Shown: positions 1-64,000 of the stretch, piece by piece
How positions within the stretch are numbered: the stretch's first letter is position 1
How the letters are laid out: every line of letters starts with the position of its first letter
From: Gammaproteobacteria bacterium
GTDB taxonomy: Bacteria; Pseudomonadota; Gammaproteobacteria; Magnimaribacterales; AG-339-G14
Assembly: GCA_045564455.1 (NCBI GenBank)
Contig: JBJLHG010000001.1
Location: 11,754 to 75,753, forward strand
Direction: 5' to 3'
Length of the DNA stretch: 64,000 nt
Notes under the pieces: generated by a model
What the model was told of the DNA's origin: nothing
Database searches by the model: none
What the model saw: only the letters and a program-made list of their open reading frames with translations
Position numbers and translations under genes: made by a program

Positions 1-378
1 ATGAATGATGATCTAGATACTCCGGTATGCAAATTAATGGATTATGGAAAGCATCTATTCGATTTAAAGAAACAAAAGACTGCTTCTAAGAAAAGGACTA
101 AAAAGACTCAGTTAAAAGAAATTAAATTTAGACCCGGAACCGATGAAAATGATTATCAGATTAAAATGAGAAATATCATTAAATTTTTAAGCGATGGCGA
201 TAAAACAAAAATTACCATGAGATTTAGAGGAAGAGAATTAGCTCATAAAGATATAGGACTTAGGTTGTTAAAAAGAGTAGAATCTGACCTCAGCGAAATA
301 GCTGGAGTAGAACAGGAACCTATTTCGGAAGGTAGACAACTAGTAATGTTATTGAGCCCACTAAAAAAGAAGAATTAA
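1..378 (+). CDS. infC: Translation initiation factor IF-3, C-terminal part (5' end outside window)
   Basis: Translation ...[10 protein letters not shown]...[17 protein letters not shown]...[12 protein letters not shown]... matches the remembered IF-3 C-domain. Followed by rpmI-rplT as in the conserved operon. Confidence 0.9.
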
Positions 379-379
379 A

Positions 380-577
380 ATGCCAAAAATAAAAGTCCAT
401 AGCGGCGCAGCTAAAAGATTTAAAAAAACTGGATCTGGTCTAAAAAGAAAGCATGCGAATAAAAGTCACATTCTTACCAAGATGACAACAAAGTCTAAGC
501 GTCAACTAAGAGGAACAGCAGCCTTAGCTCCTGGAGACGTAAAGCTGGTGAAGAGAATGTTCAAGGAGAAATCATAA
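380..577 (+). CDS. rpmI: 50S ribosomal protein L35
   Basis: 65 aa basic protein [20 protein letters not shown]..., located between infC and rplT, 1 nt after the infC stop. Confidence 0.9.
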
Positions 578-578
578 A

Positions 579-935
579 ATGTCTAGAGTAAAACGTGGTG
601 TTACAGCTAAAGCCAGACACAAGAAAATTTTAAAATTAGCTAAAGGATACAGAGGTGCTAGAAGCAGGACTTTTAAAGTTGCAAAGCAAGCTGTTACCAA
701 AGCAGGTCAATATGCTTATAGAGATAGAAGAGTTAAGAAAAGAACTTTTCGTGCACTTTGGATAGTTAGAATTAATGCTGCTGCTAGAGCCAATGGTCTT
801 TCTTATAGTGTTTTTATGAATGCTTTAAAAAAAGCCAATATCGATCTTGATAGAAGAGTATTAGCAGATATGGCGGCTGAAGATGAAAAAGCTTTTGCTG
901 ATTTGGTCGCAATCGCTAAGCAAAATGCAGCATAA
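579..935 (+). CDS. rplT: 50S ribosomal protein L20
   Basis: [30 protein letters not shown]...AYRDRR... is a typical L20 N-terminus. Operon position agrees. Confidence 0.95.
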
Positions 936-943
936 TATATGCT

Positions 944-1918
944 ATGGATTTGCAACCGCTTAAAAAGCAATTACTTCAAGATTTAAATAAAGTATCAAGC
1001 TCTAAAGAACTCCAAGATATAAAAGTTAAATATCTCGGGAAGAAGGGGAAAATTTCGCTTCTTTCTAAAAATCTAGGAAAACTGTCTCAAAAAGAAAGAC
1101 CGAAAGCTGGGAAAGTAATCAATGAATTGAGATTGTTATTTGAAAGCCAGAGCAAAATATTAATTGAAAAAATTGAATCTAAAGAAATAGAAGCAATTTT
1201 AGAAAAAGATTCTATAGACATATCTTTGCCTTCAAGCGAGATTCAAACTGGAAATCTTCATCCAATCACTAAGACGATAAATAAAATATGTGAGTTTTTC
1301 TCTGCTCGAGGATACTTAATAGAAGATGGGCCAGAAATAGAGAGCGAGTATTATAATTTTGATGCTTTAAACATTCCAAAAGATCATCCTGCTAGAGATA
1401 TGCATGATACATTTTATGTTGATGTACAGACTCTTTTGAGAACGCATACTTCCCCGGTTCAAATTAGGGCAATCAACAAAAGAAATGTTCCTTTAAAAAT
1501 TATTTGTCCAGGAAAAGTCTATCGAAGTGATGCAGACCAAACTCATACGCCAATGTTTCATCAAATAGAAGGCCTGTTAATAGATGAAAATGTAAATTTC
1601 GGAAACTTAAAACAAGAGTTAACAGATTTTTTAAATTATTTTTTTGAAAAAGATTTAGAGGTAAGATTCAGACCATCGTATTTTCCTTTTACTGAGCCTT
1701 CGGCAGAAGTAGACATCATGGATAAAAAAGGATGGTTAGAAATAATGGGCTGCGGAATGGTGCATCCAAATGTTTTAAAAGAAGCAGGAGTGAATCCGAA
1801 TAAGTATTCAGGTTTTGCTTTTGGTCTCGGTATTGAAAGAATGGCAAAGCTGGATTACGAGATGGAAGACATGCGTCTATTATTTGAAAATGACATAAGA
1901 TTAATTTCACAATCATAA
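944..1918 (+). CDS. pheS: Phenylalanine--tRNA ligase alpha subunit
   Basis: 324 aa with class II aaRS motifs (HPARDMHDTFY, FRPSYFPFTEPSAEVD, GFAFGLGIERMA). Starts 8 nt after rplT. Confidence 0.95.
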   Translation: MDLQPLKKQLLQDLNKVSSSKELQDIKVKYLGKKGKISLLSKNLGKLSQKERPKAGKVINELRLLFESQSKILIEKIESKEIEAILEKDSIDISLPSSEIQTGNLHPITKTINKICEFFSARGYLIEDGPEIESEYYNFDALNIPKDHPARDMHDTFYVDVQTLLRTHTSPVQIRAINKRNVPLKIICPGKVYRSDADQTHTPMFHQIEGLLIDENVNFGNLKQELTDFLNYFFEKDLEVRFRPSYFPFTEPSAEVDIMDKKGWLEIMGCGMVHPNVLKEAGVNPNKYSGFAFGLGIERMAKLDYEMEDMRLLFENDIRLISQS

Positions 1919-1920
1919 TT

Positions 1921-3969
1921 ATGAAAATTCTCAAATCTCACCTTGAAGAAAAATTAGGCAATAAAAAAAATATTACTAAACTTGGCGAGCAATTGACTAT
2001 GTTAGGCCTAGAAGTTGACTCTATAGATCCAATAAAAAAAGATTATTCTATAGACATAGATTTAACTCCTAATAGAGGTGATTGTTTTAGTGTTCTTGGT
2101 GTCGCAAGAGAAATCGCTGCAGATGAACAAATAAAATTAAAAAAAGAAAAAACTTTCTCGATTGATTTCGCAGGAAAGCCGAAAAAAAAAGTTAATGTAA
2201 AAGAACCGGAAGCCTGTCCTAGATATTGCTTGATGGAAATATCTAATTTTTCGTTAAAAGATACAAAGGGAAAATTAAAAAAAATACCGGAATCTATCAA
2301 CTTTCGTCTGGAAAATGCGGGTATAAACTCAGTTAATCCCATTGTAGATTTATTAAATTACGTAATGTTAGATATCGGCCAGCCAATGCATGCTTTTGAT
2401 GCAAATAAAATTAATGGGGAACTCCAAGTTAGATTTGCAAATAAAAATGAAAAAATCACTTTATTAGATGATCAAAAAATAAACCTAACAGATGATTGTT
2501 TGTTAATTGCAGATGAAAAAAATCCCTTAGCACTTGCTGGAGTAATGGGTGGCTTGGGTTCATCCGTAGACATAGAAACAAACTCAGTTATTTTAGAGTC
2601 TGCATTCTTTTCTCCTAGTTTTATTAGAGGCAAAGGAAGAAAATATGGAATTCAAACGGATGCTTCGCAAAGGTTTGAAAGAGGTGTAGATTTTGAACTA
2701 CAAAAAAAAGCTTTGCAGTTAGCTGCTAGCTTGATTCAAAAATACGTAGGTGGAACTTGCTCTAATTTTAAAGAAGTTGTTTTTAAAAAATTCTTACCTA
2801 GCAGAAAGCCGATCAATCTTTCGATCTCAGCTTTAAATAATAAACTTGGCACTTCACTAAAAATATCCGAAGTAAAAAAATCTCTAAATTTTTTAGAAAT
2901 TTCTTCATCTTCAGGGCCAGGAGATCCGCTAATAAAACTTAAACCTCCAAGTCATAGATTTGATCTTGAAATAGAAGCGGATATGGTTGAAGAAGTTGCT
3001 AGGCTGGTTGGATATGATAAATTGCCTTTGAAAAAAGTTAGATCATCTTTTCAGGACTTTTCAAAAACTTCCTATGAGAAAACACTAAATCTTAAAAAAT
3101 TCATTGCTAATCAAAACTTTCAAGAAGTAATTAATTACTCTTTTGTTGACGATCAACTTCAAACAAAACTTAATCTTTCAAAGAATATGATAATGATTCA
3201 AAACCCCATTAATGAAAATTTGAATTCTATGAGAACAAGTTTAATCCCAGGGTTGATTAATAATTTAATCTCAAATTCAAAAAGAGGAGCTTCTTATCTT
3301 AAAATTTTTGAAGAAGGAAAAGTCTTTTCAAATGAAAAAAAAATTACGGAAAAAAATAAAATTGCAGGATTGATTTATGATCAGGAAAAAAAGAAAGCTT
3401 GGAATAATTCAGAAACCTTTGATTTTTATAGTCTAAAAGAATTAATTTTAAAATTATTAGATTTTTCATCAGTAGAAAAAATTTCGTTTAAACCTTCAAC
3501 CTTTAAGCTCTTGCATCCAAAGATCTCAGCTGATATTCATAAAAATAATACGAGGATTGGATCTTTTGGAGAGATTCACCCAACGGTAATAAAAAAAGTA
3601 GATTTAAAAAAATCCTTCTTTTATTTTGAAATTGATTCCTTAGAATTATTCAATGAAAAAAAGGTCAAGCTTACTGAGCCTTCAAAATATCCTCAAGTAC
3701 AAAGAGACTTGGCTTTCATAGTTCCCAATGAATTGAATTTTAGTGACATAGAAAAAGAAATTAAGGTAAATTCAGGCAAAGATTTGACCGACATTAAATT
3801 ATTTGATTTATATAAAGGCGGAGATTTATCTAAGACTTCAAAAAGTCTTGCTTTTAGAATTACTTGGCAGTCTAAAAAAGGAACTTTAGATGATCTTTAT
3901 ATAGATTCTCTCGTTTCAGATATTACGAACAATTTAAAAAACAAATACAAAGTTGAATTAAGAACCTAA
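1921..3969 (+). CDS. pheT: Phenylalanine--tRNA ligase beta subunit (short form lacking the N-proximal OB-fold tRNA-binding domain)
   Basis: 682 aa. B1-like N-terminus (LTMLGLEVDS) joins directly to the TPNRGDC motif. B3/4, B5 and C-terminal FDX-ACB-like regions are present (QRDLAFIV...). Confidence 0.9.
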   Translation: MKILKSHLEEKLGNKKNITKLGEQLTMLGLEVDSIDPIKKDYSIDIDLTPNRGDCFSVLGVAREIAADEQIKLKKEKTFSIDFAGKPKKKVNVKEPEACPRYCLMEISNFSLKDTKGKLKKIPESINFRLENAGINSVNPIVDLLNYVMLDIGQPMHAFDANKINGELQVRFANKNEKITLLDDQKINLTDDCLLIADEKNPLALAGVMGGLGSSVDIETNSVILESAFFSPSFIRGKGRKYGIQTDASQRFERGVDFELQKKALQLAASLIQKYVGGTCSNFKEVVFKKFLPSRKPINLSISALNNKLGTSLKISEVKKSLNFLEISSSSGPGDPLIKLKPPSHRFDLEIEADMVEEVARLVGYDKLPLKKVRSSFQDFSKTSYEKTLNLKKFIANQNFQEVINYSFVDDQLQTKLNLSKNMIMIQNPINENLNSMRTSLIPGLINNLISNSKRGASYLKIFEEGKVFSNEKKITEKNKIAGLIYDQEKKKAWNNSETFDFYSLKELILKLLDFSSVEKISFKPSTFKLLHPKISADIHKNNTRIGSFGEIHPTVIKKVDLKKSFFYFEIDSLELFNEKKVKLTEPSKYPQVQRDLAFIVPNELNFSDIEKEIKVNSGKDLTDIKLFDLYKGGDLSKTSKSLAFRITWQSKKGTLDDLYIDSLVSDITNNLKNKYKVELRT

Positions 3970-3973
3970 TAAG

Positions 3974-4249
3974 ATGTCACTAACCAAAGCAAAACTAGTT
4001 AATTATTTAAATGATAAAATGGGCTTACCTAAAAAAGATTGCTCTATGATTGTGGAAGCTTTTTTTGAAGAGATATCTACTGCTTTACAAAATGGAGAAG
4101 AAGTTAAACTTCCCGGTTTAGGAAATTTTTCAGTTACTCATAAAAAAAGCAGACCTGGAAGAAATCCTAGAACCGGAAAAGAACACACAATTTCAGCAAG
4201 AAATGTTGTTAGTTTTAAAGCTGGCAGAAAGTTGAGAAAAAGTCTTTAA
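3974..4249 (+). CDS. ihfA: Integration host factor alpha subunit
   Basis: 91 aa HU/IHF fold (GLGNFSV...RPGRNPRTGKE). Sits immediately downstream of pheT as in other gammaproteobacteria. Confidence 0.85.
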   Translation: MSLTKAKLVNYLNDKMGLPKKDCSMIVEAFFEEISTALQNGEEVKLPGLGNFSVTHKKSRPGRNPRTGKEHTISARNVVSFKAGRKLRKSL

Positions 4250-4252
4250 TCT

Positions 4253-4576
4253 ATGGATTATGATCTTAGCCAAATTCCTAACAAAAAATATTTTACTATC
4301 AAAGAAGTTTCTGCGGTCTGTCAGGTAGAAACGCATACTTTAAGATATTGGGAAAAAGAATTTGAATCTATCTTTTCTATACAAAGGTCAGGCAACAGAA
4401 GACTTTATCAACAAAAAGATATTATCAATTTAATAAAAATAAAAAACCTTTTGAATGAAGGCGGTATGACAATAAAAGGCGCTAAAGCTAGATTAGAGAA
4501 TTCAAAAAAAGAAGATTCTATTAATTTTAAAATTATTGAAGAGTTAAAAGATATATTAAATATAATAAAGAATTAA
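4253..4576 (+). CDS. MerR-family transcriptional regulator (small, HTH only)
   Basis: 107 aa with a MerR-type HTH (YFTIKEVSAVCQVETHTLRYWEKEF). Conserved position downstream of ihfA. Confidence 0.7.
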   Translation: MDYDLSQIPNKKYFTIKEVSAVCQVETHTLRYWEKEFESIFSIQRSGNRRLYQQKDIINLIKIKNLLNEGGMTIKGAKARLENSKKEDSINFKIIEELKDILNIIKN

Positions 4577-4593
4577 TTTATGCGGGGGAGATC

Positions 4594-5118
4594 ATGAGAA
4601 GAATAGTTACGGGCCACAACAGAGAAGGTAAATCAATTATTAATATTGATGGACCTCCAGCTAAATCTTTAGGAGAAGAAGTAGGGGGTTTGTATGAGCT
4701 TTGGAATACAGACGGTGAAGAAATTAATACTTTGGATAACGTTGATCGAGCTGATGCAGAAGTTTTATTATCACCTCCAAGAGGCGGAACAAAATTTCGA
4801 TACTTTCAAATTAATCCTACACCTGAAGGAGTGCCAGCTGAAATGATGGAAGATGCTGCTGCGGAAGCCTTCGAAAAAATGGGGGCGTCACACCATAGAG
4901 TAGACACTTCAAGACATCCGGCAATGCATAAAACAGATACGATTGATTATATTATTCTATTAAAAGGAGACGTAACTCTTTTGCTCGATGAAGAAGAAGT
5001 AGATTTAAAACCTTTTGATGTGGTTGTTCAAAGGGGCACTAACCATGCTTGGGTTAATAATGGAACAGAACCAGCGCTATTTATTGCAGTTTTAATAGAC
5101 AGTGATTTAAGAGAATAA
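4594..5118 (+). CDS. Cupin-domain protein, function unknown
   Basis: 174 aa. C-terminal beta-barrel-like segment (DYIILLKGDVTLLLD...VVVQRGTNHAWVN). GGGGAG RBS upstream. Confidence 0.5.
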   Translation: MRRIVTGHNREGKSIINIDGPPAKSLGEEVGGLYELWNTDGEEINTLDNVDRADAEVLLSPPRGGTKFRYFQINPTPEGVPAEMMEDAAAEAFEKMGASHHRVDTSRHPAMHKTDTIDYIILLKGDVTLLLDEEEVDLKPFDVVVQRGTNHAWVNNGTEPALFIAVLIDSDLRE

Positions 5119-5124
5119 TTAGCT

Positions 5125-6718
<1,594 letters not shown>

Positions 6719-6720
6719 GA

Positions 6721-7905
6721 TTAATTTGACGCTACTATTCCGTCTTTGATTAATCTTTTTTTGTCTTCGTCACTATATTCAATAGATGAAAGGATTTCGA
6801 GGGTATGTTCACCTAATTTCGGCGCCGGCTTTGAAATCTCAATGGGAGTTTCGCTAAACTGAGCTGCAGGTTTTGCTTGTCTAACCTCGCCGAACCCTTC
6901 GTATTTAGTTCTTAATATTGAATCGTTAGAAATGATTTGTTCATTGCCTAAAAGCTCCATACGATTAAGTAAGGGCGCACTCGGCACACCTTCTTTTTGT
7001 AGACGAATCAAGATTTCTTCACCGTTCCACTTTGAAATTTCATCGCCTGTAATTTCTTTCCTTACTTGAGCATTTGATACTCGTCCAGAAGGGCTCGCAA
7101 ATCTCTCATCATTAATTAAATCTTCTCTATTTAATGCTTTGCACATACCTTCCCACTCGGCATCTGACACCGCGCCAGCGGTGATGTATCTGTCCTTAGC
7201 TTTGTATATTAAATCTTGCGTACCTTGAAGTTTTCGAACATCTATTTCATTATCAGCATAAACAATGCCTGCCATGCCTTCCGGCCAAAAGAAAGACAAC
7301 ATGCTATCGAGCATGGATAATTCAATGTGCTGACCTTTGCCATTTTTTTCTCGAGCGTATAAGGCCGAGGATACAGCTTGAGCAGAGGTAAGGGCGGTTA
7401 CTTTGTCGGCAATGATGATTCGAAACATTTTGGGCGTCTGGGTTTCTCTATCAGCTTGAATATCGGTTGCACCTGATAAAGCCTGAATAACAGGATCGTA
7501 AACCCTCGAGTTGGCATAAGGTCCTTTACTGCCAAAACCACTAATGGAGACATAGATTATTTTTTTGTTTATCTCTCTAATGGTTTTTTCTCCTATGCCC
7601 ATTCGGTCTACTGCGCCAGGACGGAAATTTTGCATAAAGACATCCGCTTTAGCAGCTAACTTGAATAATATCTCTTTACCTTCTTCGGATTTAAGATTAA
7701 GTGCAATTGATTTTTTACCTCGGTTACAAGAGAAGAAAACAGGATTTACTCCATTATGAGGTGCAGCCATATGACGAACCAACTCCCCAGTTATAGGTTC
7801 TACTTTGATGACTTCTGCGCCTTGATCAGCGAGCATCATAGCGCCGACTGGTCCTGATACCATGCCAGTCAGATCCAATACTTTTACTCCATTAAGTGGT
7901 CCCAT
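6721..7905 (-). CDS. Family III CoA-transferase (CaiB/BaiF type)
   Basis: 394 aa. N-terminus [36 protein letters not shown] and ...[14 protein letters not shown] are typical of the family. Confidence 0.8.
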
Positions 7906-7910
7906 ATTAT

Positions 7911-8543
7911 TTAACCTCCAAAGTTTATTTCCATTGCTTTTTTAAAAGCACTCCTATTTGAGATTTTATCTCTATAAACAGCAATATTTTTTGGCAAGGT
8001 GAATTCATAATAGGTAGCCCAATCTAGACAAGACATAAAGAATATATCGGCTAGACCAAAACCTTGATCTAGAATAGATTCTTTTTTTTCTAAATAAGGC
8101 TCAATAACTCGAAATTGACGTTTTAAATATTCTCGACAAGATTCTACAACGTTGGGGGCTGCTCCGTATATGTTAGTTAAATCATAATGCCTTCTCATGA
8201 CATAAAGGCATGTTTCATCAAGCTCTCCATAAATGAAACTGCACCATTCATCTTCTTTAGCCAAGTCTTTCGGAGTTTGGGGAATAAATAGATTATTAGA
8301 CGGAAAAGTATTTTGTAAATACTTACAAATAGCTAAGCTTTCAGAGAGTTGAAAGGTCCCATGTTCCATAAAAGGAATCTTCTGTTTAGGATTAAGTTTT
8401 GTGTATTCTTCCGATAAAGTTTCACCAGTTCTTGGGCCAATAGGCAAAAGTTCATATTTGATTTCAAGTTCTTCTGCTATCCATATAGGACGCAAAGTTC
8501 TAGCGGTTTTAGAGCCCCATAATTTTATTTTCTTTAAATCCAT
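7911..8543 (-). CDS. Glutathione S-transferase family protein
   Basis: 210 aa with an N-terminal thioredoxin-like GST domain (KIPFMEHGTFQLSESLAICKYL) and a helical C-domain. Confidence 0.75.
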   Translation of the reverse strand: MDLKKIKLWGSKTARTLRPIWIAEELEIKYELLPIGPRTGETLSEEYTKLNPKQKIPFMEHGTFQLSESLAICKYLQNTFPSNNLFIPQTPKDLAKEDEWCSFIYGELDETCLYVMRRHYDLTNIYGAAPNVVESCREYLKRQFRVIEPYLEKKESILDQGFGLADIFFMSCLDWATYYEFTLPKNIAVYRDKISNRSAFKKAMEINFGG

Positions 8544-8610
8544 AATTTAATTTTAGATTAAATTTAATTTTTAACTAGCTTAAAAAAGCGATTTTGATGA
8601 TAATTTAAGT

Positions 8611-9021
8611 ATGGGAGAAGAAAAAAAATCAGTGGATAGCGTTCATTGGCTTACCGCAGCTAGCGAAAAAGTTTTATTAGTAATAATTGGAGTAGCAACT
8701 TGTTTAGCTTCTCTGCAATATTTGTATCAAATGTATTTGTTACAAGAAATTGTGTTGGCAGATTTATTCATGCTTTTCATATTTACTGAAATTCTTGCAA
8801 TGGTAGCTGCATTTTATAGCTCCAAAAGGATTCCAGTAACTTTGCCTATCATCATTGCTATAACGGCTCTCTGCAGATTGATTGTTATGCAAAACAAAGA
8901 AATGGACGCACTGATAATAATAGCTGAGGCTGGTGCTGTATTAATTCTCGCTGGATCAGCTTATTTAATGAGTTTAAAAGACAAACTAAGTTTAGAAAAA
9001 CTAAAAAATCAGAGAGATTAA
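8611..9021 (+). CDS. Small 4-TM membrane protein, PsiE-like
   Basis: 136 aa. Length and hydrophobic pattern resemble phosphate-starvation protein PsiE. Weak call from memory only. Confidence 0.4.
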   Translation: MGEEKKSVDSVHWLTAASEKVLLVIIGVATCLASLQYLYQMYLLQEIVLADLFMLFIFTEILAMVAAFYSSKRIPVTLPIIIAITALCRLIVMQNKEMDALIIIAEAGAVLILAGSAYLMSLKDKLSLEKLKNQRD

Positions 9022-9055
9022 CTTTTCTTAATTTTATTAATTTATGGAGGTATAA

Positions 9056-9367
9056 ATGCTTATTCAAGTAGTAACAACATGGGAGGGATCTCCCTCAGGA
9101 TTAGAAAAAATAGTTGAGGGATCTAAACAGGCAGGACCAATTCACGAATCAATGGGAGCTAAAAACCCTAGATTATGGAGAGCCAGCTCAGGCGGCGATG
9201 TTGAACAAGCTTATTATTCTGTTGAATTTGACTCTAATGAAGCCTATGGAAAGTATATGGACGAGATGATGAATTCAGAATGGTGGGCAGGTCTATCCAA
9301 GTTTCTTGAAGACGAATATCCTGATTTAAAAACTTTAGGAACCGACGTTTATTACAACGCAATTTAG
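9056..9367 (+). CDS. Hypothetical soluble protein (103 aa)
   Basis: Long ORF for an AT-rich genome, with a GGAGG RBS 7 nt upstream. No recognisable motif. Confidence 0.4.
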   Translation: MLIQVVTTWEGSPSGLEKIVEGSKQAGPIHESMGAKNPRLWRASSGGDVEQAYYSVEFDSNEAYGKYMDEMMNSEWWAGLSKFLEDEYPDLKTLGTDVYYNAI

Positions 9368-9372
9368 AAAAA

Positions 9373-9588
9373 TTATTTCTTTTCTACTTTAAAAATAAGC
9401 CGATCTTTATTTTTCTCAAAAGAAATCAATTTGTGATCTAAAAATTCACAGAATTTCTCTACATCTTTTTTTGCCACGGGATCAGTTGCTATCAGCTCAA
9501 CAACATCTCCCGAGTTGGATTCATGAATGGCTTTATGAAGAAGCATGATTGGCTCGGGGCAAATCAAACCTATGGCATCAACTTTCAT
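9373..9588 (-). CDS. TusA/SirA-family sulfur-carrier-like protein
   Basis: 71 aa with the VDAIGLICPEPIMLLHKAI motif (CPxP). Confidence 0.7.
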   Translation of the reverse strand: MKVDAIGLICPEPIMLLHKAIHESNSGDVVELIATDPVAKKDVEKFCEFLDHKLISFEKNKDRLIFKVEKK

Positions 9589-10372
9589 TGAGTTTATTTT
9601 TGTCGTTATCGTAATACCTTAATCGCTCAATATCTTCTTCATTGGTTTTTTCACCATATTGAATTTCTATAATACGACATGGCTCTTTATGTGGATTAAT
9701 AATTTGATGCCAAGCTTCTTTTTCTACATGAAACACATCTTCCAACGATAAAGATACTTCATCATACTTTTCAGGATCATTTTTGCTGTAATTCACCAAG
9801 CATGAACCTTCGCTGACAAACCATATTTCATTTCTAAAAAAATGTTTTTGAAAGCTCATCCCTTTACCAGGATCTATTATCAATTCTTTTAATTTTAAAG
9901 ATTCGTTTTCAAACAAATCATAAAATTTTCCCCATACGCGATCTTCACTTCGATATTGAAACTCTTTTAAAATCCAGCTGGAAGAATTTTTCTTGTCATC
10001 ACCTCCCACGCTAAAAGCAAATTCAATATTAGATACTGCCATTTCAGGAATATTTTCTTGAGTCCGATCACCGCCGTTACAGAAAGTTATTTCGTCATCG
10101 GGATATAATTTTTTAATTTTTTCCAAAGCAAAAGTCGCACTACCTTTGTCATCATCTTGGAAATCTATGACCTCATCAACCATCCTTAAGTTTTGAAGAA
10201 TAATTTTTCTTTCTACAAAAGGCATAAAAAATTTAGATTTTTTATTTATTAACCAGGCATCGCTATTTAGGGCAACGATTAACTTGTCACCAAGTTTTCT
10301 AGCAGCTTCAAAATAGGCAATATGACCAGAGTGGATAGGATCAAATCCTCCGCTAACAACAATAATTTTCAT
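9578..10372 (-). CDS. Fusion protein: cytidylyl/adenylyltransferase (HxGH) domain + C-terminal cupin (type II phosphomannose-isomerase-like)
   Basis: N-terminus VVSGGFDPIHSGHIAYF is the nucleotidyltransferase signature. C-terminus has a cupin pattern (PGKGMSFQKHFFRNEIWFV...WHQIINP...IIEIQYG). Confidence 0.6.
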   Translation of the reverse strand: MKIIVVSGGFDPIHSGHIAYFEAARKLGDKLIVALNSDAWLINKKSKFFMPFVERKIILQNLRMVDEVIDFQDDDKGSATFALEKIKKLYPDDEITFCNGGDRTQENIPEMAVSNIEFAFSVGGDDKKNSSSWILKEFQYRSEDRVWGKFYDLFENESLKLKELIIDPGKGMSFQKHFFRNEIWFVSEGSCLVNYSKNDPEKYDEVSLSLEDVFHVEKEAWHQIINPHKEPCRIIEIQYGEKTNEEDIERLRYYDNDKNKLNES

Positions 10373-10399
10373 AATTAAAATATTTTAAAGTTTTTTTAC

Positions 10400-11812
10400 T
10401 TAAAAGACTTTAAAATTTTTATCATTTATAGCTTTATTGGTCGTTCGATTTAATCTTATAAACACTAAAATAGACGATAATAATACGCCTGTGCATAAAC
10501 CTATCCACATGCCAAAAGCTCCTTGAGCTGGGACAAAAAGATCAGTTAACCCAATAGAATATCCTACTGGTAATGCAAATAACCAAAAAGCAATGATCAT
10601 GATAAAAAGTGGAGCTAACGTATCTTTATAGCCTCTTAAAGCTCCTTGACCAGTAAAACTAACACCATCAGAAATTTGCATAAAAGCAGCAACCATTAAC
10701 AAAGATCCGGATAAAGAAATGATACTTGGATCAGTATTGAATAGACTAGCAAGATCTGAGCCATAGCCGTATAAAATAAAAAAGTTAAAAACAGCTAAAG
10801 ATACGGCAACACAAATGGCAAAAAAGGAAGAATATCTAGCGTGTTTGAAATTGCTAGCACCTAGAAGATTTCCCGTTCTTACTGCTGCAGCTAAGCCAAC
10901 TGACAATGGCAGCATAAAAGTAACTGTCGTTACTTGCATGGCAATTGAATGTGCGGCGATGGTGGACTCTCCTAAACTACTTAGTAACAGACCGCTGCCA
11001 CTAAAAAGTCCAAACTCAACAAATATACAAGCTCCAATCGGAAATCCTAATTTAAAAATCTCCAATATTTTTTTTAAATCTGGTTTTTCAAAGCCTTTAA
11101 ATAAATTTGCATCTTGGTAGTGCCTTGATGAATAGATATATATAACCAATGCAATTAATGCTGCCCAAGAGGAAATAGCAAAAGAAATGCCACAACCAGC
11201 TCCACCCATTTCTGGAAGTCCAAAATTTCCAAAAATTAAACCATAATTTAAAAAGGCATTAAGAATTACCATACCAATATTTATAAATGTTATAGGAATA
11301 GGTCTGGTTATACCCTCGCTAAAAGATTTTAAAGGCTGAAAAAGAAATAATGCAGGCGTTCCTATCAACAAACCGTTCAAATAACTTTTAGCAATCACTC
11401 GAACTTCTTCTGGAGATTGAAAAAATTCTAAGATTCGATCAGCAAAAGATAGATAAATAGAAACTAGGATAATTAGTGGTAAGCACAACCAAAAAGCTTG
11501 TTTTAAGAGAGGCCCAATTTCTGCTGTTTTTCTAGCTCCATAATACTGAGCTACAAATGCTGTAACTATAAATAAGCTTCCACCCAATCCAAAAAAAATT
11601 GGCCAAAAAAGCATATTCCCTGTTGCTACAGCAGCTTGGTCAATCGTACTGTAGCCTCCAGTCATCAAAGCAGCTATGACGCCTGTTGCGTGTGATGCAA
11701 GCTGAGAAAAATATATAGGAATTGCTAGGCCAGCAAAAACTTTTAGCTCAAGGCTAATTTTCTTTGAAGGATCAACAGGCTCTAACATCCTGATATCGTC
11801 GTGTTCTTTCAT
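10400..11812 (-). CDS. MATE-family efflux transporter
   Basis: 470 aa with about 12 hydrophobic segments and a NorM-like N-terminus. Confidence 0.85.
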   Translation of the reverse strand: MKEHDDIRMLEPVDPSKKISLELKVFAGLAIPIYFSQLASHATGVIAALMTGGYSTIDQAAVATGNMLFWPIFFGLGGSLFIVTAFVAQYYGARKTAEIGPLLKQAFWLCLPLIILVSIYLSFADRILEFFQSPEEVRVIAKSYLNGLLIGTPALFLFQPLKSFSEGITRPIPITFINIGMVILNAFLNYGLIFGNFGLPEMGGAGCGISFAISSWAALIALVIYIYSSRHYQDANLFKGFEKPDLKKILEIFKLGFPIGACIFVEFGLFSGSGLLLSSLGESTIAAHSIAMQVTTVTFMLPLSVGLAAAVRTGNLLGASNFKHARYSSFFAICVAVSLAVFNFFILYGYGSDLASLFNTDPSIISLSGSLLMVAAFMQISDGVSFTGQGALRGYKDTLAPLFIMIIAFWLFALPVGYSIGLTDLFVPAQGAFGMWIGLCTGVLLSSILVFIRLNRTTNKAINDKNFKVF

Positions 11813-11859
11813 AAAGGTAAGGTATGATATTACTTTAAAAACTATCTTGGAGTTAAAAA

Positions 11860-12582
11860 ATTAGAAGAGATAATCGTCCTTTTTGGCTGAAACGGATTCA
11901 TTGGTGGTTTGACCAAAAATATATCAAAAATAAACTTACCCCTCAGTTTGAAAAACTTGGAGCTGGTTCTTTAGTATTGGGCGTTAAATATTTGCATGTC
12001 AACGGAGAAGGAATTTCTGTTGGAGATTTTTCTACTTTCATTTCTGCACCTGATTCACATATTCATCTAACCACTTGGAATGCTGATAGGCACGAAGGTA
12101 AAATTGAAATAGGAGATTTTTGCTTATTCAGTCCAGGAGTAAGAATTTCAGCTGCTACGAAAATTAAAATCGGTAATTCTTGCATGTTTGCAAACAGCGC
12201 TTATGTATCAGATTCAGATTGGCACGGCCTTTACGATCGAGCTTTGCCAGTTGGCAAATCAAAACAGGTCACTTTGGAAGACAATGTTTGGATTGGTGAT
12301 GGAGCAATTGTTAGTAAAGGAGTAACAATAGGAAAAAATTCTATTGTGGGAGCTAGATCAGTAGTAATAAAAGACGTGCCCGAAAATGTCATTGTTGCGG
12401 GTAATCCAGCACAAATTGTTAAAGAGCTTGATCTGGATGAAAAGATTATATCTAGAGCAGATATGTTTTCCAGCCCAAAAGAATTGGATGATTTATATTT
12501 AGAAATAGACCGAATCAGTTTAAAGCAAAACTCTTTAATAAGATGGATAAAAAGTAAGTTTTATCCTAGCCCAGATCAATGA
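11860..12582 (+). CDS. Left-handed beta-helix (hexapeptide-repeat) acetyltransferase; proposed ATT start (conservative TTG start at 11977)
   Basis: Hexapeptide repeats (VWIGDGAIVSKGVTIGKNSIVGARSVVIKDVPENVIVAGNPA). The frame is open back to 11857. GGAG lies 7 nt before ATT 11860. No ATG/GTG/TTG in frame before 11977. Confidence 0.7.
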   Translation: MRRDNRPFWLKRIHWWFDQKYIKNKLTPQFEKLGAGSLVLGVKYLHVNGEGISVGDFSTFISAPDSHIHLTTWNADRHEGKIEIGDFCLFSPGVRISAATKIKIGNSCMFANSAYVSDSDWHGLYDRALPVGKSKQVTLEDNVWIGDGAIVSKGVTIGKNSIVGARSVVIKDVPENVIVAGNPAQIVKELDLDEKIISRADMFSSPKELDDLYLEIDRISLKQNSLIRWIKSKFYPSPDQ

Positions 12583-13676
12583 TTAATGTTGTAGCCGACA
12601 AAGATATTCCTTATTTGGATAAAGTTTTTAGTAACTCAAAAAATTATCAATTAAATAAATTATCTTTTGATGAGATTACAAACTTTGCTTTAAGAGAAGC
12701 CGATGCGCTTTTAAGTAGATCTGCTACGCCTTTAAATGGAGATTTACTTGAAGGAACAAAAGTAAAATTCATTGGTTCTTTAACTTCCGGTGAAGATCAC
12801 ATAGATTTTAATGAGATCAATAGCTTAGATATTGAGGTAATAACGGCTAAAGGTTGCAATGCACAAGCTGTAACAGAGTACGTTATGGATGCTTTATCTG
12901 TCTCTAAAGAAAAACGCATTGGATTAATTGGGGAAGGTTTCGTTGGCCGTAAATTAAAAAATATTCTCGATGCATATGGTTATGACACAAAATCGTACGA
13001 TCCGTATATAAAGAATGATGATAAAAATATTTTAGAGGAAGTTCTGAATTTTCCAATAATATCTGTACATTCATCCTATTCGAAAAATGGTAAATATCCT
13101 TCTCATAATTTAGTTTCAAATTTGAAGGACAACCAAATTTTAATTAATACTTCTAGGGGGGAAATTGTAGATTATCAATCTATCCATTGCTCTTCTGATG
13201 CTACTCTAATTTGCGATGTTTGGAATAATGAACCTGACCTATCTTTGGAAGATATACCTAATACCTTCAGATCAACTCCCCACATTGCTGGAAATACTAT
13301 TGAAGCGAAAACCCAAGCACTGAATGAAATTTCAAAAAAATTATGTAATTTTTTTGAAGCTCAGGATTTAATTATGGTTAAACCTGAGATGGAAACATTA
13401 GAGTTAGATATTAAAATGCTTGATGAAACATTTGAAAAAAATTCAATCCCTACTGATGTGATTGATTTATTTTCACCTTGTAACAAACTAAGCAGTCTTT
13501 TTAAAAAAAACATGAAAGATATTAAAAGCGAGGAAAATTTTCCTAAGATTTTTCAAAAAATAAGAAAAAATTTTGAAAGAAAGGGTTTTGGGGAATACTC
13601 GTTATCTATTAAAGGAATCAAACCCTCTCAAGCAGAATTAATTACATTATTAGGTTTTAAGATTCATAAGCAATAA
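12579..13676 (+). CDS. pdxB: Erythronate-4-phosphate dehydrogenase
   Basis: 365 aa, colinear with remembered E. coli PdxB (ADKDIPY..., DALLSRSATPLN, TSGEDHID, TPHIAGNTIEAK). Confidence 0.8.
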   Translation: MINVVADKDIPYLDKVFSNSKNYQLNKLSFDEITNFALREADALLSRSATPLNGDLLEGTKVKFIGSLTSGEDHIDFNEINSLDIEVITAKGCNAQAVTEYVMDALSVSKEKRIGLIGEGFVGRKLKNILDAYGYDTKSYDPYIKNDDKNILEEVLNFPIISVHSSYSKNGKYPSHNLVSNLKDNQILINTSRGEIVDYQSIHCSSDATLICDVWNNEPDLSLEDIPNTFRSTPHIAGNTIEAKTQALNEISKKLCNFFEAQDLIMVKPEMETLELDIKMLDETFEKNSIPTDVIDLFSPCNKLSSLFKKNMKDIKSEENFPKIFQKIRKNFERKGFGEYSLSIKGIKPSQAELITLLGFKIHKQ

Positions 13677-13693
13677 ATCTTTATAATATTGAT

Positions 13694-14068
13694 ATGGAAG
13701 ACATAAAAAAGAAATTATCAGATGAGGCATATCATGTAACTCAGCAACATGGAACTGAAGCTCCATTTAGCGGCGATCTTTTAGATGTTAAGGATGCCGG
13801 CATATATCAATGTGTTTGTTGTGGAAATGATCTTTTTCTATCATCATCAAAATTTGAGTCGGGAACAGGGTGGCCGAGTTTTTGGGAGCCAATCAATGAA
13901 TCTTCAGTAAAGAATATTGAAGATAAAAGCTATGGAATGATTCGGGTAGAGGTGCAATGCGGAAGTTGCAATGCCCACTTAGGGCATGTATTCCCAGATG
14001 GACCTCAGCCTACAGGATTAAGATATTGTATGAATTCTGTTGCCATGACATTCAAATTAGATGAATAA
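13694..14068 (+). CDS. msrB: Peptide-methionine (R)-S-oxide reductase
   Basis: 124 aa with CxxC...CxxC zinc motifs (CVCCGN, CGSCNAHLGHVF) and RYCMNS. Confidence 0.9.
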   Translation: MEDIKKKLSDEAYHVTQQHGTEAPFSGDLLDVKDAGIYQCVCCGNDLFLSSSKFESGTGWPSFWEPINESSVKNIEDKSYGMIRVEVQCGSCNAHLGHVFPDGPQPTGLRYCMNSVAMTFKLDE

Positions 14069-15362
14069 AATATGGAAATCTTCAGCCGGGTTCTCTTTTT
14101 TTACATTAATTTCAAGAATTTTTGGTTACCTTAGAGATTTAGTTTTAACTTCTTTCCTAGGTGCAAGTTCTGCGCATGATATTTTCGTCGTGATTTTCAG
14201 AATTCCAAATGTATTTAGAAGTTTTTTTGGCGAAGGTGCTTTAGCGCAATCGCTTGTACCAAGCATAATAGAAGCAAAAGAAAATCTAAATTCTTTTTTA
14301 AATCAAGTTTTTACCCTTTTGTTCATAACGCTGATATCTTTTGTGCTATTCGCAGAAGTTTTTCCTGGTTTTTTTATCTCTTTATTTGCCCCCGGATTCT
14401 ATGAAGATCCTGATAAATTAAAAACGGCCTCTGATTTTTTAAGACTGGTATTTCCTTACATTTTGCTAATCTCATTTACAGCTTTTTTTGGTGCAGTCCA
14501 AAATTCTAAGAAAATTTTTCAAGTTGTTGCTGCTACTCCTATTATTTTTAACATTACACTTATTCTTTTTGCTTTATTTTCTAAAGAGTTTAATTTAGAT
14601 GTTTTAGGAATCTCAATTCTTACTGCTGGATTAATCCAACTAGGTATTAATATATTGGTTGTTTTTTACTTTAATTATTTCCCCAAATTAGTTGTAAATT
14701 TTGATAAAAAAGTCCTCAGATCTTTTTTTAATAAATTCATACCTGCTTTTTTTGCTGCAGGTATTTATCAATTGAATGTATTAGTAGATACAGTTTTTGC
14801 TTCTTTTTTAATCACAGGGAGCCCAACTTGGCTTTATCTCTCGGAAAGATTAATTCAATTTCCTTTGGGTTTATTTGGAGTAGCTGTCGCTTTAGTAGCG
14901 CTACCCAACATTACGGAGTTATTCATTGAAAAAAAAATGGATGAACTTAGACTTCATAGTATAAAACTCTTAAGAGTCTTATTTCTTCTTGGACTAGCTT
15001 TTGTTTTAGGTGCCTTTTTATTTGGAGAGCTAGCAATCACGGTACTGTTCTTAAGGGGAGAATTCACCTCTTTTGATGTTGGTATGACTTTTATTGCTTT
15101 ACAAGGATATGCATTTTCAATGCTATTTATTTTGCCTCAGAAATTTTTTAACAGTATTTTTTTTGCTATTTCTAAAACGAATATGGTCGTAGTAACAGGA
15201 TTAATATCTTTGGTTTCAAATATAATTTTGAATTATTATTTTATTTACCAATTAGATTATGGCCATTTTGGATTGGCTTTAGCAACTTCAATCAGTTCAG
15301 GAATAATTTTTCTGATTAGTTATGCTTGGCTAAGTAATCAAGGAATTTTTAAATCTACTTAA
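14061..15362 (+). CDS. murJ: Lipid II flippase MurJ (MviN), short form
   Basis: N-terminus SRIFGYLRDLVLTSFLGAS...FRIPNVFRSFFGEGALAQSLVP parallels E. coli MurJ. 433 aa, polytopic. Confidence 0.85.
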   Translation: MNKIWKSSAGFSFFTLISRIFGYLRDLVLTSFLGASSAHDIFVVIFRIPNVFRSFFGEGALAQSLVPSIIEAKENLNSFLNQVFTLLFITLISFVLFAEVFPGFFISLFAPGFYEDPDKLKTASDFLRLVFPYILLISFTAFFGAVQNSKKIFQVVAATPIIFNITLILFALFSKEFNLDVLGISILTAGLIQLGINILVVFYFNYFPKLVVNFDKKVLRSFFNKFIPAFFAAGIYQLNVLVDTVFASFLITGSPTWLYLSERLIQFPLGLFGVAVALVALPNITELFIEKKMDELRLHSIKLLRVLFLLGLAFVLGAFLFGELAITVLFLRGEFTSFDVGMTFIALQGYAFSMLFILPQKFFNSIFFAISKTNMVVVTGLISLVSNIILNYYFIYQLDYGHFGLALATSISSGIIFLISYAWLSNQGIFKST

Positions 15363-15363
15363 A

Positions 15364-16308
15364 ATGTATTTAATTAGAGATATACATAATATTGATCTTT
15401 TTAATAAAAGATTTTCTTCTGAGCCTTTAATTGCAACGATTGGAAATTTTGATGGCCTTCATCTTGGGCACAAAGAAATCATCAAAAAAATGAAATCGAT
15501 TGGAGCTAAAGATAATTTAAAAACTTTAGTAATATTTACTGAGCCTCATGCAAAAGAGTTTTTTGCTGAGCAAAAAGATCTATCTAATCTTCCTGCTCGA
15601 ATATCTCCTTGGAGAGAAAAGTGTAAAAGACTAAAAGATAATAATGTGGATTATGCTTTTTTTTTGAGGTTCAATAAAAAGCTTCAAAACATGACTCCGG
15701 AAAACTTTATAGACAACATTCTCTCTAAATTAAATATCAAGTATCTTATGGTTGGCGATGACTTCAAATTTGGTAAAGAAAGAAGCGGAGACTTTGATTT
15801 TTTATCAAATTGGGGACAAAACAATAAAATTGAGGTTGATAGAGTTCCAACTTATAGTTTTGATGATAGAAGAGTAAGCAGTACTTGGATTAGAGAAAGC
15901 ATAGCAGAAGGAGATTTTGAATTAGCTGAAAAATTACTAGATAGAAGATATACATTTTCAGGTAAAGTAGTGTCTGGAAATAAACTTGGAAGAACTATTG
16001 GTATTCCCACTGCAAACATTTGGGTTCCTAAAAGTAATTTACCTATAAGAGGCGTATATGCTGTTAAAGCCTTTCTAAAAGGTGAAACTTTCAATGGAAT
16101 TGCTAATATGGGGGTGCGACCAACTGTCGGAGGGACCTCTCCAGTTTTAGAAATCCACATTTTTGATTTTAATAAAAATATATATGGTCAAAGAATAGAA
16201 GTTGAATTCTACAAAAAAATTAGAGAAGAAAAGAAATTCAATGATTTGAACGAGCTTAAAGATCAAATTTCTAAAGATATTGAATTAGCAAAAGAATTTT
16301 TAAACTAA
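15364..16308 (+). CDS. ribF: Bifunctional riboflavin kinase / FMN adenylyltransferase
   Basis: 314 aa (GNFDGLHLGHKEI; C-terminal PTANI...GVRPT...LEIHIFDF). Confidence 0.9.
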   Translation: MYLIRDIHNIDLFNKRFSSEPLIATIGNFDGLHLGHKEIIKKMKSIGAKDNLKTLVIFTEPHAKEFFAEQKDLSNLPARISPWREKCKRLKDNNVDYAFFLRFNKKLQNMTPENFIDNILSKLNIKYLMVGDDFKFGKERSGDFDFLSNWGQNNKIEVDRVPTYSFDDRRVSSTWIRESIAEGDFELAEKLLDRRYTFSGKVVSGNKLGRTIGIPTANIWVPKSNLPIRGVYAVKAFLKGETFNGIANMGVRPTVGGTSPVLEIHIFDFNKNIYGQRIEVEFYKKIREEKKFNDLNELKDQISKDIELAKEFLN

Positions 16309-16312
16309 ATAA

Positions 16313-19105
16313 ATGAAAGAATTAAAAGAAACTTTAAATTTACCTAACACTGGCTTTTCAATGAAAGCCAACTTACCTCAAAAAGAACCCGGTATTTTGG
16401 AGCACTGGCAAACAATAGATTTGTATTCTTTATTACAAGAAAAAAATAAAGATAAGCCTAAATTTATTTTGCATGATGGTCCTCCATATGCAAACGGACC
16501 AATACACCTTGGTCACGTAGTTAATAAAGTTCTAAAAGATATTATTATCAAATCTAAGATTATCTCGGGTTTCAATGCGCCTTATGTTCCTGGATGGGAT
16601 TGTCATGGGTTGCCTATAGAATTAAATGTAGAAAAAAAACACGGCAAGGTTAATATAGATATATCTCCAGCTGAGTTTAGATCTCAATGTCGAGAATATG
16701 CTAATCAGCAAATTGCTATTCAAAGAAATGATTTTAAAAGACTTGGCGTGATTGGTGACTGGTCAAATCCATACAAATCAATGGATTATAAATTTGAAGC
16801 AAATGTCGTTAGATCTCTAGGAAAAATTATTGAGGCAGGACATCTAGCAAGAGGATCTAAGCCTGTATATTGGTGTGATGAATGTAGTTCAGCACTTGCT
16901 GAAGCAGAAGTGGAGTATTTTGATAAAGAATCCAAAGCAATAGATTTTTTATTCCCAATAAACTCTGAGCAACTTAAAGATGTCTTTGGCGATCTAGATT
17001 GCGAAGAATGTTTTATAGCTTCATGGACTACAACGCCTTGGACAATTCCAGGAAACAAAGCTATTTGTTTGAACTCAAAATTACCATATGAGCTTTTCGA
17101 GGCTAAATTTAAAGGCAAAATTATTAACCTTATAGTTTGTAGCGATTTGGTCGATGCTTTTTTCGAAAGATGCGAAATAGTTGAGTTTAAATCTTTAGAA
17201 AAAATTTCAGGCGACAAATTGATTGGTTTAGAAACTTCACATCCTTTTTTAGATCAGATTTCTCCAATAATTTCTGGAGATCATGTCACCTCAGAGATGG
17301 GTACAGGATTTGTGCACACTGCTCCAGCTCACGGATTAGAGGATTATGATGCTTGCAGAGGAATGGATATTGATTTTACTAGCCCTGTTAATGCTGATGG
17401 CTGTTTTAATAAAAATATTCCCTTTGTGGGAGAAAAGAATATTAATGAAGGCAACGACATAGTCATAAATCTTTTATCTGAAAGAGGCTACCTTTTGTCT
17501 CAAAATAAATATCGTCATAGTTTTCCTAATTGTTGGAGACATAAAAGACCGCTTTTTTTTAGAGGAACACCTCAATGGTTTATCTCTATGAATAAGATGG
17601 AGCTGCTTAAGAATAGCCAAGAAAAAATTGAAGAAATTAATTGGTTACCTGAGTGGGGAAAAACTAGAATTTCAAGCATGATGTCTGAACGACCAGATTG
17701 GTGTATTTCTCGTCAAAGATCCTGGGGAGTGCCAATCACCTTATTTATTCATAAAGAGACTGGAGAACTTCATGAAAATACTTTGGAGATGATAGAGACT
17801 ATTGCTCTAGAAATTGAAAAAAAAGGAATTGAAGCTTGGTTTTCATCTGAACCTATAGATTTCATAGGCAATGATTCTGAAAGTTATGAAAAAGTAACGG
17901 ATACCCTGGATGTTTGGTTTGATTCAGGCGTTACTCATTTTAGCGTTTTAAAAGAAAATGAAGACCTTTCTTATCCAGCGGATTTGTATCTTGAAGGGTC
18001 TGATCAGCATCGAGGTTGGTTTCAATCTTCTTTACTAACTGGAATGGCAATTAATAATGAAACTCCTTATAGAACTGCACTTACTCATGGTTTTGTGGTC
18101 GATTCAAATGGTCGGAAAATGTCTAAATCTTTAGGAAATGTCATCTCTCCTCAATCAGTTTGGAATAAAAGAGGAGCAGATATTCTAAGAGCATGGGTGG
18201 CTTCAACAGATTTTAGAAACGAAATGAATTTTTCAGACGAAATCATTGATAGAACTTCAGATTCATATAGAAGAGTTAGAAACACTATAAGATTTCTTAT
18301 GAGTAATTTATTTGATTTTGACCATAGCCAAGATTTAATTAATCCTGACAATTACACTGAACTTGATAAATGGATTGTTTTAAAAGCAAAAAATCTTCAA
18401 GAAGAAATCAAACAAGATTACGAAAATTACGAAATCCATCTAGCTTTTCAAAAAGTTTTAAATTTTTGTACAAATGAACTAGGAGGTTTTTACCTTGATA
18501 TAATTAAAGACAGGCTTTACACATCTAAACAAAATGGAAATGCTCGAAGGTCTGCTCAATCTGCAATATATCAATTATTAAATGCTCTAATCACTTGGAT
18601 AGCACCAATTTTAAGCTATACGGCAGAAGAAGCATTTTTAGAGATCAATAAAAATAATTCTTCCGTCTTTCTTGAAGAGTGGTTTTCTAATTGGGCAGAT
18701 ATCTCAAAAACCATTGATGAGGAAACTTGGGATTTATTAATTGAAATTAAAACTGAAGTAAATAAATTGCTGGAAGAAAAAAGAAATGATGGTGAAATAG
18801 GTTCTAGTTTAGAAGCAGAAGTAACTCTCCATTGTGATGATCAACTTTTTATAAAGCTTAGTGAGATTTCTAGTGAGCTTAAATTTTTATTTATAACTTC
18901 TAAAGCAAACTTAATTCATCTAGATGGAGATAAAATCAATACTGAAATCGAAGGATTGAAGATAACGATTAATCAAATGAAAGCCAAAAAATGTGATAGG
19001 TGTTGGCACTATGTAGAAGAGCTCATAGACTATAAGGAAGAAAAAATTTGCAATAGATGTAAAGAGAATATAGAGGGGAAAGGCGAGGTTAGGTTTTATA
19101 TTTAA
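16313..19105 (+). CDS. ileS: Isoleucine--tRNA ligase
   Basis: 930 aa with HIGH (PYANGPIHLGH), KMSKS (RKMSKSLGN) and a C-terminal Zn finger (CDRCWHY...CNRC). Confidence 0.95.
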   Translation: MKELKETLNLPNTGFSMKANLPQKEPGILEHWQTIDLYSLLQEKNKDKPKFILHDGPPYANGPIHLGHVVNKVLKDIIIKSKIISGFNAPYVPGWDCHGLPIELNVEKKHGKVNIDISPAEFRSQCREYANQQIAIQRNDFKRLGVIGDWSNPYKSMDYKFEANVVRSLGKIIEAGHLARGSKPVYWCDECSSALAEAEVEYFDKESKAIDFLFPINSEQLKDVFGDLDCEECFIASWTTTPWTIPGNKAICLNSKLPYELFEAKFKGKIINLIVCSDLVDAFFERCEIVEFKSLEKISGDKLIGLETSHPFLDQISPIISGDHVTSEMGTGFVHTAPAHGLEDYDACRGMDIDFTSPVNADGCFNKNIPFVGEKNINEGNDIVINLLSERGYLLSQNKYRHSFPNCWRHKRPLFFRGTPQWFISMNKMELLKNSQEKIEEINWLPEWGKTRISSMMSERPDWCISRQRSWGVPITLFIHKETGELHENTLEMIETIALEIEKKGIEAWFSSEPIDFIGNDSESYEKVTDTLDVWFDSGVTHFSVLKENEDLSYPADLYLEGSDQHRGWFQSSLLTGMAINNETPYRTALTHGFVVDSNGRKMSKSLGNVISPQSVWNKRGADILRAWVASTDFRNEMNFSDEIIDRTSDSYRRVRNTIRFLMSNLFDFDHSQDLINPDNYTELDKWIVLKAKNLQEEIKQDYENYEIHLAFQKVLNFCTNELGGFYLDIIKDRLYTSKQNGNARRSAQSAIYQLLNALITWIAPILSYTAEEAFLEINKNNSSVFLEEWFSNWADISKTIDEETWDLLIEIKTEVNKLLEEKRNDGEIGSSLEAEVTLHCDDQLFIKLSEISSELKFLFITSKANLIHLDGDKINTEIEGLKITINQMKAKKCDRCWHYVEELIDYKEEKICNRCKENIEGKGEVRFYI

Positions 19106-19589
19106 TTTAAAAATAAAATTTTTTTTTCTAATTGGAATTATTTCTTTAGTAGTTCTAGACCAGCTTTCTAAAGTTCTAATTATTAATAATTTGGAACCTA
19201 ACGAATCAATTGTAATTTTTAATCTATTAAATTTTACATTTGTGAAAAACTTTGGTGTAGCTTTTAGCTTTCTTAATAATGAAAGTTTCAATTTATCTCT
19301 AATTCTAAGTTTTTTAGTCCTGATAATTTGTATTCTTCTTTTCTTAAATATTTTCACTTCAATCTTTGAGGCTAACTTATCTTTATTGCAAAGATTTTCA
19401 ATGTCATTAATTTTATGTGGAGGAATTGGAAATCTAATTGATAGAGTTAATTTAGGTTACGTAATAGATTTTATTGATATAACTTTTAATCCTTACGTAT
19501 TTAATTTAGCAGATGTATATGTGACTGTAGGAATCCTTCTGTATTTGTTAACATCACTAATCTTCAAAGAGCAAAATGAAAGTAATTAA
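19098..19589 (+). CDS. lspA: Lipoprotein signal peptidase II; start uncertain (proposed ATA 19098; first canonical start TTG 19191 would delete TM1)
   Basis: Motifs VLDQLSK, NFGVAFSFL, GGIGNLIDR, FNLADV. The frame is open from 19074. There is no ATG/GTG/TTG in any frame between 19074 and 19191. Confidence 0.8.
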   Translation: MFNLKIKFFFLIGIISLVVLDQLSKVLIINNLEPNESIVIFNLLNFTFVKNFGVAFSFLNNESFNLSLILSFLVLIICILLFLNIFTSIFEANLSLLQRFSMSLILCGGIGNLIDRVNLGYVIDFIDITFNPYVFNLADVYVTVGILLYLLTSLIFKEQNESN

Positions 19590-20511
19590 ATTAGCTAATC
19601 CAAGAGGTTTCTGTGCAGGCGTTGACCGAGCCATAGATATTGTCTCTGAGGCTATTGATAGATATGGCGCTCCTATATATGTAAGACATGAAGTTGTTCA
19701 TAATAGAAAAGTAGTTGAAGATCTCAAAACTAGAGGCGCTATTTTTGTTAAAGAAATTTCTGAGATTCCAAAAGGCGCTATTACTATTTTTTCAGCACAT
19801 GGTGTTTCAGAACAAGTTGAAATAGATACTGAGAAAAGAAAGCTAAAATATTTCGATGCAACATGTCCTTTAGTCTCAAAAGTCCATAAAGAAGTAATCA
19901 GATTCGCTGAATCTGGCAAAGATATAATTATGGTAGGGCATGAAAATCATCCAGAAGTGGAAGGAACTTTAGGAAGGTTTCCGAAAGGATCTTTAGGAAA
20001 AATGTACTTAGTTGAAGATGTAGATCAGGCTAAAGATATAGAAATAAATCAGCCTGAAAACTTATGTCTAGTTACTCAAACAACTTTGTCGGTATCAGAT
20101 ACAAAAGAAATTATTAAGGAATTAAAAAGTAGATTTCCTTTAATGGTAGAGCCAAAATCTGAAGATATTTGTTACGCAACTCAAAATCGTCAAGATGCCG
20201 TTAAGCAGTTAGCCTTGGAAACTGAAGTTATAATTGTCGTAGGATCTAAAAATAGCTCTAATTCAAATAGACTTAAAGAGCTTGCTGAAAAATCAGGGAC
20301 TGCTTCTTATCTAGTGGATGATCCTGAGCAAATTGAATCAAAAATGGTTCATAACATCTCTTCAATTGGAGTTACAGCCGGAGCTTCTGCTCCTGAAGAA
20401 TTAGTTCAATCAATTGTAAAAAAATGCATGACTTTCGGATATCAGAATGTAGAAGAAATAGATGGATTAAAGGAAAATATTTTTTTTAAACTACCAGCTG
20501 AGCTTAGATGA
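19576..20511 (+). CDS. ispH: 4-hydroxy-3-methylbut-2-enyl diphosphate reductase
   Basis: 311 aa (LANPRGFCAGVDRAI, HEVVHN, ATCPLVSKVH, SSNSNRL). Confidence 0.9.
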   Translation: MKVIKLANPRGFCAGVDRAIDIVSEAIDRYGAPIYVRHEVVHNRKVVEDLKTRGAIFVKEISEIPKGAITIFSAHGVSEQVEIDTEKRKLKYFDATCPLVSKVHKEVIRFAESGKDIIMVGHENHPEVEGTLGRFPKGSLGKMYLVEDVDQAKDIEINQPENLCLVTQTTLSVSDTKEIIKELKSRFPLMVEPKSEDICYATQNRQDAVKQLALETEVIIVVGSKNSSNSNRLKELAEKSGTASYLVDDPEQIESKMVHNISSIGVTAGASAPEELVQSIVKKCMTFGYQNVEEIDGLKENIFFKLPAELR

Positions 20512-21746
20512 AAAAGAAAATTGCAGTCATTGGAGCAGGGATAGCAGGAACAACGACTGCATACTCTTTAGCCAAGCAAGGAATGGATGTCACATTAATA
20601 GATTCAAGAAGATATCCAGCAATGGCAACCAGTTACGCCAATGGCGGTCAACTAAGCGCAAGTAATTCTGAAGTATGGAACACACCTAAAAATATTTTAA
20701 ACGGCATAAAATGGATGTTTAAAAAAGATGCACCCTTACTATTCAATCCCTCTCCAAGCATGCAGAAATACAAATGGATTCTTGGATTTTTGATGGCAAC
20801 TTTTGATGGAAAGCATAAAAGCAAAACTCAGCAAACGATAGATTTGGCAAAGAGAGCAAGAGAGATATATTTTGATATAGCAGATAAAGAAGGAATAGAC
20901 TTTGACTTATTAAAAGAAGGAATTCTGCACTTTTATGATGATGAAAAAGAACTAAAAGCTGCAGTGGGCAAAGCTTCTTGGCTTCATCAAGAAGGAATGG
21001 AATGGGAGGCATTAAACCTAGATGAGATAGAGGACTTGGAGCCTGCTTTTAAATCAGCAAAAAATGATAAAAAAATTGTTGGCGGAATTTTTACAAAATC
21101 AGATGCAAGTGGAGATATTCACAAATTTTGTAAAAATATGCATAAAGTTCTTGAAGAAAAATATGATGTTAAATCTCTATTTAATACTGAAATTGAGACC
21201 ATTTATAAAGATCAAGATAAAGTGATTTTAGCTGCAGCAAGCGAATCTGCTACCTCTGGAATGCAATTTGATCAGGTTGCAATTTGTGCAGGAATTGAAA
21301 CACAAAGATTTGCAGATGTTTTGGGCGACAGCATGAGAGTTTATCCAGTAAAAGGTTATAGCGTTACCATTCATCTAGACGATGAAGAATCACAAATATC
21401 AGCTCCCAAAGTTTCTTTGTTAGATGATCCAAAAAAGATTGTTTCAAGTAGACTAGGAAATAGATTAAGAGTTGCAGGAACAGCAGAATTGGCAGGTACT
21501 AATAAAGATATAAAGCAAGATAGGATAAGACCCTTACTCGGTTGGGTTAGAGAGTATTTTCCTGGAGTAAGTACAGAAAACTACACACCTTGGGCTGGTT
21601 TGAGACCGATGACGCCAGATATGATGCCATTAATCTTTGAAAGCAAAGCTAAAGGAATATTTTATAATACAGGCCACGGCCATTTAGGATGGACTTTAGG
21701 AGCTGCAACGGGCGATTTGTTAGCTGAAAAAATGATAAATGAATGA
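20508..21746 (+). CDS. dadA: D-amino-acid dehydrogenase (FAD)
   Basis: 412 aa, colinear with remembered E. coli DadA (VIGAGIAG, GIKWMFKKDAPL, YPVKGYSVTI, GLRPMTPD, NTGHGHLGWTL). Confidence 0.8.
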   Translation: MKKKIAVIGAGIAGTTTAYSLAKQGMDVTLIDSRRYPAMATSYANGGQLSASNSEVWNTPKNILNGIKWMFKKDAPLLFNPSPSMQKYKWILGFLMATFDGKHKSKTQQTIDLAKRAREIYFDIADKEGIDFDLLKEGILHFYDDEKELKAAVGKASWLHQEGMEWEALNLDEIEDLEPAFKSAKNDKKIVGGIFTKSDASGDIHKFCKNMHKVLEEKYDVKSLFNTEIETIYKDQDKVILAAASESATSGMQFDQVAICAGIETQRFADVLGDSMRVYPVKGYSVTIHLDDEESQISAPKVSLLDDPKKIVSSRLGNRLRVAGTAELAGTNKDIKQDRIRPLLGWVREYFPGVSTENYTPWAGLRPMTPDMMPLIFESKAKGIFYNTGHGHLGWTLGAATGDLLAEKMINE

Positions 21747-22278
21747 AATCAATGGCTGGATAAAAGAAGCAGAAAAATTTGAGTCGCCAAATCAAAGTGA
21801 TAGGCCAATTGAATCAGATATAAATCTGATTGTAATTCATGGAATTAGTTTGCCTCCAGGAGAATATGGATCAAATAATATTGATAAGTTATTCTTGAAC
21901 AATCTAGACCCAAACGAGCATAAATACTTTAATGAAATTAGTGATCTAAAAGTTTCATCTCACTTTTTAATAGAAAGATCTGGAAAACTAAAACAATTTG
22001 TTTCGATAAAAAATAAAGCTTGGCATGCTGGAGTTTCATCATTTGAGGGTAAAAAAGATTGTAATGATTTCTCTATAGGAATAGAACTTGAAGGGACAGA
22101 TTCTTCTATGTATGAAATTAACCAATACAATAAGTTGATTGATCTATGCAAGACTTTAATGCAAAACTATCCAAATATTAATAAACAAAAAATTGTAGGT
22201 CATTCAGATATCTCTCCGGGAAGAAAAACTGACCCTGGCGAATCATTTGACTGGAATTTTTTTAAATCTAAAATTTAA
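21739..22278 (+). CDS. ampD: 1,6-anhydro-N-acetylmuramyl-L-alanine amidase
   Basis: 179 aa amidase_2 pattern (VIHGISLPPG..., SSHFLIER.G, AWHAG.S, GIELEG, HSDISPGRKTDPG). Confidence 0.8.
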   Translation: MNEINGWIKEAEKFESPNQSDRPIESDINLIVIHGISLPPGEYGSNNIDKLFLNNLDPNEHKYFNEISDLKVSSHFLIERSGKLKQFVSIKNKAWHAGVSSFEGKKDCNDFSIGIELEGTDSSMYEINQYNKLIDLCKTLMQNYPNINKQKIVGHSDISPGRKTDPGESFDWNFFKSKI

Positions 22279-22280
22279 CT

Positions 22281-22763
22281 ATGCCATCATTTGATATTGA
22301 ATCCAAAGTAGATCTCCACGAATTAACAAATGCAGTAGACCAATCTAATAGAATAATAATAAATAGATTTGATTTTAAAGAAGCAAATGCTAGTTTTGAA
22401 TTTTCTAATGATCAAGTGAAATTGATCGCCAATGAAGCATTTCAAATTGATCAGATGATTCCAATCCTCAAAGAAAATCTTGCAAAGAGATCTATTGATC
22501 TTAAGGCTTTGAAAATGGCAGAAAAAGTAATATCAAATAATGTTGCTTCGATGAATGCTGAAATTATTCAAGGAGTTAACAAAGATATTGCTAGAGAAAT
22601 AGTCAAAATGATTAAATCTTCAAAAATTAAAGTTCAAAGCTCAATTCAAGGAGATTGTGTTCGAGTAACAGGAAAGAAAAGAGATGAATTGCAAGAAGTA
22701 ATAAATTTCCTAAAGAAAAACAATATCGAAATACCCTTGCAGTTTGTTAATTTTAGAGACTAA
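22281..22763 (+). CDS. yajQ: YajQ-family nucleotide-binding protein
   Basis: 160 aa. MPSFDIESKVDLHELTNAVDQSNR... is the typical YajQ N-terminus. Confidence 0.85.
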   Translation: MPSFDIESKVDLHELTNAVDQSNRIIINRFDFKEANASFEFSNDQVKLIANEAFQIDQMIPILKENLAKRSIDLKALKMAEKVISNNVASMNAEIIQGVNKDIAREIVKMIKSSKIKVQSSIQGDCVRVTGKKRDELQEVINFLKKNNIEIPLQFVNFRD

Positions 22764-22766
22764 TAT

Positions 22767-24047
22767 ATGACATGGTTAGATTCCTTTAGGAGTTATTTTC
22801 AACCAAGAGTTCTTTTAATCGCTGCTTTGGGCTTCTTATCTGGATTGCCTTTAGGTCTTCTTATAGACCCTCTAAACTACTGGTTAGCAGAAGCTGGTAT
22901 CAATAAATCTACAATCGGCCTTTTATCTCTAGTTTTATTAGCTTATTCGATAAAAATGGTATGGGCTCCTTTAGTTGATAGATTGAGAATTCCTTATCTT
23001 AAATTTTTAGGGCAAAGAAAAAGTTGGCTTTTTCTATCACAGCTTCTAAGTTTTATAACTATTTTAGGTTTGAGTTTCTTGGACCCCCTAACAAATCTAG
23101 AGCTTTTTGTATTTGTTGTTCTTTTATTAAGTATTTTTTCAGCTACTCAAGACATATGTGTAGATGCGTTAAGAATTGAGTTAGTTGACGAGAAAGAAAT
23201 AGGAGAAGCTTCAGCTCTTTATATAATTGGCTATAGAATAGGTGCTATTTTACTATCTCAAGTTTTGACGTTCTATATCGCTGAATCTTACGGATGGAAT
23301 GTAGCATACGGAGTCATGGCTTTCTTGTTTTTTCTTTTTTCTTTAATAATCTTATATGTTCTTCCTGAACCTGAACGAGAAATAAGACCCTATATTTCAC
23401 TATTTGAAAAACCAATATTATGGTTTCAAGATTCATTTATTTCTCCTGTTTCTGATCTTTTTTATAGATACAAAGAGCATCTTGTAATTATTCTTCTATT
23501 GACCTTTACATATCGCTTAAGCGATATGTTTTTAGGACCTATGGCAATGCCTTTCTATCAAGATATGGGTTTTTCAAAAATAGAAGTTGCTGAAATAACT
23601 AATTTTTATGGTTTATGGATGACAATTATTGGTGGATTATTTGCCGGCTTAACTCTTCATAGATTTGGTCTGGTTAAAAATATGGTCTTTGGCGCAATAT
23701 TCGTCCCATTGGCCAATATGCCTTTTATCTATTTAAATTCTGTAGGGCACGATATTAGTGTTCTAGTTCTTACAATAACTATAGATAATTTTTCTCAAGG
23801 TTTTATAGGCGTAGTTGGTATCACTTTTTTATCTAGAATGGTTTCAAAAACCTACACTGCAACACAATATGCTTTACTTTTTGGGTTTGTGGCTATTCCT
23901 CCGCGTTTAATATCTGGATATTCAGGGTTTGTTGTTGAGGATTATGGATACCATAATTTTTTCATAATTTGTGCATTATTAGGTCTCCCGGCAATTATCT
24001 TTTCCATAATGGTTTATAGAAAAAAGGAAATATTTAGTTTTGATTAA
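22767..24047 (+). CDS. ampG: Muropeptide permease AmpG (MFS)
   Basis: 426 aa MFS protein with the WAPLVDR motif. Adjacent to ampD. Confidence 0.8.
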   Translation: MTWLDSFRSYFQPRVLLIAALGFLSGLPLGLLIDPLNYWLAEAGINKSTIGLLSLVLLAYSIKMVWAPLVDRLRIPYLKFLGQRKSWLFLSQLLSFITILGLSFLDPLTNLELFVFVVLLLSIFSATQDICVDALRIELVDEKEIGEASALYIIGYRIGAILLSQVLTFYIAESYGWNVAYGVMAFLFFLFSLIILYVLPEPEREIRPYISLFEKPILWFQDSFISPVSDLFYRYKEHLVIILLLTFTYRLSDMFLGPMAMPFYQDMGFSKIEVAEITNFYGLWMTIIGGLFAGLTLHRFGLVKNMVFGAIFVPLANMPFIYLNSVGHDISVLVLTITIDNFSQGFIGVVGITFLSRMVSKTYTATQYALLFGFVAIPPRLISGYSGFVVEDYGYHNFFIICALLGLPAIIFSIMVYRKKEIFSFD

Positions 24048-24387
24048 AAAAATAGAATTTTTTAATATTTGGGGTTTTCTTTTTTTATTAGCTTTTTCTA
24101 TAAGCACATATGGTCTCTTTTCAGAGCCTCAAGAAGAACGATTCATAAATCTACCAGACAAAATTACGCACTTTATAATGTTTTTAATCCTATCTTTTTT
24201 CTTAATAAAATCTAATAAATATGTTGAGTTTTCATTATTTTTTATAATTTTTTACGCAATTTTATCTGAAATAATTCAATACTACTTGCCTTATAGAGAA
24301 TTTGATTTAATTGATTTATGTTTCAATTTCTTAGGAATAGGAGTTATTTTTTATAAAATTTTTTTTAGGAAACCTCTTGAAAAATAA
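24040..24387 (+). CDS. Small membrane protein, possibly VanZ-like
   Basis: 115 aa with 4 hydrophobic segments and a TTG start overlapping the ampG stop. Weak family guess. Confidence 0.35.
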   Translation: MIKKIEFFNIWGFLFLLAFSISTYGLFSEPQEERFINLPDKITHFIMFLILSFFLIKSNKYVEFSLFFIIFYAILSEIIQYYLPYREFDLIDLCFNFLGIGVIFYKIFFRKPLEK

Positions 24388-24404
24388 AAAGTAGCACCTA
24401 AATA
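24376..24404 (+). promoter_or_regulatory. Candidate sigma-32 (heat-shock) promoter of groESL
   Basis: CTTGAAA (24376-24382), a 12-nt gap, then CACCTAAATA (24395-24404). The consensus I remember is CTTGAAA-N13-15-CCCCATnT. The -10 region is degenerate. Confidence 0.3.
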
Positions 24405-24488
24405 CATATGAGTGTTGTGTAATTGTCTAGTGTTAACTAGAATGCGCGCTAAGTAAATATACTTAAAGTATTTAAAAGGAGATATGAA

Positions 24489-24779
24489 ATGAAATTTAGT
24501 CCACTTGGTGACAAGCTACTTGTAAGAAGAGGCGATGAAGAAGAAACATCTGCTGGAGGTATAGTTTTACCTGGATCAGCAACTGAAAAACCTTCTCAAG
24601 GAGAAGTTCTGGCTATTGGTCCAGGAAAAGTATTAGATAACGGCGATAAATTAGAAGTTTCAGTGAAAGTAGGAGACACAGTGGTTTTTGGTCAGTATGC
24701 AGGTAGCAATACTATTAAAATAGATGGCGAAGAATTATTAATCTTAAGTGATAGCGACCTACTCGGTACGGTATCTTAA
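24489..24779 (+). CDS. groES: Co-chaperonin GroES
   Basis: 96 aa (...[10 protein letters not shown]...[13 protein letters not shown]...). Confidence 0.95.
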
Positions 24780-24788
24780 AATATTTAA

Positions 24789-26453
<1,665 letters not shown>

Positions 26454-26462
26454 ATTATCTTT

Positions 26463-26499
26463 AAAAAAAAGGACTCTTATTTAAGGGTCCTTTTTTTTA
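26463..26499. terminator. Rho-independent terminator after groEL (A-tract / hairpin / T-tract, potentially bidirectional)
   Basis: aaaaaaaaGGACTCTTatttAAGGGTCCtttttttt. A 10-bp stem including one G-U pair, followed by T8. Confidence 0.7.
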
Positions 26500-26548
26500 T
26501 ATGCAAAAAATTACTTTATAATGTCTTCAACTATTTAGGGAGGTTTTA

Positions 26549-27196
26549 ATGGATTATTTTTTATTTGTTTTATTTAGGTTTCTTCACGTTCTTGTTGGAA
26601 TAGTGTGGATAGGTTTATTGTATTATTTTAATTTTGTTCAAACAGAATATCTGAAAGTAGCTGAGCCAGATGCAAAATCTGATGTTCTAAAAAAATTAGC
26701 GCCTAATGCACTTTGGTGGTTTAGATGGGCAGCTTTCTTTACATTTCTAACTGGTTTATATCTCCTTTATTATCTTCAAGCAGGAGCTTCTGCGATGATT
26801 ATATTGGGAGCCTTAATGGGTACAATAATGATGCTAAATGTTTGGGGTATTATTTGGAGAAATCAAAAAATTGTAATTGGTTTAAAAGAAGGAGACATCG
26901 CTGCAGCTGGAGCAAAAGCTGGATTAGCATCAAGAACTAATACTTTATTTTCAGTTCCAATGCTTTATTTCATGATCTTCTCTGCTCACATGCCAATTGG
27001 TACAGCGCATTATCCAACTTTTATGGAAGGATATAATGGTTTAGGTTTTTTAATAGTTCTTGTTTCAATTCTCTTGATTGAGTTGAATGCAATTTTTGGA
27101 AAAATTTATCCTGTTATAGCTTCAGTTAGAGCAGTAATTACTTCAAGTATTGTTTTGACAATTATTTTTTCAGGATTGCTTTATTACTTAGTCTAA
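26549..27196 (+). CDS. Polytopic membrane protein resembling the N-terminal membrane domain of urate hydroxylase PuuD
   Basis: 215 aa. RFLHVLVGIVWIGLLYYFNF resembles the remembered R-W-V-H-x-x-x-G-x-x-W-I-G pattern. No cytochrome c domain. Confidence 0.4.
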   Translation: MDYFLFVLFRFLHVLVGIVWIGLLYYFNFVQTEYLKVAEPDAKSDVLKKLAPNALWWFRWAAFFTFLTGLYLLYYLQAGASAMIILGALMGTIMMLNVWGIIWRNQKIVIGLKEGDIAAAGAKAGLASRTNTLFSVPMLYFMIFSAHMPIGTAHYPTFMEGYNGLGFLIVLVSILLIELNAIFGKIYPVIASVRAVITSSIVLTIIFSGLLYYLV

Positions 27197-28471
27197 AGCT
27201 TCTTCGTCACGGTCTTGAGACATGAGTTTTAAGACCTTGGCAAATTTAATCATGTTGTCTTTAATCAAGACCGTTTCAATTAAATAACCCTCTATCTCAA
27301 TAGAAATATTAGCTTCAGGTATAGTTTCAGTATTTTCTAAAATTAAACCATTTAATGTTTTTGGGCCAGATAAAGGAAGATTCCAATCTAATTTTCGATT
27401 AATTTCTCTAACAGAAACACTAGCATCAATTAAGTATCCACCATCTTTTTGTTCTTTAATTTCTTCTCTTTCTTCTTCATGAGGATCTGATAATTGTCCA
27501 ACAATTTCCTCGAGAATATCTTTTATGGTTAATATTCCTTTAACAGAACCATACTCATCCAAAACAATGGCAATTGTTTTTTTATCTTTTTGAAAATTAA
27601 ATAACTGTATATTTAAAGAAGTATTCTCTAAAGCAAAATAAACTTGATCAGATTTATCCAAAAGGGTTTCTATACTTTTATCTTCTTCCGATAGAAAAGA
27701 GTTAATTCCATACAAATCTATTATCCCTCTAGTTTCATCTAAATTTTGATCAAATAACGGAAGAAACTCTTTTTTACTATTTTTTAATTGGTTTCTAACA
27801 TCTTTAATATCGTCTGATAGGTCAATTCCTATTATTTCATTTCGAGGGATCATGATTTCATCTACTGAAATCTTGTCTAACTCTAAAATACTTAAAAGCA
27901 TTTCTTGATATCTTACTGGAATTAAATCACCTGAGTTTTCAAGAATGCTCTTTAATTCTTCAGGAGAAATATCTTCATCTGGAGTTCTTCCATCTATTTT
28001 AAGAATTTTAAGCAAGGAATTAGATAGAAAATTAACTATCCATACTAGTGGATAAAGCAATTTTTGAAGTATCTTTAATATCAAGGAAGATGGAAGAGCA
28101 ATTTTTTCTGGATTATTAGCTGCAAAAGTTTTTGGAGTCACTTCTGCAAAAATTAAAATGACCAATGTAAGAATAATGCTTCCAATGAAAACTCCACTAT
28201 TTCCAAATAATTTAAGACATAGGATAGTGGTTAAAGATGCTGCTAAAATATTTACAAAATTATTACCAATTAAAATAATACCTAAAAGCCTATCTGGTCT
28301 TTGGAGCAGTTTATTAGCTCTGATAGCAGATTTATTTTTTTGTTTGATTAAATGTTTTAGTTTAAAACGATTAAGAGCCATCATGCCCGTTTCTGAACTA
28401 GAGAAAAAAGCAGAAAGGCAAAGAAGGATAAATATGCTGGATAGCAGCATCCAGACGGAATATTCGCTCAA
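27188..28471 (-). CDS. CNNM / HlyC-CorC family transporter (DUF21-CBS pair-CorC_HlyC)
   Basis: 427 aa with an N-terminal 4-TM DUF21-like region, central CBS-like segments and a C-terminal CorC domain. Confidence 0.8.
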   Translation of the reverse strand: MSEYSVWMLLSSIFILLCLSAFFSSSETGMMALNRFKLKHLIKQKNKSAIRANKLLQRPDRLLGIILIGNNFVNILAASLTTILCLKLFGNSGVFIGSIILTLVILIFAEVTPKTFAANNPEKIALPSSLILKILQKLLYPLVWIVNFLSNSLLKILKIDGRTPDEDISPEELKSILENSGDLIPVRYQEMLLSILELDKISVDEIMIPRNEIIGIDLSDDIKDVRNQLKNSKKEFLPLFDQNLDETRGIIDLYGINSFLSEEDKSIETLLDKSDQVYFALENTSLNIQLFNFQKDKKTIAIVLDEYGSVKGILTIKDILEEIVGQLSDPHEEEREEIKEQKDGGYLIDASVSVREINRKLDWNLPLSGPKTLNGLILENTETIPEANISIEIEGYLIETVLIKDNMIKFAKVLKLMSQDRDEEALD

Positions 28472-28528
28472 ATTAGTAGGATAAAGCTTTGAAATTAAAC
28501 ATTGTTTTATAATTATATGATGTTTTAC

Positions 28529-28556
28529 TTGAATACAAAATGAATTTACTTAGAAT
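28529..28556 (+). promoter_or_regulatory. Candidate sigma-70 promoter of the rpsP operon
   Basis: TTGAAT (28529-28534), a 16-nt spacer, then TAGAAT (28551-28556), about 30 nt upstream of the rpsP ATG. Confidence 0.4.
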
Positions 28557-28586
28557 AGCCATTCTTAAGACAATATATATTAAATT

Positions 28587-28964
28587 ATGGTAACAATAAG
28601 ACTTTCAAGAGGAGGAGCAAAAAAACGTCCCTTCTATCATATTACTGTCACTGATTCGAGAAAACCCCGTGATGGAAGGTTTATTGAAAGAGTTGGTTTT
28701 TTTAATCCTTTAGCTCAAGGAAATGATGTCAGATTAAAAGTAGATCATGAAAGAGTTAATTATTGGGTTGGAACAGGAGCTTCCTTAAGCGAAAGAGTAG
28801 AGTCACTAATCAAAGAATCAAAATTAACCCCAGAAGAGATAAAAAAAAGTTTAGATAAGAAAGAACAATTAAGGCTAAAAAAATTAGCAAAGAAAAAAGA
28901 AGCTGTAGCCGAAGAAGCTGCACCTGAAGCAGCCGAAGCTCCAGCCGAAGAAGCTCCAGCCTGA
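28587..28964 (+). CDS. rpsP: 30S ribosomal protein S16 with Ala/Glu/Pro-rich C-terminal tail (ORF as encoded; see repeat and +1 extension)
   Basis: [41 protein letters not shown] is canonical S16. The ORF ends at TGA 28962-28964 inside a tandem repeat. Confidence 0.9.
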
Positions 28965-29118
28965 AGCAGCCGCACCTCCAGCCGCCGAAGCTCCAGCCGA
29001 AGAAGCTGCACCTGAAGCAGCCGAAGCTCCAGCCGAAGAAGCTCCAGCCGAAGAAGCTGCACCTGAAGCAGCCGAAGCTCCAGCGGAAGAAGCTCCAGCC
29101 GAAGAAGCTGCACCTGAA
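28911..29118 (+). repeat. GC-rich 51-nt tandem repeat encoding [17 protein letters not shown]
   Basis: Identical copies at 28911-28961 and 28999-29049, a 1-nt variant at 29050-29100, a partial copy from 29101, and an irregular 37-nt unit at 28962-28998. Confidence 0.9.
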
Positions 29119-29163
29119 AGTGAATCAGAAGACTCTCAGGAAAAAACAGATAAATAAGAGTTT

Positions 29164-29667
29164 ATGTTTAACCAAGATGACAAATTCATTTTGGTCGCAT
29201 CTATTGGAAAACCGATAGGTTTGAAAGGCGTTGCAAAAATTAATTCTTTCACAAGACCCCCAGAAAATCTTTTTTCATATAAACGCTTTTATATAGACAC
29301 TAATGGTGAGAAAGAAGAAATCTCTGTCAGCAAATTTTCTAAATCTGGAAAAAACTCAACTATAAAAATTTCTAATGTTAATTCGATAGAGGAAATTGAA
29401 ATTTATAAAAATAAAGATATTTTTATTGAATCTTCAGAATTACCATCTCTAGAAGAAAATGAGTTTTACTGGAAAGATTTAATTGGTAAAAAAGTAAAAA
29501 ACTCTAATGACCTTTTTATCGGTGTTGTTACAGAAATTATAGAAACTGGCTCAAATGATGTTTTAGTTGTAACTAAAGATAAAAAAACTGAATTAGTTCC
29601 TTTTATTTTTGATGAAGTTATAAAAAAAGTTGATGACATATTTATAACAGTAGATTGGGAATTTTAA
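29164..29667 (+). CDS. rimM: Ribosome maturation factor RimM
   Basis: 167 aa (IGKPIGLKGVAKINSFT...; PRC-barrel-like C-terminus). Operon position agrees. Confidence 0.85.
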   Translation: MFNQDDKFILVASIGKPIGLKGVAKINSFTRPPENLFSYKRFYIDTNGEKEEISVSKFSKSGKNSTIKISNVNSIEEIEIYKNKDIFIESSELPSLEENEFYWKDLIGKKVKNSNDLFIGVVTEIIETGSNDVLVVTKDKKTELVPFIFDEVIKKVDDIFITVDWEF

Positions 29668-30450
29668 TTGAAAGTTTTTTTTATAAGTATTTTCCCTGAA
29701 TTAATAGATTCTCTAACAAAAAATGGAGTGATAAAAAATGCTCTAGAGAAATCTATTATTGAATATGAGATATTAAATCCGATAGACTTTTTAAAAGGCA
29801 AAGAAAGGGTGGATGATAAGCCTTATGGAGGAGGCCCAGGAATGCTCATGAAGGCTCAACCATTAGAAAAATCTATTATAAAAGCTAAAGAAAAATCCTC
29901 AAATAATACAAAAGTTATTTACATGACTCCTCAAGGAGAAAAATTTTCACAAAAAAAATCTAAATCTTTTTCTAAAGAAGAAAATCTAATTTTTATTTGC
30001 GGAAGGTACGAAGGCATAGATCAAAGAATTATTGATAACTTTGTCGATGAAGAGATAAGTATCGGTGATTATGTGCTTACGGGAGGAGAGATCCCTGCGC
30101 TCGTAGTTTTTGATGCCGTGGTTAGAAATATTGAAGGAGTATTAGGAGATATTGAATCTGCTAAAGAAGAATCTCACTCTAACGAAATGATTGAATATCC
30201 TCAGTATACGAGACCCGAAAAAAGTAATTTAGGAAATGTTCCTGAAGTCTTAATATCTGGTAATCATAAGAAAATATATGATTGGAGAAGAAAGCAATCA
30301 TTAGGAAAAACCTTTTTAACTAGACCTGATATTTTTAAGTCTAGATTAGATAAAAAAGATTTTTCACTATTAGAAGAATTTCTTAGTGACCTAGGATATG
30401 AATCTGATAGAATTGCCGACCTAATACAGATATATAAAAAAAATGACTAG
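29668..30450 (+). CDS. trmD: tRNA (guanine37-N1)-methyltransferase
   Basis: 260 aa with a TTG start (ISIFPELI..., [33 protein letters not shown]). Confidence 0.9.
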
Positions 30451-30796
30451 TTCAAGAAAAGCAGTTCAAATAGTAGAAACACCTCAGTTGAAAGCTGATA
30501 TTACTAATTTTTCTCAAGGAGATACCGTCCTAGTGGATTATTTAGTCAGAGAAGGCTCAAAAGAAAGGTTTCAGCCATATGAAGGTGTTGTTATTGCTAT
30601 TAAAAATAGAGGTTTAAATTCATCTTTTACTGTTAGAAAGATTTCTAATGGAGTAGGTGTTGAGAGAACCTTTCAAACTCATAGTCCTTTAATTAAATCC
30701 ATTACAAGAAAAAGGAAGGGAAAAGTAAGACAATCAAAGCTTTTTTACCTGAGGGAAAGATCCGGAAGATCAGCTCGAATAAAAGAAAAAGTCTAA
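30443..30796 (+). CDS. rplS: 50S ribosomal protein L19
   Basis: 117 aa (FSQGDTV.V...[16 protein letters not shown]..., [13 protein letters not shown]). Confidence 0.9.
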
Positions 30797-30806
30797 CCTA
30801 GTCAAT

Positions 30807-31706
30807 ATGGATAGAAAAGAAAGGCAAAATCTTGATGCCTTTATCGATACTATTTGGATAGAAAAAGGACTAAGCGTAAACACATTAAATTCTTATAAGA
30901 GTGATTTAGAAAAATATTTTCAGTGGCTTTCTATAAATTCTTTATCCTTTAAGGAAGTCTCAAGATCAGAGATACTTCTCTATCTATCATTTCTATTTAA
31001 AAGCAAACTTGGAAGCAAGTCCGTAGCTAGAAAGCTCTCATCTTTGAGATCTTTTTATAAGTTTTTAGTAGTTAAAAATATTCTTTCAAGCGATCCTTGT
31101 GAAAAAGTTGAAACTCCCAAAGTAATAAAATCTATTCCAAAAACTCTCACAGAAGATGAGGTTGAGAAATTACTAGAAGCTCCCGATATTAATTCCTCCT
31201 TGGGCATGAGGGATAAAACTATGATAGAAACTCTATATTCCTGCGGTCTGAGGGTATCGGAATTAATAGGTTTAGAATTAATACATGTAAATTTAAGACA
31301 AGGAGTAATGAAGATTTTGGGAAAAGGTCAGAAAGAAAGATTAGTTCCTATGAGTGAAAAATTAATCAGTTTGATGGATTCTTACTTAGTAGAAAGCCGA
31401 TTAAAATTATTAAATAAAAAAAATTCTAATTATTTTTTTATCTCAACTAGGGGAGATAAAATGACCAGACAAAGTTTTTGGCATAGAATTAAATTTTATG
31501 CAAATAAAGCAAATTTAAGTTCTAAAAATATTTCTCCACATGTTTTAAGACATGCTTTTGCAACTCATTTGCTTAATAATGGAGCTGATCTAAGAGTAGT
31601 TCAGCTTTTATTGGGTCATAATGACTTAAATACTACTCAGATCTATACAGAAGTTGCAAAATATAGATTGAAACAACTTCATAATGAACATCATCCAAGA
31701 GGCTAA
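30807..31706 (+). CDS. xerD: Site-specific tyrosine recombinase XerD
   Basis: 299 aa (GLRVSELIGL, HVLRHAFATHLL, LLGH...TTQIYT). Chromosomal context, not phage-like. Confidence 0.85.
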   Translation: MDRKERQNLDAFIDTIWIEKGLSVNTLNSYKSDLEKYFQWLSINSLSFKEVSRSEILLYLSFLFKSKLGSKSVARKLSSLRSFYKFLVVKNILSSDPCEKVETPKVIKSIPKTLTEDEVEKLLEAPDINSSLGMRDKTMIETLYSCGLRVSELIGLELIHVNLRQGVMKILGKGQKERLVPMSEKLISLMDSYLVESRLKLLNKKNSNYFFISTRGDKMTRQSFWHRIKFYANKANLSSKNISPHVLRHAFATHLLNNGADLRVVQLLLGHNDLNTTQIYTEVAKYRLKQLHNEHHPRG

Positions 31707-32423
31707 ATGAATAAAATTTACTTAAGTCTATTATCTTTCGCTTTGCTTAGTTGCGCAGGTGAAAATAATAATTTTTCAGTTATTAAAGAAAAAATGTCAC
31801 AAATAATTCCAGCAGAACTAGAAATTGATTCAATCCAGAGATCTGAAGTAGAAAATTTTTATGAGATCGAACTTTCAGATAAATCCTTTTTCTATGTCGA
31901 AGAAAATGCTCAATACTTATTCTTAGGAGATATATATAAATTAGGAGAGAATGAATTAATTAATATTTCTCAACAAAAAAAATTCTCTTCTTCTCAAGAG
32001 ATGTTAAAAAAAATAAATCCAGAATCTCTAATTTCTTTTACGCCTGAATTAATTAAATATAAAATTTATGTTTTTACTGATGTCGATTGTGGTTTTTGTA
32101 GAAAATTTCACAATCAGATTGATTCTTATTTAAACGAAGGAATTCAAATAAATTATTTAGCATTTCCCAGATCAGGGATTGAAAGTAAAACTTATAAAAA
32201 GATGACTACCGCTTGGTGTTCCGATGATCGTCAAAAAGTTTTGACTGGCTTAAAGAACGACGAAGTTTTTGATCAAATTGATTGTGAGGACAATCCAATT
32301 AAAGAGCATTATCAATTAGCAAAAAGTATAGATATACAAGGTACGCCTACTATAATTTCTTCAACAGGATTAACAATTCCTGGCTTTATTGAAGCTAAAG
32401 AAATTGTAGAATACTTAAAATAA
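31707..32423 (+). CDS. dsbC: Thiol:disulfide interchange protein DsbC-like (possible lipoprotein)
   Basis: 238 aa with a CGFC active site, a second Cys pair and a GTPT cis-Pro loop. The N-terminus ...FALLSCAGE resembles a lipobox. Confidence 0.75.
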   Translation: MNKIYLSLLSFALLSCAGENNNFSVIKEKMSQIIPAELEIDSIQRSEVENFYEIELSDKSFFYVEENAQYLFLGDIYKLGENELINISQQKKFSSSQEMLKKINPESLISFTPELIKYKIYVFTDVDCGFCRKFHNQIDSYLNEGIQINYLAFPRSGIESKTYKKMTTAWCSDDRQKVLTGLKNDEVFDQIDCEDNPIKEHYQLAKSIDIQGTPTIISSTGLTIPGFIEAKEIVEYLK

Positions 32424-32429
32424 AAAACC

Positions 32430-33605
32430 ATGGAAGATTTAGATAAAAACTTTTCAGCAATTGATAGATTGCCTCCATATATTTTTGAGCAAATTAATGC
32501 TTTAAAAATGAAAGCTAGAAGAGAAGGAGAAGATATTATTGACTTTAGCATGGGTAATCCAGATGGAGAGACTCCACAATTTATTGTAGATAAGTTAACA
32601 GAAACTGTTCAGAGACCAGACACTCACAGGTATTCTCAGTCAATAGGTATTCCAAGATTAAGGAAAGCTATAACTGATTGGTATGAAAGAAAATTTGAAG
32701 TTATTTTAGATCCAAATAATGAGGCGATAGTAACAATAGGCTCTAAGGAAGGACTTGGGCACCTAGCAATGGCAACAGTAGATAAAGGAGATATTGTTTT
32801 AGTTCCTAATCCCGCTTATCCAATTCATCCTTTTGGTTTTGTTATAGCTGGGGCTGATATAAGGCATGTGCCAATTGGTCCAAATATTGATTTTTTTGAT
32901 AGCCTTGAAGAAGCAATCAAATCTTCTTTTCCGAAACCTAAAATGCTTTTAATTAATTTTCCTAGCAATCCCACTACACAATGCGTAGATAAGGCTTTTT
33001 TTGAAAGAGTTATTAAAATAGCCAAAGAAAACTCTATTTGGGTTGTTCATGATCTTGCATATGCAGATTTATGTTTTGATGGCTATAAAGCACCATCAAT
33101 TCTTGAGGTGGAGGGCGCTAAAGATATAGCAGTAGAATTTTTTACTTTATCTAAAAGTTATAATATGCCTGGTTGGCGAGTAGGCTTTTGTTGTGGAAAT
33201 CCAGAACTAATAAATGCTTTGGCCAGATTAAAATCTTATTTTGATTATGGTCATTTCACTCCGATACAAGTGGCTGCAATCGATGCCTTAAACAATGGTG
33301 ACAAATTTGTTGAAGAAATTTGTGAAATGTACAAATACAGAAGAAATGTTCTCTGCGATGGTCTGAATAGCATGGGCTGGTCTGTTGAAAAACCAAAAGC
33401 TACGATGTTCGTTTGGGCTAAAATTCCCGAACATTTTAAAATGAAGTCATTAGAGTTTTCTAAGCTTTTATTAGAAGAAGCAAAAGTTGCCGTATCTCCT
33501 GGAGTGGGGTTTGGTGCATATGGTGATGATTCTGTTAGATTTTCTTTGATAGAAAATGAACAAAGAACAAGGCAAGCATTAAAAAGCATAAAAAAACTTT
33601 TTTAA
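32430..33605 (+). CDS. PLP-dependent aminotransferase class I (AlaC-like)
   Basis: 391 aa (NPxNPT-like [20 protein letters not shown]). Position upstream of hom as in pseudomonads. Confidence 0.8.
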
Positions 33606-33616
33606 AATATATATAA

Positions 33617-34891
33617 ATGAAAACTATAAATATTGGACTTTGCGGAACTGGAAATGTTGGGCTTTCTTTCATTGAAGTTATTGATACTAATAAAGATAAA
33701 ATTTTTGATAAATATGGAATAAATTTAAATATTTCGGTCATTGGCGCAAGAAAAGGAAAGGTTGAAAATAGTATATTTGATGGAGAAATAGAAACAGATA
33801 TCTTGAAAGTTCCTTTAAGAGCTGATGTGGATGTAGTTGTTGAGTTAATTGGAGGAACAGATATCTCATATGAATTAGCAACTCTCTCTTTAAAACATAA
33901 CAAACACTATGTAACCGCTAATAAGGCTCTAATGGCATCTAAAGGAAAAGATCTATATCTTCAAGCTAGCAAAAGAAATTTGCATATTGGATTTGAAGCA
34001 TCAGTTGCTGGCGGAATTCCAATAATAAGAACTTTGCGAGATGGTTTGATTTCAAATGATGTGAATTGGTTTGCCGGCATTTTGAATGGAACTTCTAATT
34101 TTATTTTCTCAAAAATGGATACAGAAAAAAAAAGTTTTTCCAATGCTTTGCAACTCGCCCAAGAGTTAGGTTTTGCTGAGCCAGATCCCACTTTAGATAT
34201 AAATGGCACCGATGCAGCCCAGAAAACATCTATCCTATCATTCATTTCTTTTGCAGCCGATATTGCTCCCTCTGATGTTTTTTTTGAAGGTATTGAAAAT
34301 ATTGATTCCCAGGACATGGAATACGGAAAGCAACTTGGCTTAACTTTAAAGCCGTTGTCTGTTGGAAGAAGTTCTAAATTTGGAATTTCAATGGGTTCTT
34401 TCCCAGCTTTTATAAAAAAAGATCAAATCTTAGCTTCAATAAATAATGAGAGTAACGTAGTAGAGATTAATACAGAAAACTTGAGCTCCACAGCTTTCTC
34501 TGGACCAGGAGCCGGAGGATTTCCCACAGCTTGCTCTGTTCTAAATGACATAATAGATATTGGGCAAGGAAAGTTTTTTGACTATTCTAAACTTTTAAAT
34601 AAAAAAAATATTCTTAACTTTGATGAATATATCTCTCCCAGATATCTCAAGATTATGGTTAAAGATGAAACTGGAGTAGTTGCAAAAATATCTTCTTTAA
34701 TTGCAAAAAAAAATCTTAGTATTGATAACCTAATTCAAAAGGATCAAGATAAAACAGATGACCTTATACCTTTGGTCATTGTTTTAGGGCCTTCAAAAGA
34801 AAAAGTGGTAATCGAATTAATTAAAGATTTAAAAAAATTAGAAGCTATTTCAGGAAACATTCAACACATAAGAATTTTTAGTCCAAAGTAA
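33617..34891 (+). CDS. hom: Homoserine dehydrogenase (with C-terminal ACT domain)
   Basis: 424 aa (GLCGTGNVG, VTANKAL, EASVAGGIPII, GILNGTSNFI). Confidence 0.85.
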   Translation: MKTINIGLCGTGNVGLSFIEVIDTNKDKIFDKYGINLNISVIGARKGKVENSIFDGEIETDILKVPLRADVDVVVELIGGTDISYELATLSLKHNKHYVTANKALMASKGKDLYLQASKRNLHIGFEASVAGGIPIIRTLRDGLISNDVNWFAGILNGTSNFIFSKMDTEKKSFSNALQLAQELGFAEPDPTLDINGTDAAQKTSILSFISFAADIAPSDVFFEGIENIDSQDMEYGKQLGLTLKPLSVGRSSKFGISMGSFPAFIKKDQILASINNESNVVEINTENLSSTAFSGPGAGGFPTACSVLNDIIDIGQGKFFDYSKLLNKKNILNFDEYISPRYLKIMVKDETGVVAKISSLIAKKNLSIDNLIQKDQDKTDDLIPLVIVLGPSKEKVVIELIKDLKKLEAISGNIQHIRIFSPK

Positions 34892-36285
34892 TGAAATATT
34901 CAAGCACTAGAGGAAATTCTCCATCAGTTAGCTTCATAGATGTTTTGACTTCTGGAGTTGCCCCAGACGGAGGATTATACATTCCAGAAGCCTTTCCAAG
35001 GTTTCTCGAAGAAGAAATTAAAGAATTAAAAAATCTCTCTTATCAAGATCTTGCAAGAAATATAATTTATCCTTTTCTGGATGATTTTTTAACTAATAAG
35101 GAACTTGAAGAGGTTATCAATGATGCTTATTCTTCTTTTAGATCTGAAGAAGTTGTTGAATTAGTTCATGATAAAAATATAGGATATATTTTAGAACTTT
35201 TTCATGGTCCAACATTTGCATTCAAAGATGTAGCAATGCAATTATTGGCAGGCCTGTTAAACAAAGCCTCGGAAAAAATAGATAAAAAAATAGTCATTCT
35301 TGGCGCTACTTCTGGAGATACAGGTTCTGCAGCAATAGAAGCATGCAAAAGATATATAGATATAGATATATTTATACTATTTCCCAATAAGAAAATATCT
35401 AAAGTTCAGCAAAAACAAATGACAACTTCTGGTTCAGCCAATGTATTTCCTATAGCAATAAATGGGGATTTCGACGATTGTCAGGATCATGTTAAAAAAC
35501 TTTTTTTAGAACAATCAAGCTTTAGCCAAATTCAATTCGTTTCTATTAACTCTATTAATTGGACAAGAATAATGGCCCAAAGTGTATATTTTTTTTACAC
35601 TAGATTTAAGCTGGATAGGTCGAAATTTATAGCATCTATACCTTCAGGAAATTTTGGTCATGCCTATGCAGGATGGTGTGCCAAAAAAATGGGGTTAGAC
35701 ATAGACGGTATTCACATTGCTACTAATAAGAATGACATTTTACACAGATTGATTTCTAGCAACTTCTATAAGAGAGATAATACTCAGCAATCTCTGGCTC
35801 CAAGTATGGATATATCCGTTGCAAGTAACTTTGAAAGACTCCTCTATGATATTTTTAATGAAAATAAAGATGCGGTTAATAAATTAATGACCAATTTTCC
35901 CGAAAATCAAATTGACCTTAATAAAAATCATGATGGTCAGAGTTGGAAATTAATTAAAGATTTTTTTACTAGCTCATCTTCTAATGATCAAGAAATAATT
36001 TCTACAATAGTTGGATCTTATGAGGATAGTGGAATTATTTTCGATCCACATACTGCTACAGCAATAAATGGCAACAAAAAAAGTAAATTGCCTATAAGTA
36101 ATGTAGTTTCATTTGCAACTGCCCATCCAGGAAAATTTCCTGATGCAATTGAATCTCATATTAAAGATTTCGATTCTCATCGCCCTGAGCAATTAGTTAA
36201 AATTATGAAAAAAAAAGAAAGTTATGACATTCTCGATAAGAACTACATATCTTTAAAGGAATTTATTAAAAGTAAGTACAATTAG
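34891..36285 (+). CDS. thrC: Threonine synthase
   Basis: 464 aa (YSSTRG...GLYIPE, LELFHGPTFAFKDVA with the PLP lysine, ATSGDTGSAA). Confidence 0.85.
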   Translation: MKYSSTRGNSPSVSFIDVLTSGVAPDGGLYIPEAFPRFLEEEIKELKNLSYQDLARNIIYPFLDDFLTNKELEEVINDAYSSFRSEEVVELVHDKNIGYILELFHGPTFAFKDVAMQLLAGLLNKASEKIDKKIVILGATSGDTGSAAIEACKRYIDIDIFILFPNKKISKVQQKQMTTSGSANVFPIAINGDFDDCQDHVKKLFLEQSSFSQIQFVSINSINWTRIMAQSVYFFYTRFKLDRSKFIASIPSGNFGHAYAGWCAKKMGLDIDGIHIATNKNDILHRLISSNFYKRDNTQQSLAPSMDISVASNFERLLYDIFNENKDAVNKLMTNFPENQIDLNKNHDGQSWKLIKDFFTSSSSNDQEIISTIVGSYEDSGIIFDPHTATAINGNKKSKLPISNVVSFATAHPGKFPDAIESHIKDFDSHRPEQLVKIMKKKESYDILDKNYISLKEFIKSKYN

Positions 36286-36288
36286 CAA

Positions 36289-37387
36289 ATGAATGATTCT
36301 TCCATTATTGATAGATTAAAAGATTCAAAAAATGAATTAGAGGATCTTCGGAGGTATCTTTGACTTAGATTCTAAACAATCAAGACTAGAAGAACTGCAT
36401 AAAGAATTTGAGAATCCAGATGTCTGGAAAAACCAATCTTTGAGCCAGTCATTAGGGAAAGAGAAATCCTCTTTAGAGAAAATAACCAATCAATTTTCTT
36501 TATTAGATTCTTCAATATCTGATTTAGAAGAACTTTTTGAAATGATTTCTAACGACAATGATGATTCTATTCAAGAACAAATATCAAATGAGTTAGATTC
36601 AATTCAGGAAGAATTATCCAATCTTCAATTTAATAGAATGTTTTCGGGTGAAACAGATGAAAATAATGCTTTTTTAGATATTCAATCTGGTTCAGGAGGA
36701 ACCGAAGCTCAGGATTGGGCTGAAATGTTATTAAGAATGTACTTGATGTGGGGAGAAAGAAAAAAATTTAAAACAGAAATTATTGAAGTATCGCCTGGAG
36801 AAGTTGCTGGAGTAAAAAGCGCAACAATTAAATTTGAAGGAGATTTTTGTTTTGGATGGCTTAGAACAGAAACTGGTGTTCATCGTTTAGTAAGAAAATC
36901 TCCTTTTGATTCTGGAAGTAGAAGACATACATCTTTTGCTTCAATTTTTGTCTCTCCAGAAATTGATGACAATATAGATATTGAGTTAAATTCTGCAGAT
37001 ATAAGAATAGATACTTATCGAGCTAGTGGAGCAGGAGGACAACATGTTAATAAAACTGATTCAGCAGTCAGATTAACTCATGAGCCTTCAGGTGTAGTCG
37101 TTCAGTGCCAGACTCAAAGATCTCAACACAAGAATAAAGATAAAGCGATGAAGCAACTTAGAGCAAAGCTTTATGAATTAGAATTAAAAAAACAAGATGA
37201 TGCAATGAAAGATTTAGAAGACTCTAAAGCTGATATAGGATGGGGGAGTCAAATAAGATCTTATGTGTTAGATTCTGCAAGAATTAAAGATTTAAGAACC
37301 GGAATAGAGACTTCTAATTGTTCAGATATTTTAGATGGAAATTTAGATGTATTTATTGAAGAAAGCCTTAAAATGGGAATTAAATGA
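36289..37387 (+). CDS. prfB: Peptide chain release factor 2, requires programmed +1 frameshift at 36361
   Basis: ORF0 ATG 36289...CTT TGA (36358-36363). The +1 frame continues [12 protein letters not shown]... into the track ORF 36440..37387. SPF (RKSPFDS) and GGQ ([10 protein letters not shown]) motifs are present. Confidence 0.9.
36350..36364 (+). other. RF2 autoregulatory +1 frameshift site
   Basis: GGAGG TAT CTT TGA C. E. coli has AGGGGG TAT CTT TGA C. An internal SD-like element lies 3 nt before the CTT slippery codon, followed by a UGA-C stop. Confidence 0.85.
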
Positions 37388-38838
37388 CAGATCAAATGGA
37401 TGAAAATCACTTAGTTGAGGAGCGTAAAAAGAAACTTCACGCGCTAAGAGAAAATACTAATGCTTATCCGAATAGTTTTCGAAGAGATTCTCTTGCTGAA
37501 AACCTTCTCAATTCTTATGGGGAATTATCAAAAGAAGACCTAGAGAAAAAAAATATTAATATTTCTGTAGCCGGAAGAATAATGTTGCGAAGAATTATGG
37601 GTAAAGCAAGTTTCTGTGCTATTCAGGATATGTCAGGAAGAATTCAGCTCTATTTAAGAGGAAACGAGCTAGATAATTATGAAAGTTTTAAAGATTGGGA
37701 TATTGGCGATATTGTCGGCGCTTCTGGAAGACTCTTTAAAACGAATACAGGTGAATTATCAATTCACCTAGATAACATTTCACTGTTAACAAAATCTTTA
37801 AGACCTTTACCTGAAAAGCATGCTGGCTTATCGGATATCGAGACAAGATACAGAAAAAGATACTTGGATTTACTTACAAACGAAGATAGTCTAAAAACCT
37901 TTAAAGTAAGAAGCTCTATCATCTCTAAAATAAGAAATTATTTAATAAATGATGATTTTATAGAGGTGGAAACTCCAATGATGCATTCTATTCCTGGTGG
38001 CGCAACAGCCAGACCTTTTGTTACTCATCATAACTCTTTAAATATGGATTTATATCTTAGAGTAGCTCCAGAACTTTATTTAAAAAGATTAGTTGTGGGA
38101 GGAATGGAAAAAGTATTTGAAATCAATAGAAACTTTAGAAATGAAGGGCTTTCCACGAGACATAATCCTGAATTCACCATGCTTGAATTCTATACAGCTT
38201 ATGTAGATGTTAATCACCAAATGAGTTTTGTAGAAAACATGCTCAGAGATGTTGAAAAAAACCTTGAAATTGAATCAAATATTTTTTCTAGTAATTTTGC
38301 CAAACTATCCATGGATGAGGCGATATTAAAATATACAACTTTAGACGATAATGATTTACTGAATATTGAGACATTAAAATCTTTTTGTTTAGATTCAAAA
38401 ATAAAGGTTGAAAAAGAAGCTGTTATCGGAATTTTAAAAGCTGAAATTTTTGATTCCATGATAGAAAAAGAGCTTATAGAACCAACTTTTGTATACAACT
38501 ATCCTATAGAAATTTCTCCTCTTTCACGCTCCCTTGATAATAATGAAATGATTGCAGAAAGATTCGAACTTTTTGTTAATGGAAGAGAACTGGGAAATGC
38601 TTTTTCTGAGTTAAATGATCCTATTGAACAAGCAAATAGATTTAAAGCTCAAGCAGAAAAAAAAGATTCAGGCGATCAAGAAGCAATGCACTTTGATAGC
38701 GATTATATAGAAGCTTTAGAGTATGGCTTAGCTCCTTGTGCAGGAGTGGGGATTGGCATAGATAGGCTAGTTATGCTTCTTACTGGTGCCGAGTCTATCA
38801 GAGATGTTCTTTTATTTCCTCAACTTAAAAACAAATAG
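37384..38838 (+). CDS. lysS: Lysine--tRNA ligase (class II)
   Basis: 484 aa ([39 protein letters not shown]). ATGA overlap with prfB. Confidence 0.95.
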
Positions 38839-38840
38839 TT

Positions 38841-40052
38841 ATGACTAAGAATTGGACCAAAATACGATCTAAAGTTAAGGATTTTATTGAGTCTGAAATT
38901 TATCCTATAGAAGCAAAACTAGCACAGCAAAATAAAGAATCAGCTGAATTGCTAACATCCGTAATGAATCTTGCTAAGGAAGAGAAGATATGGGCTTTAG
39001 GACATCCTAAGGATATAGGCGGTGGCGGAATGCCTTTTATGGAGTATGTTTATATTAATGAAGTCGTTGGTAGGTCATCATTTGCAATGGTTGCTCTAGG
39101 AACACACTCACTTCAGGATTCAATAATGCTTAGAGAATATGCCTCAGAAAAATGGAAAGAGGAATATTTAGAACCTTTGGTCCAAGGAGAGATTTTTCCG
39201 AGTTTTGGAATGACAGAGCCTGAAGTAGCTAGTTCAGATCCAACTCAACTTCAAACATCAGCTCTTTTAGAAAATGGAAAGTGGAAAATAAATGGAAGAA
39301 AATGGTTTACCACAGGAGCTGCAAGAGCTGCTTACACTACTGTGATGTGTAAAACAGAGTTTGACTCATCTAGTCATGGCTCTTTCAGCATGATAATTGT
39401 TCCAACAGATAATCCTGGATATAAAATAATAAGAGAGACTCCTGTCCTAGGAATTAATGGTGGTCATTATGAAGTTGAGTATGACAATGTAGAAGTTCCT
39501 GAGGAAAACTTACTTGGCCCCAGAGGGCATGGTTTTTTGATAGCTCAGAAAAGATTAGGCCCTGGAAGAATTTTTCATTGCATGAGATGGCTAGGACAAG
39601 CGCAAAGAGCTTTTGATTTGATGGCCTCAAGAATGCATGAAAGAGAGACTTTCGGCACGCCGCTTGCTGAAAAACAATTATTACAAAAATTTGTTTTTGA
39701 TAGTGCATGTGAAATACAAGCTTCAAGGCAATTAACTTTAGATGCTGCAAAAAGAATTGATCAAGGAGATGACGCACGAATAGAAATAGGCTTGATAAAA
39801 GTAGTTGGAGCAAAAATGCTTCATAATGTTATAGACAGAGCAATACAAGTTTACGGAGCAAAAGGTTTAACAGATGATACTCCCTTAAGTTTAATGTATA
39901 GACATGCAAGAGAAGCAAGGATTTATGATGGGCCCGATGAAGTTCATATTCAGTCAGTTGCTAAAAGAATTCTTAAACATTATGAAAATAATGGTTCAGG
40001 TTGGGACTTCGGGGAAAGAGACGCCTCGCTGATATCGTCTGTAAATGAATAA
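38841..40052 (+). CDS. Acyl-CoA dehydrogenase family protein, ACAD10/11- or LvaC-like subtype
   Basis: 403 aa ACAD fold (FGMTEPEVASSD, ...RIYDGPDEVH in place of the usual YEGT.E catalytic-Glu motif). Confidence 0.85.
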   Translation: MTKNWTKIRSKVKDFIESEIYPIEAKLAQQNKESAELLTSVMNLAKEEKIWALGHPKDIGGGGMPFMEYVYINEVVGRSSFAMVALGTHSLQDSIMLREYASEKWKEEYLEPLVQGEIFPSFGMTEPEVASSDPTQLQTSALLENGKWKINGRKWFTTGAARAAYTTVMCKTEFDSSSHGSFSMIIVPTDNPGYKIIRETPVLGINGGHYEVEYDNVEVPEENLLGPRGHGFLIAQKRLGPGRIFHCMRWLGQAQRAFDLMASRMHERETFGTPLAEKQLLQKFVFDSACEIQASRQLTLDAAKRIDQGDDARIEIGLIKVVGAKMLHNVIDRAIQVYGAKGLTDDTPLSLMYRHAREARIYDGPDEVHIQSVAKRILKHYENNGSGWDFGERDASLISSVNE

Positions 40053-41004
40053 ACTAAAATCATTCTTAGAAGATTCCTTAAAGATAAATATAAAAAAATT
40101 AGTTCCGTTAAGTGGAGGAGCTTCAGCAGAAATTAATAAAATTATTCTTGATAGTGGAATAGAATATATTTTGAGAAGATCTGCTTTTAAAAGTAATTCT
40201 CCATTAGCGATATCTAAAAGTGTCGAATCTAATATACAGCGCGAAGTTTTAAAGCTTGGTGCTCCTGTTCCAAAAATAATATTTGATTTCAATGAAAAAA
40301 ATGAAATAGGAGAAGGGTATGTGATGCAATATATCTCTGGTGAAACTATTCCTAGAAAAATATTGAGAGATAAAAACTTCGATTCATGTAGGAATAAACT
40401 TCTTTTTCAAATTGGAAGCGCATTGGCAAAGATTCATAGCACCCCAATTAATAATCTTGCTGATGTTAAAAAAATATCTTTTCATGATTCTTTAGATAAT
40501 CTTTATAAAATATATTTAAGTTTTGATAAATCACAACCTGTATTTGATTTAGCATTTAAATACTTAAGTAAAATTGAAATTGAAAGCTTCGATAAAGTTC
40601 TTGTTCATGGAGATTTTAGATTAGGTAATTTTATAATTTCGAACAAAGGTTTAGAGTCTGTCATCGATTGGGAGCTAGCTCATATTGGAAATCCAATAGA
40701 GGATTTAGCATGGTTGTGTGTGAAATCTTGGAGATTTGGAAATATCAATCAAAGAGCAGGAGGCTTAGGCTCAGTAGAGAAGTTACTCAATGGATATAAC
40801 TCTGTTTCGGATTTAGTCATTAATAATTCTCAGTTAAACTTATGGCAAATGTTTGGAACATTAAAATGGGGAATAATATGTATGGTTCAAACTTTTGCTC
40901 ATTTAAGTGGAGATATTAAGTCTATAGAAAAAGCTGCAATAGGAAGAAGGGTATCCGAGACCGAATTGGATTTAATGGAAATGATGAAAAATAATACTTT
41001 TTAA
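40045..41004 (+). CDS. APH-family phosphotransferase (LvaA-like / ACAD10/11 kinase-domain-like)
   Basis: 319 aa with catalytic loop VHGDFRLGNFI and metal-binding VIDWELA. 8-nt overlap with the ACAD gene. Confidence 0.8.
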   Translation: MNKLKSFLEDSLKINIKKLVPLSGGASAEINKIILDSGIEYILRRSAFKSNSPLAISKSVESNIQREVLKLGAPVPKIIFDFNEKNEIGEGYVMQYISGETIPRKILRDKNFDSCRNKLLFQIGSALAKIHSTPINNLADVKKISFHDSLDNLYKIYLSFDKSQPVFDLAFKYLSKIEIESFDKVLVHGDFRLGNFIISNKGLESVIDWELAHIGNPIEDLAWLCVKSWRFGNINQRAGGLGSVEKLLNGYNSVSDLVINNSQLNLWQMFGTLKWGIICMVQTFAHLSGDIKSIEKAAIGRRVSETELDLMEMMKNNTF

Positions 41005-41005
41005 A

Positions 41006-41344
41006 ATGGATTACTTTGACAGACCTAATGCACATGAACTTTTAGAAGCAGTCAGTTCGCTTATTGACGAACTTAATATAAACCCCAAAGAAATAAATAA
41101 TTTTAAAATTCATATAGCTTTAAATATATTAAATATAGTTCGAAGAGAAGTAGCTGAAAAAGATAGAATAGAAGAAAAGTTTTATAATTTAGGATCAATT
41201 ATTTCAAGAAAAAAAAATTTTCTTATGAAAGATATATCAAAATTAATTAAAGAAGAAAAAATTAATTTTAAAGATCAAATACTTATAGATTTTTTGCATG
41301 AGCTTTCTTTGGAAAAAATCAAAATTGATAATCCTAAGTACTAA
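41006..41344 (+). CDS. Small helical protein of unknown function (LvaB-like position)
   Basis: 112 aa. Starts 1 nt after the kinase stop, so apparently translationally coupled. Confidence 0.4.
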   Translation: MDYFDRPNAHELLEAVSSLIDELNINPKEINNFKIHIALNILNIVRREVAEKDRIEEKFYNLGSIISRKKNFLMKDISKLIKEEKINFKDQILIDFLHELSLEKIKIDNPKY

Positions 41345-41365
41345 AATTATTTAATAACTTGGCTG

Positions 41366-42364
41366 CTATATTAGATCTTTTACAGCATCTTTCTCTTCCT
41401 GTAACTCTGAAATAGTAATTTCGAGCTTTTCTTTAGCATAATTACTTATTTCTAAGCCTTGAATAATTTCAATTTTACCTTCTTTACTGGTTTTTAAAGG
41501 AAAGCCAAAAATTAATCCCTCAGGTATATCATAGCTTCCATCACTTAAAATCCCAGCACTGAAGCAATTTCCATCTTCAGAAGGATTGGAAGCTTGTTTA
41601 ATAGTATCAATGACTCCATTGGCAGCAGAGGCAGCAGAAGAAGCTCCTCTAGCATCAATGATTGCTTTTCCTCTTTGTTGAACTATTTCAAGAAAATTTT
41701 CTTTAATCCAAGAGTCATCGCTTATGGCAGAGGAAGCTGTTTGACCATCAACAAAAGCATTATCCAAATCTGGATACATGGTAGGACTATGATTTCCCCA
41801 AATAATCATATTTTTAATTTTAGAGATTTCAGTTCCTGTTTTAATTGAAACTTGAGCTTTAGCTCTATTAGCGTCTAATGCAGTCATTGCCATCCATGTT
41901 TGGTCTGGATTATTTGCATGAGTCATACCTATAAGCGCATTAGTATTTGCTGGGTTTCCAACAACTAATACTTTTGCATCTTTTTTTGCATTTTCTCCAA
42001 TCGCTTTCCCTTGGTCTGTAAAAATTCCGCCATTTATTCTTAACAGGTCTCCTCTTTCTTCAATTTTTTTCCCATTTATTGTTATTCCTCTAGGAATACT
42101 GCCAACTAAAAGAGCCCAATCCACTTGATGAGAAGCTTTATAAATATCTGAAAAAGCCTCAACTGAACCGAGAGTTGAAAAACCGCAGTCTTCAAGCTCC
42201 ATAATAATGCCATCCAGCTTCTCAACAACTTGAGGCACTTCTACAAGTTTTAAATTAACTGTTGTATTAGGACCAAAAGTCTCACCGCTGACTAATCTAG
42301 GTAATAACGCATAACCAATTTGTCCTGCTGCACCCGTAACTAAAACACTAATTTCATTTTTCAT
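41366..42364 (-). CDS. mdh: Malate dehydrogenase (LDH-like type 2 / 'cytosolic' clade)
   Basis: 332 aa (VTGAAGQIGYAL, VVGNPANTNA, IWGNHS). Confidence 0.9.
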   Translation of the reverse strand: MKNEISVLVTGAAGQIGYALLPRLVSGETFGPNTTVNLKLVEVPQVVEKLDGIIMELEDCGFSTLGSVEAFSDIYKASHQVDWALLVGSIPRGITINGKKIEERGDLLRINGGIFTDQGKAIGENAKKDAKVLVVGNPANTNALIGMTHANNPDQTWMAMTALDANRAKAQVSIKTGTEISKIKNMIIWGNHSPTMYPDLDNAFVDGQTASSAISDDSWIKENFLEIVQQRGKAIIDARGASSAASAANGVIDTIKQASNPSEDGNCFSAGILSDGSYDIPEGLIFGFPLKTSKEGKIEIIQGLEISNYAKEKLEITISELQEEKDAVKDLI

Positions 42365-42366
42365 AA

Positions 42367-43908
42367 TTATTCCAATTTAAATATATTTTTATTTCCTTCT
42401 CTAAAAACATTTCCTCTTGCTCCAATCATTTCTTCGTTGATCATTTTTTGAAGAATGTTCTCATCTCTTGGAGTGTTAGCGATAAATCGAGATCCATCTT
42501 CTAACTTACCTAAAACGATTCCAAACTTTAATTTGTCTCGACCATTGATTATTGTATAAGTTTCAATAACCCCAAGACCTGTTGGAGAGTGATTTAAATT
42601 CTTTATAGCTTTGGAGTCAATTTGTTTTTGAACATTTTTATTATTTGATTCCCAAAACTTATTAATAGGAGGGCTCGTTGAAAAAATATTAACTGCGTGC
42701 TTTGTTAAAAACCAGCTGTTAGCTGTAACCATTCCATAAGTTTTTTTATTTTTTCTAAGCCTTCTAATCATCTCCGTGGTGGAAAACATAGTGTAAGAAT
42801 TTCCAGGACCTCCAAAATAAGGCAAGCCTCCGGTAACAGTTAAATCTCGCTCATCATCCAATGAGATTTTCATCTCTTTCATAGCAATCTGCACAGCAGA
42901 TGGAAAACAGGAGTAAATATCAAAATAACCTATTTCAGAAAGGTTTATACCTGCTTGATTTAGTGATTCTTTAATACAATTTTTAATTGCAGGAGATTCA
43001 TTCAATTTTGGCCTTTTAGAGACATGCCAAATATCATTTAATACACAAGAACCATGTAAGTAGACTCTTTTCTTTTGAGGAATTTTTAATTCATTAGCTT
43101 TTTTTTCTGAAGTCATCACTATAGATGCTCCCATATTTACTCGAATCATTGAATTTAGATACTTGGTGTAAGGAAACCCCACCAATCTATTAGATTTAGT
43201 GACTGTTGCTATTTCTTCCGGTGTTCTGTAAGTTGGAAACCAAGCTCTTTTATTGGTAGAAGCAATTTTTGAAAATTTACTAAATAGTTTACTGCACTCC
43301 ATTAAATGGTGAGACGCACTATGATTGCTTTCATTTCTTATAGATTGAGCAAATAAAGGATACACATTACTTGGAAGATCCATTCCATGTATTTGCTCAT
43401 AAGATGAAAAACCTTCTTTATTATTTCCAACAAATTCAGGAGATCCTCCCGGATCATCTTTCCAATCAAGCTCTAGACCAGATTTTAGCTTTGAGACCAT
43501 AGTTTGCAAAACTTCTCCGCCTGAAATTAATGCGCATTCTACTTCCTTGTTAGTAATTTTCTTTATTAAATCTTCTATTAAAATTTGGGGAGCATTACCG
43601 CCCATAGAAGAATAAACTTCATTTACTTCATTTTTAAAATTTAAAGCTTTCGCTAGGGATTTAGGAAAATTAGAGTAATTAAAATTTAGTTGATTGGTTG
43701 CTGTTGAAAAATCAACTGAAAACCTAGCAACACCTACATAGTCAAAATGATCTTTCAAATCTTCTCTAGTTTCACAATCATTTATAGCTCTTTCAGACGC
43801 ATTTTTAAGCATGGATAAAGGATTAAAGCCGTCTTCTTTAGATCTATCCAATAACTCTCCAACGCCAATTATCACCGGCGCATCATCAGGTATCAAAGTC
43901 TTAGACAT
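42367..43908 (-). CDS. Thiolase-like protein (type-1 thiolase-like with extra C-terminal domain)
   Basis: 513 aa. Thiolase-fold C-terminal half (DIYSCFPSAVQIA, GGLPYFGGPGNSY) plus an additional ~100 aa C-terminal domain. No classic N-terminal Cys-acyl motif is evident. Confidence 0.6.
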   Translation of the reverse strand: MSKTLIPDDAPVIIGVGELLDRSKEDGFNPLSMLKNASERAINDCETREDLKDHFDYVGVARFSVDFSTATNQLNFNYSNFPKSLAKALNFKNEVNEVYSSMGGNAPQILIEDLIKKITNKEVECALISGGEVLQTMVSKLKSGLELDWKDDPGGSPEFVGNNKEGFSSYEQIHGMDLPSNVYPLFAQSIRNESNHSASHHLMECSKLFSKFSKIASTNKRAWFPTYRTPEEIATVTKSNRLVGFPYTKYLNSMIRVNMGASIVMTSEKKANELKIPQKKRVYLHGSCVLNDIWHVSKRPKLNESPAIKNCIKESLNQAGINLSEIGYFDIYSCFPSAVQIAMKEMKISLDDERDLTVTGGLPYFGGPGNSYTMFSTTEMIRRLRKNKKTYGMVTANSWFLTKHAVNIFSTSPPINKFWESNNKNVQKQIDSKAIKNLNHSPTGLGVIETYTIINGRDKLKFGIVLGKLEDGSRFIANTPRDENILQKMINEEMIGARGNVFREGNKNIFKLE

Positions 43909-43993
43909 TATTGATTTATTAAATTAAAAAATAGAAGTAATATTACGTCCTTAAAACTATTTTAATTTAATTTTGGTAATTTAGGAGAATGAA

Positions 43994-44899
43994 ATGTCTA
44001 TAAGTTTTGAAGGTAAAGTCGCAATTGTGACTGGAGCAGGTGGTGGATTAGGAAGATGTCATGCTTTAGATTTAGCTGCAAGAGGAGCAAAAGTAGTAGT
44101 TAACGATTTGGGCGGTAGTGTTGATGGCTCTGGAGAATCTTTATCAGCTGCAGAAAAAGTTGTTGAAGAGATAAAAGCAGCTGGCGGAGAAGCTATGGCC
44201 AATGGAGCGAGTGTTACCGACGTAGCTCAAGTTGAAGCAATGGTTAAAGATACTATGGATGCTTGGGGCAGAATAGATATTTTAGTTAATAATGCTGGGA
44301 TTCTTAGAGATAAAAGCTTTAGTAAAGTATCTGATGAAGATTTTAGGCTTGTACTAGAAGTCCACTTAATGGGAAGTGTGAACTGCTCAAAAGCAGTTTG
44401 GGAAATAATGAAGGAGCAAAACTATGGAAGAATTGTAGTAACTTCATCTTCAAGTGGTCTTTATGGCAATTTCGGACAAACTAACTATGGCGCCGCTAAA
44501 TTAGGTTGTGTTGGCTTAATCAACACTCTTAAATTAGAAGGTGCAAAATATAATATCAAGTGTAATGCTTTGGCACCTGTAGCAGGAACAAGAATGACTG
44601 AAAGTTTGATGCCTGAAGAAGTCCTAGAAAAGCTTCAGCCAGAATTTGTAACACCAGCGGTTACTTATATGGTTTCTGAAGATGCCCCTACGGGCGTAAT
44701 AATGGCTGCAGGAGCAGGAGTTTTCACTAGAGTTATGGTTCATGAAACCATGGGCGTTAACTTAGGAACAGGAGAAGATATGACCGCTGAAAATATTGCT
44801 ACCAATTGGGATAAAATTTCTGATATGACAGATGCAAAACTCTGCACTCAAGGCGGAGAGCAGACAATGAAAATATTCGAGCTTATAGGAAAAAGCTAA
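43994..44899 (+). CDS. Short-chain dehydrogenase, MFE-2 (3-hydroxyacyl-CoA dehydrogenase)-like
   Basis: 301 aa ([10 protein letters not shown]..., [20 protein letters not shown]). Confidence 0.8.
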
Positions 44900-45813
44900 G
44901 GTTTTCCGCATCCAGCAATACTAACTTCTGCAGAATAAATAGCTCCTGTTGGGCTTTTTCTGCAGATGTCGGCATCAGAACTATCAGCAACCATAATATA
45001 TAAAGTCTTTCTTTCAGTTCCTCCAAGCATACAGGCATAGGCATTTTTTGGAGTTTTAATTTCGTCTGTTATTTTGCCTCCTTTTTCAATTCTTATTACA
45101 GACGAAGAAGTTGGCGAAGCAACCCAAATTCCATCTTTTTCATCAAGACAAATTCCGTCAGGAACATAAAAATTTGAACCACCTTTTTTTTCTTGCAGAG
45201 TAATACCTATTTTTCTTAAAAATTTCATAATATTTAAAATGATAGGAGAACCAGTTCTTGCCCATAACCTTTTATTTATTAGCAAGCCTTCATCATTAAT
45301 ATCAAAAGCAGTTAACTTGCCTCCTAAAGTTTCTCCTACAATCAAAGTTTTTTCATCTTCTGAAATAACTGATCCATTAGGAAAGCTTAATTCATCTGGA
45401 CCTTTTATTGCTGATCCATCTGCCTTAACAATGATTAAATGAGTCTTTTTAACCTTATCTTGAGCATCCTTCATTCCAAAATTACCTACGTACGCAGTGC
45501 CATTGCTAGAAACAACCATATCATTACAGTTGAATTGGACTAATTCAGAAAGGTCAGCATGAATAGATAGATTCCCATTTGAAAGTTTTAAAATTTTTCT
45601 GTCTATCATAGATACAATTAATAAATCTCCGTTAGGGAGCCAACCTAAACCCGACGGTTGATTAGGAATTTCACAAACTGTTTCTAGATGGTCATCGAGA
45701 TCTAAAGTCATCACTTTAAAGCCTTGCATATCAGAAAACCAAAGTTTGTTTTCATGCCATCTAGGGCCTTCTCCAAAATATATTCCTTCGACCCGCTTAG
45801 TTAAATTTTTCAT
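44896..45813 (-). CDS. SMP-30 / gluconolactonase / LRE-like beta-propeller protein
   Basis: 305 aa ([26 protein letters not shown]...DEKTL.V.ET). Confidence 0.7.
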
Positions 45814-46583
45814 ATTATGTAGTTTGCCTTTTCTGGATCATCAGTAATGATGCCATCAACTTTAGTTTTTATTAGATTTTTTATCAATGTTTTGTGATTT
45901 ACTGTCCAGGCTAGACAATAAAAGCCTAAAGATTTTATTTCTTTCACTAACGTAACGTCTTTTACAGATCTTATTTGAAGACTGACTCCATATGATTTTG
46001 ATTTTTTTATTATTTTAGTGATTTTATTTAAATTATTATCAAAATCATCTGGTCTAAGATTAAGCGTGGCTTTTATAGAAGGAGCCTTAGCATTAAGTTT
46101 TTTTATTATCTCCGGAGAAAAGCATAAAAAATGACACTGACTAAATTTAATATTTGATTCAATAATTTTAATTAATTTTTTTGGTCTTTGAAGATGATAT
46201 TTTATCTCTATGAATACTTTTTTATTAGTTGGTATATTTGAAAGCACATCTTTTAAAAGAGGAATTTCTTCTTGAATATATTTTTTATCTTTCCATGATC
46301 CAACATCTATTTTTTTTAACTGAGAATGCTTTAAGTTAGATATTTTTAGTTTTTTGTTAGACACCCTGAATAGGTCATCATCATGCGAGCAAACAATCTT
46401 TTTATCTGCAGTTTCTCTAATATCTAGCTCAATACCATCCGAGTTTAACTCCCATGCAAGGTTATAAGCCGCCATAGTATTCTCAGGAGCATTCTTTGAA
46501 GCTCCTCTGTGAGAAATTATTAGAGGTTTTTTAGTCCCAGGTAAGCGCGCCACCAGTTTGGTACTCGATGACCCTAGTCTCAA
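45810..46583 (-). CDS. Glycerophosphodiester phosphodiesterase
   Basis: [15 protein letters not shown] and GIELDIR motifs. The start is either TTG 46583 or GTG 46553. Both overlap the nrdB 3' end. Confidence 0.75.
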
Positions 46584-47775
46584 AAAAGTTTTTCTCTTTT
46601 CTTAAATCCATTATTTCTGACATCCAAGGAAAAGGGTTTGTTACGTTTGGAAACTCTTCAGTTAAGCCTATTTGAGTAAGCCTTCTATTTGCTATGAAAT
46701 GAAGATATTCGGTCATCATTTCGGCATTCATTCCGAGAATTCCTGTTGGCATCGTATCTTTCGCATATTCAATCTCCAAAGCAGTACCCTGTAGGATCAT
46801 TTCTGCTGCTTCTTCTTGCATAGCCTGATCCCATAATTGCGGATTTTCTAACTTAATTTGGTTAATCATATCTATTCCAAAATTTACATGCATAGATTCA
46901 TCTCTCAAGATGTATTGAAACTGTTCTGCAGTACCTGTCATTTTATTTCTATTCCCCATTGAAAGAATTTGGGTAAATCCACAGTAAAAGAAAATGCCTT
47001 CAAGGACACAGTAAAAAGCGATTAAATTTCTTAATAAAGTTTTATCTGCTTCCAATGTGCCTGTTTTAAAGTTTTCATCTGATAGAGAATTAGTAAATGG
47101 AAGAGCCCATGCTGCTTTTCTAGCTACTGAAGGAACTTCTCTATACATATTAAATATTTCACCTTCGTCAATGCCCAATGACTCAATGACGTACTGATAA
47201 GCATGGGTATGAATTGCTTCTTCTAAAGCTTGTCTAAGTAAATACTGTCTACACTCAGGATTGGTTATTTGTTTGTAAACCGTTAAAACTATATTGTTTG
47301 CAACAAGAGAATCTGCAGTTGAAAAGAAACCAAGGTTTCTCATAACAATTCTTCTTTCATCTTCTGTGAGACCATCTTTATTTTTCCATAGAGCGATGTC
47401 CGCCGTCATGTTTACTTCTTGTGGCATCCAATGATTTGCGCTTCCATCAAGATATTTCTGCCATGCCCAATCATATTTAAAAGGAACTAGCTGATTAACA
47501 TCAGCTCTACAATTGATCATTTGTTTTTCATCTACACTCACTCTGGCAGATGCTCCCTCCAGATCAGCAAGTCCTGCTTCAGTGTCTAGATCGTCCAAGC
47601 CTGCTAGGGCCTTTTCTTTTCTCTTTGAGCTAGAGGTCGAGTAAGTAGATTCTAGATTAGAATCTTCACTTTCAACTGGCTCTTGGTCTAAGACAGTTTT
47701 TTCAATTACTTTTTCTTGTGTCTGTGAAGTTTTTTTAATATCTTCTTTTTCATCAAAGTCATCCCAAGTCAACAT
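46531..47775 (-). CDS. nrdB: Ribonucleotide reductase class Ia beta subunit (long acidic N-terminal extension, Pseudomonas-type)
   Basis: 414 aa (...[30 protein letters not shown], iron/tyrosyl-radical motifs). Downstream of nrdA. Confidence 0.95.
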
Positions 47776-47790
47776 AGTTATTCTCCTTTC

Positions 47791-50604
47791 TTATTGGCAT
47801 GCATCACAATCAGGATCAAGGATAGAGCAAGCAGAAGGGGCTTCCGGAGCTTGCGCTGCTGATTGAACTGCATTGAGTTCTAAATTAGTTATAGTTGATT
47901 TTTCAGAAGTGGTTGCACTTCTAGATCTTAAATAATAGGTTGTTTTTAGGCCTTTAAGCCAAGCCATTCTGTACATTACATCTAATTTTTTTCCATTAGG
48001 ATCAGAAATATAAAGATTTAATGATTGACTTTGATCAATCCATTTTTGTCTTCTACTCGCCGCCTCTATTAACCATTTAGGCTCAACTTCGAATGAAGTA
48101 GCAAAAAGCTTCTTTATTTCATCAGGCACTCTATTTATACCTTCTAGGCTTCCGTTAAGGTTTTTTAGATCATATACCATCACTTCATCCCACATATCAA
48201 TTTCTTTTAAAGCATCTACAAGATGCATGTTAATAACGGTGAATTCTCCTGATAAATTAGATTTAACAAAAAGATTAGAATATGTAGGCTCTATAGATTG
48301 GGTAAGGCCTGTAATATTTGCAATAGTTGCCGTTGGAGCTATAGCCATAACATTAGAATTTCTCATTCCTTGGGTTTTAACAGTTTCTCTAAGAGCTTCC
48401 CAGTCCAACGAAGTTGATCTGTCTACATCTATGTAACCTTCACCTCTTTGCTGTTCAATAATATCTACAGAATCTAGTGGCATAATTCCTTGACTCCACA
48501 AAGAGCCTTCAAAAGAGGAGTAAGCACCTCTTTCAACAGCAAGGTCAGATGAAGATTTAATTGCATAATAACTAATCATTTCCATAGATTTGTCTGCAAA
48601 TGAGACAGCTTCTTCAGTAGCATAAGGAGTTTTTCTTAAATAGAGAGCATCTTGGAATCCCATCAACCCAAGACCTATTGGCCTATGCTTGTTATTTGAG
48701 TTTTTTGCTTGGGGAACGGCATAATAGTTAATATCTATTACGTTATCCAACATTCTTATTGCTGTGGTTACAGTTTCTTCAATTTTCTTTTGGTCTAGTT
48801 CTCCTTTCGAATTAAGATGATTCGGCAAATTGACGGAGCCTAAGTTACATACTGCTATTTCTTCTTCAGAAGTATTAAGAGTTATTTCTGTACATAAATT
48901 AGAAGAATGAATTACTCCCACATGCTGCTGAGGAGATCTTAAGTTACAAGCATCTTTAAACGTAATCCAAGGATGGCCTGTTTCAAAAAGCATAGAAATT
49001 ATTCTTCTCCACAGATCTTCAGCTTCAACTTCTTTGAAAACTTTTATATTTCCTTCTTTTGCTTCTGTTTCGTATTCTTCATATCGTTTTTTAAATGCTA
49101 ATCCAGTAAGATCATGCAGGTCTGGAGTTTCATTAGGAGTAAAAAGAGTCCATTTTTTTCCTTCAAATACTCTTTCCATGAACAAATCAGGAACCCAATT
49201 AGCTGTATTCATATCATGGGTTCTTCTTCTATCATCACCTGTATTCTTTCTTAGCTCTACAAACTCTTCAATATCTAAATGCCAAGTTTCTAAATAAGAA
49301 CAAACAGCTCCTTTCCTTTTTCCGCCTTGATTCACCGCTACTGCAGTATCATTTACTACTTTTAAGAACGGAACCACTCCTTGAGATTTTCCATTTGTCC
49401 CTTTTATATGAGCACCCATTCCTCTAACTGGAGTCCAGTCATTTCCAAGTCCGCCAGCCCATTTTGAAAGCATCGCATTATCTTGGAGTGCTCCATAAAT
49501 TCCATGCAGATCATCAGGGACTGTTGTTAAATAACAAGAAGACAGTTGAGAATGAGGTGTTCCTGCATTAAACAAAGTAGGAGTTGAGCTCATGTAATCA
49601 AAAGACGAAAGTAAATTATAAAACTCTACTGCTCTCTCTTCTCTATTATCTTCAGCAATAGCTAAACCCATGGCTACTCTCATAAAAAATACTTGAGGGA
49701 GTTCGAATCTTACTTCGTCGCTATGAATAAAATATCTGTCATATAGCGTTTGGAGGCCTAAATATGAAAAAAGCATATCTCTTTCTGGTTTTATTTGCTT
49801 TCCAAGGAAGTTTAAATCCATATTGCCTAGTTCTGGATCTATAAGTTCTAAATCTATTCCTTTAGAAATAAATGCTTCGAGAGACGGGGCATATAAATTG
49901 GCCATTTCTGCATGAGTTGCATTATCTTTAACTTTTAAAAAACCTAAAGCTTCTGTTCTTAGGCTGTCTAATAATATCCTTGCAGTAGCATAAGTATAAT
50001 TAGGCTCAACTTCGACGAGAGACCTTGATGACAGAATTAGGGCTTCTCTAATTACTTCTTCCGTCGCACCTTCGTATAGATTCTTTCTTGCCTCCTCAAT
50101 GATCTTATTTGCATCTGTTCCTTCTAGATCTTGGCAAGCTTCTTTAGCTATTAGTTCTGATCTTTCTGAAGGCGCTAATTCGTTTTCTATTTTATGATCA
50201 GGAGATTCTTCTTGACGAAGTTTAGATCTTTCAGCTCTATAAAGCACATAAGCTCTTGCTACTTTAAGTTCTTCTGTTCTCATTAGCGCAAGCTCTACTT
50301 GATCTTGAATCTCTTCTATATGGATTGTTCCGCCTGACGGCATTCTTTTAAAAAAAGTTTCATAGACGCTTTCAGATAAGTTTTTTACTTTTTGCTGAAC
50401 GCTAGAAGAGGCAGCAGCAGCGCTAGTATGAATAGCTAAAAATGCTTTTGTTATCGCAACTTCTATTTTTGATGAGTCAAAATTAACTACAGAACCATTT
50501 CTTTTGATAACTCTTAATTTTCCAGGTTCTATAATTTCTCTAGTTGGAGCCTCTGGGACAGTTTTTTCTGTTGTGCTCGGCTGACTTCTTTTTGTTGCAT
50601 CCAT
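47791..50604 (-). CDS. nrdA: Ribonucleotide reductase class Ia alpha subunit
   Basis: 937 aa with an ATP-cone N-terminus (VIKRNGSVVNFD), active site NLCTEI and a C-terminal CxxC-type tail (CSILDPDCDACQ). Confidence 0.95.
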   Translation of the reverse strand: MDATKRSQPSTTEKTVPEAPTREIIEPGKLRVIKRNGSVVNFDSSKIEVAITKAFLAIHTSAAAASSSVQQKVKNLSESVYETFFKRMPSGGTIHIEEIQDQVELALMRTEELKVARAYVLYRAERSKLRQEESPDHKIENELAPSERSELIAKEACQDLEGTDANKIIEEARKNLYEGATEEVIREALILSSRSLVEVEPNYTYATARILLDSLRTEALGFLKVKDNATHAEMANLYAPSLEAFISKGIDLELIDPELGNMDLNFLGKQIKPERDMLFSYLGLQTLYDRYFIHSDEVRFELPQVFFMRVAMGLAIAEDNREERAVEFYNLLSSFDYMSSTPTLFNAGTPHSQLSSCYLTTVPDDLHGIYGALQDNAMLSKWAGGLGNDWTPVRGMGAHIKGTNGKSQGVVPFLKVVNDTAVAVNQGGKRKGAVCSYLETWHLDIEEFVELRKNTGDDRRRTHDMNTANWVPDLFMERVFEGKKWTLFTPNETPDLHDLTGLAFKKRYEEYETEAKEGNIKVFKEVEAEDLWRRIISMLFETGHPWITFKDACNLRSPQQHVGVIHSSNLCTEITLNTSEEEIAVCNLGSVNLPNHLNSKGELDQKKIEETVTTAIRMLDNVIDINYYAVPQAKNSNNKHRPIGLGLMGFQDALYLRKTPYATEEAVSFADKSMEMISYYAIKSSSDLAVERGAYSSFEGSLWSQGIMPLDSVDIIEQQRGEGYIDVDRSTSLDWEALRETVKTQGMRNSNVMAIAPTATIANITGLTQSIEPTYSNLFVKSNLSGEFTVINMHLVDALKEIDMWDEVMVYDLKNLNGSLEGINRVPDEIKKLFATSFEVEPKWLIEAASRRQKWIDQSQSLNLYISDPNGKKLDVMYRMAWLKGLKTTYYLRSRSATTSEKSTITNLELNAVQSAAQAPEAPSACSILDPDCDACQ

Positions 50605-50641
50605 TTTCTAATAATCTCTCTTGATAATATATTCTCTGAAG

Positions 50642-50688
50642 ACCCTATATCTTGTGTCTTTATTCTTTTTCTATACAAGATAAAGGGT
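50642..50688. promoter_or_regulatory. Candidate tandem NrdR boxes upstream of nrdA
   Basis: ACCCTATATCTTGTGT (50642-50657) matches the remembered acaCwAtATaTwGtgt consensus at 14/16. ATACAAGATAAAGGGT (50673-50688) matches at 12/16. Centres are 31 bp apart. Confidence 0.5.
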
Positions 50689-50765
50689 TTTTAAGTAAAA
50701 ATCAATAGAATAATCTATGAAAATTCAGTGGATTAAGTGTGTATAACTAGATATAAAGACACAAT

Positions 50766-52223
50766 ATGAATAAATATTTTTTATCAATTGATCAGGGCAC
50801 TACTAGTTCAAGAGCTATTCTTTATGATGAAAGAATAAACCAGATTGATTTTATTCAGAAAGAGCTTAGTCAATTTTTTCCTTCACCTGGATATGTAGAA
50901 CATGATGCAAAAGAAATTTGGGATTCCGTCGTCTATTGCATTAAAGAGTTACTATTAAAAAATAATTTATCTCATAAGGACATAATAAGCATAGGAATAA
51001 CTAATCAAAGAGAAACCATTGTAGCTTGGGATAAAAAAACAGGTATCCCAGTTCACAAAGCTCTAGTCTGGCAAGACAGAAGAACTTTTGAATATTGTGC
51101 GCGGTTGAAAGGAGATGGGTTAGAGCCAGAAATAAATAAAAAAACAGGCTTGTTGTTGGATCCATATTTTTCAGCATCGAAGCTTAATTGGTTAATAAAC
51201 AACTTAGATAAAACTAATTTTTCGAACATTTTGTTTGGAACTATTGATTGTTATTTAATTTGGAAGTTAACCGAAGGAAGAAAATATTGTACTGATATAA
51301 CAAATGCAAGTAGAACTTCATTATTTAATATTAATACTTTTGAATGGGATCAAGAATTATTAAAAATTTTTGATGTTGATAATATTGACCTTCCTGAAGT
51401 AAAAGAAAATGCTGATGATTACGGAGAAACGTTATTATTTGGAGGCTCTATAAAAATATCTGGAGTAGCAGGAGATCAACAATCAGCCCTGATAGGTCAA
51501 AATGGTTTTGAATCTGGAGCTATAAAGAGTACTTATGGGACTGGATGTTTCTTAATCTTAAATACAGCTGAGGAGTTAATTAGATCTAAAAATAAGTTGC
51601 TTACAACAATAGGCTTTAAACTAAACTCAAAAGTTTCATATGCGCTAGAAGGAAGCATATTTATGGCTGGATCAACCATTCAATGGCTAAGAGACCAGAT
51701 GGGAATTTTAGATTCTTCAGAAGAATCGGAAAAAAAAGCTTTAAATGCTGATCTAAATTCTGAAGTCTGCCTGATTCCTGCTATGACTGGTTTAGGAGCT
51801 CCGCACTGGTCTCCTGAGGCTAAGGGAGCTATCTTTGGATTAACTATGAACTCTACCTCCAATGAGATAAGTCTCGCAGCACTGGAGGCAGTTGCTTTTC
51901 AGACCAGAGAGTTAGTTAACGCAATGAAAGCTGATGGAGGTAAATTAAGCTCCTTAAAAATAGATGGCGGAATGTCAAAAAACAATTTTTTTAGTCAAAT
52001 CTTAGCCAATACCTTAGATATCAAAATTTGCAGGCCGACAAATATAGAGACAACTGCCATAGGGGCTGCTTATTTAGCGGCATTAGGTTCAGGATATGCT
52101 ACTCAAGAAGAAATAGTTAATTTTTGGAAGATGGACAGAGAGTTTGAGCCTCAAGAAAATTTAGATAAAAAATTTGGAATTTGGCAAAAATATTTGGAGA
52201 GTCTAATTGAGCAAAAAATCTAA
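50766..52223 (+). CDS. glpK: Glycerol kinase
   Basis: 485 aa (IDQGTTSSRAILYD, GITNQRET, GDQQSAL, FGGG-family C-terminus). Confidence 0.95.
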   Translation: MNKYFLSIDQGTTSSRAILYDERINQIDFIQKELSQFFPSPGYVEHDAKEIWDSVVYCIKELLLKNNLSHKDIISIGITNQRETIVAWDKKTGIPVHKALVWQDRRTFEYCARLKGDGLEPEINKKTGLLLDPYFSASKLNWLINNLDKTNFSNILFGTIDCYLIWKLTEGRKYCTDITNASRTSLFNINTFEWDQELLKIFDVDNIDLPEVKENADDYGETLLFGGSIKISGVAGDQQSALIGQNGFESGAIKSTYGTGCFLILNTAEELIRSKNKLLTTIGFKLNSKVSYALEGSIFMAGSTIQWLRDQMGILDSSEESEKKALNADLNSEVCLIPAMTGLGAPHWSPEAKGAIFGLTMNSTSNEISLAALEAVAFQTRELVNAMKADGGKLSSLKIDGGMSKNNFFSQILANTLDIKICRPTNIETTAIGAAYLAALGSGYATQEEIVNFWKMDREFEPQENLDKKFGIWQKYLESLIEQKI

Positions 52224-53096
52224 AATAGCTTCTTGAATATGCATTCTATTTTCTGCTTGTATCCAGACCTTACTAGAAGGATGATCAAGCATGTCATAAG
52301 AAATTTCTTCTCCTCTGTGCGCAGGAAGACAATGCAAGAATATAGAATCCTTTTTCGAAATTTCCATAGATTTTGGATCTACAAAGCAGTCTTTAAAAAG
52401 AATTTCTTTGTCCTTTGATTGGCTGGAAGAATTCATGGATGTCCATACATCTGTAGTAACAATATTTGCTCCGGCAAGAGCACTTTTTTTAGAGTTTGTA
52501 ATGGTAACAAAGTCTTTTGTTAAATCCAGAATTTTTGAGTTTGGTTCATATCCTTTAGGACAAAAAATTGATAACTCAAACCCTAGGATTTGTGCTGCTT
52601 CCATATAAGAATGACATACGTTATTTCCGTCACCTATCCAGCAAACTTTTTCTAAATTTAAATTTCCACTTACTTCTTTAAAAGTCATTAAATCAGCCAT
52701 AATCTGACATGGATGGAAAAGATCGCTTAAACCATTGATGACAGGGACAGAGGAATTATTTGCAAACATTTCCATATTTTCCTGACTATTCGATCTTAAG
52801 ACTATTACATCCAACATTGAAGACATAACTCTTGCAGTATCGGAAATAGGCTCGCCTCTGGATGTTTGAAGCTCGCTACCTGATAAAAAAAGTACGCTTC
52901 CTCCTAATTTTTGCATTCCTGCTTCAAAAGAAATTCTGGTTCTTGTGGAGGGTTTTTCAAAAAACATGCCAAGAGTTTTTCCCTTCATAACTTCTGGAAG
53001 TATTTGCAAGCTCTTAAGTTCTATCCCTCGATCAATAATAGACAATAGTTCTTCTTTCGAAATATCTTTAAAATTTAAAAAATGCTTTGGTGACAT
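52203..53096 (-). CDS. argF: Ornithine carbamoyltransferase
   Basis: 297 aa (FEKPSTRTRISFE, HPCQIMADL, HCLPAHRGEE). Confidence 0.8.
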   Translation of the reverse strand: MSPKHFLNFKDISKEELLSIIDRGIELKSLQILPEVMKGKTLGMFFEKPSTRTRISFEAGMQKLGGSVLFLSGSELQTSRGEPISDTARVMSSMLDVIVLRSNSQENMEMFANNSSVPVINGLSDLFHPCQIMADLMTFKEVSGNLNLEKVCWIGDGNNVCHSYMEAAQILGFELSIFCPKGYEPNSKILDLTKDFVTITNSKKSALAGANIVTTDVWTSMNSSSQSKDKEILFKDCFVDPKSMEISKKDSIFLHCLPAHRGEEISYDMLDHPSSKVWIQAENRMHIQEAILDFLLN

Positions 53097-53151
53097 AAGA
53101 GTTAGGTTATAGAATTGCTGCTCGATAAAAAAATCTATTTAATAATTAAAC

Positions 53152-54336
53152 ATGAATTTTAAAGTAAAAACACATAATGCCATAGCTGATAGTGGAATTT
53201 CGGTTCTAAAAGGAGAAAATTTTTTAATATCTGAAGAAGAAAATGATCCTGATGCAATCATCTTGAGAAGTTATAAATTGCCTGAAGATGAATTATCAAT
53301 TTCCTTAAAAGCGGTAGCTAGAGCTGGAGCTGGTTATAACAATGTTCCAGTAAGCAAGTGTTCCGAATTAGGAATAGTTGTATTTAATACTCCCGGGGCT
53401 AATGCTAATGCAGTAAAAGAAATTGTTCTTGCTGGATTGTTAATGTCTTCGAGAGGAATTTTTGCAGGAGCAAACTTCATAAAAGGGATTGAAGGAATTT
53501 CAGCAGATGACTTAAAGTCTCATGTTGAAAGCGGTAAAAAAGAATTTAAAGGTAGAGAGTTAAAAGACGGTACTTTAGGGGTAGTCGGTATGGGAGCTAT
53601 TGGCGCTCAAGTTGCAAATATGGGAGTTATGCTAGATATGAATGTTTTAGGCTATGATCCTGCCATAACTATAGAAGCCGCTTGGAAATTACCTAATAAA
53701 GTTTCTAAAAGCGATGATTTAAAGTCAGTTTTCATGAACTCTGATTACGTTACACTGCATGTCCCTGCGATAGAATCCACGAAAAATTTAGTAGATAAAG
53801 ATTTATTGAGTGCTTGTAAGCCAGGTCTAAAATTAATTAACTTTGCCAGGGACGAAATTGTAGATTCTATAGCAATCATTGAAGCTCTTGAATCTGGACA
53901 GCTAGGAAGCTACGTTACTGATTTTGCTGATCTAGAACTAATAGAAAGATCTAATTCTCACGGTGATGTGATTATTTTTCCTCATATAGGAGCTAGCACA
54001 AAGCAAGCTGAAGAAAACTGCTCAGTTATGGCAGCAAATCAACTCAAAGATTTTTTAGAAAACGGAAATATAAAAAATTCAGTTAATTTTCCTGAATTAG
54101 TTGAATCTAGAAAGTCCAAATACAGAATAACCGTGTCAAATAAGAATGTTGCTGGAATGATTGGTCAGATAACAACTGTCTTAGCTGATAATAATTTAAA
54201 TATCATAGAGATGATTAATAAAAGCAGAGATGATATTGCATATAATGTAATTGATTTAGATTCAAAAGCATCCGAAAAAGTTATATCCGATTTATCGGCT
54301 TTGAATGATGTAATATCGGTAAGAGGAATATCTTAA
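53152..54336 (+). CDS. D-3-phosphoglycerate dehydrogenase-like 2-hydroxyacid dehydrogenase with C-terminal ACT domain
   Basis: 394 aa (GVVGMGAIG NAD site, ...HIGAST). ACT-like C-terminus (ITVSNKNVAGMIGQITTVLADNNLNI). Confidence 0.75.
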   Translation: MNFKVKTHNAIADSGISVLKGENFLISEEENDPDAIILRSYKLPEDELSISLKAVARAGAGYNNVPVSKCSELGIVVFNTPGANANAVKEIVLAGLLMSSRGIFAGANFIKGIEGISADDLKSHVESGKKEFKGRELKDGTLGVVGMGAIGAQVANMGVMLDMNVLGYDPAITIEAAWKLPNKVSKSDDLKSVFMNSDYVTLHVPAIESTKNLVDKDLLSACKPGLKLINFARDEIVDSIAIIEALESGQLGSYVTDFADLELIERSNSHGDVIIFPHIGASTKQAEENCSVMAANQLKDFLENGNIKNSVNFPELVESRKSKYRITVSNKNVAGMIGQITTVLADNNLNIIEMINKSRDDIAYNVIDLDSKASEKVISDLSALNDVISVRGIS

Positions 54337-55098
54337 ATGAACACTAGTAAACCTGTAGCAATAATAACTGGTTCAAGCAGAGGCGTTGGGGCTGAAGTCG
54401 CAAAAAAACTCTCTTCAAAAGGGTGGAATATAACAATCACATGTTCTAATTCAATAGATTCTGCCAACGAAGTTGCAAAAAGTTGTGAATTGTTAGGAGC
54501 TGAAGTATTGATAATTAAGTCAGATGTATCCAATGCAGCTGATTGTATAAATGTAGTTAAAAAAACATCAGAAAAGTGGGGAAAAATAGATTCTTTAATT
54601 AATAATGCAGGCACTACTAAATTCAATGCTCATCATGAGTTAGATGGACTTTCTGCAGATGATTTTTTAAAACTTTATAGCGTTAATACGGTTGGACCTT
54701 ATTTGATGATAAAAGAAGCTCACTCACTATTGTTAAAAAGTCCAATTGCAAGTGTAGTTAATATTGCCTCCATAGCAGGAGTTACCGGTATAGGGAGTTC
54801 AGTAGCTTATGCAGCTTCTAAAGGAGCATTAATAACCATGACTAAATCTCTAGCAAGAGCTTTAGGCCCCATTCGAGTAAACGCGATCTGTCCGGGATTC
54901 ATTCAAGGAGACTGGTTAAAAAATGGTTTAGGAGAAGAAGTATATGAGATGGTAAAAAAAGCCACTGAAGATGCGACGCCTTTGAGTCTATGCGTAACTG
55001 CAGAGCAAGTAGCTGATTCAATATGTTATTTTGCTCAAGACGCTGTAACAACAACAGGTGAAACTCTATTACTAGATGGCGGAGCTCACTTAAGTTAA
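54337..55098 (+). CDS. Short-chain dehydrogenase/reductase (FabG-like)
   Basis: 253 aa (ITGSSRGVG, NNAG, YAASK). Confidence 0.8.
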   Translation: MNTSKPVAIITGSSRGVGAEVAKKLSSKGWNITITCSNSIDSANEVAKSCELLGAEVLIIKSDVSNAADCINVVKKTSEKWGKIDSLINNAGTTKFNAHHELDGLSADDFLKLYSVNTVGPYLMIKEAHSLLLKSPIASVVNIASIAGVTGIGSSVAYAASKGALITMTKSLARALGPIRVNAICPGFIQGDWLKNGLGEEVYEMVKKATEDATPLSLCVTAEQVADSICYFAQDAVTTTGETLLLDGGAHLS

Positions 55099-55130
55099 TT
55101 AATATATAAAATTATTGCTCTTAAGTTATT

Positions 55131-55189
55131 GATTTTTAATTAATAAAAAAAATCAAGATTTTTATTCTTTTTATAAGATTATTTTTAAC
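55131..55189. repeat. Three AT-rich 13-mer-like repeats
   Basis: GATTTTTAATTAA (55131), GATTTTTATTCTT (55157) and GATTATTTTTAAC (55177). These loosely resemble the E. coli DUE 13-mer GATCTnTTnTTTT. Confidence 0.3.
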
Positions 55190-55419
55190 TAAAAAAATTT
55201 TTTTTTATTCTAATTCTTGAATTATTTTCTCAAGTTACACACAACACTTACCTCATAAACAATTAACTGAATATCCATTGCATAAAAATTATGTATATCG
55301 ATGCAGTTTTCTATATTTTTTTAAATTATTGATTTTATTGGCTTTTTTTAATTGATCAAAAATTGATCAATTTAAGTAAAGCCTTTTTGTTTAAAAGGGT
55401 TTCAGATTGTCAAAAATTT

Positions 55420-55454
55420 TTATCCAAAGACTTATCCACAGATTCTGTGGATAA
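55420..55454. promoter_or_regulatory. Cluster of three DnaA boxes (two perfect, inverted; one 8/9)
   Basis: TTATCCAAA (55420-55428), TTATCCACA (55432-55440) and TGTGGATAA (55446-55454), against consensus TTATCCACA. A further TTACACACA lies at 55235-55243. Confidence 0.5.
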
Positions 55455-55481
55455 AAAAAACTGCTTTGGTAGGATATAAAT

Positions 55482-56153
55482 ATGGAGTTCAAATTGCCAG
55501 AAAATTGGAAAATTTTTTTAGAAAATGAAGACGAAAAAGAGTATATGTTATCGCTTAAAGGCAGTCTTTTTGAAGGATTTAAAAATCAAAGAAAAATCTA
55601 CCCTGAAGCCAGAAATATTTTTAGAGCTTTTGAACTAACACCTTCTAATAAAACTAAAGTAGTAATTTTAGGACAAGATCCCTATCATGGAATTAATCAA
55701 GCAAATGGTCTCAGCTTTTCTGTTGGTGAAAACATCAAAATCCCTCCTTCACTTAAAAATATTTTTAAAGAAATTTATACTGATCTGGGAATAGTTAATA
55801 AATCTAACGGAGAATTGTCTTCATGGGCTAATCAAGGCGTTCTTTTACTTAACTCAGTTTTAACTGTTGAAGATAGCCAGCCTGGAATTCATTCAAATTT
55901 GGGATGGGAAACATTCACCGACAAAGTCATTCATAAATTAGGCGAAGAAGAAGATATTGTTTTTATGCTCTGGGGAAAATTTGCATCAAATAAAACTAAA
56001 TTTATAAATCCGGATAAAAATTTAATCTTAAGTTCTTCTCATCCATCACCATTATCTGCTTACAGAGGGTTTTTTGGCTCTAAACATTTTAGTAAATGCA
56101 ATGAATACTTATCTTCTAAAAACAAAGAGAAAATAAATTGGAAAATTAAATGA
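55482..56153 (+). CDS. ung: Uracil-DNA glycosylase
   Basis: 223 aa (VVILGQDPYHG, GLSFSV, LLLN, HPSPLSA). Confidence 0.92.
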   Translation: MEFKLPENWKIFLENEDEKEYMLSLKGSLFEGFKNQRKIYPEARNIFRAFELTPSNKTKVVILGQDPYHGINQANGLSFSVGENIKIPPSLKNIFKEIYTDLGIVNKSNGELSSWANQGVLLLNSVLTVEDSQPGIHSNLGWETFTDKVIHKLGEEEDIVFMLWGKFASNKTKFINPDKNLILSSSHPSPLSAYRGFFGSKHFSKCNEYLSSKNKEKINWKIK

Positions 56154-56844
56154 TATCTAAGCTTTTAAAGGCAAGTTCTCTCCCTTCTTCTAGAAAAAAA
56201 ATATTTTTTAGATTTGACTTATTTTTTAAAGAAATTAGCCCCATTTTATTTGAATAGATAATTATTTGACCTACTTTTCTACCTGAACTATCTTGAATAA
56301 TTTGAGATGGCTTAAGCAATTCATTTGATTCAATCTCAAATCTAGCCAAAGCAAACTTCAACTTACCTCGATAATGCATTCTGGCTATTACTTCTTGACC
56401 GGTAAAACATCCTTTTTCAAAATTGACAATATTATTCTTATGATAATTTAGCTCATGAGGAGTATATTTTTCTGACAAATCGACAGAAATCTCTGCCTTG
56501 CCATTTTCTATACAATATTCATTCCATGCCTCGAAATTCATAATTTTAATTCTTCTATCAACTGATTTTGAAAAAGACATTTTTACTTTAAAAAAAACAG
56601 AATATTTTTCTAAGTGACTCAAAAATTTATGCGATAACGAATCTAAAATAGCAATTAAAAAGCCATCTTCAATTTTTTTTATCATAAAAAAAGCAATAAC
56701 TCTCCCTTGGACATTGCAAACAGCGCTTTCTATGAAATTATTATCTGATAATAAGGAGATATCGTTAGTTATTTGACCTTGAAGAAATTCATCAGAATCT
56801 TTACCTTTGATAAGTATAATGCTGTGATTAGAAGAAATATTCAT
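56146..56844 (-). CDS. ygfZ: Folate-binding protein YgfZ (short form)
   Basis: 232 aa with the signature EKGCFTGQEVIARMHYRGKLK. Divergent from sdhE as in E. coli. Confidence 0.7.
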   Translation of the reverse strand: MNISSNHSIILIKGKDSDEFLQGQITNDISLLSDNNFIESAVCNVQGRVIAFFMIKKIEDGFLIAILDSLSHKFLSHLEKYSVFFKVKMSFSKSVDRRIKIMNFEAWNEYCIENGKAEISVDLSEKYTPHELNYHKNNIVNFEKGCFTGQEVIARMHYRGKLKFALARFEIESNELLKPSQIIQDSSGRKVGQIIIYSNKMGLISLKNKSNLKNIFFLEEGRELAFKSLDII

Positions 56845-56867
56845 TTATCAATTATCTTAACAATTTT

Positions 56868-57131
56868 ATGACTGAAAAAGAGAATTTAGAAATCTTTAGT
56901 AAAGCTAAATTTAAAAGTAGAAGAGGTCTAAATGAATTAGACCAGATATTTGTTCCGTTTGTTTTAGAACAATTTAATAATCTCGATTTACACGAAAAAA
57001 AACTATTTATAAAGTTACTTGAATGGGAAGATATTGATTTAGCGGACATAATTCTTTATAAAAAAGAAATTAAAGATATGGCCTTTGAAGAAGTTTTTAA
57101 AAAAATAATTAAGTTTTCTAGTGAAATTTAG
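56868..57131 (+). CDS. sdhE: FAD assembly factor SdhE (YgfY)
   Basis: 87 aa with the RGxxE motif (SRRGLNELD). Confidence 0.75.
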   Translation: MTEKENLEIFSKAKFKSRRGLNELDQIFVPFVLEQFNNLDLHEKKLFIKLLEWEDIDLADIILYKKEIKDMAFEEVFKKIIKFSSEI

Positions 57132-57133
57132 CT

Positions 57134-57160
57134 GAACTTATGCACAATGCAGCTGTCAAA
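57134..57160 (+). promoter_or_regulatory. Candidate sigma-E-dependent (autoregulated) promoter of rpoE
   Basis: GAACTT (57134-57139), a 16-nt spacer, then TCAAA (57156-57160), against the remembered consensus GGAACTT-N16-TCAAA. Lies 17 nt upstream of the rpoE ATG. Confidence 0.55.
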
Positions 57161-57176
57161 AGATAAAAAGACATAA

Positions 57177-57758
57177 ATGAAAGATGATATAGCTCTTGTA
57201 AATTTGGTCAAAAAGGGTGACAAAAAGGCCTACAACGTACTTGTTTTGAAGTATCAAGACAGGCTAGTTTTTTCTGTCTATAAGTTTTTGAAAGATTATG
57301 AATTGGCCCAAGATATAGCTCAAGAGGCTTTCATTAAAGCTTATAAAAGCATAGATAAATTTCGCGGAGATAGTCAGTTCTACACATGGATTTACAGAAT
57401 AGCAATTAACACTGCAAAAAATGTTCTTTCAACCAAAGCTAGAGCTTCTGAAGTTTATGATAATGATACAACAGATCAGTTGTTGTCAGAATCAGCTACA
57501 ACATCAGAAAATCCAGAAAACATTCTTCAAGCAGATCAGTTACGATCAACTATAAACAACGCATTACAAAGTTTGCCAGAAGATATAAGAGTTACATTGA
57601 GTTTAAGAGAATACGATGGACTTAGTTATGAAGAAATTGCTGGTGTTTTGAAATGTCCTATTGGAACTGTTCGTTCAAGAATACACAAAGGTCGAGAAAT
57701 GTTAGATAAAACTTTTTTACGATACAACCAGTCTAATGTTGAGGTAAGTAAATTATGA
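57177..57758 (+). CDS. rpoE: ECF sigma factor sigma-E (RpoE/AlgU)
   Basis: 193 aa (region 2 FRGDSQFYTWIYRIAINTAKN, region 4 SYEEIAGVLKCPIGTVRSRIHKGRE). Confidence 0.9.
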   Translation: MKDDIALVNLVKKGDKKAYNVLVLKYQDRLVFSVYKFLKDYELAQDIAQEAFIKAYKSIDKFRGDSQFYTWIYRIAINTAKNVLSTKARASEVYDNDTTDQLLSESATTSENPENILQADQLRSTINNALQSLPEDIRVTLSLREYDGLSYEEIAGVLKCPIGTVRSRIHKGREMLDKTFLRYNQSNVEVSKL

Positions 57759-58477
57759 ATGAAACTTTAGAGCAAAAACTTTCTCTATTATTAGACGGGG
57801 AAGTAACACCTTTTGAAACAAAAAGGCTAGTTGATGAAATTAACTGCAATCCTCGCATCAAAGCTCTTTGGCTAAGGATGAATAAACAAAGAGCCGCTCT
57901 TAGAGGGGAGCTTATAGATCCATCAATGGATCTTTCTCAATACGTAATGTCTAGTATATCTTCTAATCAAACTTCTTATTTCTCACAAAAAACTCTTTCT
58001 TGGCGACATTTAGATGTGTTTTCGAAGCATTATTTAAAGGCATGCTGTTATTTATTAGGTTTTTTTACAGTTCTTTCAATGCCTCTAATAAATTTAAATA
58101 ACTTTCAACTTTCTTCCTCATCTTCCTCTTCTCTTTCAAAAAACTCCGCTCCAATCAATACAACATTAATGCCAAATTTAAGCAATGAATCACTGCTAGT
58201 TGATTTAGGCTCAAGTTTTAACGGTAGCCTAAAAAACTTCAAAAGAATTTCAAGCAATGCTATTGAAGCAAATTATCAATTACTCAATACTAGTGAAGAC
58301 ATAAGAATTAAAGTTTTTTTTAAAGGAGTTTCAGAGCAAGAAAGGTTTAACTTAATGGATAGGGGAATAACTTTTCATGCTAGAGCTGGAAATGCTCCTG
58401 TAGTTCTTAATGTTTCTAGCGACCAAGTTTCAAACAAAAAACTAATTAAAATATCAAACTCTTTTCTAAAGGATTAA
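57755..58477 (+). CDS. Anti-sigma-E factor, RseA/MucA-like
   Basis: 240 aa. N-terminus LSLLLDGEV...NPRIKALW resembles RseA_N. Single central TM segment. ATGA overlap with rpoE. Confidence 0.6.
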   Translation: MNETLEQKLSLLLDGEVTPFETKRLVDEINCNPRIKALWLRMNKQRAALRGELIDPSMDLSQYVMSSISSNQTSYFSQKTLSWRHLDVFSKHYLKACCYLLGFFTVLSMPLINLNNFQLSSSSSSSLSKNSAPINTTLMPNLSNESLLVDLGSSFNGSLKNFKRISSNAIEANYQLLNTSEDIRIKVFFKGVSEQERFNLMDRGITFHARAGNAPVVLNVSSDQVSNKKLIKISNSFLKD

Positions 58478-58483
58478 AGGATT

Positions 58484-59908
58484 ATGACAAGCAGAAAAAC
58501 CTTAATTGCTTTCATAGCAATTTTTTCAGTAAATATTTTTTCTTTTTCCCCTTCAGATTCATCTAATTTACCTAACTTTGCTGCTTTGGCAGAACAGACA
58601 TCGCCTGCAGTAGTCAATGTTAGTGTAACTAAAACAATAAAAAGAATTGGTAACCAAGGAATGAGGTCAAGAAGTCCTTTTCCTCCAGGGAGTCCATTTG
58701 AAGATTTTTTTAATTTTCCTTTCGAGGAAAGAACTCAACCCGAAAGAAAGGTGCAGTCTGGAGGCTCAGGATTTATTATTTCTAAAGATGGATTTATCTT
58801 AACGAATCATCATGTAATCGAAGACGCTTCTGAAATAACTATCAGCCTCAATGATAGAAGAGAATTCAAAGCAAAGTTAATTGGCAGTGATAAAAAATCA
58901 GATGTTGCTGTTCTTAAAATCAAATCTGATAGAGATTTGCCATTTCTAAACTTGGGCAACTCTGATGAAGCAAGGGTAGGGGATTGGGTTGTAGCAATAG
59001 GCTCACCTTATAGATTAAATTTTTCAGTTACAGCCGGTATTATTAGCGCCAAAACTAGAAGTGTTCCTGGACAAGAAACGTCTTACATCCCATTCATTCA
59101 ATCGGATGTTGCTATCAATCCGGGAAATTCAGGCGGTCCTTTATTCAATTTGAAGGGAGAGGTTATAGGGATAAATGCAATGATTTATTCAGGTTCAGGT
59201 GGGTACATGGGAATTTCTTTCACCATACCTATGAACTATGCAAAAGAAATAGTAGACCAAATTAAGGATTCCGGTTTAGTAGCTAGAGGTTGGCTTGGAG
59301 TAAGTGTTCAAGAAATAACAAAAGATTTAGCAGACTCGTTCAAATTAGGCACTCCTAGAGGGGCTTTGGTAGGTAGCGTTATGAGAGATAGCCCAGCTGA
59401 AAAAGCAGGTTTTGAAAATGGAGATGTAATTTTAGAATTTAATGATAAAAAAATTATTTATTCGGGTGATCTTCCTCTGATAGTTGGAAGAATTAAACCA
59501 GAAACTAATGTAAACGCTTTAGTTTATCGAAATGGGAAAGAAAAGATTATTCCTGTAATAATCGGTCAATTAGATGAGCCTACAAAAAATGAAGCATTGC
59601 CTGTAGAAACCTTAAAAAAACAGAACAAATTAGGCATTGTTGTTTCCTCAATTGAGGAGATACCCAAAGAAGACAAAGAGAGATTAAATTTATCTTATGG
59701 AGTAATTGTTAAAGAGATATATTCTGGCCCAGCTAAAGAAGCAGGCATACAAATAGGAGATATAATTACTTCAATAGCTCAAAAAAATATTAAAAACCTT
59801 AAAGATTATAAAAATGCTGTAAGCTCTTTAAAAAAGAATTCGAGCGTACCAGTAAGAATAGTTAGACAAGGAAACGGTTCTTTTATAACGATAAAAATCT
59901 CAAAATAG
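58484..59908 (+). CDS. degP: Periplasmic serine endoprotease DegP/MucD (two PDZ domains)
   Basis: 474 aa with the catalytic triad context (TNHHVI, D.AVLKI, GNSGGPL). Confidence 0.9.
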
Positions 59909-59922
59909 GAGATAATCCTTCC

Positions 59923-61722
59923 ATGCCAAAGCATGAGAATATAGAAGAGACTAGGAATTTTTCAATTGTTGCACATATTGATCATGGAAAATCTACATTA
60001 GCTGATAGATTAATAGAGTTTTGCGGTGGTCTTAGTAATAGAGAAATGCAAAGTCAGGTCTTGGATTCTCTTGATATTGAAAGAGAGCGAGGGATTACAA
60101 TTAAAGCTCAATCAGTCGCCTTGAAATATAAATCGGGTAATAAATCCTTTAATTTAAATTTGATCGATACTCCTGGACATGTAGATTTCGCATACGAAGT
60201 TTCAAGATCTCTAGCAGCTTGTGAAGGAGCAATATTGTTAGTAGATGCCTCTCAAGGAGTAGAGGCACAAACACTGTCAACTTGCTATAACGCTATTGAG
60301 CAAGGATTAACTATTTTCCCTGTATTGAATAAAATAGACTTGCCTCAGTCAGATCCGGAGAGAGTAAAAAAAGAAATTGAAGAAATAATAGGAATTGATG
60401 CTTCAAATGCGCCTGTTATAAGTGCAAAAAATGGCCAAGGGATAGAAGAACTATTAGATATGTTAGTTTCTTTTGTCCCGGCCCCAGAAGGAGATCCTAA
60501 TGCTCCTTTAGAAGCTCTGATAATAGATTCTTGGTTTGATCAATATCTAGGAGTAGTTTCTTTGGTGAGGGTGGTAAATGGAGTGCTATTAGCAGGCGAA
60601 AAAATTAAATTAAGCTCTAATAAGAATATTCACATAGCTGAAAAAGTCGGAGTTTTTACTCCTAAAAGGCTAGAAAAAAATGAATTAAGTGCTGGAGAAG
60701 TAGGTTTTATTTGTGCTGGAGTTAGAGACATAAGAGGCGCTCCAGTAGGAGATACGATTACACACCCAGCTCATGACAAAGCCTTGCCAGGATTTAAACC
60801 TGTTAAGCCCCAAGTTTATGCTGCTTTATATCCTCTAGACTCGGCTGAATTTGAATTATTTAGAGAATCTTTAGAGAGGCTCTCTTTGAATGATGCTGCT
60901 TTAACATTTCAACCTGAACAATCACAAGCTTTAGGCTCAGGTTTCAGATGTGGTTTCCTTGGAACACTTCATATGGAAATAATTATTGAGAGACTTCAAG
61001 GAGAGCATGGAATAGAACTTTTGGCTACAGCACCAACTGTAATATATGAAATATTAAATACATCGGGAGAATTGTTAGAAGTAGAAAATCCCAGCAAATA
61101 TCCAGACCCAAGCATTATTGATGAAGTAAGAGAGCCTATTGCCAGAGCCACAATGTTGGTGCCAGAAAAATATATCGGAAATGTAATTTCTTTGTGCGTT
61201 GAAAGGAGAGGCGTTCAAAAATCATTGAGATATGTTGGAGGACAAATTGAATTAATTTATGAAATGCCAATGAATGAAATAGTTTTAGATTTTTTTGATA
61301 AGTTAAAATCTTCAAGTAAAGGCTATGCTTCCTTAGATTATGACTTTCTTAGATTTGAGCAAAGTGATATGACTAAGATAGATTTGCTTTTAAATGGCGA
61401 AAAGGTTGATGCTTTAAATTTCATGGTTCATAAATCTAAAGCTGATTTTAGAGCAAGAGAAATTGTAAAATCTTTGCGCGAAGTAATTCCGAGACAAATG
61501 TATGACGTAGCAATTCAAGCTGTTATCGGAAGCAAGGTTTTAGCTAGAGAAACAGTCAAAGCTTATAGAAAAGATGTAACAGCTAAGCTTTATGGAGGAG
61601 ATGTAACAAGAAAGAAAAAATTATTAGAAAAGCAAAAAAAAGGAAAAAAGAAAATGCGTCAAATAGGAAAAGTAGAAGTTCCTCAGGAAGCTTTTCTATC
61701 CGTTCTAAAGGTTAGTAAATGA
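59923..61722 (+). CDS. lepA: Elongation factor 4
   Basis: 599 aa ([26 protein letters not shown]). C-terminal LepA domain. Confidence 0.95.
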
Positions 61723-62696
61723 GCTATATTTTCTTATTTTATTTTTCTTTATCTGTTTTGGCATTACTCCTAATTGGATGGATTTATTCAGAGAAAAAAT
61801 TAGATGGTAAATTTTCTAAGATTATAAATTGGATTTCTTTTCCATTTCCTTTGGTAGCTCTATACGCAGTTTTTAAATTGAATATAGATTTTGGTTATAT
61901 CTTAGTTTCTATTACATTTTTATCTTTATTGCTATGGTTTTTAGGTCGAGCGATTAATCTTCCAAGTTTAATTAAAGAAGCTAAATCCTTTTTTATTATT
62001 CTGTTATTAATTACATTTTTTAGATCTTTTTTATTTGAACCTTTTCAAATTCCATCAGGGTCAATGTTGCCTCAATTAGAAGTCGGGGATTTCCTAGTTG
62101 TGAATAAATTTAGTTATGGATTAAAAAATCCAATTGGTAATAAAACTATTTTTCCAATAGGTTCTCCAAAAAGAGGTGAAGTGATTGTATTCACTCCTAA
62201 ACATAGCATCTGTAGTTCTAATATAAGCGATGCTTATCCAGATAATTTAGATAAGCTCACAAATTTGCAACTCTTTACATGGCAAAGACTCTTCGATAAC
62301 TGTTCTTCTTTAGGAGTTAAATATGTAAAAAGAGTTATCGGACTACCAGGAGATGAAATAATTTACAAAAACGGTAGTTTTTCCATAAACGGTGCGCCGC
62401 TAAGAAAAGAATTAATAGAAGGAAACTCTAACGAACTGATTCTTCGAGAATTTCAAAATACGAAAAACTATTTAATAAAACAATCTCTAAGCGAAAAAAG
62501 GGATCTTGAAAATATCTGGATTGTTCCTGAAGACTATTATTTTGTAGCAGGAGATAACAGAGATAATAGTTTAGATAGCAGAAGCTGGGGATTTGTTTCC
62601 AAAGAAGACATCACTGGAAAAGCTAACTTTATTTGGATGCATTGGGAATGTCTTGGATGTTTCCCTCAATTTTCAAGAAATAAATTTATAGAATGA
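61719..62696 (+). CDS. lepB: Signal peptidase I
   Basis: 325 aa ([30 protein letters not shown]). Confidence 0.9.
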
Positions 62697-63361
62697 GCAA
62701 GCAACTTGAATTACTTGAATCTGAACTAAATTATTTTTTTAAAGATAAAGATTTGCTAAGTCTCGCTTTAACTCACAGCAGCAAGTCATCAACAAATAAT
62801 GAAAATCTTGAATTATTAGGAGACTCTTTAATAGGCTTGGCAGTTACAAATTTTTTATTTCATGAATTTAATGATCAAGATGAGGGCTTGCTTAGCCTAT
62901 TGAAATCAAAATTAGTGAGCAGAAGCTTTTTAGCTAAAGTTGCTAAACGAATAAATCTTAATGATTTCATTAAGGTTGGAAAATCAGTAGCGAATGACCA
63001 AAATAAAAGCCATTCTATTTTAGGGAATACTTTTGAGGCTCTGCTAGGAGCAGTATTCTTGGATAGTGATTTTGTGACTGCATCCAATTTAACAATAGCG
63101 TTAATTGCTGATGAAATAGGAACTTTATCGTTGGATGATACAAAAGATTCTAAAACACTTCTTCAAGAAGAGCTTCAAAAAAGAAAATTGAGTACGCCTA
63201 ATTATGATACTAATCAAATTGATGCCAATGAAAAAAATCAATTTAAATCAACCTGCGAAGTAAAGACTTTAAATTTAGTTACAGAGGGTGTCGGAAGAAA
63301 TAAAAAAGAGGCTGACCAAGAAGCAGCATTTAAAATGTTAAATAAACTAACTGAAAAATGA
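62693..63361 (+). CDS. rnc: Ribonuclease III
   Basis: 222 aa (NENLELLGDS signature, FEALLGAVFLD). C-terminal dsRBD. Confidence 0.9.
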   Translation: MSKQLELLESELNYFFKDKDLLSLALTHSSKSSTNNENLELLGDSLIGLAVTNFLFHEFNDQDEGLLSLLKSKLVSRSFLAKVAKRINLNDFIKVGKSVANDQNKSHSILGNTFEALLGAVFLDSDFVTASNLTIALIADEIGTLSLDDTKDSKTLLQEELQKRKLSTPNYDTNQIDANEKNQFKSTCEVKTLNLVTEGVGRNKKEADQEAAFKMLNKLTEK

Positions 63362-64000
63362 TTGAAAAAAAATTTGGTTTTGTTTCGATAAGCGGAAGAA
63401 CTAATGTGGGAAAATCTACACTTATCAACTCTTTGCTTGGAAAAAAAATAGCAATAACCTCAAGAAAACCACAAACAACTAGAAATAGAATTTTAGGTAT
63501 TCTTACAAACAAAGATTCTCAAGTAGTCTTGTTAGATACTCCTGGTTTTCATACCGGATATAAAAGAGCTTTGAATAAATACATGAATAAATTAGCTGCT
63601 CAATGTTATGAAGAGGTTGACCTGATTGTATTTGTTGTCGATAGATATAAATGGTTGCAAGAAGAAAAAAACACTTTAAAAAGATTAAAAGAAATTAATA
63701 AGCCAATTATTTTAGCTATTAACAAAATTGATAGATTAGAAAATAAAAATGATTTATTACCAATAATGAAAGAAATACAGAAAAAACATGATTTTTCAGC
63801 AGTTATTCCTATTTCAGCTTTAAGAAAAAGCAATTTAGAAGATCTGCTAGTGGCAATAAAAAAAGATCTGCTGACAGAGCCATTTCATTTTCCTGAAGAT
63901 TCAGTTACTGAGTTTTCTGAAAATTTTTTTATTTCTGAAATCATTAGAGAAAAAGCTATAAATCGTCTCGGGGACGAACTTCCTTACAGATTGAATGTAG
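63358..64000 (+). CDS. era: GTPase Era, N-terminal part (3' end outside window; absent from the ORF track because no stop is reached)
   Basis: My translation from ATG 63358 reads [45 protein letters not shown]...[8 protein letters not shown]. ATGA overlap with rnc. Confidence 0.9.
   Translation, partial: [214 protein letters not shown]

Follow-up and report, generated by a model that had tools for sequence, protein, structure and literature searches.

The rpsP gene of the window, the 64,000-nt stretch of DNA analysed here, stops at a TGA inside a GC-rich tandem array. Comparison with relatives indicates that this repeat normally encodes the tail of ribosomal protein bS16 in one frame, and that the break is a sporadic lesion. 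The lesion is local and unique to this window, and the array in which it lies is a systematic assembly breakpoint. We infer from these comparisons that the break originated in silico and is probably an assembly or consensus artefact.

The rpsP locus and its interrupted reading frame

As written, rpsP encodes 125 residues, and an exact look-up of this product returned no record. The product carries the Ribosomal_S16 domain PF00886 at residues 8–68 (89.8 bits against a cut-off of 27; Pfam), with a core that is 96–99% identical to S16 of relatives. The features of the locus are as follows:

28587–28964, + strand: rpsP (bS16) ORF as written, 125 aa, stop TGA 28962–28964 (ORF list; Pfam PF00886)
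28587–28823, + strand: S16 core fold, residues 1–79, pLDDT 83–92 in the model of the relative P0002; outside the lesion
28830–28910, + strand: basic helical linker, approximately residues 82–108, a predicted helix; outside the lesion
28897–29118, + strand: GC-rich tandem array for the Glu/Ala/Pro tail, its 51-nt unit composed of 15-, 21- and 15-nt sub-repeats (TRF and dissection)
28956–28986, + strand: lesion, one net extra base plus four to five clustered base changes, which makes the TGA at 28962–28964
28963–29157, + strand: continuation of the S16 tail in the +1 frame, from GAA 28963 through 64 codons to TAA 29155–29157; aligns with the in-frame tails of L081, L082 and L083
29116–29157, + strand: terminal peptide ESESEDSQEKTDK and TAA, out of frame with the rpsP start as written
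29164–29667, + strand: rimM (Pfam PF01782 and PF24986), its ATG 6 nt past the +1-frame TAA

Linker residues K87, K92, K98, L100 and K103 are invariant across 33 relatives. Three ORFs that carry PF01782/PF24986, PF01746 and PF01245 (Pfam) follow rpsP on the same strand, giving the order rpsP-rimM-trmD-rplS, and the gene order in relatives is identical. If the TGA were the true end of rpsP, 199 nt would separate it from rimM. The usual gene spacing in the window is 0–20 nt, and this gap is one of only seven longer than 120 nt in a sequence that is 96% coding, which bears out the original prediction that it is out of character.

Read from GAA 28963, the +1 frame closes with ...APESESEDSQEKTDK at TAA 29155–29157, leaving a 6-nt spacer to the rimM ATG at 29164. 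Its final 13 residues are the exact C terminus of P0003, an intact S16 of the closest relatives, and hence the frame is not open by chance. Independent translation of the +1 segment was ruled out, since the ORF list of the window holds no + strand ORF with an ATG, GTG or TTG start across it. On re-reading the sequence, the positions first assigned to the rpsP stop, the 51-nt array and the +1 frame all held.

A local lesion in the tandem array

TRF describes the array as 4.3 copies of a 51-nt period with 90% matches. Exact copies of the unit, GAAGAAGCTGCACCTGAAGCAGCCGAAGCTCCAGCCGAAGAAGCTCCAGCC, lie at 28911–28961 and 28999–29049; a third copy at 29050–29100 matches at 50 of 51 positions and is followed by a partial unit at 29101–29115. 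The GC content of the array rises to 62% because of its Glu/Ala/Pro codons, compared with 33% for the window, and the contrast originally drawn between a GC-rich array and an AT-rich background is thereby confirmed. Between the two exact copies lies an irregular 37-nt unit (28962–28998). Describing it as 14 nt shorter than a full unit, as the original prediction did, is valid but is only one way of doing so, as removal of T 28962 alone also mends the frame and leaves a 36-nt unit.

Across the lesion (28940–29000) the window reads ...GCTCCAGCCTGAAGCAGCCGCACCTCC..., with CCAGCCTGAAGCAGCCGCACCTCC as the junction string. Comparison with L187 and L188, two loci of a near-identical population described below, identifies the extra base as T 28962 or, equivalently, as a change of GCACC to CCAGCC. 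Against the L188 allele one base is inserted and five are changed, all between 28956 and 28986. The extra base is outside any homopolymer. All 15-mers starting at 28948–28983 are absent from the near-identical population, and the remainder of the array consists only of k-mers shared with it. The irregular unit is in none of the sequences from the closest relatives or the 99.9% identical population. Its 29-nt core had 0 matches in JGI metagenome contigs, the 29-nt segment occurs in none of 83 related loci and its sub-motifs in none of a larger, later locus set.

With the flank divergence as the rate, a stretch of 26 nt should hold 0.004 differences, and the probability of at least five is ~5e-15. 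The lesion is therefore one complex event or an artefact, and not a series of independent point mutations. The irregular unit is pieced together, as a mosaic, from hexamers of the array itself (GAAGCAGCC, GCACCT, CCAGCC, GCC and GAAGCTCCAGCC) in a non-canonical order, and in the +1 frame it still encodes a sensible Glu/Ala/Pro peptide.

The S16 tail in relatives

The conceptually joined S16 of the window served as query, and the best 120 of thousands of S16 proteins were examined. In 114 of these 120 closest proteins a single frame encodes an S16 core, a basic stretch, a Glu/Ala/Pro repeat and a short acidic/basic terminal peptide. The 114 proteins are 131–225 aa long (median ~170), with tails that are 35% Ala, 35% Glu and 14% Pro; their terminal peptides take forms such as ...SEDSQEKTDK, ...TEDSEKKEDK and ...ESDKKDDK. 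A one-frame tail is the norm in this SAR86 lineage, and the retention of the terminal peptide in 114 of 120 relatives indicates selection. A member of a sister cluster is labelled SAR86 cluster bacterium. The original prediction had offered an assembly or sequencing indel as one option, to be preferred if relatives showed a single uninterrupted frame, and this is what the 114 of 120 show. No relative ends S16 at the same TGA with a decaying region downstream, the pattern that had been expected of a dead remnant.

The six exceptions comprise two contig-end cuts, two adapter ends, one chimeric end of a contig and one protein whose frame breaks at another point of the tail. The tails of P0027 and P0069, S16 homologues on ENA contigs, finish in VSYTHLTLPT... 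and LSLIHISEPTRH, which we take to be translated Illumina transposase-adapter sequence; adapter was thus left untrimmed where these contigs end inside the array. The S16 array of P0076 (L196:1001–1544) gives way to GC-rich sequence that is unrelated (...AGAAAGR*); this contig end is probably chimeric. The frame break is that of L195 (L195:1001–1910; JGI 3300046171, Ga0494230_0706, a 138-kb contig), which belongs to a more distant SAR86 relative. Its array is ~600 nt long and one G is missing from the S16 tail (GAGGCA to GAGCA), placing the stop 360 nt before rimM. The S16 called there (P0046) ends in ...EEHQPKKL and another frame runs on to ...ESDKKEDK. At L160:1974–2470, an apparent 491-nt gap after S16 is a product of the ORF-calling rule: a RimM-like frame is open directly after S16, and the rimM start is probably a codon other than ATG, GTG or TTG, or one that the ORF rule skipped.

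L081, a 59-kb MAG contig that is 96% identical to the window over 20 kb, encodes an intact 167-aa S16 ending 6 nt before rimM, and S16 totals 131–167 aa among relatives ~96% identical to the window. Among the matches listed, a search of genome contigs for S16 gave only distant Gammaproteobacteria with 59–77% identity in the core. A search of metagenome contigs with the S16 core gave mostly more distant relatives, with in-frame tails and with contigs that run off inside the array. In the AlphaFold2 model of P0002 (96% identical), residues 1–79 have pLDDT values of 83–92, a helix spans residues 82–108 and the chain is structureless from residue 108 (pLDDT ~40). The TGA of the window, at codon 126, would therefore lie in the part predicted to be disordered.

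The array in a near-identical population

Exact look-ups of RimM, L19 and GroEL led to a widely sampled, nearly clonal population with flanks 99.9% identical to the window. Relative to L187/L188, the window has two SNPs in the 14.1 kb upstream of the array and one in the 7.4 kb downstream, a total of three SNPs and no indels in ~21.5 kb. A 124-kb contig of this population (L177/L187), 99.9% identical on both flanks, spans the array and encodes an intact S16 of 172 aa, which leaves a spacer of 6 nt to rimM. L082, a short contig with flanks 99.8–100% identical, encodes an intact 138-aa S16. S16 length differs in every assembly, being 138 and 172 aa in the 99.9% population and ~189 aa for the frame-repaired window. 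Tail lengths were compared between the window (28897–29118), L081, L082, L083, L165, L166 and L177. The variation may in part be true hypervariability and in part repeat collapse by short-read assemblers.

We counted breakpoints on contigs of the near-identical population that carry an identical RimM, L19 or GroEL. Twelve distinct contigs, up to 94 kb long, start inside the array, three end inside it and two scaffolds bridge it with 100 N. Gap-free passage is seen in only two contigs, which are both in frame and differ in length there; the array is thus left uncrossed by 17 of the 19 population contigs or scaffolds that reach it. Independent assemblies of this population fail or disagree here, as is expected of a repeat artefact. 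The pattern recurs in more distant relatives, where the sequence runs out within the tail at six loci and no more than 60 nt past it at several others. Contig L194 stops precisely at the left side of the window junction (...GAAGAAGCTCCAGCC), and the starts of L169 and L178 (AAGCAGCC...) lie 2 nt right of T 28962; these ends are suggestive of a join between two contig ends.

Accuracy of the remaining window

No gene other than rpsP is broken in the 64 kb, which has a coding density of 96%, and the window has no private indel relative to the 99.9% population in 21.5 kb. Compared with L081 (96% identical), it has five 1-nt indels outside the array, four of them intergenic and one in the last codons of a VanZ-like gene (24040–24387). 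Here a 1-nt difference in a T-run (24340–24387) alters the last ~8 codons, the C terminus being ...IFYKIFFRKPLEK in the window and ...FFLLNLLKNKK in L081. The product is also 115 aa in L187 and L188, and the indel, being common to the 99.9% population, reflects a real difference between lineages, not an error; this C terminus is poorly conserved. Three other long gaps, at 55099–55481, 379–578 and 63362–63605 (200–383 nt), contain no ORF of at least 70 aa and no Rfam match. Inspection of the longest of these (55099–55481, 383 nt) for small genes or RNAs gave nothing notable, its only ORFs being 25–38 aa.

The accuracy of the window, together with the position of the extra base outside homopolymers, makes a generic base-calling error unlikely. 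Two candidates are left by this clean sequence, a repeat-specific mis-assembly and a real rearrangement.

Alternative explanations of the frame break

A programmed +1 frameshift at GCC-UGA-A, with the ribosome skipping the U and resuming at GAA to complete full-length S16, would be prfB- or antizyme-like and might couple synthesis of the S16 tail to release-factor activity. The 0-frame UGA is indeed followed by a long open +1 frame that encodes the conserved tail and stops at the usual spacing from rimM, and the prfB site shares this layout of a 0-frame UGA preceding a long +1 ORF for the rest of the protein. The prfB gene of the window itself (RF2; 36289–37387), 7 kb downstream of the rpsP lesion, serves as a positive control and reads CGGAGG-TAT-CTT-TGA-C with the TGA at 36361–36363; its product after the +1 shift is 365 aa, and plain ORF calling reports a 315-aa ORF after a 154-nt 'gap'. 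Shifting at prfB depends on the slippery CUU-U, on a poor UGA-C stop context and on an upstream SD-like element at a distance of 3 nt, and the site is conserved across bacteria, whereas the rpsP site has none of these three features and is not conserved. GCC cannot re-pair in the +1 frame, since by codon–anticodon rules CCU mismatches the tRNA-Ala anticodon at the first position, and the stop context is UGA-A instead of the inefficient UGA-C. The best anti-SD duplex within the 24 nt upstream reaches -1.1 kcal/mol compared with -10.9 kcal/mol at prfB, in agreement with the earlier remark that no SD-like stimulator precedes the site. A programmed site should be conserved, but a single frame is found in 114 of 120 homologues and in relatives 96–99.9% identical, which argues that GCC-UGA-A is not such a site. 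Moreover, the other broken tail, that of L195, carries a 1-nt deletion, opposite in sign and at another site; two breaks of this kind point to sporadic errors or mutations. Yeast Ty3 (GCG-AGU-U) and antizyme (UCC-UGA-U) shift +1 at a non-slippery codon before a slow or stop codon, Ty3 without P-site slippage, and by analogy with Ty3 an Ala codon before a slow codon would not be formally impossible for a +1 shift. Those sites are eukaryotic and have stimulators of their own (a downstream element; polyamines and a pseudoknot), whereas the rpsP site is bacterial and lacks conservation. The recoding option of the original prediction thus falls on conservation, on the slippery codon, on the anti-SD duplex and on L195, and we consider programmed shifting here very improbable. 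Equally hard to credit is a variant in which the extra base is real and a low-efficiency +1 (or equivalent -2) shift past the UGA yields mostly tail-less and a little full-length S16. Our literature search found nothing specific on rpsP frameshifting or on low-complexity S16 tails.

Phase variation, in which repeat slippage would switch the S16 tail between on and off states within a population, was also part of the original prediction. The array does vary in length among near-identical genomes (138 and 172 aa, and ~189 aa in the repaired window, with 131–167 aa at 96% identity), and in this it resembles contingency loci, which are likewise length-polymorphic coding tandem repeats. However, the repeat periods of 15, 21, 36 and 51 nt are all divisible by 3, which means that the frame survives when units are gained or lost. 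Part of the length variation may be short-read repeat collapse. All length variants among relatives are in frame, no on/off population was seen, no out-of-frame allele occurs elsewhere in the assemblies of the 99.9% population, and the 37-nt unit is not obtainable by simple slippage. A contingency switch is accordingly most unlikely, and of the original option that combined it with a one-off mutation only the latter half still fits. The idea that the TGA is not a stop, through an alternative code, read-through or selenocysteine, has its sole support in the location of the TGA inside the array. Beyond it frame 0 reads SSRTSSRRSSSRRSCT*, Ser/Arg-rich, with three more TGA codons and unlike the tail of any relative; TGA ends 12 of the 55 long ORFs in the window; and prfB, whose product RF2 reads UGA, is present with its UGA-dependent autoregulatory site. 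On frame-0 sequence, TGA usage and prfB we reject this explanation, the probability of which is negligible.

A real and recent frameshift, specific to a strain or cell and produced by complex rearrangement within the array, is possible but doubtful. It would cut S16 to 125 aa, with loss of 64 tail residues and the terminal peptide, and would leave the core and basic helix intact and rimM with its start. The remainder of the window is accurate, the extra base lies outside homopolymers and the new k-mers must come from somewhere; a de Bruijn assembler invents no new k-mers, and hence a pure short-read assembly requires the junction to be present in some reads. The mosaic of array hexamers, with its Glu/Ala/Pro coding in +1, is what out-of-register recombination could leave, and the downstream frame is free of decay, which fits a very recent event. 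Such a truncation may also be tolerable, as the lost part is predicted to be disordered (pLDDT ~40) and intact relatives are as short as 131 aa. Against it, the lesion is unique in a widely sampled 99.9% population and has no match in JGI metagenome contigs, and 114 of 120 relatives retain the terminal peptide. The prior for a rare real frameshift within these ~220 nt is also far below that for an assembly error, given that 17 of 19 population contigs or scaffolds fail to cross the array. The same observations bear on an artefact from the other side: the accuracy of the window and the position of the extra base count against it, and a sensible +1 Glu/Ala/Pro peptide is also expected of a real intra-array rearrangement. 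An artefact is nevertheless favoured because the junction is unique, clustered, out of register and situated at a point of near-universal assembly failure, and because the frame is kept in 114 of 120 relatives.

Discussion

An artefact in the rpsP array would account for the locus as follows. In this SAR86 lineage, bS16 is encoded in one frame as a core of ~80 aa, a basic helix, a disordered Glu/Ala/Pro tail of variable length and a short conserved acidic/basic terminal peptide, with rpsP closing 6 nt before rimM. In the window this frame is broken by a small complex lesion within ~30 nt of the array, most likely through an error that arose when assembly was carried over a tandem repeat too long for short reads; mis-joining of two contig ends, gap closure and an unpolished consensus are candidate steps. 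The organism would then make a full-length S16 of ~170–190 aa without recoding. The array shares with known cases of short-read repeat mis-assembly the stops and starts of contigs, N gaps, adapter and chimeric ends and differences in copy number. Classical repeat collapse changes copy number in register, whereas the window junction is out of register and has new k-mers; it therefore calls for a step of joining, gap filling or consensus building, or for a real rearrangement.

C-terminal extensions of bS16 are known from other bacteria. That of Cutibacterium acnes is 65 aa long and contacts uS4 (PMC10085706), and Porphyromonas gingivalis and other Bacteroidota have extensions of ~100 aa (PMC12123416); the ordered part contacts uS4 and 16S rRNA, and the distal part is flexible and lacks density (PMC10085706, PMC12123416). 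The tail described here, too, begins beyond the ~80-aa core, with a predicted helix at residues 82–108 followed by a tail that is disordered in the model. It has the marks of a lineage-specific bS16 extension, reaching beyond ~80 aa (131–225 aa in relatives), being conserved in the lineage and having a flexible distal part. Unlike in Cutibacterium and Bacteroidota, the distal part is encoded by a DNA tandem repeat, is rich in Glu/Ala/Pro, is of variable length among near-identical genomes and has a conserved acidic/basic peptide at its end, and the likeness is one of architecture.

The main value of the result lies in quality control: annotation of the gene as written would present an essential ribosomal protein as truncated or pseudogenised, and a claim of recoding would be wrong. 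The ~200-nt array is a recurrent breakpoint of metagenome assembly in an abundant clade and limits contiguity there; once covered by long reads, it could serve as a strain marker. If an unprogrammed low-efficiency shift did occur, it would be a case of ribosomal-protein recoding newly arisen, before selection had removed or fixed it, and such a strain would be a natural experiment on the purpose of the SAR86 S16 tail. If the truncation is real, the distal tail would be dispensable, at least in the short term. For SAR86 and related marine Gammaproteobacteria, the Glu/Ala/Pro repeat tail adds a variant to the known extensions of bS16.

Follow-up and report, generated by a model that had tools for sequence, protein, structure and literature searches.

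The spacer at 55099–55481, which directly precedes the uracil-DNA glycosylase gene ung in this SAR86 genome, is probably a chromosomal DARS-type locus for the control of DnaA, with a make-up closest to that of Escherichia coli DARS2. This reading builds on the observed geometry of a cluster of three DnaA boxes, its conservation among SAR86 lineages, the fixed offsets of sites matching the Fis and IHF consensus sequences and the presence of an ihfA gene. From these we infer that DnaA, IHF and Fis would bind in the spacer, that ADP would be released there and that ung may be affected.

SAR86 is among the most abundant uncultured groups of bacterioplankton, with a streamlined genome that contains very little non-coding DNA. 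To our knowledge, experimental work on DARS sites is limited to E. coli. Homologues of DARS2 have been reported in 'E. coli-proximal' species (Vibrio, Shewanella and enterics), and a search of the literature yielded nothing relevant on DARS beyond the relatives of E. coli, nor on any SAR86 origin.

Within the window, by which we mean the whole 64-kb stretch of DNA that was analysed, the spacer of 383 nt is the longest gap, as the first-pass annotation of this DNA had stated; the runner-up measures 210 nt. Its GC content is 0.20 compared with 0.33 window-wide. An ORF check of the spacer gave four short ORFs only (20–38 aa), none of them supported, and a tRNA/tmRNA search found none within it. 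Rfam searches at gathering and permissive thresholds yielded one tRNA outside the spacer and, inside it, matches at chance level only. The features referred to below are as follows.

55420–55454, minus strand: three-box DnaA core, box I–5 bp–box II–3 bp–box III
55482–56153, plus strand: ung, uracil-DNA glycosylase (PF03167)
55354–55368, no strand assigned: Fis-consensus 15-mer GATCAAAAATTGATC (consensus GNNYANNNNNTRNNC), beginning 51 nt past box III
55322–55334, minus strand: IHF-consensus 13-mer AATCAATAATTTA (consensus WATCAANNNNTTR), beginning 85 nt past box III
55122–55134, minus strand: second IHF-consensus 13-mer AATCAATAACTTA, confined to the clade with the SDR gene
55235–55243, plus strand: weak fourth DnaA-box-like site TTACACACA, one mismatch to TTWTNCACA
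55145–55207, no strand assigned: A/T tracts and 'GAT-rich 13-mers', with A8 at 55145–55152 and A7T9 at 55192–55207
55379–55403, no strand assigned: short inverted repeat AAGCCTTTT...AAAAGGGTT, kept in five lineages
3974–4249, plus strand: ihfA, IHF alpha subunit, 57% identical to E. coli IhfA across 88 aa

The three-box core and its conservation in SAR86

Read on the minus strand, the core consists of box I (TTATCCACA, 55454–55446), box II (TGTGGATAA, 55440–55432) and box III (TTTGGATAA, 55428–55420). On the plus strand the same sites read TTATCCAAA (55420–55428), TTATCCACA (55432–55440) and TGTGGATAA (55446–55454, hence a box on the minus strand), at or near the positions 55420, 55432 and 55446 where the first-pass annotation had noted three boxes. 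Boxes I and II point in opposite directions with 5 bp between them (TTATCCACA-gaatc-TGTGGATAA, 55454–55432 on the minus strand), as in the definition of DARS (PMC6868365), and box III follows box II in the same direction at a distance of 3 bp (TGTGGATAA-gtc-TTTGGATAA), which is also the DARS arrangement. The complete I-5-II-3-III order has been called unique to DARS (PMC8682772).

The window contains only two perfect DnaA boxes and both, boxes I and II, lie in the spacer; boxes with one mismatch are at chance level over the whole window (23 observed, 17.5 expected). A head-to-head pair with a 5-bp spacer occurs once in the 64 kb. It occurs once more in 1.35 Mb of DNA around ung from 80 other species, and this second pair belongs to a SAR86 homologue of the locus, L031.

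Nine SAR86 lineages were aligned, in which the neighbouring YgfZ is 47–92% identical and the Ung of L031 is 54% identical. A search for Ung homologues gave clusters at 100% and 92%, with the next below 60%, and a search of genome contigs with Ung, for which the best identity among the matches listed was 59%, provided the SAR86 SAG locus L031. Ung is conserved too widely across bacteria, and YgfZ was the better anchor for finding relatives. Conservation of the box cluster in relatives, which the first-pass annotation had proposed as a check, was indeed found, with 25 of the 27 box positions invariant in the nine lineages together with both spacings. Outside the boxes 34 of the 348 spacer positions are invariant and this remaining part is about 68% conserved. 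When near-identical strains are compared, substitutions occur between the boxes and none within them.

The gene ung is the constant right neighbour of the element across the SAR86 lineages compared, and the left neighbour differs by lineage, being an SDR gene, serA or a gene of the OYE family. The distance from the ung-ward end of box I to the ung start is 27 nt in the clade of the window, 14 nt in lineage L161, 29 nt in L176 and 60 nt in L031. In the same clade a DnaA box upstream of nrdAB varies at the N position only and, as judged from this pattern of substitution, the canonical DnaA box is under selection at other places in that clade.

Predicted Fis and IHF sites and the remainder of the spacer

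Sites for Fis and IHF were scanned for with the consensus sequences given in PMC4245941. The predicted Fis-type 15-mer sits within a constant 19-bp element of the form TTG-N13-CAA (55352–55370) and is kept in eight of the nine SAR86 lineages, among which each of the four Y/R combinations occurs; a lone Fis-consensus match in the spacer is, by itself, at chance level. The predicted IHF-type 13-mer that begins 85 nt past box III matches WATCAANNNNTTR exactly and is kept in all nine lineages with at most one mismatch, and two of the 12 IHF-consensus matches in the window fall in the 383-nt spacer. An IHF site near the core, which is essential in the DARS2 subtype, is thus present at the level of sequence only. 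The ihfA gene occupies the conserved pheST-ihfA position, and its product is presumed to act in trans on the 13-mers. DARS2 likewise depends on a Fis site close to its core and on a genome that encodes Fis. No match to fis was found in about 200 kb of SAR86 DNA, which represents a small share of the genome.

Further to the left, the TTATnCACA-like site of the first-pass annotation corresponds to TTACACACA at 55235–55243. This weak box is embedded in a 13-mer, AAGTTACACACAA, that is the same in six of the nine aligned sequences (the SDR-containing clade); in L031 the weak box reads TTACGCACA, and L161 and L176 carry a box-like TTGYCMACAGA close to its position. The A/T tracts and 13-mer-like repeats are conserved within the SDR-containing clade only and are absent or different in L031, L161 and L176, with the part of the spacer carrying the 13-mer-like repeats missing from L161 and L176. 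The tract first described as A7T10 is A7T9 on inspection (55192–55207), and the three proposed 13-mer-like repeats show 3–5 differences from the E. coli 13-mer consensus and form no conserved repeat family in relatives. In the comparison of SAR86 lineages, the tract region at 55145–55207 gives no support for a duplex-unwinding element.

A motif, AATTGATCAA, had been described as duplicated at about 55360–55380; the duplication is real and lies at 55350–55359 and 55361–55370. The two GATC sites in the spacer vary in relatives (TTGATTAA, TTGGTTA, TTGTATAA). A role for GATC or Dam was rejected, with 218 GATC sites present, 195 expected, and both spacer sites unconserved. The inverted repeat at 55379–55403 takes the form AGCCCT/AGGGCT in L098 and is absent from L031, L161 and L176.

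It is barely credible that this repeat, together with the one at 55351–55371, constitutes a small RNA or a terminator to which the boxes are incidental. The region 55340–55420 does fold better than shuffled sequences on both strands (z of -2.7 and -3.7), and an 8-bp stem stays paired despite two-sided changes at four pairs. However, no Rfam family was matched, and a promoter and terminator scan of the spacer revealed neither a sigma-70-like promoter on the ung strand nor a T-run terminator. Moreover, mismatches favour differing strands in differing lineages, and the variable positions track the Y...R degeneracy of the Fis consensus, in all four combinations. In unrelated bacteria, too, the 19-bp element keeps both its length and its spacing from box III, as would suit a protein site on DNA.

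The module in other bacteria and its relation to neighbouring genes

Of 80 metagenomic loci with an I-5-II pair, 41 have a third box (with up to two mismatches) at a distance of exactly 3 bp, and hardly any have one at another offset; the three-box module is a unit in its own right. For the 58 oriented modules, a Fis consensus 49–52 nt past box III is exact in 24 and has at most one mismatch in 43, and an IHF consensus at 84–87 nt is exact in 20 and within one mismatch in 35, on one constant strand throughout. In these unrelated modules, Fis-type and IHF-type sites at shared offsets occur exclusively on the box III side. The genes beside the modules are priA, rpmE/hemW, xseA, recG and ung and not dnaA, and box III is missing from both of the dnaA-dnaN spacers sampled (n = 2).

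The SAR86 spacer plausibly belongs to a large composite, undescribed in the literature searched, that is widespread and linked to repair genes. In this composite the I-5-II-3-III boxes are followed after 51 nt by a Fis-type palindrome (typically GGTCAAAAATTGACC) and, about 19 nt further on, by an IHF site. The hosts are probably beta- and gammaproteobacterial and extend over many lineages with GC contents from about 0.3 to 0.7. The composite is nearly always found beside genes of DNA repair or replication restart, namely ung, priA/rpmE, hemW, xseA and recG, with uvrB and mutH in E. coli.

These gene neighbourhoods bear on a rival reading that we consider rather unlikely, namely that the cluster serves mainly as an operator at which DnaA represses or roadblocks ung. 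Uracil repair would in this way be tied to the replication cycle, and the boxes would have no part in nucleotide exchange on DnaA. In most SAR86 lineages box I ends 14–29 nt before the ung start, so near that any ung promoter would overlap or precede the boxes, and in other lineages the module lies 28–193 nt upstream of priA and xseA. The conserved DnaA boxes upstream of nrdAB in the same clade also recall E. coli, in which the nrdAB promoter is regulated by DnaA (PMC8682772), and the I-5-II-3-III layout may be no more than the optimal arrangement for cooperative, high-affinity binding of DnaA, put to use as an operator. However, in L031 the 60-nt distance shows the promoter geometry to be unconserved, the scan of the ung strand gave no sigma-70-like promoter, and in nine loci the module is located 200–300 nt beyond the 3' end of hemW. 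Fixed-offset Fis-type and IHF-type sites and a strict 5-bp head-to-head spacing would also be superfluous for simple repression.

A plain DnaA operator over the ung promoter, which the first-pass annotation had put forward as the minimal reading, therefore holds up as a possible extra role and is unlikely to be the whole story. The operator and DARS readings are compatible and not mutually exclusive: at a DARS-type locus, occupancy of the boxes by DnaA may additionally block or gate ung transcription because, in most lineages, box I ends so close to the ung start.

Comparison with oriC, datA and the E. coli DARS loci

The spacer shares with an E. coli-type oriC its AT-rich non-coding DNA, DnaA boxes and IHF site, and the sequence of box III is that of R3 in E. 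coli oriC (TTATCCAAA). An oriC-like reading, in which the left part would be an AT-rich unwinding region and the DnaA boxes lie to its right, had been offered in the first-pass annotation. The spacer is the longest and most AT-rich of the window, it carries strong boxes, IHF-consensus sites and A/T tracts, and its general architecture is conserved across SAR86. That it is the chromosomal oriC is nevertheless extremely unlikely. There is no change of gene orientation at the spacer, to the left of which 44 genes lie on the plus strand and 12 on the minus strand, and to the right eight and one, respectively. Thus 44 of the 56 left-hand genes, including the ribosomal-protein, groESL and ileS operons, face the spacer, and the right-hand genes keep to this direction for 10 kb or more. 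The genes dnaA, dnaN, mnmG, mioC and rpmH were not found in the 64-kb window or in the 10-kb flanks of six related loci, in agreement with the initial caveat that neither dnaA nor gidA adjoins the spacer.

The architecture itself also argues against an origin. The spacer has only three strong boxes besides a weak one, and the strong boxes are placed head-to-head and not in head-to-tail arrays. The 30 nt adjoining box III have the lowest mean conservation in the spacer (0.58) and lack trinucleotide repeats, some lineages have no DUE-like left part, and elsewhere the three-box module adjoins repair and restart genes. The cumulative GC skew, which the first-pass annotation had proposed as a test, rises over the entire window and the skew at third codon positions is 0.036 for genes of both strands; since GC skew merely follows the coding strand, it cannot locate the origin in this genome. 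E. coli oriC lacks an opposed 5-bp box pair and, compared with gammaproteobacterial oriC regions, the SAR86 spacer lacks box arrays, a conserved unwinding element, an orientation switch and origin-linked genes. We conclude that the spacer is very probably not a replication origin and, as a warning for annotation, that strong DnaA boxes clustered in AT-rich intergenic DNA need not denote one.

The first-pass annotation had also named DARS and datA together, and of this pair the DARS half is supported by the order, orientation, 5-bp and 3-bp spacers and accessory sites of the module, whereas the datA half conflicts with its layout. A datA-like locus would be a negative regulator of initiation, acting by titration of DnaA or, with IHF, by ATP hydrolysis on DnaA, an effect opposite to that of DARS. 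A high-affinity box cluster with a conserved IHF-type site, non-coding and outside the origin, corresponds to the general make-up of datA (PMC5742627). This identity is very unlikely, however. The opposed boxes of E. coli datA (TTATTCACA-agc-TGTGGATGA) have a 3-bp spacer and its other boxes lie about 160–230 bp away, whereas the SAR86 module matches DARS at every spacing.

A DARS-type locus is non-coding and distinct from oriC, and the spacer is non-coding and, within the window and the SAR86 alignments, free of origin features. If it acts as a DARS, box III, in the same direction and 3 bp from box II, would stabilise the DnaA complex head-to-tail, and the released DnaA would bind ATP anew and become competent for initiation. 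The Fis-type (+51) and IHF-type (+85) sites would bend or loop the DNA, and this bending could tune the activity of the core with growth phase or cell cycle, like IHF and Fis at DARS2.

If the composite is as widespread as proposed, DnaA recycling of the DARS type would be ancestral and of wide occurrence, not something peculiar to the relatives of E. coli, and proteobacteria in general may use chromosomal DNA sites to control the nucleotide state of the initiator. The finding also points tentatively to a connection between the DnaA cycle and DNA-repair genes, to whose expression DnaA recycling may be wired. A 35-bp core and a 135-bp minimal candidate (55320–55454) have been defined, and the composite provides a sequence signature by which sites of this kind can be sought in other genomes.

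The cores of E. coli DARS1 and DARS2 were read from MG1655. The DARS1 core, TTATCCACT-5-TGTGGATAA-3-TGTGTATTA, has the same geometry as the SAR86 core and a perfect box II. Like the SAR86 site, DARS1 lies upstream of a repair gene, uvrB, and the uvrB P3 promoter is reported to be blocked by DnaA at DARS1. DARS1 differs in being 101 bp long and independent of IHF and Fis, and no IHF or Fis consensus was found in it at the family offsets. Its stimulatory flank is on the box III side (PMC4585315).

The DARS2 core, TTATTCACC-5-TGTGGATAG-3-TGTGAAGAA, again has the geometry of the SAR86 core. It was placed at MG1655 2969135–2969169, a position inferred from oligonucleotide sequences and text in papers of the Katayama laboratory and not from a published figure. 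A second triple at 2969451–2969485 (TTATCCCAG-5-TGTGGATAA-3-GGTGTAAGA) was dropped as the DARS2 core because the oligonucleotides and text favour the former position; the argument from geometry is unchanged.

The resemblance to DARS2, which is activated by IHF and Fis, extends to consensus sites for both proteins on the side of box III, not more than about 100–170 nt away, to an extra DnaA box in the regulatory part and to a non-coding locus adjoining a DNA-repair gene. As read in E. coli, DARS2 has IHF sites at +58 and +74, Fis sites at +110 and about +150 and box V at +176, whereas in SAR86 the Fis-type site is at +51, the IHF-type site follows at +85 and the weak box occupies +176 to +184. 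The order of the sites therefore differs, being core, Fis-type and IHF-type in SAR86 and core, IHF and Fis in DARS2, where an IHF site has the core on one side and FBS2-3 on the other, at roughly equal distances. None of the three DARS2 boxes is perfect, whereas boxes I and II of SAR86 are, the neighbouring gene is ung rather than mutH, and beyond the motifs the two sequences are not homologous. Nor is there synteny, since the SAR86 locus lies outside the bioD-uvrB (DARS1) and rppH-mutH (DARS2) spacers and is a positional orthologue of neither. The SAR86 host is uncultured, streamlined and far removed from the species with reported DARS2 homologues, and the core geometry and fixed-offset sites of its spacer suggest that DARS loci reach beyond enterics, Vibrio and Shewanella.

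DnaA boxes in the spacer upstream of ung

The non-coding spacer at 55099–55481 separates a short-chain dehydrogenase (SDR) gene from ung and, as the first-pass annotation had stated, it is the largest non-coding gap of the window, with 383 nt against 210 nt for the second largest. Its GC content is 0.20, compared with 0.33 for the window, and searches of the spacer yielded no Rfam family, no tRNA and no supported ORF. The best-supported reading is that it constitutes a DARS2-like (DnaA-reactivating sequence) DnaA-control locus, in which a three-box core is combined with IHF-type and Fis-type accessory sites.

Features of the spacer and its flanking genes
54337–55098, plus strand: SDR gene, left neighbour of the spacer
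55235–55243: weak fourth DnaA box, conserved block
55322–55334, minus strand: IHF-consensus 13-mer, conserved block
55354–55368: core of a 19-bp element, TTG-N13-CAA, conserved block; the core fits the Fis consensus GNNYANNNNNTRNNC
55420: DnaA box TTATCCAAA, right end of the spacer
55432: perfect DnaA box TTATCCACA, right end of the spacer
55446: perfect DnaA box TGTGGATAA, right end of the spacer
55482–56153, plus strand: ung, right neighbour of the spacer

Read on the minus strand, boxes I, II and III form the core TTATCCACA-gaatc-TGTGGATAA-gtc-TTTGGATAA. The 64 kb contain no perfect box other than I and II, and one-mismatch boxes occur at about the level of chance (23 found, 17.5 expected). 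The head-to-head pair with a 5-bp separation occurs exactly once in the window and once in 1.35 Mb surrounding ung in 80 other species, in a SAR86 single-cell genome (L031). The box cluster reported earlier is real and highly non-random. Other listed items are also present with small amendments; the A7T10 tract is A7T9, and the copies of the duplicated AATTGATCAA start at 55350 and 55361.

The gene order nrdAB-glpK-argF-serA-(SDR)-spacer-ung-ygfZ-sdhE-rpoE-rseA-degP-lepA-lepB-rnc-era-recO is common to L031 and to the loci of YgfZ homologues, one of which is named "SAR86 cluster bacterium", and we therefore consider the source organism to be a marine bacterium of SAR86 type whose genome is compact. 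The left neighbour of the spacer differs by lineage (SDR, serA or an OYE-family gene) and ung is constant on the other side, so the element travels with ung. Ung and ygfZ are convergent and overlap by 8 nt (56146–56153). In a collection of 5.8 billion proteins, Ung relatives form clusters at 100% and 92% identity and otherwise reach at most 63%, mostly 60% or less; YgfZ has graded SAR86 relatives at 92, 55, 52 and 47%. One scaffold with an identical ung (HARO18-2 scaffold_9765; L003, 1–40) loses all similarity to the spacer roughly 100 nt ahead of ung, where the contig ends; this is due either to chimeric assembly or to a strain whose junction is different, and the sequence of a further locus, L002, also breaks inside the spacer. 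The ihfA gene (3974–4249) directly follows pheST, as in E. coli, and its product shares 57% identity with E. coli IhfA; no fis gene turned up in the roughly 200 kb of SAR86 DNA searched, an amount too small to say much either way.

Conservation and alternative readings

Nine lineages were aligned across the spacer: the window, a close variant, the relatives with YgfZ 92, 55, 52 and 47% identical, L031 and, at greater distance, the ung-linked loci L161 and L176. Conservation of the cluster in relatives, which had been proposed as a check, is pronounced: of the 27 positions in the boxes, 25 are invariant, as are the two spacings, compared with 34 of 348 positions in the rest of the spacer. Among near-identical strains, differences fall in the inter-box spacers and none in the boxes. 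The 19-bp element resembles a hairpin with compensatory changes, but a protein site on DNA is preferred, because its variable positions show all four purine/pyrimidine combinations, the strand favoured by its imperfect pairs changes with the lineage and its length is constant.

That the spacer is the chromosomal replication origin, as was also suggested, is very improbable, given the gene orientation, neighbours, box layout and conservation. The three strong boxes are head-to-head with no head-to-tail arrays, the sequence adjoining box III is the least conserved of the spacer, and some SAR86 lineages lack the A/T tracts and the 13-mer-like repeats. No origin-linked gene lies near the spacer, in agreement with the earlier remark that dnaA and gidA are not adjacent. 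The objection from gene orientation was also borne out: the plus strand carries 44 of 56 genes on the left, among them the highly expressed operons, together with 8 of 9 on the right, and the plus-strand run continues for at least a further 10 kb, whereas with an origin at 55.3 kb the left-hand genes would be expected to point the other way. GC skew, the recommended check, has a positive bulk value to the left as well as to the right of the spacer and proved unusable as an origin test, since third-codon-position skew is 0.036 for plus-strand and minus-strand genes alike and bulk skew therefore mirrors the coding strand; the genome has no usable replication-linked GC skew.

The third proposal, a DnaA operator over the ung promoter, was only partly sustained. 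Box I ends 14–29 nt before the ung start codon in most lineages, such that DnaA bound there would occupy any ung promoter or sit downstream of it; for L031 the distance is 60 nt, and no ung promoter was recognised. DnaA gating of ung is plausible and would be consistent with a DARS function; in E. coli, the core of DARS1 coincides with the DnaA box through which uvrB promoter P3 is blocked.

Other DnaA-box-like sites occur in the region. Upstream of nrdA (50605–50765, minus strand), about 135 nt from the gene, there is a tandem pair, TTATNCACA-c-TTAATCCAC, with a box at 50738–50746, resembling the DnaA-regulated nrdAB promoter of E. coli. It is kept in all SAR86 lineages checked and varies only at N of TTWTNCACA (A, C or T), which shows selection on canonical DnaA recognition in SAR86. 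The one-mismatch "DnaA box" TTATGCACA at 57138 was discarded as part of a sigma-E-type promoter in front of rpoE; the sdhE-rpoE spacer (57132–57176) carries GAACTT-N16-TCAAA, conserved in relatives.

A wider family of composite elements

The more interesting lead is the wider distribution of the composite element. A metagenome scan for TTATCCACA-N5-TGTGGATAA gave at least 120 stretches, and 80 loci among the matches listed, with GC contents from 0.26 to 0.70, were analysed. In 41 of these 80, one of the paired boxes has a third box, with no more than two mismatches, at a distance of exactly 3 bp, and other offsets from 0 to 12 are almost never occupied. Among 58 modules from the matches listed with sufficient flank, oriented from box I to box III, a palindromic Fis-consensus 15-mer (typically GGTCAAAAATTGACC) starts 49–52 nt past box III (exact in 24, at most one mismatch in 43), and an IHF 13-mer, whose strand never varies, begins at 84–87 nt (exact in 20, at most one mismatch in 35). 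Such sites are almost absent at other offsets in the 58 modules, and on the box I side no offset recurs consistently. In the window the Fis-type site is at +51 and the IHF site at +85, and the spacer therefore belongs to this family; at the level of sequence, the make-up of the element can be regarded as demonstrated.

Genes flanking the module
hemW-type radical-SAM gene, with rpmE on the other side: at least 9 loci
priA: at least 4 loci, one of them from a Beggiatoa-like gammaproteobacterium
xseA: at least 3 loci
recG: at least 1 locus
ung: at least 3 SAR86-like loci
Kdo-kinase-family genes: at least 3 loci
ParA-like genes: at least 3 loci

Two box-pair loci among the matches listed lie in dnaA-dnaN spacers, and both lack box III.

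Comparison with the DnaA-control loci of E. coli

In E. coli MG1655 the DARS1 core reads TTATCCACT-attcc-TGTGGATAA-cca-TGTGTATTA and that of DARS2 TTATTCACC-ttttc-TGTGGATAG-agt-TGTGAAGAA, the same box layout as in the spacer. DARS cores are defined by opposed boxes I and II, 5 bp apart, supporting a head-to-head DnaA dimer and ADP release, with box III in the direction of box II stabilising the complex (PMC6868365), an arrangement described as unique to DARS (PMC8682772). Of the suggested DARS/datA likeness, the DARS part is upheld; datA differs in that its opposed boxes are 3 bp apart, and oriC lacks the head-to-head 5-bp pair. For the spacer, binding of DnaA, IHF and Fis, ADP release and any effect on ung are inferred by analogy with E. 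coli.

The rppH-mutH spacer of MG1655 also carries a second, weaker I-5-II-3-III-like triple, TTATCCCAG-ctttc-TGTGGATAA-cat-GGTGTAAGA (2969451–2969485; 2452–2486 of comparison locus L092), at a distance of about 280 bp from the core published for DARS2. Past box III of this triple, a one-mismatch IHF 13-mer follows at 84 nt and the published FBS6 at +36, and the triple may represent a degenerate version of the family-type module.

The layout of DARS2 was derived from oligonucleotides in the supplement of PMC8682772, the text of PMC4245941 and the abstract of PMC11724364, and on our reading its box III side carries IHF sites at +58 and +74, FBS1 at +110, FBS2-3 at about +150 and box V at +176. 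On this layout, DARS2 and the SAR86-type element have three kinds of site in common, which lie to the same side of the core, but differ in order, the Fis-type site of the SAR86-type element lying between the core and the IHF site. By position the element is not an orthologue of DARS1 or DARS2, and with its different order of accessory sites it is therefore probably a variant of DARS.
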